Below, in pieces: positions 1 through 47,555 of a DNA stretch of 47,555 nucleotides. Position numbers and translations under genes: made by a program. The stretch is from an uncultured Bacillota bacterium (GTDB lineage: Bacteria > Bacillota > Clostridia > Peptostreptococcales > Anaerovoracaceae). Each line of letters opens with the position of its first letter. Position 1 is the first letter of the stretch. The stretch covers positions 1 to 47,555 of the forward strand of contig CAMNNV010000001.1 in assembly GCA_946546075.1 (NCBI GenBank), given 5' to 3'. The notes below the pieces were generated by a model that did no database searches, had not been told where the DNA came from, and worked only from the letters and a program-made list of their open reading frames with translations.

Positions 1-1
1 T

Positions 2-1378
2 GTCTTCTACCAGAATGAAAGATACCGGGTCGATGGCCATTTCGTCATCGGCGGCATCGCATTTTTCTTCCTGAATTTCCTGGGACTGGCGTTGTTCATC
101 CTTTTGCTGCTCACGGCACTTATCGAGACGGCGAGCCTGAGGGATCTCATTCTGAAGCATACCATCCCGGCAATGATGGTACCGATGGGACTTTTCATTT
201 TGACAGTGATCGCTGCAGCGGCAGGTTACGGACTTGGCGCAGCAACATTTTTCTATAATCTGGCGGAGGATCTGGCGGCATCCGCGATCATCGCAGTGAT
301 CGGTTCGCTTTTGCTGGATCAGGATCCCGCAGTAACAAGAGGCAATATATCGTTCAGCAAAGAAGGGAGCGACAACATGGGAAACAGAGATGATTCACCA
401 TTCACATCAGCAAATTCCGTACAGGCACCGGAAGGTTACCGCAACGTTGCACTTGTGATCATTTTTGGAGTGATCACATTCGGCATCTACCTTCTCTACT
501 GGGTCTACAAAGTATCCGAGCAGATCAACAGAGAACTCATGACGGGCAAGTCGCCGGCAGCGCAGATGCTACTGTTCATGTTCGTGCCGTTTTACAGCTG
601 GTACTGGATCTATACCATGTCTCAGAACATACGCGAGTTCAGCTACAGGAAGGGATATGATCAGGATTCAGTACTGCCTGCCATAAACCTGGTGATCAGT
701 ATCATAGGTTTTTCTATTGTATCGATCGCTGTGATGCAGGATATGCTCAACAAGGCAGTGGGTGAGAATGCAGGAAGTGCCTACAGGTATTCCCAGATGC
801 ACCAGGGCTATCAGGGCTACGATCAGGGGCAGTATCAGGGTGCGCAGCAGCAGGCACATCAGGAGCAGGCGGCGCAGAATACACAGAGTGCACAGAATAC
901 GCAGAGTACGCAGAGCGGGCAGGGCGCCCAGCAGCAGACATACCGTCAGGCCCGTCAGGCGACGGATGTCGGAGCCGGCTACTTTTATGCAGGGGCTCAG
1001 AGCGAAGTGCATGATGCCTATGAGGACGAAGCACCGGCTGCAGATTATGAAGATATGGCCGAATATGAAATGGTAGAGAAGCCATCCGATGAAGCGGAAG
1101 AGGCCGGATACCATGAGCATCAGTCAGAAGAAGAAGGAGAGTATCAGGTAATGGATGAACAGGAATCAGGAAGACTGGACCAGTCGATATACGATCTGGT
1201 AAACGAGATCGAAAGGGAGCAGTCGCCATTTGAGAAGCAAGAAGAGCCGCAGACCGAGGAGAAGACGGAAGAGACGAAGGTGCCGTACGACGAATTGCGG
1301 AAGCTCAAGGATCTTCTGGATGAGGGCATCATCACGCAGGAAGAGTTCGACCAGCTCAAGCAGAAATTCATCAAGTAG
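2..1378 (+). CDS. Membrane protein (5'-truncated by the window) with a DUF4234-like membrane domain, Q/E-rich low-complexity linker and C-terminal SHOCT domain
   Basis: The frame of ORF 92..1378 is open back to position 2 (VFYQNERYRVDGHFVIGGIAFFFLNFLG). RNVALVIIFGVITFGIYLLYWVYK is DUF4234-like. The C-terminal YDELRKLKDLLDEGIITQEEFDQLKQKFI matches the SHOCT pattern. A possible internal start (GGGAG then ATG at 377) also exists. Confidence 0.7.
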   Translation, partial: VFYQNERYRVDGHFVIGGIAFFFLNFLGLALFILLLLTALIETASLRDLILKHTIPAMMVPMGLFILTVIAAAAGYGLGAATFFYNLAEDLAASAIIAVIGSLLLDQDPAVTRGNISFSKEGSDNMGNRDDSPFTSANSVQAPEGYRNVALVIIFGVITFGIYLLYWVYKVSEQINRELMTGKSPAAQMLLFMFVPFYSWYWIYTMSQNIREFSYRKGYDQDSVLPAINLVISIIGFSIVSIAVMQDMLNKAVGENAGSAYRYSQMHQGYQGYDQGQYQGAQQQAHQEQAAQNTQSAQNTQSTQSGQGAQQQTYRQARQATDVGAGYFYAGAQSEVHDAYEDEAPAADYEDMAEYEMVEKPSDEAEEAGYHEHQSEEEGEYQVMDEQESGRLDQSIYDLVNEIEREQSPFEKQEEPQTEEKTEETKVPYDELRKLKDLLDEGIITQEEFDQLKQKFIK

Positions 1379-1422
1379 CAGGCAGTAGATTCCCAAAAGA
1401 ATCAAAATAAGGGTCAAAAGAC

Positions 1423-1451
1423 TTGACGTATCGGAGCGCGTTCCATAAAAT
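1423..1451 (+). promoter_or_regulatory. sigma-A-type promoter for the small membrane protein gene
   Basis: TTGACG-N17-TAAAAT. Confidence 0.55.
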
Positions 1452-1493
1452 AGAAGATGTATCGCGACTCAGACGAAAGGATGGCATTATTAG

Positions 1494-1700
1494 ATGTTTA
1501 TACTTTTTATTGCTCTCGCAGGCGGCGTAGTGCTTCTTCTGCTGCTTCTGCGGAGCGTTGGTAAAAATACGAAATACAGGATCAAGAACGGAAGAGGTGT
1601 TGAGAAGTTCACTGAGATCGTTAAGGTGATCCTTCTCATTGAGACTGTTATATATATAGTCGTATTTGTAGTAGTAATCATAAAGACACTAGCTCTTTAA
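1494..1700 (+). CDS. Small hypothetical membrane protein, two predicted TM helices
   Basis: 68 aa with two hydrophobic stretches around a basic loop. It has its own promoter, a GAAAGGA SD-like site upstream and a terminator directly downstream. Confidence 0.6.
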   Translation: MFILFIALAGGVVLLLLLLRSVGKNTKYRIKNGRGVEKFTEIVKVILLIETVIYIVVFVVVIIKTLAL

Positions 1701-1705
1701 GAAAG

Positions 1706-1733
1706 AAGCGGACCCAGATTGGATCCGCTTTTT
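1706..1733. terminator. Rho-independent terminator between convergent genes
   Basis: AAGCGGA...TCCGCTT stem followed by TTT, with an A-rich 5' side. Confidence 0.7.
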
Positions 1734-1742
1734 GATTGCTTT

Positions 1743-2291
1743 TTAGAATCGGTCGCTGTACTGGATGAGGCTCCTGATGTAGCCTGTACGCGGTTTGCTT
1801 CCGCCTCCCATGACAGTGTTGTAATATACGATGGACGCTTCCAATGAATCTTCGCTTGTGCGAATGATGGCATAGGTCCCGCCGGAGCCGTCTCTTGGCA
1901 GCGACAGGCTTCCGGGATTCACAAAGCGTATGCCGTCGTACTCTTCTATGAGTGCGCAGTGGGTGTGCCCGAATACCGCTGCGATGCAGTCCTCCTCGCT
2001 AGCTTTGTACAATAGGTTCTGGAGGTCGTAGTCGACGTGCTGCATGTGTCCGTGGGTCACCAGGATGTTGCCGCACTCTGTTTCGACGATCTCGAAATCG
2101 CTGCTGCTCATGCTGCCGTCGCAGTTGCCTTTGACGCAGACGACCGGCACGTGGAATTCGTCCGAAAGATCCAGTCCGTCCCGCATGTAGTCTCCCGTGT
2201 GTATGATCAGATCGATATCCCGGAGTTTGCTCCAGATATCTCTGACTTTATTCAGTTTGCCGTGTGTATCTCCGATGACTAAAATTTTCAT
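1743..2291 (-). CDS. YfcE/YsnB (MJ0936) family metallophosphoesterase
   Basis: Motifs IGDTHG, HTGD, VKGNCD, THGH, FGHTH, NPGS. Confidence 0.9.
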   Translation of the reverse strand: MKILVIGDTHGKLNKVRDIWSKLRDIDLIIHTGDYMRDGLDLSDEFHVPVVCVKGNCDGSMSSSDFEIVETECGNILVTHGHMQHVDYDLQNLLYKASEEDCIAAVFGHTHCALIEEYDGIRFVNPGSLSLPRDGSGGTYAIIRTSEDSLEASIVYYNTVMGGGSKPRTGYIRSLIQYSDRF

Positions 2292-2297
2292 GAACCT

Positions 2298-2326
2298 AGT
2301 TTAGCATATAGCGGAGCCGTCAGCAA
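2298..2326 (-). promoter_or_regulatory. Extended -10 promoter, probably giving a leaderless transcript of the phosphoesterase
   Basis: Minus strand reads TTGCTG-N17-TAAACT with TGn before the -10. The ATG lies 6 nt after the -10 and there is no room for an SD. Confidence 0.5.
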
Positions 2327-2329
2327 ACA

Positions 2330-2358
2330 TTGACGAGAATTCTTTTATAAAGTACAAT
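2330..2358 (+). promoter_or_regulatory. sigma-A-type promoter of the MoaA-like/Fic-like operon
   Basis: TTGACG-N17-TACAAT. Confidence 0.65.
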
Positions 2359-2392
2359 AATAAATGTAAACTTATGGATATGAGAGGCAGAA

Positions 2393-2818
2393 ATGAAAGA
2401 TAGTAATATATACGTTACAGATGGTCAGGACCTGGCCGAAAAAGCAGAAGAACTCAAAGCATCCGGTGTGACCGGAGTCACCGTAGTGGTAAACACATTC
2501 AATTTCACAAGATATAACAAGACGAATGATGGCAAGCATCTGCAGCCTGTGATCGACGGGATCAATGCAGCGAAGAAGCAGAAGATGGATGTAAGACTGA
2601 ATGTTGAGATCAAGGAAGGTTTCAATGAGGATGAAGTCATAGATTTCCTGCAGCTCACCTATCAGCATGATTACGACATCGTTTTCATGCCTACCATCAG
2701 TTATGATTTTCTGAAGAGTAAAATGCCGGCCCTGCGCAAGGTCAAAGACGACAGTGAAGGTGTGGAGTTTTACAAGTATCCCGGAGCTATTGGGAGAATA
2801 GGTTTTATCACGAATTAG
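2393..2818 (+). CDS. MoaA-like protein fragment with no Fe-S cysteine motifs (probable pseudoenzyme)
   Basis: VTDGQDLAEKAEELKASGV, VIDGINAAK, IKEGFNEDEVIDFL and YKYPGAIGRIGFI mirror the central/C-terminal part of GTP 3',8-cyclase MoaA. The protein has no Cys. A GAGAGG SD precedes the ATG. Confidence 0.6.
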   Translation: MKDSNIYVTDGQDLAEKAEELKASGVTGVTVVVNTFNFTRYNKTNDGKHLQPVIDGINAAKKQKMDVRLNVEIKEGFNEDEVIDFLQLTYQHDYDIVFMPTISYDFLKSKMPALRKVKDDSEGVEFYKYPGAIGRIGFITN

Positions 2819-2828
2819 GGAGAGTGTC

Positions 2829-3569
2829 ATGCAGCACGAGAAATTAAACAGCATGAGAAAACAGCTGGCAAATTATCTGAGATCAGATGAATTGCTGAGG
2901 AATGCGATCAAAGAGCTGAGTTCCAAGGACATGATCAGAGGGTCGCTGCTTGCCAGGAATGCGCATCACAGCCAGGTAAAGCTCGACGAGATCCTCGATG
3001 AAGGGGAGCTCCAGAGAGATCTGCCGGTCAAGGATTACGTATTCATACAGAATTTCAGAGATGTGGTCAGAGTCGGCATGGTATGCCTGGAGATGGGAAA
3101 TTACCTGGATAAGTACCTGCTGCTCAGTTCCTACAGGACACTGACAGGCGATCAGAGTGCATATTTCAGGAAGACGAATCCTGTGATCTACTCCATCAAT
3201 CATGTACCTGCCCATTCTCTTGACATAGAAGATAAGCTGGATGACTGCCTGAGGCGCGTGTACAGAGCCGATTCCGGAAACGACGTGGTACTCAAGGCCA
3301 TGTTCATCCACAACAAGATGATCGATATCTATCCTTTCGAGGAATACAGCATAGAGCTGGCCATATTCGCTATGAATTATTTCCTGATGGAGAATGGCCT
3401 CGTTCCGGTGAACATGCCGATCGACAGGCGCAGTTATCTGGAGATCGTAGGGGAGAACCTCAAGGGTCACAGGCAGGAAGAATTCTACGGATTCCTCCAG
3501 AAAGCCATTTACGATAAGATGGAGGGAACGCTCACAGCCTGCGAAGAGTATGTACGTGAAAACAAATAA
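2829..3569 (+). CDS. Fic/DOC-fold protein with a degenerate active site
   Basis: Layout matches class II Fic proteins (FRKTNPVI..NHVPAH, LKAMFIHNKMIDIYPF, MNYFLMENGLVP), but HPFxDGNGRxxR reads YPFEEYSIELAI. Confidence 0.7.
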   Translation: MQHEKLNSMRKQLANYLRSDELLRNAIKELSSKDMIRGSLLARNAHHSQVKLDEILDEGELQRDLPVKDYVFIQNFRDVVRVGMVCLEMGNYLDKYLLLSSYRTLTGDQSAYFRKTNPVIYSINHVPAHSLDIEDKLDDCLRRVYRADSGNDVVLKAMFIHNKMIDIYPFEEYSIELAIFAMNYFLMENGLVPVNMPIDRRSYLEIVGENLKGHRQEEFYGFLQKAIYDKMEGTLTACEEYVRENK

Positions 3570-3587
3570 TTAAGAAATGCAATAAAA

Positions 3588-3625
3588 GATCTGCCCGCAA
3601 TGAAGCGGGCAGATCCGTTTTTTTT
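3588..3625. terminator. Bidirectional Rho-independent terminator
   Basis: GATCTGCCCGC-aatgaa-GCGGGCAGATC, with a T-run downstream and an A-run upstream. Confidence 0.85.
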
Positions 3626-4994
3626 ATTTGGATTTTTTGATGGCCTCGAGCTGCGCTTTGACGCTCTCAAAGGATGTTGAGCCTTCTGATTTCTTGGCTC
3701 TTATGCAGCTTTCGGGATCGATGTTTTCGTAGATATCCTCATCGAATTTATCGGAGAACTCCTTGAGTTTCTCAAGCGGGATATCTTCGATAGCCGTGCT
3801 GTTCTGGATGCAGTACAGTACGATGTGACCGATGATCTCGTGGCAGTCGCGGAACGGGATCCCTTTGCGTACGAGGTAGTCGGCAGCATCCGTAGCGTTC
3901 ATGAATCCGTTCTTGACGGCGGCACGCATGGTGTCCTTATTGAAGGTGATGGTGCTGACCATCTCTGTGAAGATGCCGATGGATGCCTTCAGGGTATCTA
4001 CGGCATCGAATACTGGCGGCTTGTCTTCCTGCATATCCTTGTTGTATGCCAGCGGCAGGCTCTTCATGAGGGTGTAGAGGCTCAGCATATCGCCGTAAAC
4101 TCTTCCCGTCTTGCCTCGGATCAGCTCTGCCATATCAGGATTCTTCTTCTGTGGCATGATGCTGCTTCCCGTGCTGAAGGCATCGTCCATCTCGATGAAT
4201 CCGAACTCAGTGGAATTCCAGAGAATGAGCTCCTCGCAGAACCTCGAAAGATGCATCATGATGATGGATGCGCAGGAGAGGAATTCCAAAGCGAAATCTC
4301 TGTCGCTTACTGCGTCGATGCTGTTCGGGCAGACTCTGTCGAAACCCAGCTTCTCGGCGAGGAACTGTCTGTCCGTATTATAAGTGGTGCCGGCCAGTGC
4401 TCCGCTTCCCAGTGGGAGAGCATTCATCCTGGCTCTGCAGTCTGCCAGTCTCGATACGTCCCTTGAGAACATCTGATAGTACGCCAGCATGTAGTGAGCA
4501 AGCGTCACAGGCTGCGCCCTCTGCAGGTGCGTATAGCCCGGCATGATGGTTTCCTGATTCTTCTCTGCGATATCATACAAAGTGTCCCCGAGCTTCTCAA
4601 GAAGGGAGGAGATGATGTCGATCTCTTCTCTCATGTAAAGTCTGAAGTCTACGGCTACCTGATCGTTTCGGCTCCTTGCGGTGTGGAGCTTCTTGCCCGT
4701 ATCTCCGATGCGCTCCGTAAGGACGGTCTCGATGTTCATGTGGATGTCTTCACCCTCGATGGTGAATTCCACTTTGCCTGCTTCGATGTCTTCTTTGATC
4801 TGAGCCAGTGTCTCGGTGATGAGATCTGCCTCTTCCTGCGTCAGGATGCCCTGCTTGGCCAGCATCTGTGCGTGTGCCGTGCTCCCCTGGATATCCTGTG
4901 CGTAGAATCTCTGGTCGAACTGTATGGACGCATTGAATTCATTCGCTGATTGAGTGGCAGATTTCGTGAACCTGCCTTTCCACATTTTTGCCAT
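3624..4994 (-). CDS. argH: Argininosuccinate lyase
   Basis: MWKGRF, HTARSRNDQV, PGYTHLQRAQP, GSSIMPQKKNPD, YNKDMQEDK. Confidence 0.97.
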   Translation of the reverse strand: MAKMWKGRFTKSATQSANEFNASIQFDQRFYAQDIQGSTAHAQMLAKQGILTQEEADLITETLAQIKEDIEAGKVEFTIEGEDIHMNIETVLTERIGDTGKKLHTARSRNDQVAVDFRLYMREEIDIISSLLEKLGDTLYDIAEKNQETIMPGYTHLQRAQPVTLAHYMLAYYQMFSRDVSRLADCRARMNALPLGSGALAGTTYNTDRQFLAEKLGFDRVCPNSIDAVSDRDFALEFLSCASIIMMHLSRFCEELILWNSTEFGFIEMDDAFSTGSSIMPQKKNPDMAELIRGKTGRVYGDMLSLYTLMKSLPLAYNKDMQEDKPPVFDAVDTLKASIGIFTEMVSTITFNKDTMRAAVKNGFMNATDAADYLVRKGIPFRDCHEIIGHIVLYCIQNSTAIEDIPLEKLKEFSDKFDEDIYENIDPESCIRAKKSEGSTSFESVKAQLEAIKKSK

Positions 4995-5063
4995 TTCTTA
5001 TATATCTCCATTCTGTTTTTTGTCGTAAAAATACACAAACATAATACATGAAACAAGGCTTCG

Positions 5064-5092
5064 TTGCAAGGTCAGGAGTTGTCTGATATAAT
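5064..5092 (+). promoter_or_regulatory. sigma-A promoter (extended -10) of the Lon-like ATPase
   Basis: TTGCAA-N17-TATAAT with TGa before the -10. This supports ATG 5124 as the real start. Confidence 0.7.
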
Positions 5093-5123
5093 CGTGTGGC
5101 AAGATCAGAAGAGGAGGGCAGAT

Positions 5124-6611
5124 ATGCCGGTATTTGATTTCAGTAAGACTCCGGAAAAAAACACGGATCCGATATGTACATACGAATTATTTTACTCTAA
5201 CGCTCACGAGATGGGATCTGAGAATCCTGTCCTCGTCATAGATAATACGAAGTGGAAATGGGAGGATCATGCCAAGGGCATGTTCACGAATCCCGTCAAG
5301 CGCACGAGCTTCGAGTTTGAAACGGAGACAGGCGTCTGGTCTGCGGACATCACACGCATCGATGCCAGATTCACAAGCCTCATCCAGTGGCTCGGCGAAA
5401 ACCATATCAATGTAAGCCTGACAGGCGTGAATACCGAGGACGGATATGCGGTTTTCGGTATCAACGAGATCGCATTTGGAGGCGGTACGAAGCTGTCTGC
5501 AGAGGACGGATTCCTCCAGTATATGATCGACAGACTCATTGCAGGAGATGCTCCTTCCGAGGAAGCCCTCGCAGGCGAAGAACTGATCCTGGAAGGGGAC
5601 GCCATGAAGCTTACGTCCATCCAGAGCATCACCGACTTCATCAAGTGCGCCGGGACGACTTTGCCTGACAACATCAGACTCTGGGCGAGCAGGAACCTGG
5701 CGGTTGCCAAGTCCAACGAGGTGACTGCGGCAGAGCGCCGTCACGCTCAGAGAGCACTGTCCATCATGCTCAACGTGCAGTGGAGGAACAACTATTTCGA
5801 GGCCATCGATCCTGTGGAAGCAAGGCGCATCCTGGACGAAGAACTCTACGGTATGGAGCCTGTGAAGCAGAGGATCATAGAGACGATCATCCAGATCAAC
5901 AGGACCCACACACTTCCTGCCTATGGTATCCTTCTCATCGGCCCTGCAGGGACCGGTAAATCACAGATCGCCTATGCAGTCGCAAGGATACTGAAACTCC
6001 CATGGACGACACTCGACATGAGTTCCATCAACGATCCGGAGCAGCTCACGGGAAGCTCCAGGATCTACTCCAACGCGAAGCCGGGCATGATCATGGAGGC
6101 CTTCTCTCATGCAGGAGAATCCAACCTGGTGTTCATCATCAACGAGCTGGACAAGGCCAACAGCGGCAAGGGTAGCGCCAATCCATCCGACGTGCTCCTG
6201 ACGCTCCTTGACAACCTGGGATTCACCGACAACTACATGGAGTGCATGATCCCGACATCCGGTGTATATCCTATCGCCACGGCAAACAGGAAGGAAGACA
6301 TCAGTGCACCGCTGCTCTCAAGATTCGCCATCATAGAGCTTCCGGACTACACCGATGAAGAAAAGAAGATCATATTCTCCGAGTACTCACTTCCGAAGGT
6401 CATCCGGAAGATGGGCCTCAAAGATGGGGAGTGCGAGGTCACCGAAGACGGTCTTGACGAGATCATCAGGGATCACAACGAGTCCGGCGGCATCAGAGAG
6501 CTGGAGCAGATCGCAGAACACATGGCCGCCAACGCTCTCTATCAGATCGAAGCAGAAGGCGCAAAGAACGTCGTGTTCGATGCAGAAGCCGTACGTAGGT
6601 TAATTAAATAA
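5124..6611 (+). CDS. Lon-type AAA+ ATPase lacking the protease domain
   Basis: Strong SD GAGGAGG before ATG 5124. Lon-like ARRILDEELYGMEPVKQRIIE, Walker A GPAGTGKS, Walker B region FIINELDK, TAN, LLSRFAIIELPDYTDEEK and GGIRELEQ. The protein ends with no Ser-Lys protease domain. Confidence 0.8.
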   Translation: MPVFDFSKTPEKNTDPICTYELFYSNAHEMGSENPVLVIDNTKWKWEDHAKGMFTNPVKRTSFEFETETGVWSADITRIDARFTSLIQWLGENHINVSLTGVNTEDGYAVFGINEIAFGGGTKLSAEDGFLQYMIDRLIAGDAPSEEALAGEELILEGDAMKLTSIQSITDFIKCAGTTLPDNIRLWASRNLAVAKSNEVTAAERRHAQRALSIMLNVQWRNNYFEAIDPVEARRILDEELYGMEPVKQRIIETIIQINRTHTLPAYGILLIGPAGTGKSQIAYAVARILKLPWTTLDMSSINDPEQLTGSSRIYSNAKPGMIMEAFSHAGESNLVFIINELDKANSGKGSANPSDVLLTLLDNLGFTDNYMECMIPTSGVYPIATANRKEDISAPLLSRFAIIELPDYTDEEKKIIFSEYSLPKVIRKMGLKDGECEVTEDGLDEIIRDHNESGGIRELEQIAEHMAANALYQIEAEGAKNVVFDAEAVRRLIK

Positions 6612-6640
6612 AAGCGATCCTTTCACAAAGCAGGAACTCT

Positions 6641-6835
6641 CAAGTGCTGGTGTGATGACTGTGTATTTTCCGCAGAAACAGCACTCGTTACCACGAATCA
6701 ATAATAAGAACATAAAATCCCGGGAACTGTCTGAGCCTTCAGGCGAGTTTTCCCGGGATTTGTTATGTTCTTTATTGATGAGTGATGTAACGATCTGTTT
6801 TGAGGACCTTTACACAGTCATTGCACCATCACTTG
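6641..6835 (+). repeat. ~195-nt imperfect palindrome (rod-like hairpin) whose inner stem can serve as a bidirectional terminator
   Basis: Outer arms 6641-6665/6811-6835 pair at 24 of 25 positions (2 G-U). Nested pairs: AAACAG/CTGTTT, TCGTTAC/GTAACGA, ATCAATAA/TTATTGAT, AAGAACATAA/TTATGTTCTT, AATCCCGGGAA/TTCCCGGGATT, TGTCTGA/TCAGGCG, closing a GCCT loop. Confidence 0.85.
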
Positions 6836-8058
6836 TTGTTTTCGTTCTCCAGCTCTTTCATCTTCATTGCACGTACCTTGAGTGGCAGTCCCCAAAGAGT
6901 GATGAATCCTTCTGCATCGTGGTGGTCGTAAAGGTCACCTGTTGTGAAGGATGCCAGGCTCTCATCGTAGAGGGAGTACGGTGAAGTTGTTCCGGCCTTG
7001 ATGATGTTGCCCTTGTACAGCTTGAACTTGACTTCGCCTGTTACGTACTTCTGCGTTGACTTCACGAATGCGATCATAGCTTCGTTCACCGGAGTGAACC
7101 ATTTACCTTCATAGATCGTCTGAGCCATGCGGTTTGCGATGTCCTTCTTGAGGTCTGTCGTAGCGCGGTCGAGTACCAGCTCTTCCAGCTGCTGGTGTGC
7201 CTCCATGAGGATCGTTCCACCCGGAGTCTCATATACGCCTCTTGACTTCATACCTACAACACGGTTCTCAACGATATCGATGATGCCGATGCCGTGCTTG
7301 CCGCCCAGTTCGTTGAGCTTCTTTATGATATCGGAAGGTTTCATTTCTTCGCCGTTTATGGATACAGGAACACCTTCTTTGAACTTCATTGTTACATATT
7401 CACCTTCGTCAGGTGCTTTCTCAGGTGGGTTAGTGAGTACAAGCAGATGCTCGTAGTTTGGCTCCAGTGATGGTCTTTCGAGTTCAAGTCCTTCGTGGCT
7501 CAGGTGCCAGAGGTTACGGTCACGTGAGTAACTCTGGTCGTTTGAGAACGGAAGATCGATGCCGTGTGCTTTGCAGTAGTCGATCTCTGCCTGACGTGAA
7601 TCCATCTGCCATTTGTCGTCTCTCCATGGAGCAATGACCTGAAGTTCAGGAGCAAGTGCCTTGATGCCCAGTTCGAAACGGATCTGGTCGTTGCCTTTAC
7701 CGGTAGCACCGTGGCAGATCGCAACGGCACCTTCCTTGCGTGCGACTTCTACGAGAGCCTTTGTGATGACAGGACGTGCCATGGCAGTACCCAGCAGGTA
7801 TTTGTTCTCATATACTGCTCCGGCCTGTACGCAAGGCATGATGAAATCTTCTGCGAATTCATCTACTACATCCTCGATATATAATTTAGCTGCTCCGGAA
7901 TACTTGGCTCTTTCTTCGAGTCCATCAAGCTCTTCACCCTGTCCGCAGTCTACGCAGCAACATACTACATCGTAACCATAATTCTCCTTCAGCCAGGGGA
8001 TGATAGCTGTCGTATCAAGACCGCCTGAATAAGCCAGAACCACTTTTTCTTTTGCCAT
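6829..8058 (-). CDS. argG: Argininosuccinate synthase
   Basis: VVLAYSGGLDT, HGATGKGNDQIRFE, YSRDRNLWH, SRGVYETPGG. Confidence 0.97.
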   Translation of the reverse strand: MAKEKVVLAYSGGLDTTAIIPWLKENYGYDVVCCCVDCGQGEELDGLEERAKYSGAAKLYIEDVVDEFAEDFIMPCVQAGAVYENKYLLGTAMARPVITKALVEVARKEGAVAICHGATGKGNDQIRFELGIKALAPELQVIAPWRDDKWQMDSRQAEIDYCKAHGIDLPFSNDQSYSRDRNLWHLSHEGLELERPSLEPNYEHLLVLTNPPEKAPDEGEYVTMKFKEGVPVSINGEEMKPSDIIKKLNELGGKHGIGIIDIVENRVVGMKSRGVYETPGGTILMEAHQQLEELVLDRATTDLKKDIANRMAQTIYEGKWFTPVNEAMIAFVKSTQKYVTGEVKFKLYKGNIIKAGTTSPYSLYDESLASFTTGDLYDHHDAEGFITLWGLPLKVRAMKMKELENENNK

Positions 8059-8086
8059 TTCGAAACCTCCAATAATATACGTGATT

Positions 8087-8125
8087 TATGAATATTTATG
8101 CAGAAAACATGCATAAAAATGAGAA
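8087..8125. promoter_or_regulatory. Tandem ARG boxes (ArgR/AhrC operator) upstream of argG
   Basis: TATGAATATTTATGCAGA, a 3-bp spacer, then CATGCATAAAAATGAGAA: two 18-bp boxes in the classic spacing. A third similar box lies at 8198-8215, and the argG promoter TTGAAT-N16-TATAAT is on the minus strand at 8137-8164. Confidence 0.7.
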
Positions 8126-8263
8126 ATTCTTAATTCATTATACATTAGATATGCATAAATTCAAGTGTTTGCAGGCAAAAAAAATAAAAATGATATGCAT
8201 GCATAAAAATAACAAGACTTTGACACTAAAGTATTGTAGAATATATTTGTACAAGGAGGCGTT

Positions 8264-9622
8264 ATGAAGATCAGATTAGACGAAAACAATTTAAAATGGG
8301 GTCTGACAGCATTTCTGGTCATCATTGCATCGATGCTGGTATTTTTCTGTCTTCTCAGACTGGAATCTACCAAGGCCAGCTTCACGACCCTTAGAGGGAT
8401 CCTGTCTCCATTCGTATGGGGATTTGTTATCGCATACCTCTTGTGTCCGATATACAACGGTGTCGTTCGCAGAGTCTATAAACTTTTCAACAAGGGGAAA
8501 CGCAATTACAAAAAAGACCTCTTCATGTCGAAGCTGGCGGGGACTGTCGTGTCTCTTGCCGTGCTCTTTATCGTCATCCTGGGCGTTTCCTGGATGATCA
8601 TCCCGGGACTCTATGACAGTATCGTGAACATCGTGGATCAGCTTCCTGCACTGAGGGAGATCATGCTTACGTGGATCGATAACAAACTCAGCAAGTTCCC
8701 GATTGCAGAGAGCAAGATCACGCAGTACATAAACGATAGTACAGACAACCTGATCAAATACGCTACCGAATACTTCCTGCCGCATTATACGACCATCGCA
8801 ACAGGGATATCCTCCGGTATCATAGGAGCTGTCAACCTTGTGAAGAACATACTGATCGGCATAATCGTAAGTGTGTACTTCCTCAACAGCAAGGACATCT
8901 TCGCAGGTCAGATCAAGAAGGGACTCTTCGCACTCTTCAAAGAAAAGACGGCAAACAGCATCCTGGATTTCGGAAGATACACGAACAAGTCCTTCGGCGG
9001 TTTCATCAGCGGCAAGCTCATCGATTCAGCCATCATCGGACTGATCTGCTTCATATGCATGACCGTCTTCGGATGGGAATACAGCCTGCTGATCAGCTGC
9101 ATCATCGGGATCACGAACGTTATCCCGTTCTTCGGACCGTTCATCGGAGCGATCCCGTCGGCTCTTCTGCTGCTTCTCGTATCACCTTGGCACGCACTGT
9201 ACTTTGTGATATTCGTCGTATTGCTGCAGCAGTTTGACGGCAACATCCTCGGACCTAAGATCCTGGGAGACAGCACGGGACTTGCCAGCTTCTGGGTACT
9301 CTTTGCAGTACTTGTGGGCGGCGGACTCTTCGGAGTCGTGGGAATGGTCATCGCCATCCCTGTATTCGCTGTCATCTTCTACTATGCAACGAACTACGTC
9401 AACAGAAGGCTGGAGGAGAAGGGATTCTCATCCTCACTTGTGGATTACAAGATCGATTCCTACAGGACGGTAGACAGAGCGCCTGTGGAGAGACGCGGCT
9501 TAGCCAAGCTGGTATCAAAACAGAGAAAAGCCAATAAGATCAAGAAGGTAAACAAAGAAAGACAGGAAAAACATGCCGTAAGGGCACAGAAGACAAAGGA
9601 ACAGAATACGAATCATGAATAA
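8264..9622 (+). CDS. AI-2E (PerM) family transporter
   Basis: PFVWGFVIAYLLCP, GKLIDSAIIG, NVIPFFGPFIGAIP, QQFDGNILGPKILG; multiple TM helices. Confidence 0.9.
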   Translation: MKIRLDENNLKWGLTAFLVIIASMLVFFCLLRLESTKASFTTLRGILSPFVWGFVIAYLLCPIYNGVVRRVYKLFNKGKRNYKKDLFMSKLAGTVVSLAVLFIVILGVSWMIIPGLYDSIVNIVDQLPALREIMLTWIDNKLSKFPIAESKITQYINDSTDNLIKYATEYFLPHYTTIATGISSGIIGAVNLVKNILIGIIVSVYFLNSKDIFAGQIKKGLFALFKEKTANSILDFGRYTNKSFGGFISGKLIDSAIIGLICFICMTVFGWEYSLLISCIIGITNVIPFFGPFIGAIPSALLLLLVSPWHALYFVIFVVLLQQFDGNILGPKILGDSTGLASFWVLFAVLVGGGLFGVVGMVIAIPVFAVIFYYATNYVNRRLEEKGFSSSLVDYKIDSYRTVDRAPVERRGLAKLVSKQRKANKIKKVNKERQEKHAVRAQKTKEQNTNHE

Positions 9623-10523
9623 CGAGATAATAAATAGATTGACCGATATAACCAGGCAGGAAAACATCATTTGCGATGCTGACATGGCAGAGTACACTTC
9701 TTTTCGGGCAGGAGGAAAAGCAGCCGTGCTGGTACAGCCGGGATCTGCGGAGGAACTCAGAGAGATCCTGAGACTTCTCAACGCTGAAGACGTGCCGCAT
9801 TTTGTCCTTGGCAACGGGACGAATGTACTCTTTAAGGACAGTGGATACGACGGAGTCGTCGTGAGGATAGGCAAAGCGTTCGAGGGTGTGGACATCGAGG
9901 GGGATGTTCTCAGATGCGGCAGTGGCACGCTGCTTTCTGTCGTAGCAAGAGAAGCTCTCGCAGCAGGCCTGACAGGTTTTGAATTTGCATCAGGCATTCC
10001 GGGATCTGTCGGTGGTGCAGTCTTCATGAATGCCGGAGCATATGGCGGAGAATTGAAGGATGTCCTTGTCAGCGCACGTGTCATATCTGCAGATGGATCC
10101 GAGGACAGGATCATCCCGGCCGGGGATCTTGATCTGGGATACAGACACAGCATCCTGCAGGAAACCGGGGATATCGTAGTTGAGGCGGAAATAAGACTCT
10201 CTGAGGGAGATAAGGTTAAAATCAAAGAAACGATGGCCGAGCTGACACTGAAGCGAAACCAGAAGCAGCCTGTCCAGTATCCAAGTGCCGGGAGCACATT
10301 CAAAAGACCGGAAGGTCACTTCGCCGGCAAGCTCATACAGGATGCGGGTCTCAAGGGGCTCACGGTAGGCGGCGCACAGGTTTCGGAACTCCACAGCGGG
10401 TTCATAATCAACAAAGGCGGTGCAACTGCATCAGACATTTTGGAGCTCATGGACATCGTTAGAGCGAAAGTACTGAATGACTTTGATGTAGAACTTGAAC
10501 CGGAGGTACGCATAATTGGATAA
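9615..10523 (+). CDS. murB: UDP-N-acetylenolpyruvoylglucosamine reductase
   Basis: TSFRAGG, LGNGTNVL, GIPGSVGGAVFMNAGAYG, QP..YPSAGSTFKRP, LEPEV. Confidence 0.96.
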   Translation: MNNEIINRLTDITRQENIICDADMAEYTSFRAGGKAAVLVQPGSAEELREILRLLNAEDVPHFVLGNGTNVLFKDSGYDGVVVRIGKAFEGVDIEGDVLRCGSGTLLSVVAREALAAGLTGFEFASGIPGSVGGAVFMNAGAYGGELKDVLVSARVISADGSEDRIIPAGDLDLGYRHSILQETGDIVVEAEIRLSEGDKVKIKETMAELTLKRNQKQPVQYPSAGSTFKRPEGHFAGKLIQDAGLKGLTVGGAQVSELHSGFIINKGGATASDILELMDIVRAKVLNDFDVELEPEVRIIG

Positions 10524-11277
10524 GAACACCATCGAGAGCATCGTAGACAGGTACAGACTTGTCTACGATTTGCATACGCACACACCTTATTCCCACGGCA
10601 AAGGCACCGTGGAAGACAACACAAGAGAGGCATTCAACAAGGGCCTCATGTATCTGGCCATCAGCGATCACGGGCCGGGACACCTGTTTTACGGAGTGGA
10701 CCGGGAAGACTTTGTGAACATGAGAAACGATATCGAGAAGATGAACGTGAAGTACCCGAAGATGAAGGTATATATGAGCGTTGAGGCCAACACCATCAAG
10801 AGCCCGCCGTATCTGGATGTCAGACCGGAAGAATTCGAAGAGTTCGATTTCGTGATAGCCGGATACCATTTCGGAGTGTGGGACGGCAACATGATCAGAA
10901 ACTGGCTGTGGAACAAAGGCATCAAGATCGGTGAGAAATCACTGAAACGTTCCAATACGGAGATGATCATAAACTGCCTGAGAAATAACAATATAGCGAT
11001 CCTGACACATCCGGGAGACAAGGGTCCATTTGATCTTGAGGAGATCGCAAAGGTCTGTGTAGAGACGGATACACTGATGGAGATCAACACCTGGCACGGG
11101 CACCTCACAGAGGAGGAGCTGAAGCTGGTGGCACAGAATCCGGATGTGAAATTCATAATCAGCAGTGACGCGCATACACCGAACCGAGTCGGTGATTTCA
11201 AAGAGGGCGTCAGAAGGGCGATCCGGGCAGGAGTCGATCTTAGCCGTATCGTCAATATTAAAGAGGTGGAAGAATAA
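10516..11277 (+). CDS. PHP-domain phosphoesterase (YcdX-like)
   Basis: DLHTHT.YSHG, ISDHG, HPG, EIN, SSDAH; TTG start with a GGAGG SD. Confidence 0.85.
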   Translation: MDKNTIESIVDRYRLVYDLHTHTPYSHGKGTVEDNTREAFNKGLMYLAISDHGPGHLFYGVDREDFVNMRNDIEKMNVKYPKMKVYMSVEANTIKSPPYLDVRPEEFEEFDFVIAGYHFGVWDGNMIRNWLWNKGIKIGEKSLKRSNTEMIINCLRNNNIAILTHPGDKGPFDLEEIAKVCVETDTLMEINTWHGHLTEEELKLVAQNPDVKFIISSDAHTPNRVGDFKEGVRRAIRAGVDLSRIVNIKEVEE

Positions 11278-12128
11278 TGAAAGTCCTCATAGTAACGGGG
11301 TTGTCCGGTGCAGGGAAATCCTCTGCGATAGACTGTCTTGAAGACATGGGATACTACTGTATAGAGAATATCCCGCCGGCACTCGTAAGAAGCTTCATAA
11401 ATCTTGGAGGTACAGGAAACGGCATAGAGAGAGCTGCGTTCACAGTCGATGTGAGAGGCGGCGAACTCTTCGCCGATCTTTCTGATGTCTTAAGAGAGAT
11501 GAGAGGCGAGGGGATCGAATACAGGATCCTCTATCTCGAGGCCTCTGACAGGACACTGATCAGAAGATACAGCGAGACGAGAAGGACGCACCCAATGGCG
11601 GACGGTGGCTCGGCCATCACCGGCATCAGGCGGGAACGCGAGATGATGGAAATGCTCAGACAGGACGCAGACTACGTCATCGATACATCGAACCTCAAAA
11701 CGGCACAGCTTTGGGCGGAGATCAAGCATCTCTTCGAAGGAGATCACACCGAAAAAAGCTTCATGATCAACATCATGTCCTTCGGCTACAAGAAGGGTAT
11801 CCCGGTAGCAGGAGAGCTGGTATTCGACATGAGGTTCATCCCGAACCCTTACTATGTGAAGTCCCTCAGGAATCTGACGGGCAACAATAAGAAGATACAG
11901 AACTTCGTCCTGAAGCATCAGGTCACTCAGGACTTCCTGGAGAAGGCCATGGATATGATCGAGATGCTGATCCCTTACTATATGAAAGAGGGCAAGTACA
12001 ACCTGACCGTTTGTATAGGATGTACCGGCGGCCATCACAGGTCTGTAGCAGTAGCCAATGAACTGAACAGACGTCTTGAGGAGAAGGGAAGAAGGACCAC
12101 ATTGGAGCACAGGGACCTGGGTAAATAG
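11277..12128 (+). CDS. rapZ: RNase adapter / P-loop protein RapZ (YvcJ)
   Basis: TGLSGAGKS, DVRGG, RRYSETRRTHP, SFGYKKG, GCTGGHHRSV. Confidence 0.93.
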   Translation: MKVLIVTGLSGAGKSSAIDCLEDMGYYCIENIPPALVRSFINLGGTGNGIERAAFTVDVRGGELFADLSDVLREMRGEGIEYRILYLEASDRTLIRRYSETRRTHPMADGGSAITGIRREREMMEMLRQDADYVIDTSNLKTAQLWAEIKHLFEGDHTEKSFMINIMSFGYKKGIPVAGELVFDMRFIPNPYYVKSLRNLTGNNKKIQNFVLKHQVTQDFLEKAMDMIEMLIPYYMKEGKYNLTVCIGCTGGHHRSVAVANELNRRLEEKGRRTTLEHRDLGK

Positions 12129-12136
12129 GAGAGCAT

Positions 12137-13096
12137 ATGTCATTTGCTGCAGAAACGAAAAACGAGCTGGCGAGGATCATCCCCGAAAAGAAGTGCTGCC
12201 AGCTTGCAGATATAGCAGGATTCATGAGGATCGCCGGGAGCATAGGCCTTGCAGGCAAGGGTATGTTCAGTTTCAGCATGTCCACACCGAATCTTGCGGT
12301 GGTAAGACATTATAAGCAGCTGCTCAAGGAATATTTCGGCGTCGATGTCAGCATCGGCAAAGGTTCCCAGAGCATGGTGGGCTCCGGCAGAGGAAGCCTG
12401 TATACCATAAGCCTGGAAGCGGACGAGATGACACAGCAGATCCTCCGTGAGGTCGGTATCCTCATGGTGCGCGAGGGCATGAACTCCTTCAGCGATGAGA
12501 TCTATAACGGCATCATCAAGACGAAGTGCTGCCGCAAGTCGTTCCTGCGCGGAGCATTCCTCGCGGGAGGTACGGTCAGCAACCCGGAGAAAGGGTATCA
12601 TTTCGAGATCGACACCAGCTCGGAGCACATCGCCAGAGACATAAGAAGGATCTGCAACACCTTCACAGACATCAGTGCAAAGGTGGTGCAGCGCAAGAGA
12701 GGATACGGCGTGTACCTCAAAGCGCGGGAGCAGGTCAGAGACATGATCGCCATCATGGGAGCATCGAGCCAGTTCTTCGAGTTCGACAACGTCATCATGA
12801 TGAAGGACATCATTTCCCAGACGAGAAGAGAGAACAATTTCGATAATGCGAACATCGATAAGACTTTGAGGACGGCGGAGCATCAGATCGCATGCATCAA
12901 AAAGATCGAAGAAGCCCGCGGCCTCGAATCGCTTTCGCCGAAGCTTCAGGAAGCGGCCAGAGCCAGACTGGAGCACCCGGAACTGGATATCAAAGAACTG
13001 GGATCGATCATGGATCCGCCTCTGAGCAAATCAGGGATCAATAACAGGCTCAGACGCATAACGGATATCGCAGAGAGCCTCAAAGGAGAAAAATAA
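12137..13096 (+). CDS. whiA: DNA-binding protein WhiA
   Basis: MSFAAETKNEL, FLRGAFLAGGTVSNPEKGYHFE, NFDNANIDKT, SKSGINNRLRR. Confidence 0.93.
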   Translation: MSFAAETKNELARIIPEKKCCQLADIAGFMRIAGSIGLAGKGMFSFSMSTPNLAVVRHYKQLLKEYFGVDVSIGKGSQSMVGSGRGSLYTISLEADEMTQQILREVGILMVREGMNSFSDEIYNGIIKTKCCRKSFLRGAFLAGGTVSNPEKGYHFEIDTSSEHIARDIRRICNTFTDISAKVVQRKRGYGVYLKAREQVRDMIAIMGASSQFFEFDNVIMMKDIISQTRRENNFDNANIDKTLRTAEHQIACIKKIEEARGLESLSPKLQEAARARLEHPELDIKELGSIMDPPLSKSGINNRLRRITDIAESLKGEK

Positions 13097-13515
13097 TGGG
13101 AGAATTCAAAACGACGTGGAGAGTCCAGTACTATGAAACGGACAGGATGCAGATCGTGCACCACTCCAACTATATCCGGTATTTTGAAACAGCCAGGACG
13201 GAGATGATCCGAAGCTGGGGATACGCATACTCGGATATGGAGATGGCCGGTATATGGCTTCCGGTCCTGAGCGTAGAGGCTAAGTACAAGACACCTGCCG
13301 TCTACGATGAGCTGCTTCTTCTCAAATGCTGGACGAAGGGCCTGCGGGGTGCAAGCCTTGAGCTGGCATATGAAGTGAGCAATTACGAGACAGGTGAAGT
13401 ACACGTCACGGGCACCAGCAGGCATGGTTTCACCAATGCAGATCTGAAACCGATACGTCTCAAGAAGGAAGTGCCTGAGATCTACGAGCTTTTCGAAGGA
13501 GCAATGAAGAAATAA
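13096..13515 (+). CDS. YbgC/FadM family acyl-CoA thioesterase
   Basis: RVQYYETDRMQIVHHSNYIRYFETAR hot-dog thioesterase motif. Confidence 0.88.
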   Translation: MGEFKTTWRVQYYETDRMQIVHHSNYIRYFETARTEMIRSWGYAYSDMEMAGIWLPVLSVEAKYKTPAVYDELLLLKCWTKGLRGASLELAYEVSNYETGEVHVTGTSRHGFTNADLKPIRLKKEVPEIYELFEGAMKK

Positions 13516-15011
13516 TGGAAAAAGGGCAGATCGTAAATTTAAAGATAGACGACATCAGCAATGAAGGACAGGGAATCGGCCGCACCGAAGGTGTGGTTGT
13601 TTTCGTTCCGGGAGCAGTTCCGGGAGACCTGGTATCAGCAGAGATCACGAAGGTCAAAAAGAATTACTGCTTCAGCAGGCTGGTGAGCATCGATGAGCCG
13701 TCAGAAGACAGGATCGCAGAGGAAGAAGAGTTGTTCCCTTGCGACGGTCTGGCAAAGGGCTGCGGCGGATGCCCTCTGGGTGCGCTGCGGTATGAAGCCC
13801 AGCTGAGGCTCAAAGAGCGACAGATCAAAGATAAGATCGCGCGCCTGGGGAAAGTACGTGACCCCTTTGTGCGTCCGATCATCGGCATGGAGGAAGAGGA
13901 TAACGATGGCCTCGGAGAGTACCGCTACCGCAACAAGGCGCAGTTCCCTGTAAGCACAGGGGGGATCATCACACGCAAAGGCGGCGTGGTGGAGAATCTG
14001 GGAGAGCCGGCAGTGGGCTTTTATCGGCCGAAGAGCCACCATGTGGTGGACTGTCCGGACTGCCTGATCCAGTCGGGAGCTGCCATGGCTGCGGCCCAGG
14101 CCCTCCGCGAGTTCATGGCGGAGGACAATATCACGGCCTGGGATCCAAAATGGGAGAAGGGCCTGCTTCGCCATCTGATCGTGAAGACCGGTTTTACCAC
14201 AGGAGAAGTCATGGTGATCCTCGTGATCAACGGCAAGGGCATCCCGAACGCGCAGAAGCTGGTGGAGATGCTGGACGATGCCATCTATGAAGCGGGGTAC
14301 TCCCTGGAGAGCGTGGCCGTCAACATCAATAAGGATCCGAAGAGCAGCGAGATCATGGGAGATGACACGAAGGTCATCGCCGGAAGCCCGGTGATAAGAG
14401 ATGTGATAGGGGGGCTCACCTTTGAAATCTCACCGGCAAGCTTTTATCAGGTGAACCCTGTGCAGACAGGAAGACTTTACGGGAAGGTGAGAGAGTACTG
14501 CGGCTTCGAAGATTACGATCAGCCTCCTGCCATACTGGATCTTTACTGCGGCGTGGGGACCATCGGACTGAGCTGTGCCGACAAAGCAGAGGCTGTAGTG
14601 GGCATCGAGATCGTAAAGGATGCGGTGATCAACGCCAACCGAAATGCCGTGATCAACAACATCGTAAATGCCAGATATATATGCGGTAAGGCAGAGGAAG
14701 TGCTGACCGAGTACGTGAGCGGAGAGGGCAAGGACGAGCAGCTGGCAGGCTGGATCAGCGATGCGAAGATCGCCATCCTGGATCCTCCGAGAGCCGGAGT
14801 CAGAGAAGAACTTCTCGATGCAATAACAGAAACATCTGTGGACCGGATCGTGTACGTTTCCTGCGATCCTGCCACCATGGCAAGGGACATCGCAAGGCTG
14901 GAGAAAAAAGGCTTCACATTCATCGAAGCCACTCCGGTGGACATGTTCCCATGGACAGGAGCAGTCGAGTGCTGCAGCCTCTTAGTGAAGGCAAGCGGCA
15001 GCGAAGCCTGA
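13515..15011 (+). CDS. rlmD: 23S rRNA m5U methyltransferase, RlmD/RumA family
   Basis: N-terminal TRAM domain, CGGC, YRNKAQFP, SFYQVN, DLYCGVGTIG, LDPPRAG, YVSCDPAT, VDMFP. Confidence 0.92.
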   Translation: MEKGQIVNLKIDDISNEGQGIGRTEGVVVFVPGAVPGDLVSAEITKVKKNYCFSRLVSIDEPSEDRIAEEEELFPCDGLAKGCGGCPLGALRYEAQLRLKERQIKDKIARLGKVRDPFVRPIIGMEEEDNDGLGEYRYRNKAQFPVSTGGIITRKGGVVENLGEPAVGFYRPKSHHVVDCPDCLIQSGAAMAAAQALREFMAEDNITAWDPKWEKGLLRHLIVKTGFTTGEVMVILVINGKGIPNAQKLVEMLDDAIYEAGYSLESVAVNINKDPKSSEIMGDDTKVIAGSPVIRDVIGGLTFEISPASFYQVNPVQTGRLYGKVREYCGFEDYDQPPAILDLYCGVGTIGLSCADKAEAVVGIEIVKDAVINANRNAVINNIVNARYICGKAEEVLTEYVSGEGKDEQLAGWISDAKIAILDPPRAGVREELLDAITETSVDRIVYVSCDPATMARDIARLEKKGFTFIEATPVDMFPWTGAVECCSLLVKASGSEA

Positions 15012-15036
15012 GCTTAGAGATTAGAGGTGATTCGAA

Positions 15037-16242
15037 ATAGATAAGGAGATAAACAATAAACAAAACGAAGATTCGGGCAGGAGCACCGGCACGGCGCTGT
15101 GGAGCATCAGCTTCATACTGATCCTGATCATCACGTTCCTTGGAAATATCAACGGTAACGGGATGCATAACGGCGTTGCGCTGGTAGTAGAAAAGGAAGG
15201 CCTTCCGGCATCTCTGTCGGGGACCATCATACTGGCTTTTTCCCTTGCTGCGCTGGCTGCTCGTTTTCCTGCGGGATCCTGCACGGACCGATACGGCAGC
15301 AAGCCGGTGATCATAGCAGGGTGCATCGCTGCTGTGGCGGGGACGACTTTTGGAGCTTTCGGAGGAAGTATACTGTTCCTCTTCCCGTCGAGGATACTCA
15401 TGGGGATCGGGTTCTCCCTGATCGTGACAGCGGCGACGGCAGCCGTCGCAGACGTTATCCCTGCAAACAGGATGGGAGAAGGCATAGGATATCAGGGCCT
15501 TGCCTTTGCAGCGGCCTTTGCCTTGGGACCGATGATCGCGATCAAGGCGGCCGGGTATGGAAGATTGTTTCTGTTCCTGCTCTTCGGCCTTATGGGGATA
15601 CTCTGCATCGTTCTTACGATGCTGGTGCGGTTCAAGGCCCAAAAAGCAGAGGCCAAAGCAGCCGACAAACCGGCGCATAAGATCAGCCTCAGGGATTTCA
15701 TAGAGCCAAAGGTATTTCCGGCTGCGCTGATCACGCTTCTTCTGATGCTGGCCATGTCGTTTTACTTCTCCTTCATGTCCCTTTATGCACAGGTCAATGA
15801 CATATCCGGGATCAACCTGTTCTTCATCGCGGCAGCCGTGATGATGGTGAGCATCAGGATGAGCCTGGGAAGAGCATTCGACAGGAAACCTGCGAGACTA
15901 TTTCTGATACCGGGACTGCTTTGCGGTATGGCAGGGTTCATACTCCCGGCAGTCTTTGCGGCCACGTGGGCGCTGGTGGTATCCGGAGTCATGTACGGTA
16001 TTTTCTGCGGCATATGTCAGCCGCTGATGACTTTGGTTTGCATAAGGAATTCCGATGGCGGAAGAAATGGTGCTGCGATAGCAACTTACTATATAGGGTG
16101 TGATATCGGCGTAGCTTCCGGGTCATTCCTCTGGGGATGGGCAATCGACAGCCTTGGATTTTTTGCGGCATTCATGATGGCTGCATTCGTACTTTTTACG
16201 GATATCATACTTTCATTCTTTTTGATAAAATCACGGGGATAG
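15037..16242 (+). CDS. MFS transporter; apparent true start is ATA at 15037 (first in-frame ATG is 15163)
   Basis: MFS motif A-like GSCTDRYGSK, DVIPANRMGEGIGY and ~12 hydrophobic segments. TM1 (LWSISFILILIITFLG) is encoded upstream of ATG 15163 in the same open frame. Confidence 0.8.
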   Translation: MDKEINNKQNEDSGRSTGTALWSISFILILIITFLGNINGNGMHNGVALVVEKEGLPASLSGTIILAFSLAALAARFPAGSCTDRYGSKPVIIAGCIAAVAGTTFGAFGGSILFLFPSRILMGIGFSLIVTAATAAVADVIPANRMGEGIGYQGLAFAAAFALGPMIAIKAAGYGRLFLFLLFGLMGILCIVLTMLVRFKAQKAEAKAADKPAHKISLRDFIEPKVFPAALITLLLMLAMSFYFSFMSLYAQVNDISGINLFFIAAAVMMVSIRMSLGRAFDRKPARLFLIPGLLCGMAGFILPAVFAATWALVVSGVMYGIFCGICQPLMTLVCIRNSDGGRNGAAIATYYIGCDIGVASGSFLWGWAIDSLGFFAAFMMAAFVLFTDIILSFFLIKSRG

Positions 16243-16258
16243 GAGGACAAAGGAGCAT

Positions 16259-17599
16259 ATGAGAGAAATCAAGTGTCCTAACTGCGGAGAAGTTTTTCAG
16301 GTGGATGAGACCGGATATGCGCAGATCCTGAAACAGGTGCGCGACGAGGAATTCAATAAAGAGATCGAGCGCCGTGAAGCGGAGCTCGCCAGACAGAATA
16401 AGAGCGATATCGAACTGGTCAGGATGAAAGAGCAGCAGGATGCTGCGGACAAGCTGAGCGAGAAAGAGAACAAACTCAAGGACATGGATCGTGAGATCCA
16501 GAAGCTCAGGGCGGAGAACATCAGCCAGGCCGAACGGCTCGAAAACGAGAGACTGCGGGAAGTGGAGAAACTGAAGGCAGAAAAAGACAGGGAGATCCAG
16601 GAGCTGAAGGCGAAGCTCGCTGCCGGCGAGACGGAGAAACAGCTGGCGGTCAATGAGGCTGTCATGGAGAGCGAGAAGATGCTCGCAGAACGATCCAACG
16701 AGATCACCCAGCTCAAGGGTGAACTGACCAACAAGGATAATGAGATCCGGTTGAATGAGAAGTCCCTCAAGGATAAGTATGAGGAGAAGCTCAAACTCAA
16801 AGACGAGCAGATCGAGTATTACCGGGATTTCAAGGCGCGTCAGTCCACGAAGATGATCGGAGAGAGCTTGGAGCAGCACTGCCTCGATCAGTTCAATCAG
16901 ATCAGAGCGACCGCCTTCCCGAACGCATACTTTGAGAAGGACAACGATGCCAGGACGGGAAGCAAAGGCGACTTCATTTTCCGGGAGTCTTCGGAGGACG
17001 GAACGGAGTTCATCTCCATCATGTTCGAGATGAAAAATGAAGCGGACGAGACGGCAACGAAGCACAAGAACGAAGACTTTTTCAAGGAACTGGACAAGGA
17101 CAGAAGAGAAAAAGGCTGCGAGTATGCGGTGCTGGTATCCCTTCTGGAGATCGACAGCGAGTTCTATAATACGGGCATCGTAGATGTGTCCTACCGATAC
17201 GAGAAGATGTACGTGGTAAGACCACAGTTCTTCATACAGATGATCACCCTGCTGAGGAATGCTGCCATCAACTCTCTCAAATACAGGCGGGAACTTGAGA
17301 TCGTAAGGAACCAGCAGGTGGACATCATGAACTTCGAAGAAAACATGAATCAGTTCAAAGAGGGGTTCGCGAGAAATTACAGGTTAGCAAGCGAGAAATT
17401 CCAGAAGGCCATAGAGGAGATCGATAAGACCATCGACCACCTGGAGAAGACGAAGAAGGCACTTCTGTCATCAGAGAACAATCTGAGACTCGCTAACAAT
17501 AAAGCGGAGGACTTATCCATCAAGAAACTGACTAAAAATGCACCGACTGTAAAGGAGATGTTCGACGATCTAAAAAAACAGGAGGATCATAATGAGTAA
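16259..17599 (+). CDS. DUF2130 family coiled-coil protein
   Basis: IKCPNCGEVF N-terminus, long coiled coil, STKMIGESLEQHC, GSKGDFIFRE, IMFEMKNE. Confidence 0.85.
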   Translation: MREIKCPNCGEVFQVDETGYAQILKQVRDEEFNKEIERREAELARQNKSDIELVRMKEQQDAADKLSEKENKLKDMDREIQKLRAENISQAERLENERLREVEKLKAEKDREIQELKAKLAAGETEKQLAVNEAVMESEKMLAERSNEITQLKGELTNKDNEIRLNEKSLKDKYEEKLKLKDEQIEYYRDFKARQSTKMIGESLEQHCLDQFNQIRATAFPNAYFEKDNDARTGSKGDFIFRESSEDGTEFISIMFEMKNEADETATKHKNEDFFKELDKDRREKGCEYAVLVSLLEIDSEFYNTGIVDVSYRYEKMYVVRPQFFIQMITLLRNAAINSLKYRRELEIVRNQQVDIMNFEENMNQFKEGFARNYRLASEKFQKAIEEIDKTIDHLEKTKKALLSSENNLRLANNKAEDLSIKKLTKNAPTVKEMFDDLKKQEDHNE

Positions 17600-18890
17600 C
17601 TTTGAAGAAAGCTACAGAAAAAAGTTGATGTCAGTGGATGAGTTCCTTGCCACCATAAAGAGCGGTGACAGGATATTCGCAGGGCTCTACAACACGGAGC
17701 CAAAGGCCATCATGAAGCGGATGCATGAGATCGTGGGGCGCGTCAAAGACGTGGACCTTTGGATGACCAACGATATGGGAGATTATCCGATCATCAGTAT
17801 GGAGGGTACGGAAGGCAGCGTGAACCTGAGGTCCGGCTTCATCGGCAGAAATTTCAGGAAGGCTGCAGCCTTCAAACATATCGACTACATCCCGAACGAT
17901 CTTCACAGGACCATCGAGCTCATCAACAGCTACAGACCGCTCACGGTCTATATCGGGACAGCGGCACCAATGAACGAGGAAGGGTATCTTTCCCTGGGAC
18001 CTTCCGCGCAGCTTGAAGTGGATGCCATCAAGAGCGCCGACAGGGTGGTGCTCGAAGTCAACAAAAACAATCCTTTCACATACGGCGACACGCTCATCCA
18101 TATCGACGAGGTGACGGCTGTCGTGGAAAGCGATGAGGCGAATTACACCATGCCGGAGATCGGATACAGCAAAGAAGACGAGATCATCGGCGGATACGTT
18201 GCATCTCTCATCAAGGACGGCGACTGCATCCAGCTGGGTCTTGGCGGTACACCGACAGCCATCGGCAAAGCCCTCACGGACAAGCACGACCTGGGAGCAC
18301 ACACAGAGCTCTTCGGCGACACCATGATGGAACTTGCCAAGCTGGGCGTGCTGAACGGCAGCAAAAAGAACATCAATACGGGCAAAGTCTCCACGGCCTT
18401 CTGCTGGGGTTCCGAAGACCTCTACGATTTCATCGATCACAACGAGGATGTGGAAATAAAGACATCCTCCTACATCAATGACCCATTCGTCATCGCGCAG
18501 AACGACAACATGGTGTCCATCAATGCCGCCATCGGCGTAGATCTCACCGGCCAGATCTGCAGCGAGACGATCGGTACGAAGCAGTACAGCGGTTCCGGCG
18601 GAGCGATGGATTTCGCATACGGCGCGCTTCATTCAAAGGGCGGACGTGGCATTATCGCCCTCCATTCCTCTGCAAAAGGCGGGCAGATCTCAAAGATCAG
18701 CGCCATGCTTTCGCAGGGTTCTGCCGTTACGATCCCAAGGAGCCTCGTCGACCACGTCGTCACAGAGTACGGCATCGCAAGGCTGAGAGGAAGATCGCTC
18801 AGCGAGAGAGCGAAGGAGCTGATCGCCATAGCACACCCGAATTTCAGAGAGGAGCTTACTGCTCAGGCAAAAGAAATCGGTCTTTTATAG
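17592..18890 (+). CDS. Acetyl-CoA hydrolase/transferase family CoA-transferase (4-hydroxybutyrate/butyrate CoA-transferase-like)
   Basis: CIQLGLGGTP, HTELFGD, SINAAIGVDLTGQI, SGSGGAMDF, VVTEYGIA, LIAIAHPNFR. Confidence 0.88.
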   Translation: MSNFEESYRKKLMSVDEFLATIKSGDRIFAGLYNTEPKAIMKRMHEIVGRVKDVDLWMTNDMGDYPIISMEGTEGSVNLRSGFIGRNFRKAAAFKHIDYIPNDLHRTIELINSYRPLTVYIGTAAPMNEEGYLSLGPSAQLEVDAIKSADRVVLEVNKNNPFTYGDTLIHIDEVTAVVESDEANYTMPEIGYSKEDEIIGGYVASLIKDGDCIQLGLGGTPTAIGKALTDKHDLGAHTELFGDTMMELAKLGVLNGSKKNINTGKVSTAFCWGSEDLYDFIDHNEDVEIKTSSYINDPFVIAQNDNMVSINAAIGVDLTGQICSETIGTKQYSGSGGAMDFAYGALHSKGGRGIIALHSSAKGGQISKISAMLSQGSAVTIPRSLVDHVVTEYGIARLRGRSLSERAKELIAIAHPNFREELTAQAKEIGLL

Positions 18891-18993
18891 CAAATAAAGG
18901 CTATGGGGCAGGTGGACTACAGCCGTTAGTTGTGTTATCATATTGCAGTATCGGGCCTTGCGCCCAATTATATAGACATAGGAGAAACGTGAA

Positions 18994-20388
18994 ATGAGCA
19001 CAGTAGACATAAGGAGTCTCTTCAGAGAGTCCGAGAAATTCGCAGACAGCGAGATCACAGTCGAAGGATGGGTCAGGACAAACAGAGGATCCAACAAGTT
19101 CGGATTTATCGAACTCAATGACGGAACATTCTTCAAATCTGTACAGGTAGTATATGAGAAGGAATTCCTGGATAACTTCGATGAGATCTCCAAGGCACCA
19201 ATTTCAGCAGCACTCAAGGTAGTGGGAAACTTCGTCCTCACACCGGAGGCTAAGCAGCCTTTTGAGATCAAAGCATCATCCATCGAGATCCTGGCTGATT
19301 CTGAGTCAGATTACCCTCTTCAGAAGAAGAGACACAGCATGGAATTCCTGAGAGAGATCGCACACCTCAGACCAAGGAGCAACACGTTCTCAGCCGTTTT
19401 CAGAGTCAGATCTCTGGTGGCATATGCGATCCACAGATTCTTCCAGGAAAACGACTTCGTATACGTACATACACCAATCATCACTGCAAGTGATGCAGAG
19501 GGTGCCGGCGAGATGTTCCAGGTTACGACACTGGATCTCGAGAACCTCCCGAAGGGCGAGAATGGTAACGTAGATTACACCGGTGACTTCTTTGGGAAGA
19601 AGACGAGCCTTACGGTAAGCGGACAGCTGGAAGCGGAGATCTTCGCTCTGGCATTCAAGAACGTTTACACTTTCGGACCTACGTTCAGAGCTGAGAATTC
19701 CAATACAGCAAGACATGCATCCGAGTTCTGGATGATCGAGCCTGAGATGGCATTCTGTGATCTCAAGCAGGATATGGATGTGGCAGAGGCCATGATCAAG
19801 TACATCATCAACTACGTTCTGGAGAATGCTCCGGAAGAGATGGAATTCTTCAACAAGTTCATCGATAAGGGCATCCTGGACAGACTGCACAACATCGTGA
19901 ATTCCGACTTCGAAAGGATCACATACACAGAGGCAGTGGAACTTCTCCAGAAATCAGGAGCAGAGTTCCAGTATCCTGTGGAATGGGGCATCGACCTTCA
20001 GACGGAGCACGAAAGATACATTACGGAGCAGATCTTCAAGAAGCCTGTCTTCGTAACAGATTATCCGAAGGAGATCAAGGCATTCTACATGCGCCTGAAT
20101 GACGACGGCAAGACGGTAGCAGCTGCAGACCTCCTCGTACCTGGCGTGGGCGAGATCATCGGAGGAAGCCAGAGAGAAGAACGCTACGACCTCCTGAAGG
20201 AGAGGATCGAAGCAGACGGAATGGATCTTGAGAACTACTGGTGGTACATGGATCTGAGAAAGTACGGCGGCGTCAAGCATGCCGGATTCGGACTCGGATT
20301 CGAGAGGATCATCATGTACATCACCGGCATGGGCAACATCAGAGACGTCCTGCCGTTCCCGAGAACACCGAAGACAGCAGATTTCTAA
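18994..20388 (+). CDS. asnS: Asparagine--tRNA ligase
   Basis: [51 protein letters not shown]. Confidence 0.97.
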
Positions 20389-20395
20389 AAAACAG

Positions 20396-20428
20396 GGAGC
20401 TGATCACAGTGCGTGACGGCTCCTTTTT
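20396..20428 (+). terminator. Rho-independent terminator after asnS
   Basis: GGAGC..TCAC-loop-GTGA..GCTCC followed by TTTTT. Confidence 0.7.
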
Positions 20429-20475
20429 ATTTGTATAAAAATGGATTTGAGGTATAATAAACACAGGAGGGCGGT

Positions 20476-21678
20476 ATGAAAAAGTTCTTATTGATGATCC
20501 TGTGTTTTTTAGTTGCAGCTGCCATGGCGCCGGAGGCGGGGAGCGTCTTTTTGTCGTACGCTGACGAGACGGAGGCAGCAGCGGATACTTTGGAAGCAGA
20601 GATCCAGGAAACGACGCAGGGAAGCGGCGTAGAGACAGACGTCGCTGATCTACCCCTTTCTGGCACTTCAGAAGAGAGTACGGAGGCGGAAGAAACGCAG
20701 CCCCCTCATGAGCATCAATATATCGGCAAGGTGACAAAAAAGGCTACCTGCAAGAGCAAGGGCGTCATGACGTATACCTGCTCATGCGGTGCGAAGTACA
20801 CGAAGCCGATCCCGCTTGCTGCCCATAAATACAAGAAAAAAGTGCTGAAGAAGGCAAAATGCAAGAAGGCGGGCAAGGCCAGATATAAGTGCACAGTCTG
20901 CGGCAGGAAATACACGAAGAAGATCCCTAAACTGGGGCATAAATACAAGGTCAAAACGCTCAGAAAGGCCACCTGCACCCATAAGGGAAAACTGAAATAC
21001 AAGTGCAAAAGGTGCGGGAAGAAAAAGATAAAGATGGTAAAGAAAAAGGTCCATCATCCGAAGGTGAAGGGCAAAGGATACGTATGCCGCGACTGCGGGG
21101 TGAAGATCAAGAAGCTCAGCAGCTATCAGAAGACGCTGCTTGCCAGAGACAGTGCGGTCCAATGGGCCATCAGTATCGCGGCGGACAACGATTTCCACTA
21201 TGGCGAGAGCAGCTGGTCCCATCACAACGGATGCTATTTTTGCGGGACGAACCAGAGCGAAGGAAATGCGAAGTTCCAAGACGGGGCAGAGCCGGAAGAA
21301 TGTGAGAAGACGTACTGCTGCAATCCGTTCGTAACGGCGGCATTCCGCCACGGTGCAGGGGCGAAGGAAGTGGACTGCAAGGTGAGCAGCAAACGATTCG
21401 GACTTGCAAATGACAGAAATAAAGTTGTCGAATCACCGAGCTGGAAGAAGATCAGTAAGCCGGCCAAGGTGACCAGCCTTGCGCCGGGGGATGTGCTCCT
21501 TGCGCCATCTCATGCGATGCTCTATGCCGGCGGAGGCAAGATCATACATGCAGCACGTCACGATTACGGAGTAAGGGATGACCGTTGGAATGATTCCATC
21601 ATCTATGAGAAGATCAGTGCAGGCAAATGGAATTCCGTCACGAAGATCTACCGGTACATGGGGGAAGGCAAATTCTAA
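20476..21678 (+). CDS. Secreted protein: signal peptide, acidic linker, Lys-rich Cys/His repeats, C-terminal NlpC/P60-like (putative peptidoglycan hydrolase) domain
   Basis: MKK plus hydrophobic N-terminus; 3-4 H..ATC...G...Y.C..CG repeats; YCCNPFVTAAF (DCSxFV-like catalytic Cys region); PGDVLLAPSHAMLYAGGGKIIHAA. Confidence 0.7.
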   Translation: MKKFLLMILCFLVAAAMAPEAGSVFLSYADETEAAADTLEAEIQETTQGSGVETDVADLPLSGTSEESTEAEETQPPHEHQYIGKVTKKATCKSKGVMTYTCSCGAKYTKPIPLAAHKYKKKVLKKAKCKKAGKARYKCTVCGRKYTKKIPKLGHKYKVKTLRKATCTHKGKLKYKCKRCGKKKIKMVKKKVHHPKVKGKGYVCRDCGVKIKKLSSYQKTLLARDSAVQWAISIAADNDFHYGESSWSHHNGCYFCGTNQSEGNAKFQDGAEPEECEKTYCCNPFVTAAFRHGAGAKEVDCKVSSKRFGLANDRNKVVESPSWKKISKPAKVTSLAPGDVLLAPSHAMLYAGGGKIIHAARHDYGVRDDRWNDSIIYEKISAGKWNSVTKIYRYMGEGKF

Positions 21679-21755
21679 AGAAAAATGTAAATAATTACCA
21701 TACGGGGCAAAAGTGTGATATAATCCATTTGTAAGGGCGTCGGAACGGAGCACAG

Positions 21756-23096
21756 ATGAAAAAACCGACGATATTGATATTGATTCTCTGTATGGTGATG
21801 CTTGCAATTCCCGCAGACGTTTCTGCTGCGGCCAAGAAACCGGCGAATGTCTCCATAAGCCGCATAAGCACCGGCAATTCCTGCATGGAAGGGGAAGTCA
21901 CGATCACCTGGAAGAAGACTTCCTGCACAGGTTATGAGATGCAGTATGCGGATAACAGCGGATTTACGAATGCCGTGACTTCTACATTAAAAGGCAGCGG
22001 CAGTACTTCCAGGCAGATCAAGGGACTCGTCCCGGGAAAGCAGTACTGGTTCAGGACCAGGGCATATACAGAAGAAAAGAAGAAAAGAAAGAACGGGAAC
22101 TGGAGTACCGTAAAGAGCATCACAGCACATAAGCACGATGTGAAGCCGGGTGCAGTAGAGGAACCGAAATGCCAGATCCCGGGCACCCAGCAGTATGTAT
22201 GTCCCGCATGCGGGTTCAGCTACAGCGTCAGACTGGAGCCTCTCAGGCACTGTTATATCGACAAGGTGACGAAGGAGGCGGACTGCACCCACACAGGGGA
22301 AAGGTCATTTACCTGTAAATTCTGCGGTGATTCCTATACGGAAGCGATAGCGAAAAACGATACCCACAAACCGAAGAAAAAGGGGAAAAAGACGGTCTGC
22401 AGCCTTTGCGGCAAAACATTAAAGGCTGGCGGCAAGCCTGCCAAGAATCCTGGCAAACCGGCTGAGACGAGCAAAAAAGAAAGCCAGAAGGGGACGGAAG
22501 TCTCGGAAGCAGCGAGCACTGCAGGGCGTGAATCGAAGGAAGACAGGACTGTCAAGGCACGTCAGGCAGCAGTGAAATGGGCGCTCGACATCGCTTCCGA
22601 CAACAGCTTCCATTACGGCAAAAGCAAGTGGGCCCATCACCATGGTTGCTATTTTTGCGGGACGAACCAGAAGAAGGGCAGCGCCAAGAGAAGGGCCGGA
22701 GCATCGGCTTCCGAATGTGCGAAGACCTATTGCTGCAATCCATTCGTCACCGCGGCGTACTGCCACGGAGCCGGGGCGAAAGAGATCTCGTGCAGGTCTG
22801 CTTCAAAGAGGATCAATCTTGCAAACGACAGCAACCGGGCACTTCACAACAGGAAGGCCTTTGTCAGGGTATCCAAGCCAAAGAATATCACAGACCTGAA
22901 ACCGGGAGATATCCTCCTGACCCCGTCCCATGCCATGCTCTATGTGGGGGACGGCAATGTGGCTCACGCAGCGCATCACGATAATGGCAGGAAAGATTCT
23001 TACTGGAACAGTTCGATCAAGAGCGGTCCGATCAGTTCCGTTCAGTGGAAGAGGACTTCGAAGATATACAGGTATATAGGGACGGGTAAATTCTAG
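21756..23096 (+). CDS. Secreted paralogue: signal peptide, FN3-like domain, Cys/His repeats, NlpC/P60-like domain
   Basis: FN3 pattern VTITWKK..GYEMQY..IKGLVPGKQYWFRTRAY..WS. The C-terminal domain closely matches the upstream gene (HHHGCYFCGTNQ, YCCNPFVTAA, PGDILLTPSHAMLY). Its own TGa-TATAAT promoter is at 21716-21724. Confidence 0.7.
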   Translation: MKKPTILILILCMVMLAIPADVSAAAKKPANVSISRISTGNSCMEGEVTITWKKTSCTGYEMQYADNSGFTNAVTSTLKGSGSTSRQIKGLVPGKQYWFRTRAYTEEKKKRKNGNWSTVKSITAHKHDVKPGAVEEPKCQIPGTQQYVCPACGFSYSVRLEPLRHCYIDKVTKEADCTHTGERSFTCKFCGDSYTEAIAKNDTHKPKKKGKKTVCSLCGKTLKAGGKPAKNPGKPAETSKKESQKGTEVSEAASTAGRESKEDRTVKARQAAVKWALDIASDNSFHYGKSKWAHHHGCYFCGTNQKKGSAKRRAGASASECAKTYCCNPFVTAAYCHGAGAKEISCRSASKRINLANDSNRALHNRKAFVRVSKPKNITDLKPGDILLTPSHAMLYVGDGNVAHAAHHDNGRKDSYWNSSIKSGPISSVQWKRTSKIYRYIGTGKF

Positions 23097-23109
23097 AGGA
23101 AGGTAGGAA

Positions 23110-23388
23110 ATGAGCAACAACGAAAGATTTTTTATCAACAAAGAGTGCAAGTATTTCCCATGCCATGAGGTGGAGGATCCGGAAGAATTCAATTGCAAAT
23201 TCTGTTACTGCCCTCTGTATGCGTTAGGCGATGCCTGCGGAGGGGATATGAAGTGGTTCGAATCAGGGGACAGCTTTATCAAAGACTGCAGCAGCTGCAC
23301 CGTTCCGCATCGAAGGGATTCGGCAGACTACATCGACTCGAGATTTGCAGAATTGGCAGAGCTTGCAGCGTCCAATCACCGGGACTGA
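23110..23388 (+). CDS. Cysteine-rich small domain (zf-like) protein
   Basis: NKECKYFPCH, FNCKFCYCPLY, KDCSSCTVPH. Confidence 0.8.
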   Translation: MSNNERFFINKECKYFPCHEVEDPEEFNCKFCYCPLYALGDACGGDMKWFESGDSFIKDCSSCTVPHRRDSADYIDSRFAELAELAASNHRD

Positions 23389-23411
23389 TCATTTAAATAG
23401 TAGTTCTTGAC

Positions 23412-23440
23412 TAAAATCAGGCCTTAGAGGTCTGATTTTA
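23412..23440. terminator. Terminator-like hairpin
   Basis: TAAAATCAGGCCT-tag-AGGTCTGATTTTA. Confidence 0.65.
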
Positions 23441-23441
23441 A

Positions 23442-23470
23442 TTGTAATGGTAAAGATGCGATGATATAAT
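23442..23470 (+). promoter_or_regulatory. sigma-A promoter (extended -10) of the EF-G paralogue
   Basis: TTGTAA-N17-TATAAT with TGa before the -10; AGGAGG SD downstream. Confidence 0.65.
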
Positions 23471-23505
23471 GACCATATATGCGAAAAAAATAGGAGGTCT
23501 TAATA

Positions 23506-25446
23506 ATGAAGGGCTATAAAAACGACAACATCAGAAACATCGCTCTGCTGGGACATGGCGGCGCCGGCAAAACTACCTTCCTTGAGGCTTGTCTGCTGGC
23601 CACTAAGGTAATCAGCAGACTTGGTAAGGTAGAAGACGGAAACACTGTATCAGACTATGACAAGATGGAGATCGAGAAGGGATATTCCATCGGAACATCA
23701 ATCGTTCCGGTTGAGTACAATAAGGTAAAACTCAACTTCGTTGATACACCGGGATTCTTTGATTTCGTAGGAGAGGTAAACTCAGCTCTCAGAGCAGTGG
23801 AAGCTGCTGCTATCCTGGTAGATGCATCATCCGGTATCCAGGTAGGTACAGAGAAGGCTTGGAATTCATGCAAGCAGTTCTCCGTTCCTAGATTCTTCCT
23901 CATCAACAAGATCGACAAAGAGAACGTGAACGTTGATGAAGTTATCGAATCCCTGAAGGATAAGTTCGGTACTTCCGTAGTTACACTGGACGATACAGAT
24001 GCTCTGACAGAAGCTATCGCAGAGACAGATGAGGAACTCATGGAGAAGTTCTTCGAAGGCGAAGAGTTCACACCGGAAGAGTTCAACAACGGACTGTCAA
24101 AGGGTATCGCAGCAGGAGATATCGCACCGATCCTCGTAGTTTCCGCTATGACAGGTGAGGGTATCGAAGATGCTCTGCAGAAGTTCATCGACCTGACACC
24201 GAAACCAGCATCCGTTGAAGCATATGAAGCTAAGAACGATGCAGACGAAGATATCGAGATCACAGTAGACCCTGCAGGTCCTGTTGCAGCTCTCATCTTC
24301 AAGACAATCGCTGACCCGTTCCTGGGCAAGATCTCACTTGCTAAGGTCGTTTCAGGTACACTCAAGGCAGGTCAGGAAGTATACAACACAAGATCAGAAA
24401 AAACTGAGAAGCTCGGATCCATGTTCTTCCTCAGAGGAAAGAACCAGGAAGATGCTCCGGAAGCAGTTGCAGGCGACATCGTAGCACTGGGTAAGCTCCA
24501 GTTCACAAACACAGGAGATACACTCAGCACTAAGGATGCTCCGATCACACTTCCGGGAATCGAATTCCCTTCACCATCCCTCTTCAAGGCTGTTGAACCA
24601 GCTAAGACAGGCGATGACGAGAAGATGGGTTCAGGATTCAGAAAGCTCATGGAAGAAGACCCTTCATTCGTACTTCAGAACAATACAGAAACACATCAGA
24701 CACTCCTCGGCGGACAGGGAGACATCCAGCTGGGCATCATCACTGCTAAGCTCAAGGATAAGTTCGGCGTAGACGTTGTAGAAGTTCCTCAGAAGATCGC
24801 TTACAGAGAAACGATCAAGGGCACTTCCGATGTACAGGGTAAGCATAAGAAACAGTCAGGCGGAGCTGGACAGTACGGTGACGTTTGGATCAAGTTCTCA
24901 CCTTCACAGGAAGAGTTCGAATTCGGCGAAGAGATCTTCGGCGGTTCCGTTCCTAGAAACTACTGGCCTGCAGTTGAGAAGGGCCTGAGAGAATGCATGG
25001 AGAAGGGACCTCTCGCAGGATGCAAGGTAGTTAACGTCAAGGCTATCCTCTACGATGGTTCATACCACGATGTAGACTCCAACGAAATGGCATTCAAGAT
25101 CGCTGCTTCACTGGCATTCAAGAAGGGTATTCCTGAAGCTAAGCCATGTCTGCTGGAGCCGGTAATGAAGATGGAAATCACAGTTCCTGACGATTACATG
25201 GGCGACGTAATGGGCGACATGAACAAGAGAAGAGGTAAGATCCTCGGTATGGAACCTCAGGCAGGCGGCGGACAGAAGCTGATGGCTGAAGCTCCACAGG
25301 CTGAACTCTTCGACTACGCTATCGTTCTCAGATCCATGACACAGGCTAGAGGTAGCTTCACAATGGAATTCGAGAGATACGAAGAAGTACCTGCACAGAT
25401 CGCACAGAAGATCATCGCAGACTACCAGGCTTCACAGGAGAAGTAA
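23506..25446 (+). CDS. Elongation factor G paralogue (EF-G2 / FusA2 type)
   Basis: IRNIALLGHGGAGKTT, DTPG, NKID, AYRETI, HKKQSGGAGQYG, DGSYHDVDS, LLEPVM. G2 reads KGYSI instead of RGITI, and the gene is not in the rpsL-rpsG-fusA-tuf operon. Confidence 0.9.
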   Translation: MKGYKNDNIRNIALLGHGGAGKTTFLEACLLATKVISRLGKVEDGNTVSDYDKMEIEKGYSIGTSIVPVEYNKVKLNFVDTPGFFDFVGEVNSALRAVEAAAILVDASSGIQVGTEKAWNSCKQFSVPRFFLINKIDKENVNVDEVIESLKDKFGTSVVTLDDTDALTEAIAETDEELMEKFFEGEEFTPEEFNNGLSKGIAAGDIAPILVVSAMTGEGIEDALQKFIDLTPKPASVEAYEAKNDADEDIEITVDPAGPVAALIFKTIADPFLGKISLAKVVSGTLKAGQEVYNTRSEKTEKLGSMFFLRGKNQEDAPEAVAGDIVALGKLQFTNTGDTLSTKDAPITLPGIEFPSPSLFKAVEPAKTGDDEKMGSGFRKLMEEDPSFVLQNNTETHQTLLGGQGDIQLGIITAKLKDKFGVDVVEVPQKIAYRETIKGTSDVQGKHKKQSGGAGQYGDVWIKFSPSQEEFEFGEEIFGGSVPRNYWPAVEKGLRECMEKGPLAGCKVVNVKAILYDGSYHDVDSNEMAFKIAASLAFKKGIPEAKPCLLEPVMKMEITVPDDYMGDVMGDMNKRRGKILGMEPQAGGGQKLMAEAPQAELFDYAIVLRSMTQARGSFTMEFERYEEVPAQIAQKIIADYQASQEK

Positions 25447-25470
25447 GAAACATAATATATGTTTAAACAG

Positions 25471-25504
25471 CTGCCGTATCAGAAAACTGATGCGGCAGTT
25501 TTTT
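25471..25504 (+). terminator. Rho-independent terminator
   Basis: CTGCCGTATCAG-aaaa-CTGATGCGGCAG followed by TTTTTT. Confidence 0.88.
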
Positions 25505-25505
25505 C

Positions 25506-25554
25506 TTGACATTTTTTGTTAATTAATGTATCCTTATAAAAGAACAAATGTTTG
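25506..25554 (+). promoter_or_regulatory. radA promoter with a putative LexA (SOS) box
   Basis: TTGACA-N17-TATCCT (25506-25534), then aGAACaaatGTTTg (25541-25554), matching the Bacillota GAAC-N4-GTTY LexA site. Confidence 0.6.
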
Positions 25555-25578
25555 CTTACATTTCGAGGGATTGGATAT

Positions 25579-27012
25579 ATGGCGAAGAAGACAGCTAAAA
25601 CAGTATTCGTATGTCAGGAGTGCGGCAATGAGAGCCCGAAGTGGGTGGGCCGCTGCATTTGCGGTGCCTGGAACTCCATGGTGGAGGAGAAGGTGCTCCC
25701 GATCGATACGGACGATAAGAGAAGAAGGACATCGGCACGAGATGATAATACAGGTCTCAGAAGGACCGGCAAACCGCGCAGACTGAATGAAGTCCGCTCG
25801 GGAGAGACGGAGAGGATCGATACAGGGATCGGAGAACTCAACCGCGTTCTCGGGGGAGGTCTCGTGAGGGGATCGCTGACCCTCATTTCGGGAGAGCCCG
25901 GCATCGGTAAATCCACCATCATCATCCAGGCAGCATCGCATATCGCGAAGACACACGGCACGGTTTTGTACGTATCAGGAGAAGAATCCGAAGAGCAGAT
26001 CAGGATGAGGGCAGACCGGGTTTGTGAAGGACTGCCGGACACCCTTTACATACTGGCGGAGACGAACATGGAGAGCGTGGCAGAAGTCTGCAGGCAGCTC
26101 AAACCTGCTTTTCTGATCATCGACTCCATCCAGACGATGTATACGGAGGAACTGGACTCTGCACCGGGCAGCGTCTCACAGGTGAGATCCTGCGGCAACG
26201 AGCTGATGCGCATCGGCAAGACAGAGGATATCCCGATCTTTATCGTAGCTCACGTCACCAAGAGCGGGGAGCTGGCAGGACCGAGGATCGTAGAGCACAT
26301 GGTGGACTGCGTCCTCAGTTTCACGGGGGACAGGAGCCACGAGATGAGGATCCTCCGCGCTCAGAAGAACCGATTCGGGACCACCAGCGAGATCGGTGCC
26401 TTTGAGATGGGAGAGTCCGGTCTCATGCAGATCGAGAACCTGTCGGGCACGCTCATGGAGGAGATGGACGCCGGTAACGAAGGCGATATCGTGACGGCAG
26501 TCTATGAGGGGACAAGGCCGCTGGTGCTGGAAGTGCAGGCTCTGACCTCGAATGCCGGTGCGGGATTTCCTCGCAGGACTTCCATCGGCATCGACAATGC
26601 CAGATTGAACATGATCATCGCCGTGCTGGAGAAGAAGGCGGGCATCGATCTGTCCAGCCAGGACATCTACGTCAACATCGTAGGGGGAGTCAGGCCGGAA
26701 GGCACGTATACGGATCTGGCCATCGCCATGGCGATCTATTCCTCTGCTACGGGCAAAATCTTGTCCAGCGATACACTTGTGGTGGGCGAGATCGGCCTCA
26801 CGGGAGACCTGCGCGCGATACAGAACAGCGAGAAGATTTTGCGTGAGGCGGCGCACCTGGGATTTGGCAAGGTGGTGCTCCCGGTACGAAATGCGGAGAG
26901 ACTCAAGAAGGCGCTCCAGGAGATCAATGCGGAGCGAAACAGGAACGGGCAGCCGATACTCAAACTGCTGTCCATGAAGAATATAAGCGGTATCAGGAAA
27001 TTATTCGGATAA
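25579..27012 (+). CDS. radA: DNA repair protein RadA/Sms
   Basis: FVCQECG..SPKW.GRC, GEPGIGKST, YVSGEES, IDSIQT, KNRFG, GEIGLTG; ATG 25579 follows a GAGGG SD. Confidence 0.95.
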   Translation: MAKKTAKTVFVCQECGNESPKWVGRCICGAWNSMVEEKVLPIDTDDKRRRTSARDDNTGLRRTGKPRRLNEVRSGETERIDTGIGELNRVLGGGLVRGSLTLISGEPGIGKSTIIIQAASHIAKTHGTVLYVSGEESEEQIRMRADRVCEGLPDTLYILAETNMESVAEVCRQLKPAFLIIDSIQTMYTEELDSAPGSVSQVRSCGNELMRIGKTEDIPIFIVAHVTKSGELAGPRIVEHMVDCVLSFTGDRSHEMRILRAQKNRFGTTSEIGAFEMGESGLMQIENLSGTLMEEMDAGNEGDIVTAVYEGTRPLVLEVQALTSNAGAGFPRRTSIGIDNARLNMIIAVLEKKAGIDLSSQDIYVNIVGGVRPEGTYTDLAIAMAIYSSATGKILSSDTLVVGEIGLTGDLRAIQNSEKILREAAHLGFGKVVLPVRNAERLKKALQEINAERNRNGQPILKLLSMKNISGIRKLFG

Positions 27013-27025
27013 AGCGAGATCTGAT

Positions 27026-27056
27026 AAGCCCCGAAGCGTGCATGCTCCGGGGCTTT
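27026..27056. terminator. Bidirectional terminator between radA and the convergent PHP gene
   Basis: AAGCCCCG...CGGGGCTTT stem. Confidence 0.7.
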
Positions 27057-27080
27057 GCTGTGTGCGTTCGTCTATATTGT

Positions 27081-27887
27081 TTACGGCAGCTTGTGGAAGT
27101 CAGGTCTGCGCTCTTTGAAGGTGCAGTAATATTTGAATCCCAAAGATTTCGCGAATTCTACGGCGTCGTTGAAGTGGTCCTGATAGTACGCAGGATCGTG
27201 TGCGTCAGAGCCGAAGGTGATGGCTTCTCCGCCCAGCTCCAGGTAGCGGCGAAGTACGGACTCGCGGGGCATCCATGTGCCCGTGCCGTATTTGAAACTC
27301 GAGGTATTGATCTCGAGGATCTTGCCTTCCGGGATCAGAAGTTTCAGGATCTCATCGATGATATCTGTGACAGGACCATAGTCGTAGAGTTTGCCGATGT
27401 ATCTGTCGATGATGCTGAAGTGACCCATGATATCGAAGTTGCGATACTCGCTGAGGCATTCATACATGTACTTGTAGAAATCCTCCAGTTCTGCTGGACC
27501 GTCCGAGGATGCGAAATCGTAACGGTAGAGGTCATCTTTGCGGTTGCAGTGGAACGAACCGATCACCACATCATAGTCGTATGCGGAGACGTAGTGTTCC
27601 GCCTCATCGAGGAAACCCGCCCAGATGCCCATCTCGATACCTTTTCGGATATCCAGGACACCTTCATACTTTTCGCGGGCAGCATCTACGGCCGCATGGT
27701 ATGCAGGGAAATCCAGGTGGAACGGGAATTCCGGGTCAGGATATCCCGGGTCGTGGTGGTCTGTCACTGCAAGGGTCCTGACTCCGGCAGCGATCGCGCC
27801 GGAAAGCATATCTTCAAATGGGATATCGCAGTCATCGCTGAATCCCGTATGTGTATGAAAATCGCAGTCTAAAATACATTTCGTCAT
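27081..27887 (-). CDS. HisJ-family PHP phosphatase (histidinol-phosphatase-like)
   Basis: DFHTHTGFSDD, VTDH, GIEMG, IGSFH, MGHF, EINTS, FGSDAH. Confidence 0.85.
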   Translation of the reverse strand: MTKCILDCDFHTHTGFSDDCDIPFEDMLSGAIAAGVRTLAVTDHHDPGYPDPEFPFHLDFPAYHAAVDAAREKYEGVLDIRKGIEMGIWAGFLDEAEHYVSAYDYDVVIGSFHCNRKDDLYRYDFASSDGPAELEDFYKYMYECLSEYRNFDIMGHFSIIDRYIGKLYDYGPVTDIIDEILKLLIPEGKILEINTSSFKYGTGTWMPRESVLRRYLELGGEAITFGSDAHDPAYYQDHFNDAVEFAKSLGFKYYCTFKERRPDFHKLP

Positions 27888-29392
27888 TGCTGATCCTTCT
27901 CCTCTTCAAAAACGTTTTCGTCATAATTGCCGTCGCTCAGGGTGAATACCGGGCTCACGGCAGTCTCATCCACCTTGGTAAGTCCCAGCTCGAACCAGAA
28001 GGTCGTACCCTGGCCGAGGGTGCTGTCCACACCGTATTCTGCCTTGTGGAGCACGAGTATCTCTTTTACGATGGATAATCCGATGCCGGATCCTTCCGTC
28101 GTTCTGACCATGTTGGAACTTGCCTTGTAGTATCTTTCCCAGACGTGCTCCAGCTCTTCTTTGGCGATGCCGATGCCGTGATCTTCTACGCTGCAGACGA
28201 CGGTGCCGCGTCCGCCCTTGGCGAGGGTGACGTTGACCTGCCTGTCGTCGCCGCAGAATTTGATGGCATTGGTGATCAGGTTCGTGATGACCTGTTTGAT
28301 CCTTTCTTCATCGGCCATGACGTAGAATTCCGAAGGGCAGTTCAGCTCGATATGATAGCCTTCTTCATTTCGGATCCGGTAGGTGTTCACGATGGATCTT
28401 GCGACCTCGGAAAGGTTGAATTCTGAGATATCGAGTGTCATCTTGCCGGACTGCATCCTGGATACCGTCAGAAGGTCGTCTACCAGATTGTTCAGCCTGT
28501 CGGCTTCGTCGATGATGACTTTGAGGTGCTCCTGCCTCTTCACCGGGTTGTCTCCGGACAAGTCTCGGATCATCTCCGCGTAGGATTTGATCATCGTCAG
28601 CGGCGTGCGAAGATCGTGGGAGACATTGGCCACGAGATCCTTTTGGATGACATCGGTCTTCTCCAGCTCTATGGATGTGCGGGTCAAAGTGTCCGCCAGG
28701 TTGTTGATCTCAGTATAATGCCCGCCCTTGAAGACGATGCCGTACTCGCCATCTGCCAGACGGTCTGCAGACGCCGCGATATCACGGATAGGCCGCGTGA
28801 TCCTCGATGACAGATAGAAGGAAAGTATGCACGCCATGATCAGAGCGATGAGCGTGATATAAATGAGCTGGTTTCGCAGTATGTTGATGGTGGATTTTAC
28901 TGGCCAGAGAGGGGAGAAGAGGTAGATCTTGAACTCTTCTCTGTTTGGCGCGGAGAGTTTGTCGGAGTATACCAGAACTTCCTTCGTGTTATCCACGCCC
29001 TTGATGCGGATCATGATGGCCTCATCAGGGGAACGGAGACGGTATCTCTCTACGGCATCTATCTGCTGGAAGTAATAGCCTTCGCCGGCCACTTCATCAG
29101 CGGGCTGGAAGGACATGATCTCCCCGTTCTGATCGATCAGATAGATGTAAAGATCGTTCGTGCTGGCTACATTGTTGATTTTTCTCATGAACTTATCAGA
29201 GGTGTAATTGTTATATGCATCGTTTACATCCTCGATCGTATTCTTGGTCTGCTGCGTCTTCATCCCCTCATAGAAATTGTTGAGGAATATGACCTGAAGA
29301 CCCCACAGCACGATCATGATAAGACCTGTGAAAAGCACGAAGTACAGCCATGTCTTGAATTTTATACTGTGGATATCGGGTCTATGCTTCAA
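27884..29392 (-). CDS. Membrane sensor histidine kinase (two TM, HAMP, HisKA, HATPase)
   Basis: ITRPIRDI (HAMP), VSHDLRTPL (H-box), NLITNAIKF, DHGIGI, GSGIGLSIV. Confidence 0.93.
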   Translation of the reverse strand: MKHRPDIHSIKFKTWLYFVLFTGLIMIVLWGLQVIFLNNFYEGMKTQQTKNTIEDVNDAYNNYTSDKFMRKINNVASTNDLYIYLIDQNGEIMSFQPADEVAGEGYYFQQIDAVERYRLRSPDEAIMIRIKGVDNTKEVLVYSDKLSAPNREEFKIYLFSPLWPVKSTINILRNQLIYITLIALIMACILSFYLSSRITRPIRDIAASADRLADGEYGIVFKGGHYTEINNLADTLTRTSIELEKTDVIQKDLVANVSHDLRTPLTMIKSYAEMIRDLSGDNPVKRQEHLKVIIDEADRLNNLVDDLLTVSRMQSGKMTLDISEFNLSEVARSIVNTYRIRNEEGYHIELNCPSEFYVMADEERIKQVITNLITNAIKFCGDDRQVNVTLAKGGRGTVVCSVEDHGIGIAKEELEHVWERYYKASSNMVRTTEGSGIGLSIVKEILVLHKAEYGVDSTLGQGTTFWFELGLTKVDETAVSPVFTLSDGNYDENVFEEEKDQQ

Positions 29393-30053
29393 ACTTGTAA
29401 CCTACCCCTCTTAGAGTGACGATATAATCACGGTATTTGCCAAGGTTGTTCCTGAGATTCTTGATGTGGGTATCTATCGTTCTGTCATCTCCAAAGAAGT
29501 CGTAGCCCCAGATGTCTGAAAGGAGCTTGTCTCTCGAAAGTGCGATGTTCCTGTTCTCGACGAGGTAGAAGAGGAGATCGTATTCCTTCGGAGTCAGATC
29601 CACTTTCTCGCCGTCGACGGTGACGGTTCTTGCCGGGATGTTGATCTCCAGCCCGTCAAACGTCATGACGCTTGGCGTCTTCTGCGGTGCGCCTGCTTTT
29701 CTGGAGAGAACGGCGCTTACCCTGGCCATGAGTTCCTTAGGGCTGAAAGGTTTGACCACATAATCGTCGATGCCCAGCTCGAACCCGAAGAGCTTATCGT
29801 ATTCTTCGCTTCGCGCGCTGAGCATGATGATCGGGATGTCCTTTGTTTTGCGGATCTCTTTGCAGGCTGAATAGCCGTCCAGCTTAGGCATCATGATGTC
29901 CATGATGATGAGGTCGTAATCGTTGAGTTTGCAAAGGCCTACGGCGCTCATGCCGTCGGCGGCCTCGGTGACCTCATGTCCGTTGAATTCGGAATATTCC
30001 CTTATGACTTCTCTTATTTTCTGCTCGTCATCTACGACTAAAAGTCTGGCCAT
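29382..30053 (-). CDS. OmpR/PhoB family response regulator
   Basis: LVVDDE, MDIMMP, KPF, LTPKEYDLL, RTIDTHIKNLR, RGVGYKF. Confidence 0.94.
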   Translation of the reverse strand: MARLLVVDDEQKIREVIREYSEFNGHEVTEAADGMSAVGLCKLNDYDLIIMDIMMPKLDGYSACKEIRKTKDIPIIMLSARSEEYDKLFGFELGIDDYVVKPFSPKELMARVSAVLSRKAGAPQKTPSVMTFDGLEINIPARTVTVDGEKVDLTPKEYDLLFYLVENRNIALSRDKLLSDIWGYDFFGDDRTIDTHIKNLRNNLGKYRDYIVTLRGVGYKFEA

Positions 30054-30114
30054 CTGATACCTCCATTGTATGTGTCACGGTGTTTATAAAGCGTTTAGTA
30101 TATAGTATTTTTCC

Positions 30115-30144
30115 TTTGTGTTTTGCATGTGATGAATATGTAAT
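30115..30144. promoter_or_regulatory. Three 11-bp-period direct repeats (candidate response-regulator binding site)
   Basis: TGTG at 30117, TGTG at 30128 and TGTA at 30139. They overlap the expected -35 of the minus-strand promoter whose -10 is TATACT (30097-30102). Confidence 0.4.
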
Positions 30145-30242
30145 GATTGTAACACAATTCGTTGGATTGGTGTAGGAATTATGGTATACTCATAAAAGGT
30201 ATGACCTGACAACAGAAATCTTCGAAGAAAGGAGGGAAATAA

Positions 30243-31355
30243 ATGCTTAGGAAACTGGTGAGAGCCATTTTCACTGTTGCAGGAGCCATATTGGGATATG
30301 GGATTTTCACCGTTGCGAAGTTCATTATCATCAGAAGTGGTCACGAAGCCTGGGTCGACTTTTTCTCTGAGATGCAGCTGGCATGCATCGCAGCATTATT
30401 CGTAATTATATTTGGTTTGATTTTTTTCAGACTCACTCCGACACTTCACAGACAGAGCAACGCAGTAGCGAAGGGCATCGAACTGGACCTGCAGAAGATA
30501 CCTACTAACGATCTACTGATGGGTACCGCAGGTCTGATCGCAGGTCTTATTATCGCCTCGCTGATCAGCCAGATCTATGTCGGTATCAAAGTGCCTTATC
30601 TGGATGTAATACTCAATATTTTTACATATATCCTTCTGGGCTACTTAGGTATCATCATTGCTACGCGAAAGAGCGTTGACATCAAAGGACTTCTCGGTGC
30701 GAGAAAACAGGCAGGAGCAGGAAGGGGCGCCAAGAAGGCGGAACTGACTCCTAAGATCCTTGATACCAGCGTCATCATAGACGGCAGGATCCTTGACATC
30801 CTGCATACGGGATTCATAGAGGGCAGCGTCGTGATTCCGGAGTTCGTTATCATAGAGCTCCAGCACATAGCCGATTCCTCAGACGGCCTCAAAAGGCAGA
30901 GGGGAAGAAGAGGCCTGGATATCGTCAATAAGATCCAGGCAGAGTTCGGTTTAGACATCTATACGACGGAAGACGACAAGTCCCTGGACGATATCCCTGA
31001 TGTGGATATCAAGCTTCTCAAGCTTGCCCAGAACATCGGCGGCAAGGTCGTGACGAACGACTATAACCTCAACAAGGTCGCCATGATCAAGGGCGTGGAA
31101 GTACTGAATATCAATGAGCTTGCTAACACGCTCAAGCCTGTAGTACTTCCGGGAGAACATATGATAGTATCCCTTGTCAAAGAAGGTAAGGACAGGAATC
31201 AAGCTGTGGCATACCTTGACGATGGTACCATGATCGTAGTGGAAGATGGCAGGAAATTCATAGGGAATTCCATAAAAGTAACTGTAACGAGCGTACTTCA
31301 GACATCAGCAGGCAGGATGATTTTCGCCAAGCCTTCTGGTGCAGGACACAAATAG
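30243..31355 (+). CDS. Membrane PIN/TRAM domain protein (YacL-like)
   Basis: N-terminal TMs, KILDTSVIIDGRI, RGRRGLD, TNDYNLNKVA, YLDDGTMIVVE, QTSAGRMIFA; promoter TTGGAT-N17-TATACT at 30162-30190. Confidence 0.9.
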   Translation: MLRKLVRAIFTVAGAILGYGIFTVAKFIIIRSGHEAWVDFFSEMQLACIAALFVIIFGLIFFRLTPTLHRQSNAVAKGIELDLQKIPTNDLLMGTAGLIAGLIIASLISQIYVGIKVPYLDVILNIFTYILLGYLGIIIATRKSVDIKGLLGARKQAGAGRGAKKAELTPKILDTSVIIDGRILDILHTGFIEGSVVIPEFVIIELQHIADSSDGLKRQRGRRGLDIVNKIQAEFGLDIYTTEDDKSLDDIPDVDIKLLKLAQNIGGKVVTNDYNLNKVAMIKGVEVLNINELANTLKPVVLPGEHMIVSLVKEGKDRNQAVAYLDDGTMIVVEDGRKFIGNSIKVTVTSVLQTSAGRMIFAKPSGAGHK

Positions 31356-31372
31356 TTTTTCGGAGGGCGGAC

Positions 31373-32509
31373 ATGTACAATAACAAACGAGTTGCTGTCA
31401 TCGTTGCAGCCGCAGGCAGAGGCACGAGGATGGGAAGTCCCATACCTAAACAGTTCCTTGAGATAGGAGGCGTGCCGGTTCTTGTGAAGACACTAAAAGT
31501 CTTCCAGAGAATGGATGAGATAGACTATATTTTCGTGGTCACAAATGAAGAGTATCTCGATCACTGCAAGGTCATAACAAAACGTGCAGGGATCGACAAG
31601 ATCTCGGCGATCGTTCCCGGTGGAGATCACAGACAGGATTCGGTCTATAACGCACTGATGGAGATCAACAGACTCCACCCCGGTGTGGCATACGTGCTGA
31701 TCCATGATGGTGCAAGGCCATATGTCAGTGAGAACATCATAAGGAATGTCCTTGAGGTCACAGAAAAAAAGGGCGCTGCCGTGGCAGCTGTCGCAATGAA
31801 GAACAGCATCAGGCACAGCAGCGAAGGAAGTGTATCGCGGGAAGATTTCGTTTCCGTCCAGACGCCGCAGGGGTTCAGGAAAGCTGAACTGATCAGGTCA
31901 TACGAGGCGGCTCTGGAAGATAGTTATTACGGTACAGACGATGCAGAACTCGTAGAAAGAGCGGGGTTCCCGATAGAAATTGTAGAAGGTGAATATCAGA
32001 ACATCAAGATAACGACAAAGGAAGATCTGCCTATGGAAAACAGAGTTGGAACAGGATTCGATGTACATAAACTCGTGGAAGGACGAAGACTCGTGCTGGG
32101 AGGCGTTGAGATCGAATATGCCAAAGGCCTTCTGGGCCACTCCGATGCGGATGTCCTCATCCATGCACTGATGGACGCGCTTCTTGGAGCAGCGGGCTTT
32201 GGCGACATCGGAAGACATTTCCCGGACAGCGATCCCGAATACGAGGGCATCAGTTCCATGGTGCTTCTGGGCAGAGTCAAGAGAATGCTCGATGAGAACT
32301 TCTACAAGGTAGGAAATGTAGATGTCACGGTCATAGCCGAAAGACCGAAGATCGCGGCGTATATCGATGCCATGAGGCAGACTATCGCCCGCACCCTTGA
32401 TATCGACGAAAGCAGGATCAATATCAAGGGCACAACAACGGAACAACTGGGGTTTACGGGTAGAGGAGAAGGCATAGCAGCACATGCTGTATGCTCTATA
32501 TACAGGTAA
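31373..32509 (+). CDS. ispDF: Bifunctional IspD/IspF (MEP cytidylyltransferase / MEcPP synthase)
   Basis: IspD motifs AAAGRGTRMG, RQDSV, HDGARP, QTPQ and IKITT run directly into IspF motifs GTGFDVH, GHSDADV and GDIGRHFPD. Confidence 0.93.
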   Translation: MYNNKRVAVIVAAAGRGTRMGSPIPKQFLEIGGVPVLVKTLKVFQRMDEIDYIFVVTNEEYLDHCKVITKRAGIDKISAIVPGGDHRQDSVYNALMEINRLHPGVAYVLIHDGARPYVSENIIRNVLEVTEKKGAAVAAVAMKNSIRHSSEGSVSREDFVSVQTPQGFRKAELIRSYEAALEDSYYGTDDAELVERAGFPIEIVEGEYQNIKITTKEDLPMENRVGTGFDVHKLVEGRRLVLGGVEIEYAKGLLGHSDADVLIHALMDALLGAAGFGDIGRHFPDSDPEYEGISSMVLLGRVKRMLDENFYKVGNVDVTVIAERPKIAAYIDAMRQTIARTLDIDESRINIKGTTTEQLGFTGRGEGIAAHAVCSIYR

Positions 32510-32525
32510 GGAGAGACAACAAACA

Positions 32526-34283
32526 ATGAGATTATCAAGATTGCATTTCAAAACTCTGAGAGAAGTACCAAAGGAGGCTGAGATCCCAAGCCATATTCTT
32601 CTTCTCAGAGCCGGAATGATCAAAAAAACTGCTGCTGGGATCTATACTTACATGCCTATGGGATGGCGCACGGTAAGGAAGATCGAGAACATAGTAAGAG
32701 AAGAAATGGATGCAAAGGGTGCGCAGGAGATCCGCACATCCGTGCTGCAGCCGGGCGAGCTTTGGGAGGAATCAGGAAGATGGAGTGCATACGGTCCTGA
32801 AATGTGGCGTCTCAATGACAGAAACGACAGAGGTTTCTGCCTGGGACCTACAGCAGAGGAAGTGTTCACAGATATCATCCGAGGCGATGTCACATCCTAT
32901 AAGCAGCTGCCGCTGAGCATCTATCAGATCTCAAACAAGTTCAGAGATGAGGCAAGACCTCGTTTCGGCATGATGAGATCGAGAGACTTCATCATGAAGG
33001 ACAACTATTCCTTTGACAGAGATGAAGAGGGCCTGGATCAGAGCTATGAAGACATGTATGAAGCATATACCAACGTCTTCACAAGATGCGGTCTTACCTT
33101 CAGACCTGTAGAAGCAGATCCGGGAGCGATCGGCGGTAATAACTCTCACGAATTCACAGCACTTTGCGAGTACGGTGAAAGTGAGATCGCATACTGCGAG
33201 AGCTGCGATATGGCAGCAACCGTCGAAAAGGCGGAATGCCTGGACGATCCGGCACAGGACGATGTGGAGATGCTCCCACTCGAGAAAAAGCATACACCTG
33301 GAACGAAGACCATCGAAGCCGTTGCAGAATACCTCGACCTTCCTACTGAGAAGACCATCAAGGCGCTGCTCTTCGTAACATATGATGAAGAAGGAAATGA
33401 AGCCGGTTATGTTGCAGCCTTCGTAAGAGGCGACAGAGAACTGAACATGACGAAGCTGGCAAACATCCTGGATATCAACCAGTACGCCATCGAATTCGCA
33501 GACGAAGAAAAAATGGCTGCCAAGACAGGCTGCGTCGGCGGATTCACAGGCCCTATGGGACTTCACGACTGCACGATCGTGGTAGACTCGGAGCTGCCGG
33601 GACAGAAGAACCTTTGCGCGGGAGCATGTGAGGCGGACCACCACTACATCAATATGAACTACGGCAGAGATTATGAAGGCGATATCGTTGCTGACATCAA
33701 GAACCTTCAGGAAGGTGACAGATGTCCTAGATGCGGCGGCGTCATCAAGCATGCCAGAGGCGTTGAGGTAGGTCAGATCTTCAAGCTGGGAACGAAGTAT
33801 TCAGAGCCGATGGGCTGTGTTTATAAAGACGAGAACCAGAAGGATCATCCGATCGTCATGGGATGCTACGGAATCGGTATCTCCAGGACGTTCCAGGCGA
33901 TCATCGATATGCCGGAGAACCACGACGATAACGGTATCATCTGGCCGATGTCAGTGGCTCCTTACCACGTGATCATCACGCTGGTCAAGGCCGGAGATGA
34001 GGTCCAGGAGAAGGTGGCTTCCCAGATCCACGATGAACTGGAGAAAGCCGGCGTAGAAGTTCTCCTCGATGACCGCAAAGAGCGCCCGGGCGTCAAGTTC
34101 AAGGACGCAGATCTTCTCGGCATTCCGGTTGCCATCACAGTAGGCAGAGGTGCCGCTGACGGTAAAGTGGAATACAAGCTCAGAGCAGAGGACAACAAAG
34201 AAGAAATCGGCATCAGCGAAGCAATCGAAAGAGCCATCGCTAAAGTAAACGCAGAAAAAGACGGAAGACACTTTTTCAAATAA
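32526..34283 (+). CDS. proS: Proline--tRNA ligase (bacterial type with INS editing domain)
   Basis: MRLS, LLLRAGMI, LGPT.EE, KFRDEARPRFG, EVGQIFKLG, MGCYGIG, GVKFKDADL; AAGGAG SD before ATG 32526. Confidence 0.96.
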   Translation: MRLSRLHFKTLREVPKEAEIPSHILLLRAGMIKKTAAGIYTYMPMGWRTVRKIENIVREEMDAKGAQEIRTSVLQPGELWEESGRWSAYGPEMWRLNDRNDRGFCLGPTAEEVFTDIIRGDVTSYKQLPLSIYQISNKFRDEARPRFGMMRSRDFIMKDNYSFDRDEEGLDQSYEDMYEAYTNVFTRCGLTFRPVEADPGAIGGNNSHEFTALCEYGESEIAYCESCDMAATVEKAECLDDPAQDDVEMLPLEKKHTPGTKTIEAVAEYLDLPTEKTIKALLFVTYDEEGNEAGYVAAFVRGDRELNMTKLANILDINQYAIEFADEEKMAAKTGCVGGFTGPMGLHDCTIVVDSELPGQKNLCAGACEADHHYINMNYGRDYEGDIVADIKNLQEGDRCPRCGGVIKHARGVEVGQIFKLGTKYSEPMGCVYKDENQKDHPIVMGCYGIGISRTFQAIIDMPENHDDNGIIWPMSVAPYHVIITLVKAGDEVQEKVASQIHDELEKAGVEVLLDDRKERPGVKFKDADLLGIPVAITVGRGAADGKVEYKLRAEDNKEEIGISEAIERAIAKVNAEKDGRHFFK

Positions 34284-34304
34284 GAAATCAAAAGGAGTTT
34301 TATC

Positions 34305-34787
34305 ATGACAAAAGTAATCATCGAGATGGAATCCGGCGATGTGATGAAGGGTGAACTGTATCCTGAGATCGCGCCAATCACTGTAGAGAATTTCGTTAAG
34401 CTGGCAAAGGACGGCTTCTATGATGGACTGATTTTCCACAGAGTCATCCCTAACTTCATGATCCAGGGCGGATGCCCGAAGGGCAACGGAACAGGTGGTC
34501 CGGGACATACGATCAAGGGTGAATTTGCCAAGAACGGTTTCCAGAACGATCTGAAGCACGAGAGAGGCGTCATGTCCATGGCAAGAACGATGGCTCCTGA
34601 TTCAGCAGGATCACAGTTCTTCATCATGCACACAGATGTGCCTTATCTTGACGGTGAATATGCTGCATTCGGCAGGATCACAGAAGGTCTGGAAGTCATC
34701 GACAAGATCGTGAATGTACCTAGAGATGCAATGGATAAACCGAAAGAACCTCAGGTCATGAAAAAGGTAACAATCGAAGAAGAGTAA
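34305..34787 (+). CDS. Cyclophilin-type peptidyl-prolyl cis-trans isomerase
   Basis: APITVENF, FYDGLIFHRVIPNFMIQGG, SMAR, SAGSQFFI. Confidence 0.93.
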   Translation: MTKVIIEMESGDVMKGELYPEIAPITVENFVKLAKDGFYDGLIFHRVIPNFMIQGGCPKGNGTGGPGHTIKGEFAKNGFQNDLKHERGVMSMARTMAPDSAGSQFFIMHTDVPYLDGEYAAFGRITEGLEVIDKIVNVPRDAMDKPKEPQVMKKVTIEEE

Positions 34788-34852
34788 GAACATTCAGGAG
34801 AGGGGAAATCATATCCCCTCTCGCTCATTATACTTATCAGGAGGGTCTTCAT

Positions 34853-35581
34853 TTGTATAACAGATCACAGATAAATCCTTTTTTCTTAATATTGATAGCA
34901 ATGCTCATTTTCAGTTCCTTCCGGTCCGGGCAGTTTTCGGATCCGATGCAGTGGATACTGAATGAGCTTTATATACTGCCGGGAGTCATCATAGGACTTT
35001 CCTTCCATGAATTCGCCCATGCGTGGACAGCCTATAAACTGCACGACCCGACTCCGAAGATGCAGGGAAGAGTCACGATAAACCCGCTGGCACACGTGGA
35101 TCTGCTGGGCTTTGTAGCACTCCTTTTCTGCGGGTTCGGCTGGGGAAAACCGGTGGAGATCAACCCGAACAATTTCAGGAACAGACGCAGAGATGATATC
35201 ATGGTTTCTGCAGCAGGAGTCGTCATGAACCTCATCATAGCGATCGTATTCGGATTCGTGGCAAAGCTCATGGTGATGGTCTGCGATGTCAATGCGCTGA
35301 ACGGAACGGGGATCGTCCATATCATATGGCAGATGGTGATCTACGTGATCATGATCAACCTGGTGCTTATGATATTCAATCTGATCCCGGTACCGCCACT
35401 CGACGGTTTCCAGATCATCGGAGAACTGTTCAACCTCAAGAGCACAAATTTTTACTGGGGCCTTTATCAGTACGGCTCTCTGATCCTTCTCGGACTGATC
35501 ATATTCAACATTACGGATCTGATCATATCACCGTGTGTCAATGCAATCTTCGGATTGATCTATAACTTCATCATTTTGTAA
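34853..35581 (+). CDS. Site-2 protease family (M50) membrane metalloprotease
   Basis: HEFAH, GWGKPV, FNLIPVPPLDG; TTG start after AGGAGGG. Confidence 0.9.
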   Translation: MYNRSQINPFFLILIAMLIFSSFRSGQFSDPMQWILNELYILPGVIIGLSFHEFAHAWTAYKLHDPTPKMQGRVTINPLAHVDLLGFVALLFCGFGWGKPVEINPNNFRNRRRDDIMVSAAGVVMNLIIAIVFGFVAKLMVMVCDVNALNGTGIVHIIWQMVIYVIMINLVLMIFNLIPVPPLDGFQIIGELFNLKSTNFYWGLYQYGSLILLGLIIFNITDLIISPCVNAIFGLIYNFIIL

Positions 35582-35592
35582 CAGAGGTAACA

Positions 35593-37803
35593 ATGAGTAA
35601 TTTGCTTGACAAACTTAACGATAGACAAAAGGAAGCGGCGGCGTATATCGAGGGGCCGCTTCTTATTCTTGCAGGAGCAGGAAGCGGCAAGACGAGCACC
35701 ATGACCCACCGCATCGCTCACATGATCGAGATGGGCATCGATCCATACAATATCCTGGCTGTGACCTTTACCAACAAGGCGGCAGGTGAGATGCGGGACA
35801 GGGTGGAGGCTCTTCTGGGGGAAGCTCCGAATATGTGGATCCTGACCTTCCACTCCGCATGCCTGAGGATCCTCCGATATCACGCAGATCTTCTGGGATA
35901 CGGCAATGATTTCACCGTATACGATCCTACGGATCAGAAGACCCTCATCAAGAACATCATCAAGGAACAGAACCTGGATCAGAAGAAATTCCCTCCGGCC
36001 ATGTTCCTGTCCCAGATCAGTAAATGCAAGGAGCAGAAGCTCAGCCCGGACGGATACATCAAGACCTACGGGAGCGACTTCAAGACGGAGATCATATACA
36101 AAGTCTACAAGAGATACAATGAAGAACTGAAGAAGAACAACGCCATGGATTTCGACGATCTTCTCTGGAATGCCGTAAAGCTTCTCGAAAAGAATGCGGC
36201 GGTGCTGGCGAAGTATCAGAGGAGATTCCGGTACATCATGGTGGATGAGTATCAGGATACGAACATGCTCCAGTATCAGTTCGTCCACATGCTGGCAGAA
36301 GAAAGCCAGAACATATGCGTCGTAGGAGATGACGACCAGTGCATCTACCAGTGGCGAGGAGCAGACCTGAGAAACATCCTGGAATTCGAGAAGGATTTCC
36401 CGGCCGCCAAGGTGGTCAAACTCGAACAGAATTACAGATCCACATCGAATATCCTGGATGCTGCACACTCTGTGATCGTCCATAACAAAGGCAGGAAATC
36501 CAAGAAACTCTGGACAGGTGCAGAGCAGGGTCACAAAATCATATACAAGAGAGCCCAGGACGAAAGAGAAGAAGCCTTTTTCGTGGCATCTGAGATCAAC
36601 AGGCTCAAGACCAGCAACGTGAAGTACAGCGATTTTGCCATACTGTACAGGACGAATGCCCAGTCCAGGACCTTTGAGGAGCAGCTCTCGAGAAGGAGCA
36701 TCCCGTACAGAGTGCTCGGCGGGCTTCGCTACTACGACCGAAAAGAAATCAAAGATATCCTCTGCTATATGCGCCTCGTTCAGAACAAGAGCGATGACCT
36801 GGCTGTGACCAGAGTGATCAATGAGCCGAAGAGGGGCATTGGCGGCAAGACCATCGAGAAGCTCACGACCCTTGCACAGGTAAGGGGGTGCAGCCTCTTC
36901 GATGTCCTCACGGACAGCGACGTCATAGACTCCCTCAGCAGGAAGGCTTCCGAGGCGATCAAAGAATTCGCGGATCTGATCCTGATCCTTTCGGAAGAAA
37001 AACAGAACATGAGAGTCTCGGACATCTACGATGCACTCCTCGTCAGATCAGGATACATGAAAGCTTTGGAAGACCAGAACACCATTGAAGCGGAGTCCAG
37101 GATCGAGAACCTGATGGAATTCAAATCCGTGATCTACGATTACGAGAAGGAGAATGCCGACATCAGCCTGGCGGAATTCCTCGAAAGCGTTGCCCTTCTG
37201 GCAGAGGTGGACAACCACGATCCTTCCGAGGATGCCGTGGTGCTCATGACGATGCACAGCGCCAAGGGCCTGGAATTCACTTACGTTTTCATGCCGGGGA
37301 TGGAAGATGGATTGTTCCCGGGATGGCGCTCTCTTGATACGCCGGATGGCATAGAAGAGGAGAGAAGGCTGTGTTACGTCGGCATCACAAGGGCCAAGAA
37401 ACGGCTGTGGCTCACCAGCGCGGAAGTCAGGACCATGTACGGCAAGACGGATTTCACGCGTGAGAGCCAGTTCCTGAGAGAGATCGACCCGAAGCTCATC
37501 GAGGGCGACGGTGTCTATGAGAAGAAAAAGCAGAAGAACGAAGCACTCTTCCGATATGGATCGGGAAGCGATGCTCCGAAGAAAGATCCGTGGGGAGGCT
37601 TGGACAGGCTGAAGTATGCGAAGCAGAGCACCAAGAAGAATGCCTCCGACATGGAGGGCGGCTTCCAGCCGGGTGATAAGGTGAGACATCCTAAATTCGG
37701 CGATGGGATCGTCGCAGAAGTGACGCCAAAAGTCGTGACGGTGGATTTCGGCGGTGAGCGTAAGAAACTGGCCGTAGGATTCGCACCGCTCAAGAAGATC
37801 TAA
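35593..37803 (+). CDS. pcrA: ATP-dependent DNA helicase PcrA
   Basis: LAGAGSGKT, TFTNKAA, VDEYQDTN, VGDDDQ, LEQNYRS, HSAKGLEF, EERRLCYVGITRA. Confidence 0.95.
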   Translation: MSNLLDKLNDRQKEAAAYIEGPLLILAGAGSGKTSTMTHRIAHMIEMGIDPYNILAVTFTNKAAGEMRDRVEALLGEAPNMWILTFHSACLRILRYHADLLGYGNDFTVYDPTDQKTLIKNIIKEQNLDQKKFPPAMFLSQISKCKEQKLSPDGYIKTYGSDFKTEIIYKVYKRYNEELKKNNAMDFDDLLWNAVKLLEKNAAVLAKYQRRFRYIMVDEYQDTNMLQYQFVHMLAEESQNICVVGDDDQCIYQWRGADLRNILEFEKDFPAAKVVKLEQNYRSTSNILDAAHSVIVHNKGRKSKKLWTGAEQGHKIIYKRAQDEREEAFFVASEINRLKTSNVKYSDFAILYRTNAQSRTFEEQLSRRSIPYRVLGGLRYYDRKEIKDILCYMRLVQNKSDDLAVTRVINEPKRGIGGKTIEKLTTLAQVRGCSLFDVLTDSDVIDSLSRKASEAIKEFADLILILSEEKQNMRVSDIYDALLVRSGYMKALEDQNTIEAESRIENLMEFKSVIYDYEKENADISLAEFLESVALLAEVDNHDPSEDAVVLMTMHSAKGLEFTYVFMPGMEDGLFPGWRSLDTPDGIEEERRLCYVGITRAKKRLWLTSAEVRTMYGKTDFTRESQFLREIDPKLIEGDGVYEKKKQKNEALFRYGSGSDAPKKDPWGGLDRLKYAKQSTKKNASDMEGGFQPGDKVRHPKFGDGIVAEVTPKVVTVDFGGERKKLAVGFAPLKKI

Positions 37804-37817
37804 ATGCAGGTGTAGTC

Positions 37818-39764
37818 ATGGAAGATAAAAGAAAACGCATGGAGGAGAGGGTGGCTCTCCTGAACAAAGCGGCCCGGGTATACTACCAGGAAAGCAATGA
37901 GATCATGTCCAACCAGGAATACGATAAGCTCTACGATGAGCTCTGCGCCTGGGAAGAGGAGACAGGCATCATCCTTGCGGGAAGCCCTACACAGAAAGTA
38001 GGCTATGAGATCATCAGCAGCCTGCCAAAAGAGCAGCATCCTTCCCCGATGCTGTCCCTGGACAAGACGAAGGAGCCGGAGCAGCTGCGGACCTGGCTTG
38101 GAGACAAAGAAGGCCTCCTTTCCTGGAAGCTGGACGGCCTCACCATAGTCCTCACCTATGAAAACGGCGAGCTTACCAAGGCCGTGACGCGAGGCGACGG
38201 AGTCACCGGGGAAGTCATTACCGCCAATGCAAAAGTGTTCGACAACGTGCCCCTTAAGATCCCGCAGACCGAGCAGCTCGTCGTCAGAGGGGAAGCGGTC
38301 ATCGCATACGAAGACTTCGAAGCCATCAACGAGACTATAGGAGACGCAGACGCCAGATACAAAAACCCGCGAAACCTTTGCGCGGGGACGGTAAGGCAGC
38401 TGAACACAAAGATCACCGCGGAGCGCCACGTGAGGTTCTACGCCTTTTCTGTGGCATCCGGGATAGAACGGGACTACAGACATGAGCAGCTGGAGCATCT
38501 CAAGGAGCTGGGATTTGAAACGGTGGAGTACGTCAAAGTAGAAGGGAGCACCATCATCGGCGAGATCGATGCTTATTCTGCAAAGGTCGCGGAGTATCCT
38601 CTCCCATCGGACGGGCTCGTGCTCATATACGATGATATCGCATACGGCAGGTCTCTTGGGAGCACTGCAAAGTTTCCGAGGGATTCCATGGCCTTCAAGT
38701 GGCGCGACGAGACGAAGGAGACGGTCCTCCGGGAGATCCTGTGGAGCCCTTCCAGGACAGGCCTCATCAATCCTATCGCCGTGTTTGATCCTGTGGAGCT
38801 CGAAGGGACAACGGTGACGAGAGCTTCCGTGCATAATGTGAGCATCCTGGAGAGTCTCAAACTGAGGCCGGGAGACACGGTGACGGTATACAAAGCGAAT
38901 ATGATCATCCCGCAGATCGCGGAGAATCTGACGGGAAGCGGTCCGGATGCTTTGCCTGAGGCATGCCCTGTATGCGGTGGCAGAGCCGTGATCCGCGATG
39001 AGAAGGGGATCAAGACACTCTGGTGCGAAAACCCTGATTGTCCTGCGAAGAGAATCAAAAGCTTCGCGCATTTCGCGGGGAGAAACGCCATGAACATCGA
39101 AGGACTTTCGGAGGCGACCCTCGAGAAACTGGTGGATGAGGGCATGGTCACGGAGCCTGCAGATCTTTTCAAACTGAGCAGGTTCGAGGACAGGATCACC
39201 GGGATGGATGGATTCGGCAGAAAATCATACGAGAATCTCGTGGCGGCAGCGGAAGCAGCATCCCATACGAGTCCGGACAGACTTTTGAGCAGTCTTGGTG
39301 TGCCGGGGATCGGCTTGGCCAATGCGAAGGTGATCGCGTCCTACTGTGAGAACGATTGGAAGAAGATGCGTGCTCTTACCTGTGAGGAACTTGAGAATAT
39401 CGACGGGGTGGGCAAAGTCCTGGCGGAAGGATATGAATCCTTTTTCGCAGACCCCGCCAATGCGTCCATCGTGGATGCCCTTGAGGAAGTTCTTACATTA
39501 GATGAGACGTTCGAGCAGAGCGGGAGCGCCCTGGAGGGACTCACCTTCGTGATCACTGGTAAGGTCAATCATTTCGCCAACAGAGATGAGGCCAAGGCAG
39601 CCATCGAGGCGGCAGGAGGCAAAACGACGGGAAGCGTTACAAGCAAGACGGATTACCTTATCAATAATGATATTACTTCAACATCCGGCAAGAATAAAAA
39701 GGCTAAGGAACTCGGCATCCCGATCATAACGGAGGAAGAGCTCCTTCAGATGATGGGGGTGTAG
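37818..39764 (+). CDS. ligA: NAD-dependent DNA ligase
   Basis: MLSLDK, KLDG, TRGDG, RGE, NPRN, Zn finger CPVCG..CENPDC, C-terminal BRCT domain. Confidence 0.96.
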   Translation: MEDKRKRMEERVALLNKAARVYYQESNEIMSNQEYDKLYDELCAWEEETGIILAGSPTQKVGYEIISSLPKEQHPSPMLSLDKTKEPEQLRTWLGDKEGLLSWKLDGLTIVLTYENGELTKAVTRGDGVTGEVITANAKVFDNVPLKIPQTEQLVVRGEAVIAYEDFEAINETIGDADARYKNPRNLCAGTVRQLNTKITAERHVRFYAFSVASGIERDYRHEQLEHLKELGFETVEYVKVEGSTIIGEIDAYSAKVAEYPLPSDGLVLIYDDIAYGRSLGSTAKFPRDSMAFKWRDETKETVLREILWSPSRTGLINPIAVFDPVELEGTTVTRASVHNVSILESLKLRPGDTVTVYKANMIIPQIAENLTGSGPDALPEACPVCGGRAVIRDEKGIKTLWCENPDCPAKRIKSFAHFAGRNAMNIEGLSEATLEKLVDEGMVTEPADLFKLSRFEDRITGMDGFGRKSYENLVAAAEAASHTSPDRLLSSLGVPGIGLANAKVIASYCENDWKKMRALTCEELENIDGVGKVLAEGYESFFADPANASIVDALEEVLTLDETFEQSGSALEGLTFVITGKVNHFANRDEAKAAIEAAGGKTTGSVTSKTDYLINNDITSTSGKNKKAKELGIPIITEEELLQMMGV

Positions 39765-39766
39765 AT

Positions 39767-40771
39767 ATGTTACAAACTGGAAAACTGGACAGTGACCTTC
39801 TCAAATCACTGATATTCGGCAAGATCCGATACAGAAATGATGATGTGAAAGTAAGACCGGGTATAGGGGAGGACTGCGCCGTCGTAGGATTTGGTGAATA
39901 CGACTGTATCATGTCCACGGATCCGATCACAGCGGCAGTTGCTGATATAGGAAGGCTTGCGATACACATCACCTGCAACGATATCGCATCGAACGGTGTG
40001 CAGCCGCTGGGGATCATGCTGGCGGTGATGCTGCCGGAAGGTACGACAGAGGAAGACGTCGCTCACATCATGGGGCAGGCGGCAGATACAGCAGCCGATG
40101 TGGGTGTGGAGATCATAGGAGGTCACACGGAGGTGACTCCATCCGTGAACCAGCCGGTGATCGTTTCTACGGCGATCGGGAAGGCGGCAGCCGATGGATA
40201 CCAGAAGGGTGACGATATGACAGAAGGCGATGTGATCATGATCACAAAGGCTGTGGGTCTTGAAGGGACCGGCATACTCGCTCTCGATAGACGTGAAGAG
40301 CTGGCGGACGTTCTGACAGAAGAAGAATTAGACAGAGCCGTCAGCTTCCTCGACAGGGTCAGCGTGGTAAAAGAAGGTGTTGCGGCTTCAAAGGTCGGCA
40401 CCCACGGCATGCACGACATAACCGAAGGCGGGCTCCTTGGCGCCGTATGGGAGATGTGCCAGATCGCAGGGCTCGGAGCCGAGATCTATGAAGAAAAGAT
40501 CCCGATGGAACCGGAGACAGCCAAAGTCTGCAGACATTTTGGCGTGGATCCCCTGAGAATGATCTCCAGCGGATCCATGATGATCATCGTTCCTGCTCAT
40601 CTCGAAAAAGAAATGTATGAGGTCATGGATTATTCAAATGTGAATATCGCTTCGGTGGGGAAAATCATGCCGATAGAATCAGGGGTGAAAATCAGGCGTG
40701 GGGAAAGCCTTGAAACCGTTGAGCCTCCAACAACAGACGAACTTTACAAGGCTTTATTCAAAAATGAATAA
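39767..40771 (+). CDS. AIR synthase-related (HypE/PurM-like) protein
   Basis: GIGEDCA, STDPIT, NDIASNG, IIGGHTE, MHDITEGGL, ISSGSM. Confidence 0.85.
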   Translation: MLQTGKLDSDLLKSLIFGKIRYRNDDVKVRPGIGEDCAVVGFGEYDCIMSTDPITAAVADIGRLAIHITCNDIASNGVQPLGIMLAVMLPEGTTEEDVAHIMGQAADTAADVGVEIIGGHTEVTPSVNQPVIVSTAIGKAAADGYQKGDDMTEGDVIMITKAVGLEGTGILALDRREELADVLTEEELDRAVSFLDRVSVVKEGVAASKVGTHGMHDITEGGLLGAVWEMCQIAGLGAEIYEEKIPMEPETAKVCRHFGVDPLRMISSGSMMIIVPAHLEKEMYEVMDYSNVNIASVGKIMPIESGVKIRRGESLETVEPPTTDELYKALFKNE

Positions 40772-40787
40772 TAAAAAACAGCTATGG

Positions 40788-40827
40788 AAGAGCCATTCGT
40801 GAAAACGATGGCTTTTTTCTTTTTTTT
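40788..40827 (+). terminator. Rho-independent terminator
   Basis: AAGAGCCAT(T)CG-tgaaaa-CGATGGCTTTT followed by a long T-run. Confidence 0.8.
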
Positions 40828-41114
40828 GAAAAAAAAGGAGCCGCCGATATGAAAGATAAAAATGCCCGAATGCGTTGGAACAAGTGATTTCCAGCGATTT
40901 AGAATAAATATTTGAGATATGCACATGTGTATACTCAATTCAAATATGAATAGAAAGGAGTGGGAAAAGAAGCGTGTTTTCCCGCTTTTTTTGTTGCCTT
41001 GACGGATGTGCTCTATATCAGAAAAAACTAAGACCACCCTGAAACCGTCTGATTCCAAGGGTTCAAAGAGATTACGGCAGAAAGATGATTCGAGAAGAAA
41101 AAAGGAGATGGAGT

Positions 41115-41130
41115 TGGCACGTTCATTGCA
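41115..41130 (+). promoter_or_regulatory. sigma-54 (RpoN/SigL) -24/-12 promoter
   Basis: TGGCACG-ttca-TTGCA, an exact match to the TGGCACG-N4-TTGCW consensus, 46 nt before ATG 41177. Confidence 0.88.
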
Positions 41131-41176
41131 TTTATTAATTGTCGATATAGTTTGGAAAATTTCACGGAGGTATGAA

Positions 41177-42373
41177 ATGGCAACAAAAGACAAACCATTA
41201 GAAGGTTTAAAAGTTATCGACTTTACCAGGGTATATTCAGGCCCTTACTGCACGATGATGCTCGGCGATCTCGGTGCAGAAATCATAAAGGTGGAAAGAA
41301 AAGGTCTTGGCGATGATACTCACTTCTTCCAGCCGATCAAGGGCGACGAAAGTGGATACTTCGCATATTTCAACAGAAACAAGAAGAGTCTTTCATTAGA
41401 TCTTAAGGATCCTGACGCAGTACAGATCATCAAGGATCTTGCGAAATGGGCAGACGTAGTAGTTGAGAACTTCTCACCGGGAGTCGTAGACAGACTCGGC
41501 ATCGGTTACGAAGACCTCAAAGCTGTAAACCCTAAGATCATCTACGGATCCATCTCAGGTTTCGGTCAGACAGGCCCTTACAAATCAAAGTCAGCGTACG
41601 ACGTTATCTGCCAGGCAATGGGCGGATACATGGCAACGACAGGTGAAAAGGGCGGAAAGCCTTACAAGCTTGGTCCTTCCGCAGTTGACGGAGCTGCAGG
41701 CATCCACATGTCATTCGCGATCCTCGCAGCAGTTCTCTACAGAGAAAAGACAGGCGTAGGTCAGTACATCGATATCGGAATGATGGATACAGCAGTATCA
41801 ACTCTTGAGAACTTCCTCGTATGGTACACACTCCTCGGAGAAGCTCCTTCAAGAAACGGTAACTGCAACCTGGGATCAGCACCGTTCAATACCTTTGATT
41901 CAAAAGACGGATACGTTGCGATCGCTACAGGAAACAACAGACTTTGGAGCAAGCTCTGCAAACTGATGGACAGAGAGGAACTTCTCGAAAGACCGGGCTG
42001 GGAGACGAACAGCAGCAGAAAAGAACATGAATATGAAGTTGATGCTGAAGTTGAGAAGTGGACGAGTCAGCTTCCGACAGCAGATATCGTGAGAATGTGC
42101 GATGAAGTAGGCGTTCCTGCCGGCTCTGTAATGGAGATCGATGAGATCGCAGCTGATCCACACGTAGCAGCAAGAGACATGCTCGTAGAGATCGACCATC
42201 CGCTCCTCGGACCTGTCAAGTATCCAGGTAACCCATGCAAGTTCTCAGAGACAAGCGAATTCTGCTTCGAGCGCGCACCGCTGCTTGGCGAGCACAACGA
42301 CTACGTTCTCAAGGACATCCTGGGAATGAGCGATGAAAGAATCGAAGAACTCAAGGCAAAGGACATCTTCTAA
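41177..42373 (+). CDS. Family III (CaiB/BaiF) CoA-transferase
   Basis: PLEGLKVIDFT, GPYCTMMLGDLGAEIIKVE, NRNKKS, DVVVENFSPG, SISGFGQTGP, catalytic Asp region SAVDGAAG, APLLGEH; GGAGG SD. Confidence 0.92.
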   Translation: MATKDKPLEGLKVIDFTRVYSGPYCTMMLGDLGAEIIKVERKGLGDDTHFFQPIKGDESGYFAYFNRNKKSLSLDLKDPDAVQIIKDLAKWADVVVENFSPGVVDRLGIGYEDLKAVNPKIIYGSISGFGQTGPYKSKSAYDVICQAMGGYMATTGEKGGKPYKLGPSAVDGAAGIHMSFAILAAVLYREKTGVGQYIDIGMMDTAVSTLENFLVWYTLLGEAPSRNGNCNLGSAPFNTFDSKDGYVAIATGNNRLWSKLCKLMDREELLERPGWETNSSRKEHEYEVDAEVEKWTSQLPTADIVRMCDEVGVPAGSVMEIDEIAADPHVAARDMLVEIDHPLLGPVKYPGNPCKFSETSEFCFERAPLLGEHNDYVLKDILGMSDERIEELKAKDIF

Positions 42374-42427
42374 AGAAGTTCGATAATACAGTGTATCCAA
42401 TCAAAGAGATATATCAAGGAGGTAGAA

Positions 42428-43192
42428 ATGGATTTTTCATTGACCGGTAAGACAGCAATTGTTGTAGGCGGCGGTACTGGACTGGGATTCGGTATGGCAT
42501 CAGGTCTTGCACAGGCAGGTGCAAACGTTGTCCTCGTAAGCAGAAGACAGAACGTTATCGATGAATCTGCAGCAAAGATCGCAGAAGCTACAGGTAATGC
42601 AAACGTTGTAGGTATTTCAGCTGATATCACCAGCATCGAAAACATCAACGAACTGGTAGGAAAAGTATGTGACAAGTTTGGTCAGATCGACATACTCATC
42701 AATGGAGCAGGAGTAAACAAGAGATTCTCAGCTCTGGAGTTCACAGAAGCTGATTGGGATGTAGTTCAGAATACTCAGCTCAAGTACGTATTCTTCCTCT
42801 GTCAGGCAGTTGCTAAGCAGATGGTAGAAAAGGGCATCAAGGGCAAGATCATCAACATCGCATCACTGACAAGTGAGCTTGGTCTTCCTAACATGATTTC
42901 ATACTGCGCAGCTAAGGGAGCTATCGTTCAGATCACTAAGGCAATGGCAAATGAATGGGCTCAGTACGGCATCAATGTCAATGCGATAGGACCTGGATAC
43001 TATGAGACGGAAATGACAGCACCTCTCTTCAAGGATGAAAAGAGAGTAGCAGAGCTGTTCTCAAGAATCCCAATGAAGAAGTTCGGACTTCCTTCCGATC
43101 TTGCAGGCACAGCAGTATTCCTGGCTTCAGAAGCATCAGACTATGTTACTGGTCAGGTCATCTACGTTGACGGCGGATTCCTCTGCTGCTAA
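42428..43192 (+). CDS. Classical SDR oxidoreductase (KduD / gluconate 5-dehydrogenase-like)
   Basis: VGGGTGLG, DILINGAG, IINIAS, YCAAK, NAIGPG, VDGG. Confidence 0.9.
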   Translation: MDFSLTGKTAIVVGGGTGLGFGMASGLAQAGANVVLVSRRQNVIDESAAKIAEATGNANVVGISADITSIENINELVGKVCDKFGQIDILINGAGVNKRFSALEFTEADWDVVQNTQLKYVFFLCQAVAKQMVEKGIKGKIINIASLTSELGLPNMISYCAAKGAIVQITKAMANEWAQYGINVNAIGPGYYETEMTAPLFKDEKRVAELFSRIPMKKFGLPSDLAGTAVFLASEASDYVTGQVIYVDGGFLCC

Positions 43193-43256
43193 CGGAGTAA
43201 AGTAGTTCGTATTGTTAAATTAACATTATGTATATTTGCAAAGGAGAGTAACTAAA

Positions 43257-44693
43257 ATGATGAATGGTAACGAGTACAGAGAAAGTTTAAGAAAGATCCA
43301 CCCTGTAGTTTATTACATGGGCGAAAAAATCGAAGATGTTGTTGATCATCCAATGATCAAGCCGCACGTAAACTCAGCTGCAATGACTTACGATCTCGCT
43401 TGCGATCCTCTTTACGAGAACCTGATGACAGCAACTTCACACCTCACAGGTAAGAAAGTAAACAGATTCACACACCTGCACCAGAGCGTAGAAGACCTTG
43501 TAAACAAGGTAAAGATGATGAGAATGATCGCTCAGAAGACAGGTACTTGCTTCCAGAGATGCGTTGGCTTCGACGCTATGAATGCAACATTCATCACTAC
43601 TTACAATATCGATAAAGATCACGGAACAGAATATCACGAAAGATTCAAGAAGTGGATGACATACGTTCAGGAGAACGACCTGATGGTAGCAGGCGCTATG
43701 ACTGACGTTAAGGGCGACAGAAGTAAGAAGCCTTCAGGCCAGGCAGATCCGGACCTCTTCACTCACGTAGTTGAGAAGAGAGAAGACGGCGTTGTCATCA
43801 GAGGCGCAAAGGCTCACATGACTGGTATGGTAAACTCCCACGAAATGCTGATCCTGCCTACAACGAACCTTCTTGAGGGTGACGAAGACTACGCTATCGC
43901 ATGTGCAGTTCCTGTAGATGCTGAGGGTGTATTCCACGTATTCGGAAGACAGACTAACGACCAGAGAAGACTCCAGGGTGACATCGATACTGGTAACTCA
44001 GAGTACGCTATCGTTGGTGGTGAAACACTGACAGTTCTGGACAACGTATTCGTTCCTTGGGAAAGAGTATTCATGTGCGGAGAAGTTGAGTACGCTCAGG
44101 ACTATGTTGCAAGATTCGCAGCATATCACAGACAGAACTACGGCGGATGCAAGGTAGGTAACTCAGACGTTCTCATCGGCGCAACTTCACTGATCGCTAA
44201 GATGAACGGTGCTGCTAAGGCAAGCCACATCAAGGATAAGCTCGTTGAGATGATCCACCTGGCAGAAACAATGTACTGCTGCTCACTGGCATGCTCCTAT
44301 GAAGGCGTTAAGGTTGAAGCTGGTACATACTATGTAAATACTCTGCTTGCTAACGAAGTTAAGCTGAACTGCACAAGAAATATGTATGAGATCTCAAGAC
44401 TGGCTCACGAGATCGCAGGCGGATTCATCGCAACTCTGCCTCACGAATGGGATCTGAAGTCAGACATCACTGGTCCATACATCAAGAAGTTCTTCACAGC
44501 TAACCCTGAGTACAAGGCTGAGGACAGAATCAAGATCGCTAGACTGCTTGAGAACATGTCCGGTGGTACTGCTCTTGCAGAGTCAATGCACGGCGCAGGT
44601 TCCCCTCAGGCTATGAAGATCATGATCCAGAGAGAATCCAACATTCCTGCTAAGGAAAAACTGGCTTGCGCTCTGGCTCACGTAGAACTGTAA
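43257..44693 (+). CDS. abfD: 4-hydroxybutyryl-CoA dehydratase / vinylacetyl-CoA isomerase-like (FAD, 4Fe-4S)
   Basis: TGTCFQRCVG and HRQNYGGCK carry the 3Cys+His cluster ligands; also GAMTDVKGDRS, GAKAH and ESMHGAGSPQA. Confidence 0.88.
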   Translation: MMNGNEYRESLRKIHPVVYYMGEKIEDVVDHPMIKPHVNSAAMTYDLACDPLYENLMTATSHLTGKKVNRFTHLHQSVEDLVNKVKMMRMIAQKTGTCFQRCVGFDAMNATFITTYNIDKDHGTEYHERFKKWMTYVQENDLMVAGAMTDVKGDRSKKPSGQADPDLFTHVVEKREDGVVIRGAKAHMTGMVNSHEMLILPTTNLLEGDEDYAIACAVPVDAEGVFHVFGRQTNDQRRLQGDIDTGNSEYAIVGGETLTVLDNVFVPWERVFMCGEVEYAQDYVARFAAYHRQNYGGCKVGNSDVLIGATSLIAKMNGAAKASHIKDKLVEMIHLAETMYCCSLACSYEGVKVEAGTYYVNTLLANEVKLNCTRNMYEISRLAHEIAGGFIATLPHEWDLKSDITGPYIKKFFTANPEYKAEDRIKIARLLENMSGGTALAESMHGAGSPQAMKIMIQRESNIPAKEKLACALAHVEL

Positions 44694-44715
44694 GAAAAAT
44701 AGTCGCATAAAAACA

Positions 44716-44744
44716 GCCGGGCGGGGCATCAGCTCCAGCCCGGC
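44716..44744 (+). other. GC-rich intra-operon stem-loop without a U-tract
   Basis: GCCGGGC-GGGGC-atca-GCTCC-a-GCCCGGC between abfD and the thiolase gene. Confidence 0.6.
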
Positions 44745-44783
44745 ATTACAAAGATAGATAGGATATCAGGAGGATATTACAAA

Positions 44784-45971
44784 ATGAGAGATGTTGTAAT
44801 CGTAGAAGGTGTAAGAACAGCTACAGGCGTATTTGGCGGATCACTGAGCAAGATCCCTGCTCCTGTACATGGTGCAGAATGCGTCAAGGCTCTGGTAGAG
44901 AGAACTGGAATCGATGTAAATGAGATCGACGAAGTTATCATCGGTACTCACTTCCAGGCAGGAACAAAGGCTAACCCTGCAAGACAGTGTGCGATCTATG
45001 CAGGTCTTCCGGACACGATCCCTGCATTCACACCGAACAAGAACTGCGCTACAGCAATGAAAGCAATGCACCTGGCTGCACAGTCCATCCAGGTTGGTGA
45101 CAACGATGTCGTTATCGCAGGTGGATGCGAGACAATGAGTGCAATTCCTTATATCCTGCCAAAGGCAAGATTCGGATACAGAATGGGACCTGGACCTCTT
45201 GAAGATTCCATGCTTCACGATGGACTCGTTGACCCGTTCATGAACTATCACATGGGTATCACTGCTGAGAACGTTGCAGATAAGTGCGGCATCACAAGAG
45301 AAATGATGGATGAGTTCTCAGTAAAGAGCCACAGAAATGCAGAAAAAGCATGGGCAGAAGGCAAATATGATCAGGATATCGTTCCTATCACTTACAAAGT
45401 GAAGGGCAAGGAAATGATCTTTGACCATGATGAGACTTACAGAAAAGATGCACAGTATGAGAACTTCGCTAAGCTGAAGCCGATCTTCAAGACAGACGGC
45501 ACAGGCAGAGTTACAGCTGGTAACGCTTCCCCTGTAAACGACGGATCATGCGTAATGCTCATGATGTCAGCAGAAAAGGCTGAAGAACTGGGATACAAGC
45601 CAATCGCAAAATACGTTGCAGCTGTATCAACAGCTTTGCACCCTTCCATCATGGGTTATGCACCAGTAAGTGCAGTTGAAAAACTGTGGAAGAAGACTGG
45701 TATCGGCAAGGATCAGGTAGGTCTTTATGAGCTGAACGAAGCATTCGCAGCACAGGCTATCGCATGCGTACAGGATCTGGGACTTGACCCTGAAATCGTA
45801 AACGTTAACGGCGGAGCAGTTGCACTTGGTCATGCAGTAGGATGCACAGGCGCAAGAATCAGCCTTACTCTCATGAGAGAAATGAAGAGAAGAAACGTTA
45901 AGTACGGCATCGCATCACTTTGCATCGGCGGCGGCCAGGCAATGGCAATGATGTTCGAACTTTTAGACTAG
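44784..45971 (+). CDS. Acetyl-CoA C-acyltransferase (thiolase)
   Basis: [13 protein letters not shown] (catalytic Cys), [28 protein letters not shown]. Confidence 0.93.
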
Positions 45972-46005
45972 TCGAAAACATTTCAGAATGTTGGAGGAAA
46001 CACAA

Positions 46006-46860
46006 ATGGAAGTTAAAAAATTATACGTAATCGGTTCCGGTACTATGGGTTCCGGTATCGCTCAGACAGCTGCAACACACGGTATCCAGGTAATCATGAA
46101 CGATATCAGCGAAGAATTCGTTCAGAGAGGATATGCCAAGATCCAGAAGAGCCTCGAAAAGGCTGTAACAAAGGGCAGAATGACAGAAGAAGAAAAGGAT
46201 GCTGCACTGGCAAACCTGACTACTTCAGTTGACCTTCAGGATGCTGCAGATGTGGATATGGTTATCGAAGCTGCATCAGAAAACAAAGAGATCAAACTGG
46301 GGATCTTCAAGAGACTTGATGAGATCTGCAAGCCGGAAGCAATCCTGGCTTCAAACACTTCATCACTTCCTATCACAGAGATCGCTGCAGCTACAGGAAG
46401 ACCTGATCAGGTAATCGGAACTCACTTCTTTAACCCGGTTCCTGCCATGAAGCTTCTCGAGATCGTTATGGGTCTTGCTACTTCAGAGGAAACATATCAG
46501 GTTGCACTGGCACTGGGTGAAAAGCTGGAAAAGGTTCCTGTAAAGGCTGTTGATAAGGGCGGATTCATCGTAAACAGACTGATCGACCCATTCATCAACG
46601 AAGCTGTATTCATGCTGGAAGAGGGTGTTGGTACTGCTGAAGATATCGATAACGGATGCAAATACGGTCTGAACCATCCAATGGGACCTCTCGAACTGGG
46701 AGATATGATCGGTTGGGACGTAATGCTGGCAGTAATGGACGTTCTTACTTACGAGTATGGTGATCCTAAGTACAGACCTGCTCCGCTCATGAGAAGAATG
46801 GTAAGAGCTGGCCATCTCGGAAGAAAGACAGGCAAGGGAATCTACGATTATACCAAATAA
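46006..46860 (+). CDS. hbd: 3-hydroxybutyryl-CoA (3-hydroxyacyl-CoA) dehydrogenase
   Basis: [49 protein letters not shown]; GGAGG SD before ATG 46006. Confidence 0.92.
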
Positions 46861-46872
46861 ATGAGGTGTGAA

Positions 46873-47555
46873 ATGGAATATAAGAACATTATTTTCGAGA
46901 AGAAAGACGGCATCGGATACGTTACAATGAACAGACCTAAGGCTCTGAACGCACTGAACACAGAAGTGCTGACTGAGCTGGATGACGTTTTCAGATCAAT
47001 CGATAAGGACGATGAGGTCAAGGTAGCTATCGTTACAGGTGCAGGAAGATCATTCATCGCAGGAGCTGACATCGCGCAGATGGCAGGTCTTAACGGTACA
47101 GAAGGAAGAGACATGACAATACAGGGTCAGCTTGTGATGGAACTCATCGAGACGATCAACAAGCCTGTAATTGCAGCAGTAAACGGATTCGCTCTCGGTG
47201 GCGGAAACGAACTGTCCATGGCATGTGATATCAGAATCGCATCCGATAAGGCTAAGTTCGGACAGCCGGAAGTAAACCTGGGGATCATCCCTGGTTACGG
47301 CGGAACACAGAGACTGCCAAGACTGGTAGGAAAAGGCATGGCAAAGAAGCTCATCTTCAGTGCAGAGATGATCAGCGCAGAGGAAGCTTACAGAATCGGC
47401 CTTGTTGACCAGGTAGTACCTGCAGACGAGCTTATGGAAGCAGCAGAAACACTTGCAAAGACGATCATGTCAAAGGCACCTATAGCCATCAAGATGGCAA
47501 AGGTAGCAATCAACAACGGATCACAGTGTGACCTCAAGACAGGCGTACAGTTCGA
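46873..47555 (+). CDS. crt: Enoyl-CoA hydratase (crotonase), 3'-truncated by the window
   Basis: Translated by eye from ATG 46873 (GAGGTG SD): MEYKNIIFEKKDGIGYVTMNRPKALNALN..FIAGADI..AVNGFALGGGNELSMACDIRIAS..FGQPEV.LGIIPGYGGTQRL. It is absent from the ORF track because there is no stop in the window. Confidence 0.9.
   Translation, partial: MEYKNIIFEKKDGIGYVTMNRPKALNALNTEVLTELDDVFRSIDKDDEVKVAIVTGAGRSFIAGADIAQMAGLNGTEGRDMTIQGQLVMELIETINKPVIAAVNGFALGGGNELSMACDIRIASDKAKFGQPEVNLGIIPGYGGTQRLPRLVGKGMAKKLIFSAEMISAEEAYRIGLVDQVVPADELMEAAETLAKTIMSKAPIAIKMAKVAINNGSQCDLKTGVQF

Follow-up and report, generated by a model that had tools for sequence, protein, structure and literature searches.

A cysteine-free MoaA remnant and a Fic-fold protein with a degenerate catalytic loop are encoded side by side in Anaerovoracaceae

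Two neighbouring genes in an uncultured Anaerovoracaceae genome encode proteins that lack the motifs of the enzymes they resemble: ORF1 is a half-barrel left over from the radical-SAM enzyme MoaA and ORF2 is a class II-type Fic protein with a dead loop (hereafter the pseudo-Fic). Both were found in a 47,555-nucleotide stretch of DNA, here called the window. As judged from their defining motifs, both fall outside their enzyme families, and we consider it very probable that both are non-catalytic yet functional. Among the explanations weighed below, a locked, non-catalytic Fic-fold binder with an optional accessory remnant derived from MoaA ranks first, although we hold it tentatively, and unrelated roles in a shared transcript come a close second.

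The two genes are arranged as an operon (Table 1), and the shared promoter, separate Shine-Dalgarno-like sequences, 10-nt gap and terminator described in the initial annotation were all present. A promoter scan of positions 1500-4500 ranked this site best of three, no better than shuffled sequences, which averaged 4.0 sites, hence the scan alone proves nothing on the promoter. The call is supported because a similar box, TTGAC...TA(A/C)AAT, is conserved 5' of the remnant in five relatives (G082, G176, G080, G158 and G053; five of the 11 loci shown). The overlap of the second Shine-Dalgarno-like sequence with the ORF1 stop codon suggests translational coupling. The terminator hairpin (3587-3616) is terminator-like on either strand, and is not the operon's alone but also serves the convergent gene, which we take to be argH from its sequence features. 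No Rfam matches were detected in the window. Near-identical contig pieces at a depth of 2-3 occurred in two RNA runs of study P1, covering 2561-2728 (X3), and 3243-3393 and 3430-3580 (X1), however, these were not counted as proof of expression because their shares were small and DNA carry-over is possible.

Table 1. Coordinates of the features discussed; positions refer to the window unless a locus is named.
Feature	Coordinates	Strand	Basis or remark
YfcE-like metallophosphoesterase	1743..2291	-	conserved divergent neighbour, context outside the pair
Sigma-70-type promoter TTGACG-N17-TACAAT	2330..2358	+	-35 TTGACG at 2330-2335, 17-nt spacer, -10 TACAAT at 2353-2358 (sequence); divergent from yfcE-like gene
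Shine-Dalgarno-like GAGAGG of ORF1	2382..2387	+	sequence
ORF1, Cys-free MoaA remnant, 141 aa	2393..2818	+	profile, model, dN/dS 0.06 vs L173
QLT(F/Y)QH helix end, residues 87-92	2651..2668	+	alignment of MoaA groups
Shine-Dalgarno-like AGGGAG of ORF2	2817..2822	+	sequence; overlaps ORF1 stop codon
ORF2, class II-type pseudo-Fic, 246 aa	2829..3569	+	full Fido fold, degenerate catalytic loop
Alpha-inh position SLLARN, residues 39-44	2943..2960	+	Arg43 replaces inhibitory Glu
Degenerate Fic loop YPFEEYSIELAI, residues 168-179	3330..3365	+	alignment to HPFIDGNGRTSR
Bidirectional intrinsic terminator	3587..3625	.	hairpin 3587-3616; common to operon and convergent argH
argH (presumed)	3624..4994	-	conserved convergent neighbour, context
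MoeA fragment, clade A	L081:6006-6320		
MoeA fragment, clade A	L082:5536-5916		
MoeA fragment, clade A	L088:4984-5310		
MoeA fragment, clade A	L089:8041-8355		
MoeA fragment, clade A	L090:5532-5888		
MoeA fragment, clade A	L091:8324-8662		
MoeA fragment, clade A	L135:4486-4938		

ORF1 had initially been read as a Cys-free MoaA fragment lying between the two cluster motifs, and profile, alignment and model bear this out. It has zero cysteines and matches the TIGR02666 moaA profile over model positions 98-193 (E 4.8e-16, far below the cut-off). Its AF2 model (pLDDT 91) aligns structurally with residues 95-255 of MoaA 1tv7 (Z 14.6, rmsd 2.2, 141 residues aligned), which identifies it as the C-terminal half of the radical-SAM barrel and the following hairpin. 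Compared with intact orthologues it starts past CxxxCxxC, ends just short of CxxC-x13-C and carries an additional internal deletion of ~19 residues. MoaA descent (from an intact moaA of the same locus) and a partial barrel fold are present, whereas both Fe-S motifs, the N-terminal strands, the C-terminal domain and the invariant residues lining the barrel are absent or replaced. Of 120 listed homologues (241 were found), 114 have no Cys and six have one, with a median length of 142 aa. The 11 longer homologues in a fusion search were ordinary MoaA of 319-328 aa (weak evidence, from only 7992 scored candidates), and the Fic homologues examined contained no MoaA region. PADLOC gave no match for ORF1, and the only Atlas clusters matched by the homologues P0042 and P0153 were radical-SAM and Fic clusters without a name.

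Ligand-lining positions with 100% conservation in intact MoaA have changed in the short family, which has its own invariant set instead. Replaced positions include 1tv7 T102, N104, N124, S126, D128, R192, E194 and M197, all invariant in intact MoaA and presumably involved in ligand contacts. New invariant polar residues (D10, D13, N34, N37, T39 and T101) are grouped at the strand-end loops, and G76 and E81 are retained. These residues could be taken to indicate a small-ligand sensor, for an adenosyl compound or nucleotide, on the remodelled SAM face of the barrel. We find such a sensor improbable, given that the equivalents of T102, N124, S126, R192, E194 and M197 have mostly become small or hydrophobic, and that neither the clusters nor the N-terminal strands remain. 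Likewise, the nucleotide binding raised in the initial annotation is unlikely in the MoaA mode because the barrel-lining residues have been replaced. The QLT(F/Y)QH helix end is a candidate binding patch: Q87 is invariant in 96 short, eight long clade B and seven clade A sequences and in 14 intact MoaA of the locus lineage, and the position is variable in 40 other MoaA.

Models and alignment also confirmed that ORF2 has class II Fic architecture, a lost catalytic loop and SLLARN at the inhibitory position. The structure searches returned both expected folds, with the ORF2 model (pLDDT 94) matching FICD (Z 23.6, rmsd 2.8) and BT_2513 (Z 23.5, rmsd 3.1) over nearly its full length. The Fido helical core with its flap is present, and helix H21-40 aligns to the TVAIEG region of FICD as the class II alpha-inh helix; whole-chain fold, helix and flap are the same as in class II Fics (FICD/HYPE, BT_2513, SoFic and CdFic; Z 18.7-23.6). 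Pfam PF02661 scored 23 bits against a cut-off of 24 (E 1.5e-4). Unlike class II Fics, ORF2 lacks the His and the GNG nest, and the inhibitory Glu is absent in the window clade. In the alignment, YPFEEYSIELAI stands opposite HPFIDGNGRTSR, with the catalytic His and GNGR gone. The AMPylase loop HPFx(D/E)GN(G/K)RxxR is missing from ORF2, and its His was found in none of 108 complete family representatives.

SLLARN sits where active relatives have SNAIEG. The inhibitory Glu of (S/T)xxxE(G/N) is absent from ORF2, and Asp or Glu is found at this position in 54 of the 108 family representatives. An Arg or Lys at the motif end accompanies the acid in 49 of these 54, compared to 26 of the 54 without it, noting that kin are not independent. 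In FICD, the partner of the alpha-inh Glu is the final Arg of the motif, and the GNG residues hold the alpha-phosphate (PMC8097203). From the covariation of the alpha-inh acid with the motif-end Arg we infer that the Fic pocket is held shut. In the window clade a charge-swapped pair, Arg43 and Glu176, may replace the ancestral acid/Arg pair; the two occur together in 83 of 85 close homologues.

Within the family, conservation is near its lowest in the xDGNGR stretch (0.33, vs 0.91 in 25 active relatives), the first position of the catalytic loop varies (Y, F, W or S), and acidic residues occupy the phosphate nest. Residues conserved at ≥90% in the family (e.g. R114, A157, H161, P169 and Y203) look structural, since most are also conserved in active relatives. 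AvrB, a secreted effector with transferase activity, is a distant structural match to ORF2 (Z 9.4), differing in that the pseudo-Fic lacks any conserved substitute for the active site. The Fido fold persists in AvrB although the motif is absent, and other activities have been suggested for degenerate Fic/Doc clades (PMC4454073). With its fold intact, the pseudo-Fic could similarly be an enzyme with new chemistry, however, we give this little credence in view of the variable loop, the filled nest and the lack of any invariant new polar constellation. A role by binding is the likely one for the Fic.

The pseudo-Fic was detected in ~110 of 201 Anaerovoracaceae genomes (111 with a single-protein query), almost always in single copy, and in all six genomes from a second family in the order, at degenerate-type scores. 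It is hence not universally required, as slightly fewer than half of the family genomes sampled lack it. Across the class, a sample of 300 genomes (one genome unscored), searched at E≤1e-36 to leave out most active Fics, gave only two matches, both from its own family and none from outside. Of 150 representatives listed at 50% identity, the best 119 comprised 115 with a degenerate loop and four that were gapped, with no canonical loop among them. Among active Fics, the closest relatives belong to class II and carry SNAIEG and HPFxDGNGRT(A/S)R; the pseudo-Fic derives from such an active class II Fic, and lost the His and GNG nest before the two carrier families split. In both families it lies mostly near argG/argH or murB-PHP-rapZ, and across 48 genomes the Fic tree follows the RapZ tree. 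The pseudo-Fic is therefore old, vertically inherited and mostly held at a fixed chromosomal site, and differs from class II Fics in being single-copy, vertical and fixed in its locus. Homologues come from Allocopromorpha, Lentihominibacter, Copromorpha and Anaerovorax, with Lentihominibacter hominis and Anaerovorax odorimutans as cultured, named carriers of the Fic gene. One genome (G010:C18:28006-28716 and 38461-39171) has two inverted copies of identical score 10 kb apart, either an inverted duplication or an assembly artefact.

Both genes are maintained rather than decaying, as the initial annotation supposed, and evolve under strong purifying selection, with dN/dS far below 1. Ratios were calculated by the Nei-Gojobori method, and many distant pairs were saturated and gave no value. 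Between the window and L173, dN/dS was 0.06 for ORF1, 0.04 for ORF2, 0.08 for yfcE and 0.02 for partial argH, and between L001 and L002 it was 0.043 and 0.046 for ORF1 and ORF2, respectively. Medians over unsaturated pairs were 0.16 for ORF1 (n = 41, range 0.04-0.55), 0.065 for ORF2 (n = 17, range 0.03-0.48) and 0.26 for yfcE (n = 21), whilst the clade A pair G020 and G134 gave 0.11 for moa and 0.20 for fic. The progressive truncation of MoaA and a few split Fic matches in other genomes might suggest that both genes are recently decaying pseudogenes, however, the dN/dS values (0.04-0.10 in most informative pairs) refute this. Intact ORFs across 64 genomes, and a remnant family nearly free of Cys (114 of the 120 listed) and fixed in length near 142 aa, also leave next to no probability for decay. 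Short Fic ORFs in L176 and L209 were set aside as probable sequencing errors because the contigs carry indels (argH is also broken in L176).

The origin of the pair can be followed in related genomes. Where MoaA is intact, the gene order is moaA-moaC-MOSC-pycB-(mgtC)-Fic, and the pair arose via loss or relocation of the intervening moaC, MOSC, pycB and mgtC. A pycB/oadA-type carboxylase gene is present elsewhere in the window's own genome (G000:C130:1976-3370), hence this gene moved rather than being lost. That genome (72% complete) gave no moaC, moeA or MOSC match, and G176 (99% complete) no moaC. A moaC match was absent from 11 genomes with dead MoaA, while seven have a second, intact moaA-moaC elsewhere. 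The moaA of the locus was itself shortened stepwise from 330 to 141 aa, with lengths of 312, 285, 284, 281, 241, 200, 197, 195, 187 and 141 aa in the forms lacking Cys motifs. Eighteen dead MoaA formed two clades (seven and 11 rows) that branch within the intact MoaA belonging to this locus, in a tree based on a 133-column core and 41 of 75 aligned MoaA rows (LG+G4). A single origin was rejected (p-AU 0.014), hence both Fe-S motifs were lost twice independently. In G091 (L133:3184-3981), on a long branch near clade A, MoaA keeps CxxxCxxC without the C-terminal cluster motif and is an intermediate stage of motif loss.

In clade A, one of the two dead-MoaA lineages, the dead MoaA of seven of seven genomes is immediately preceded by a fragment of ~80 residues derived from the N-terminal region of MoeA (Table 1). 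It matches MoeA-PBP residues about 58-135 (E down to 1e-11), usually has an acidic N-terminal tail, showed a dN/dS of 0.12 in the one unsaturated pair, and is a second domesticated remnant of a Moco enzyme. A recurrent 191-aa protein without a Pfam match (cluster 21; L079:2876-3451 and eight other loci) is encoded at this locus throughout the family, with yfcE on one side and moaA or mgtC on the other.

Within the genus, the remnant is present in 64 of 77 genomes and Fic is directly downstream in all 64, in line with the linked, non-catalytic pair first proposed, as both have lost their motifs. The adjacency was also seen in 32 of 33 informative metagenome loci; of 40 such loci, some near-duplicates, two non-short and five edge-cut ones were set aside. 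In the family sample, the pseudo-Fic is present in 16 of 18 dead-MoaA genomes. However, 72 of the 77 genus genomes have Fic, and as it is so rarely lost, the 64/64 co-occurrence is near what linkage alone would give. Genus genomes lacking both genes were uninformative, as G449, G451 and G434 break at a contig end in yfcE, G455 and G466 also lack a murB match, and G475 and G491 are contig-edge cases.

Either gene also occurs alone. Six genus genomes (G424, G425, G448, G471, G473 and G480) have an intact Fic and no remnant upstream, with yfcE directly adjacent in five. These clean deletions map to five changes on the tree, at least three of them forced by starred branches, and Fic retains ordinary branch lengths afterwards, with no shared substitution. 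Conversely, the remnant is found without Fic in L198 and in G043, a 99% complete sole genome of its genus, where it is 195 aa long. The G043 remnant shows no clear relaxation, as it is 61% identical to that of G082 compared to 51% for yfcE; QH reads LQ in this sequence. Dead MoaA also lies apart from Fic in three of the 18 genomes (G072, G125 and G111), and many genomes have Fic without any MoaA match.

An operon of two tightly adjacent genes that has a promoter and a terminator to itself would suit an obligate heterodimer or a toxin-antitoxin-like module in which Fic has a dedicated partner, and the operon layout is shared with FicTA/Phd-Doc systems. The clean deletions and lone remnant argue against this, since here Fic does persist without its upstream partner. 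Moreover, the locus is fixed and vertical rather than mobile, the Fic has no catalytic loop, and PADLOC detected only a weak similarity to SoFic (E 6e-5), hence we consider this explanation very improbable. The self-contained pair and the antitoxin-like module suggested in the initial annotation are accordingly not supported, as the pseudo-Fic long predates the pair, occurs in many genomes without MoaA and survives ~5 clean deletions of its partner in six genomes. Dependence between these separable genes is at most one-way.

More serious is the alternative that the two proteins do unrelated non-catalytic jobs, and are co-transcribed only because the intervening genes were lost and Fic took the moaA promoter. 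We regard this as a real though lesser possibility. The ancestral gene order, a Fic unchanged after the remnant deletions, remnants without Fic and non-adjacent dead MoaA are all consistent with it, and the clade A MoeA fragment may point to a partner among the Moco remnants instead. Against it stand the 64/64 adjacency, the ribosome-binding site overlapping the ORF1 stop, and bursts in the Fic rate on the two stems where Fic became the remnant's neighbour. The Fic/RapZ branch ratios on these stems, 6.9 for the window clade and 4.2 for clade A, were the two highest over 26 shared internal branches (tree-wide 2.1), a pattern noticed post hoc; on tips of the window clade the ratio was 1.0-1.5. 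Counting against a link, Fic diverges faster than the remnant between genera of clade A, where dead MoaA shares 55-72% identity and Fic 31-64%. On balance, the odds that the remnant works together with Fic, and not on its own, are about even.

Under the preferred reading, that of a locked binder with an accessory remnant, the Fic pocket would be frozen in the inhibited conformation. The conserved flap and helices would then bind a protein target stoichiometrically, leaving it unmodified. The half-barrel derived from MoaA would add a binding surface, formed by the QLTFQH helix and remodelled strand-end loops, and so modulate Fic or its target. The genomes themselves show that moaA was trimmed in steps, and that loss or relocation of moaC, MOSC, pycB and mgtC brought it next to Fic, on the upstream side. 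A bolder extension, which we consider rather unlikely, is that an ancient chromosomal pseudo-Fic, locked by a salt bridge dating from its auto-inhibited state, is a hub for protein binding that repeatedly domesticated Moco fragments as accessory subunits, reshaping itself each time; the fragments would be MoaA twice and MoeA domain II once, all from Fic's own locus. If true, gut Clostridia would possess a new regulatory module that joins one pseudoenzyme to another.

No description of the family was found in the literature searched, largely open-access papers screened by title or abstract. MoeA is reused in a non-metabolic role in actinobacterial Glp and gephyrin (PMC11733289); those are full-length MoeA, whereas here MoaA is reduced to a half-barrel and clade A MoeA to an 80-residue piece. 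TIGR04347 (pseudo-SAM/SPASM), a curated pseudo radical-SAM family, is a conceptual parallel only, differing in origin and size, and its match to ORF1 is at chance level (E 0.12). Fic proteins have been studied almost entirely as enzymes, with EF-Tu (for SoFic) and GyrB (PMC13327609) among their known targets. A dead, housekeeping-like Fic kept in two bacterial families would offer a clean setting in which to study the function of the fold without chemistry. Living genomes also hold a graded series of MoaA death and reuse, from intact MoaA to one motif lost, both lost (twice) and finally 141 residues, which makes the step from enzyme to pseudoenzyme testable. Current annotations are wrong, since they present both products as active proteins under the names “radical SAM”, “MoaA” or “Fic family”.

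Three other genes in the window were noted. A 515-aa Lon-like AAA+ protein (5064-6611, + strand) between argH and argG has AAA and weak Lon_lid matches and no protease-domain match, and is not at the same place in L002 or L087. The neighbouring argG (6829-8058, - strand) is 56% identical to that of the genus relative G473, compared to 73% for argH, and is a possible xenologous replacement. A membrane protein (92-1378, + strand) combines DUF4234, a Gln-rich linker and a C-terminal SHOCT domain.
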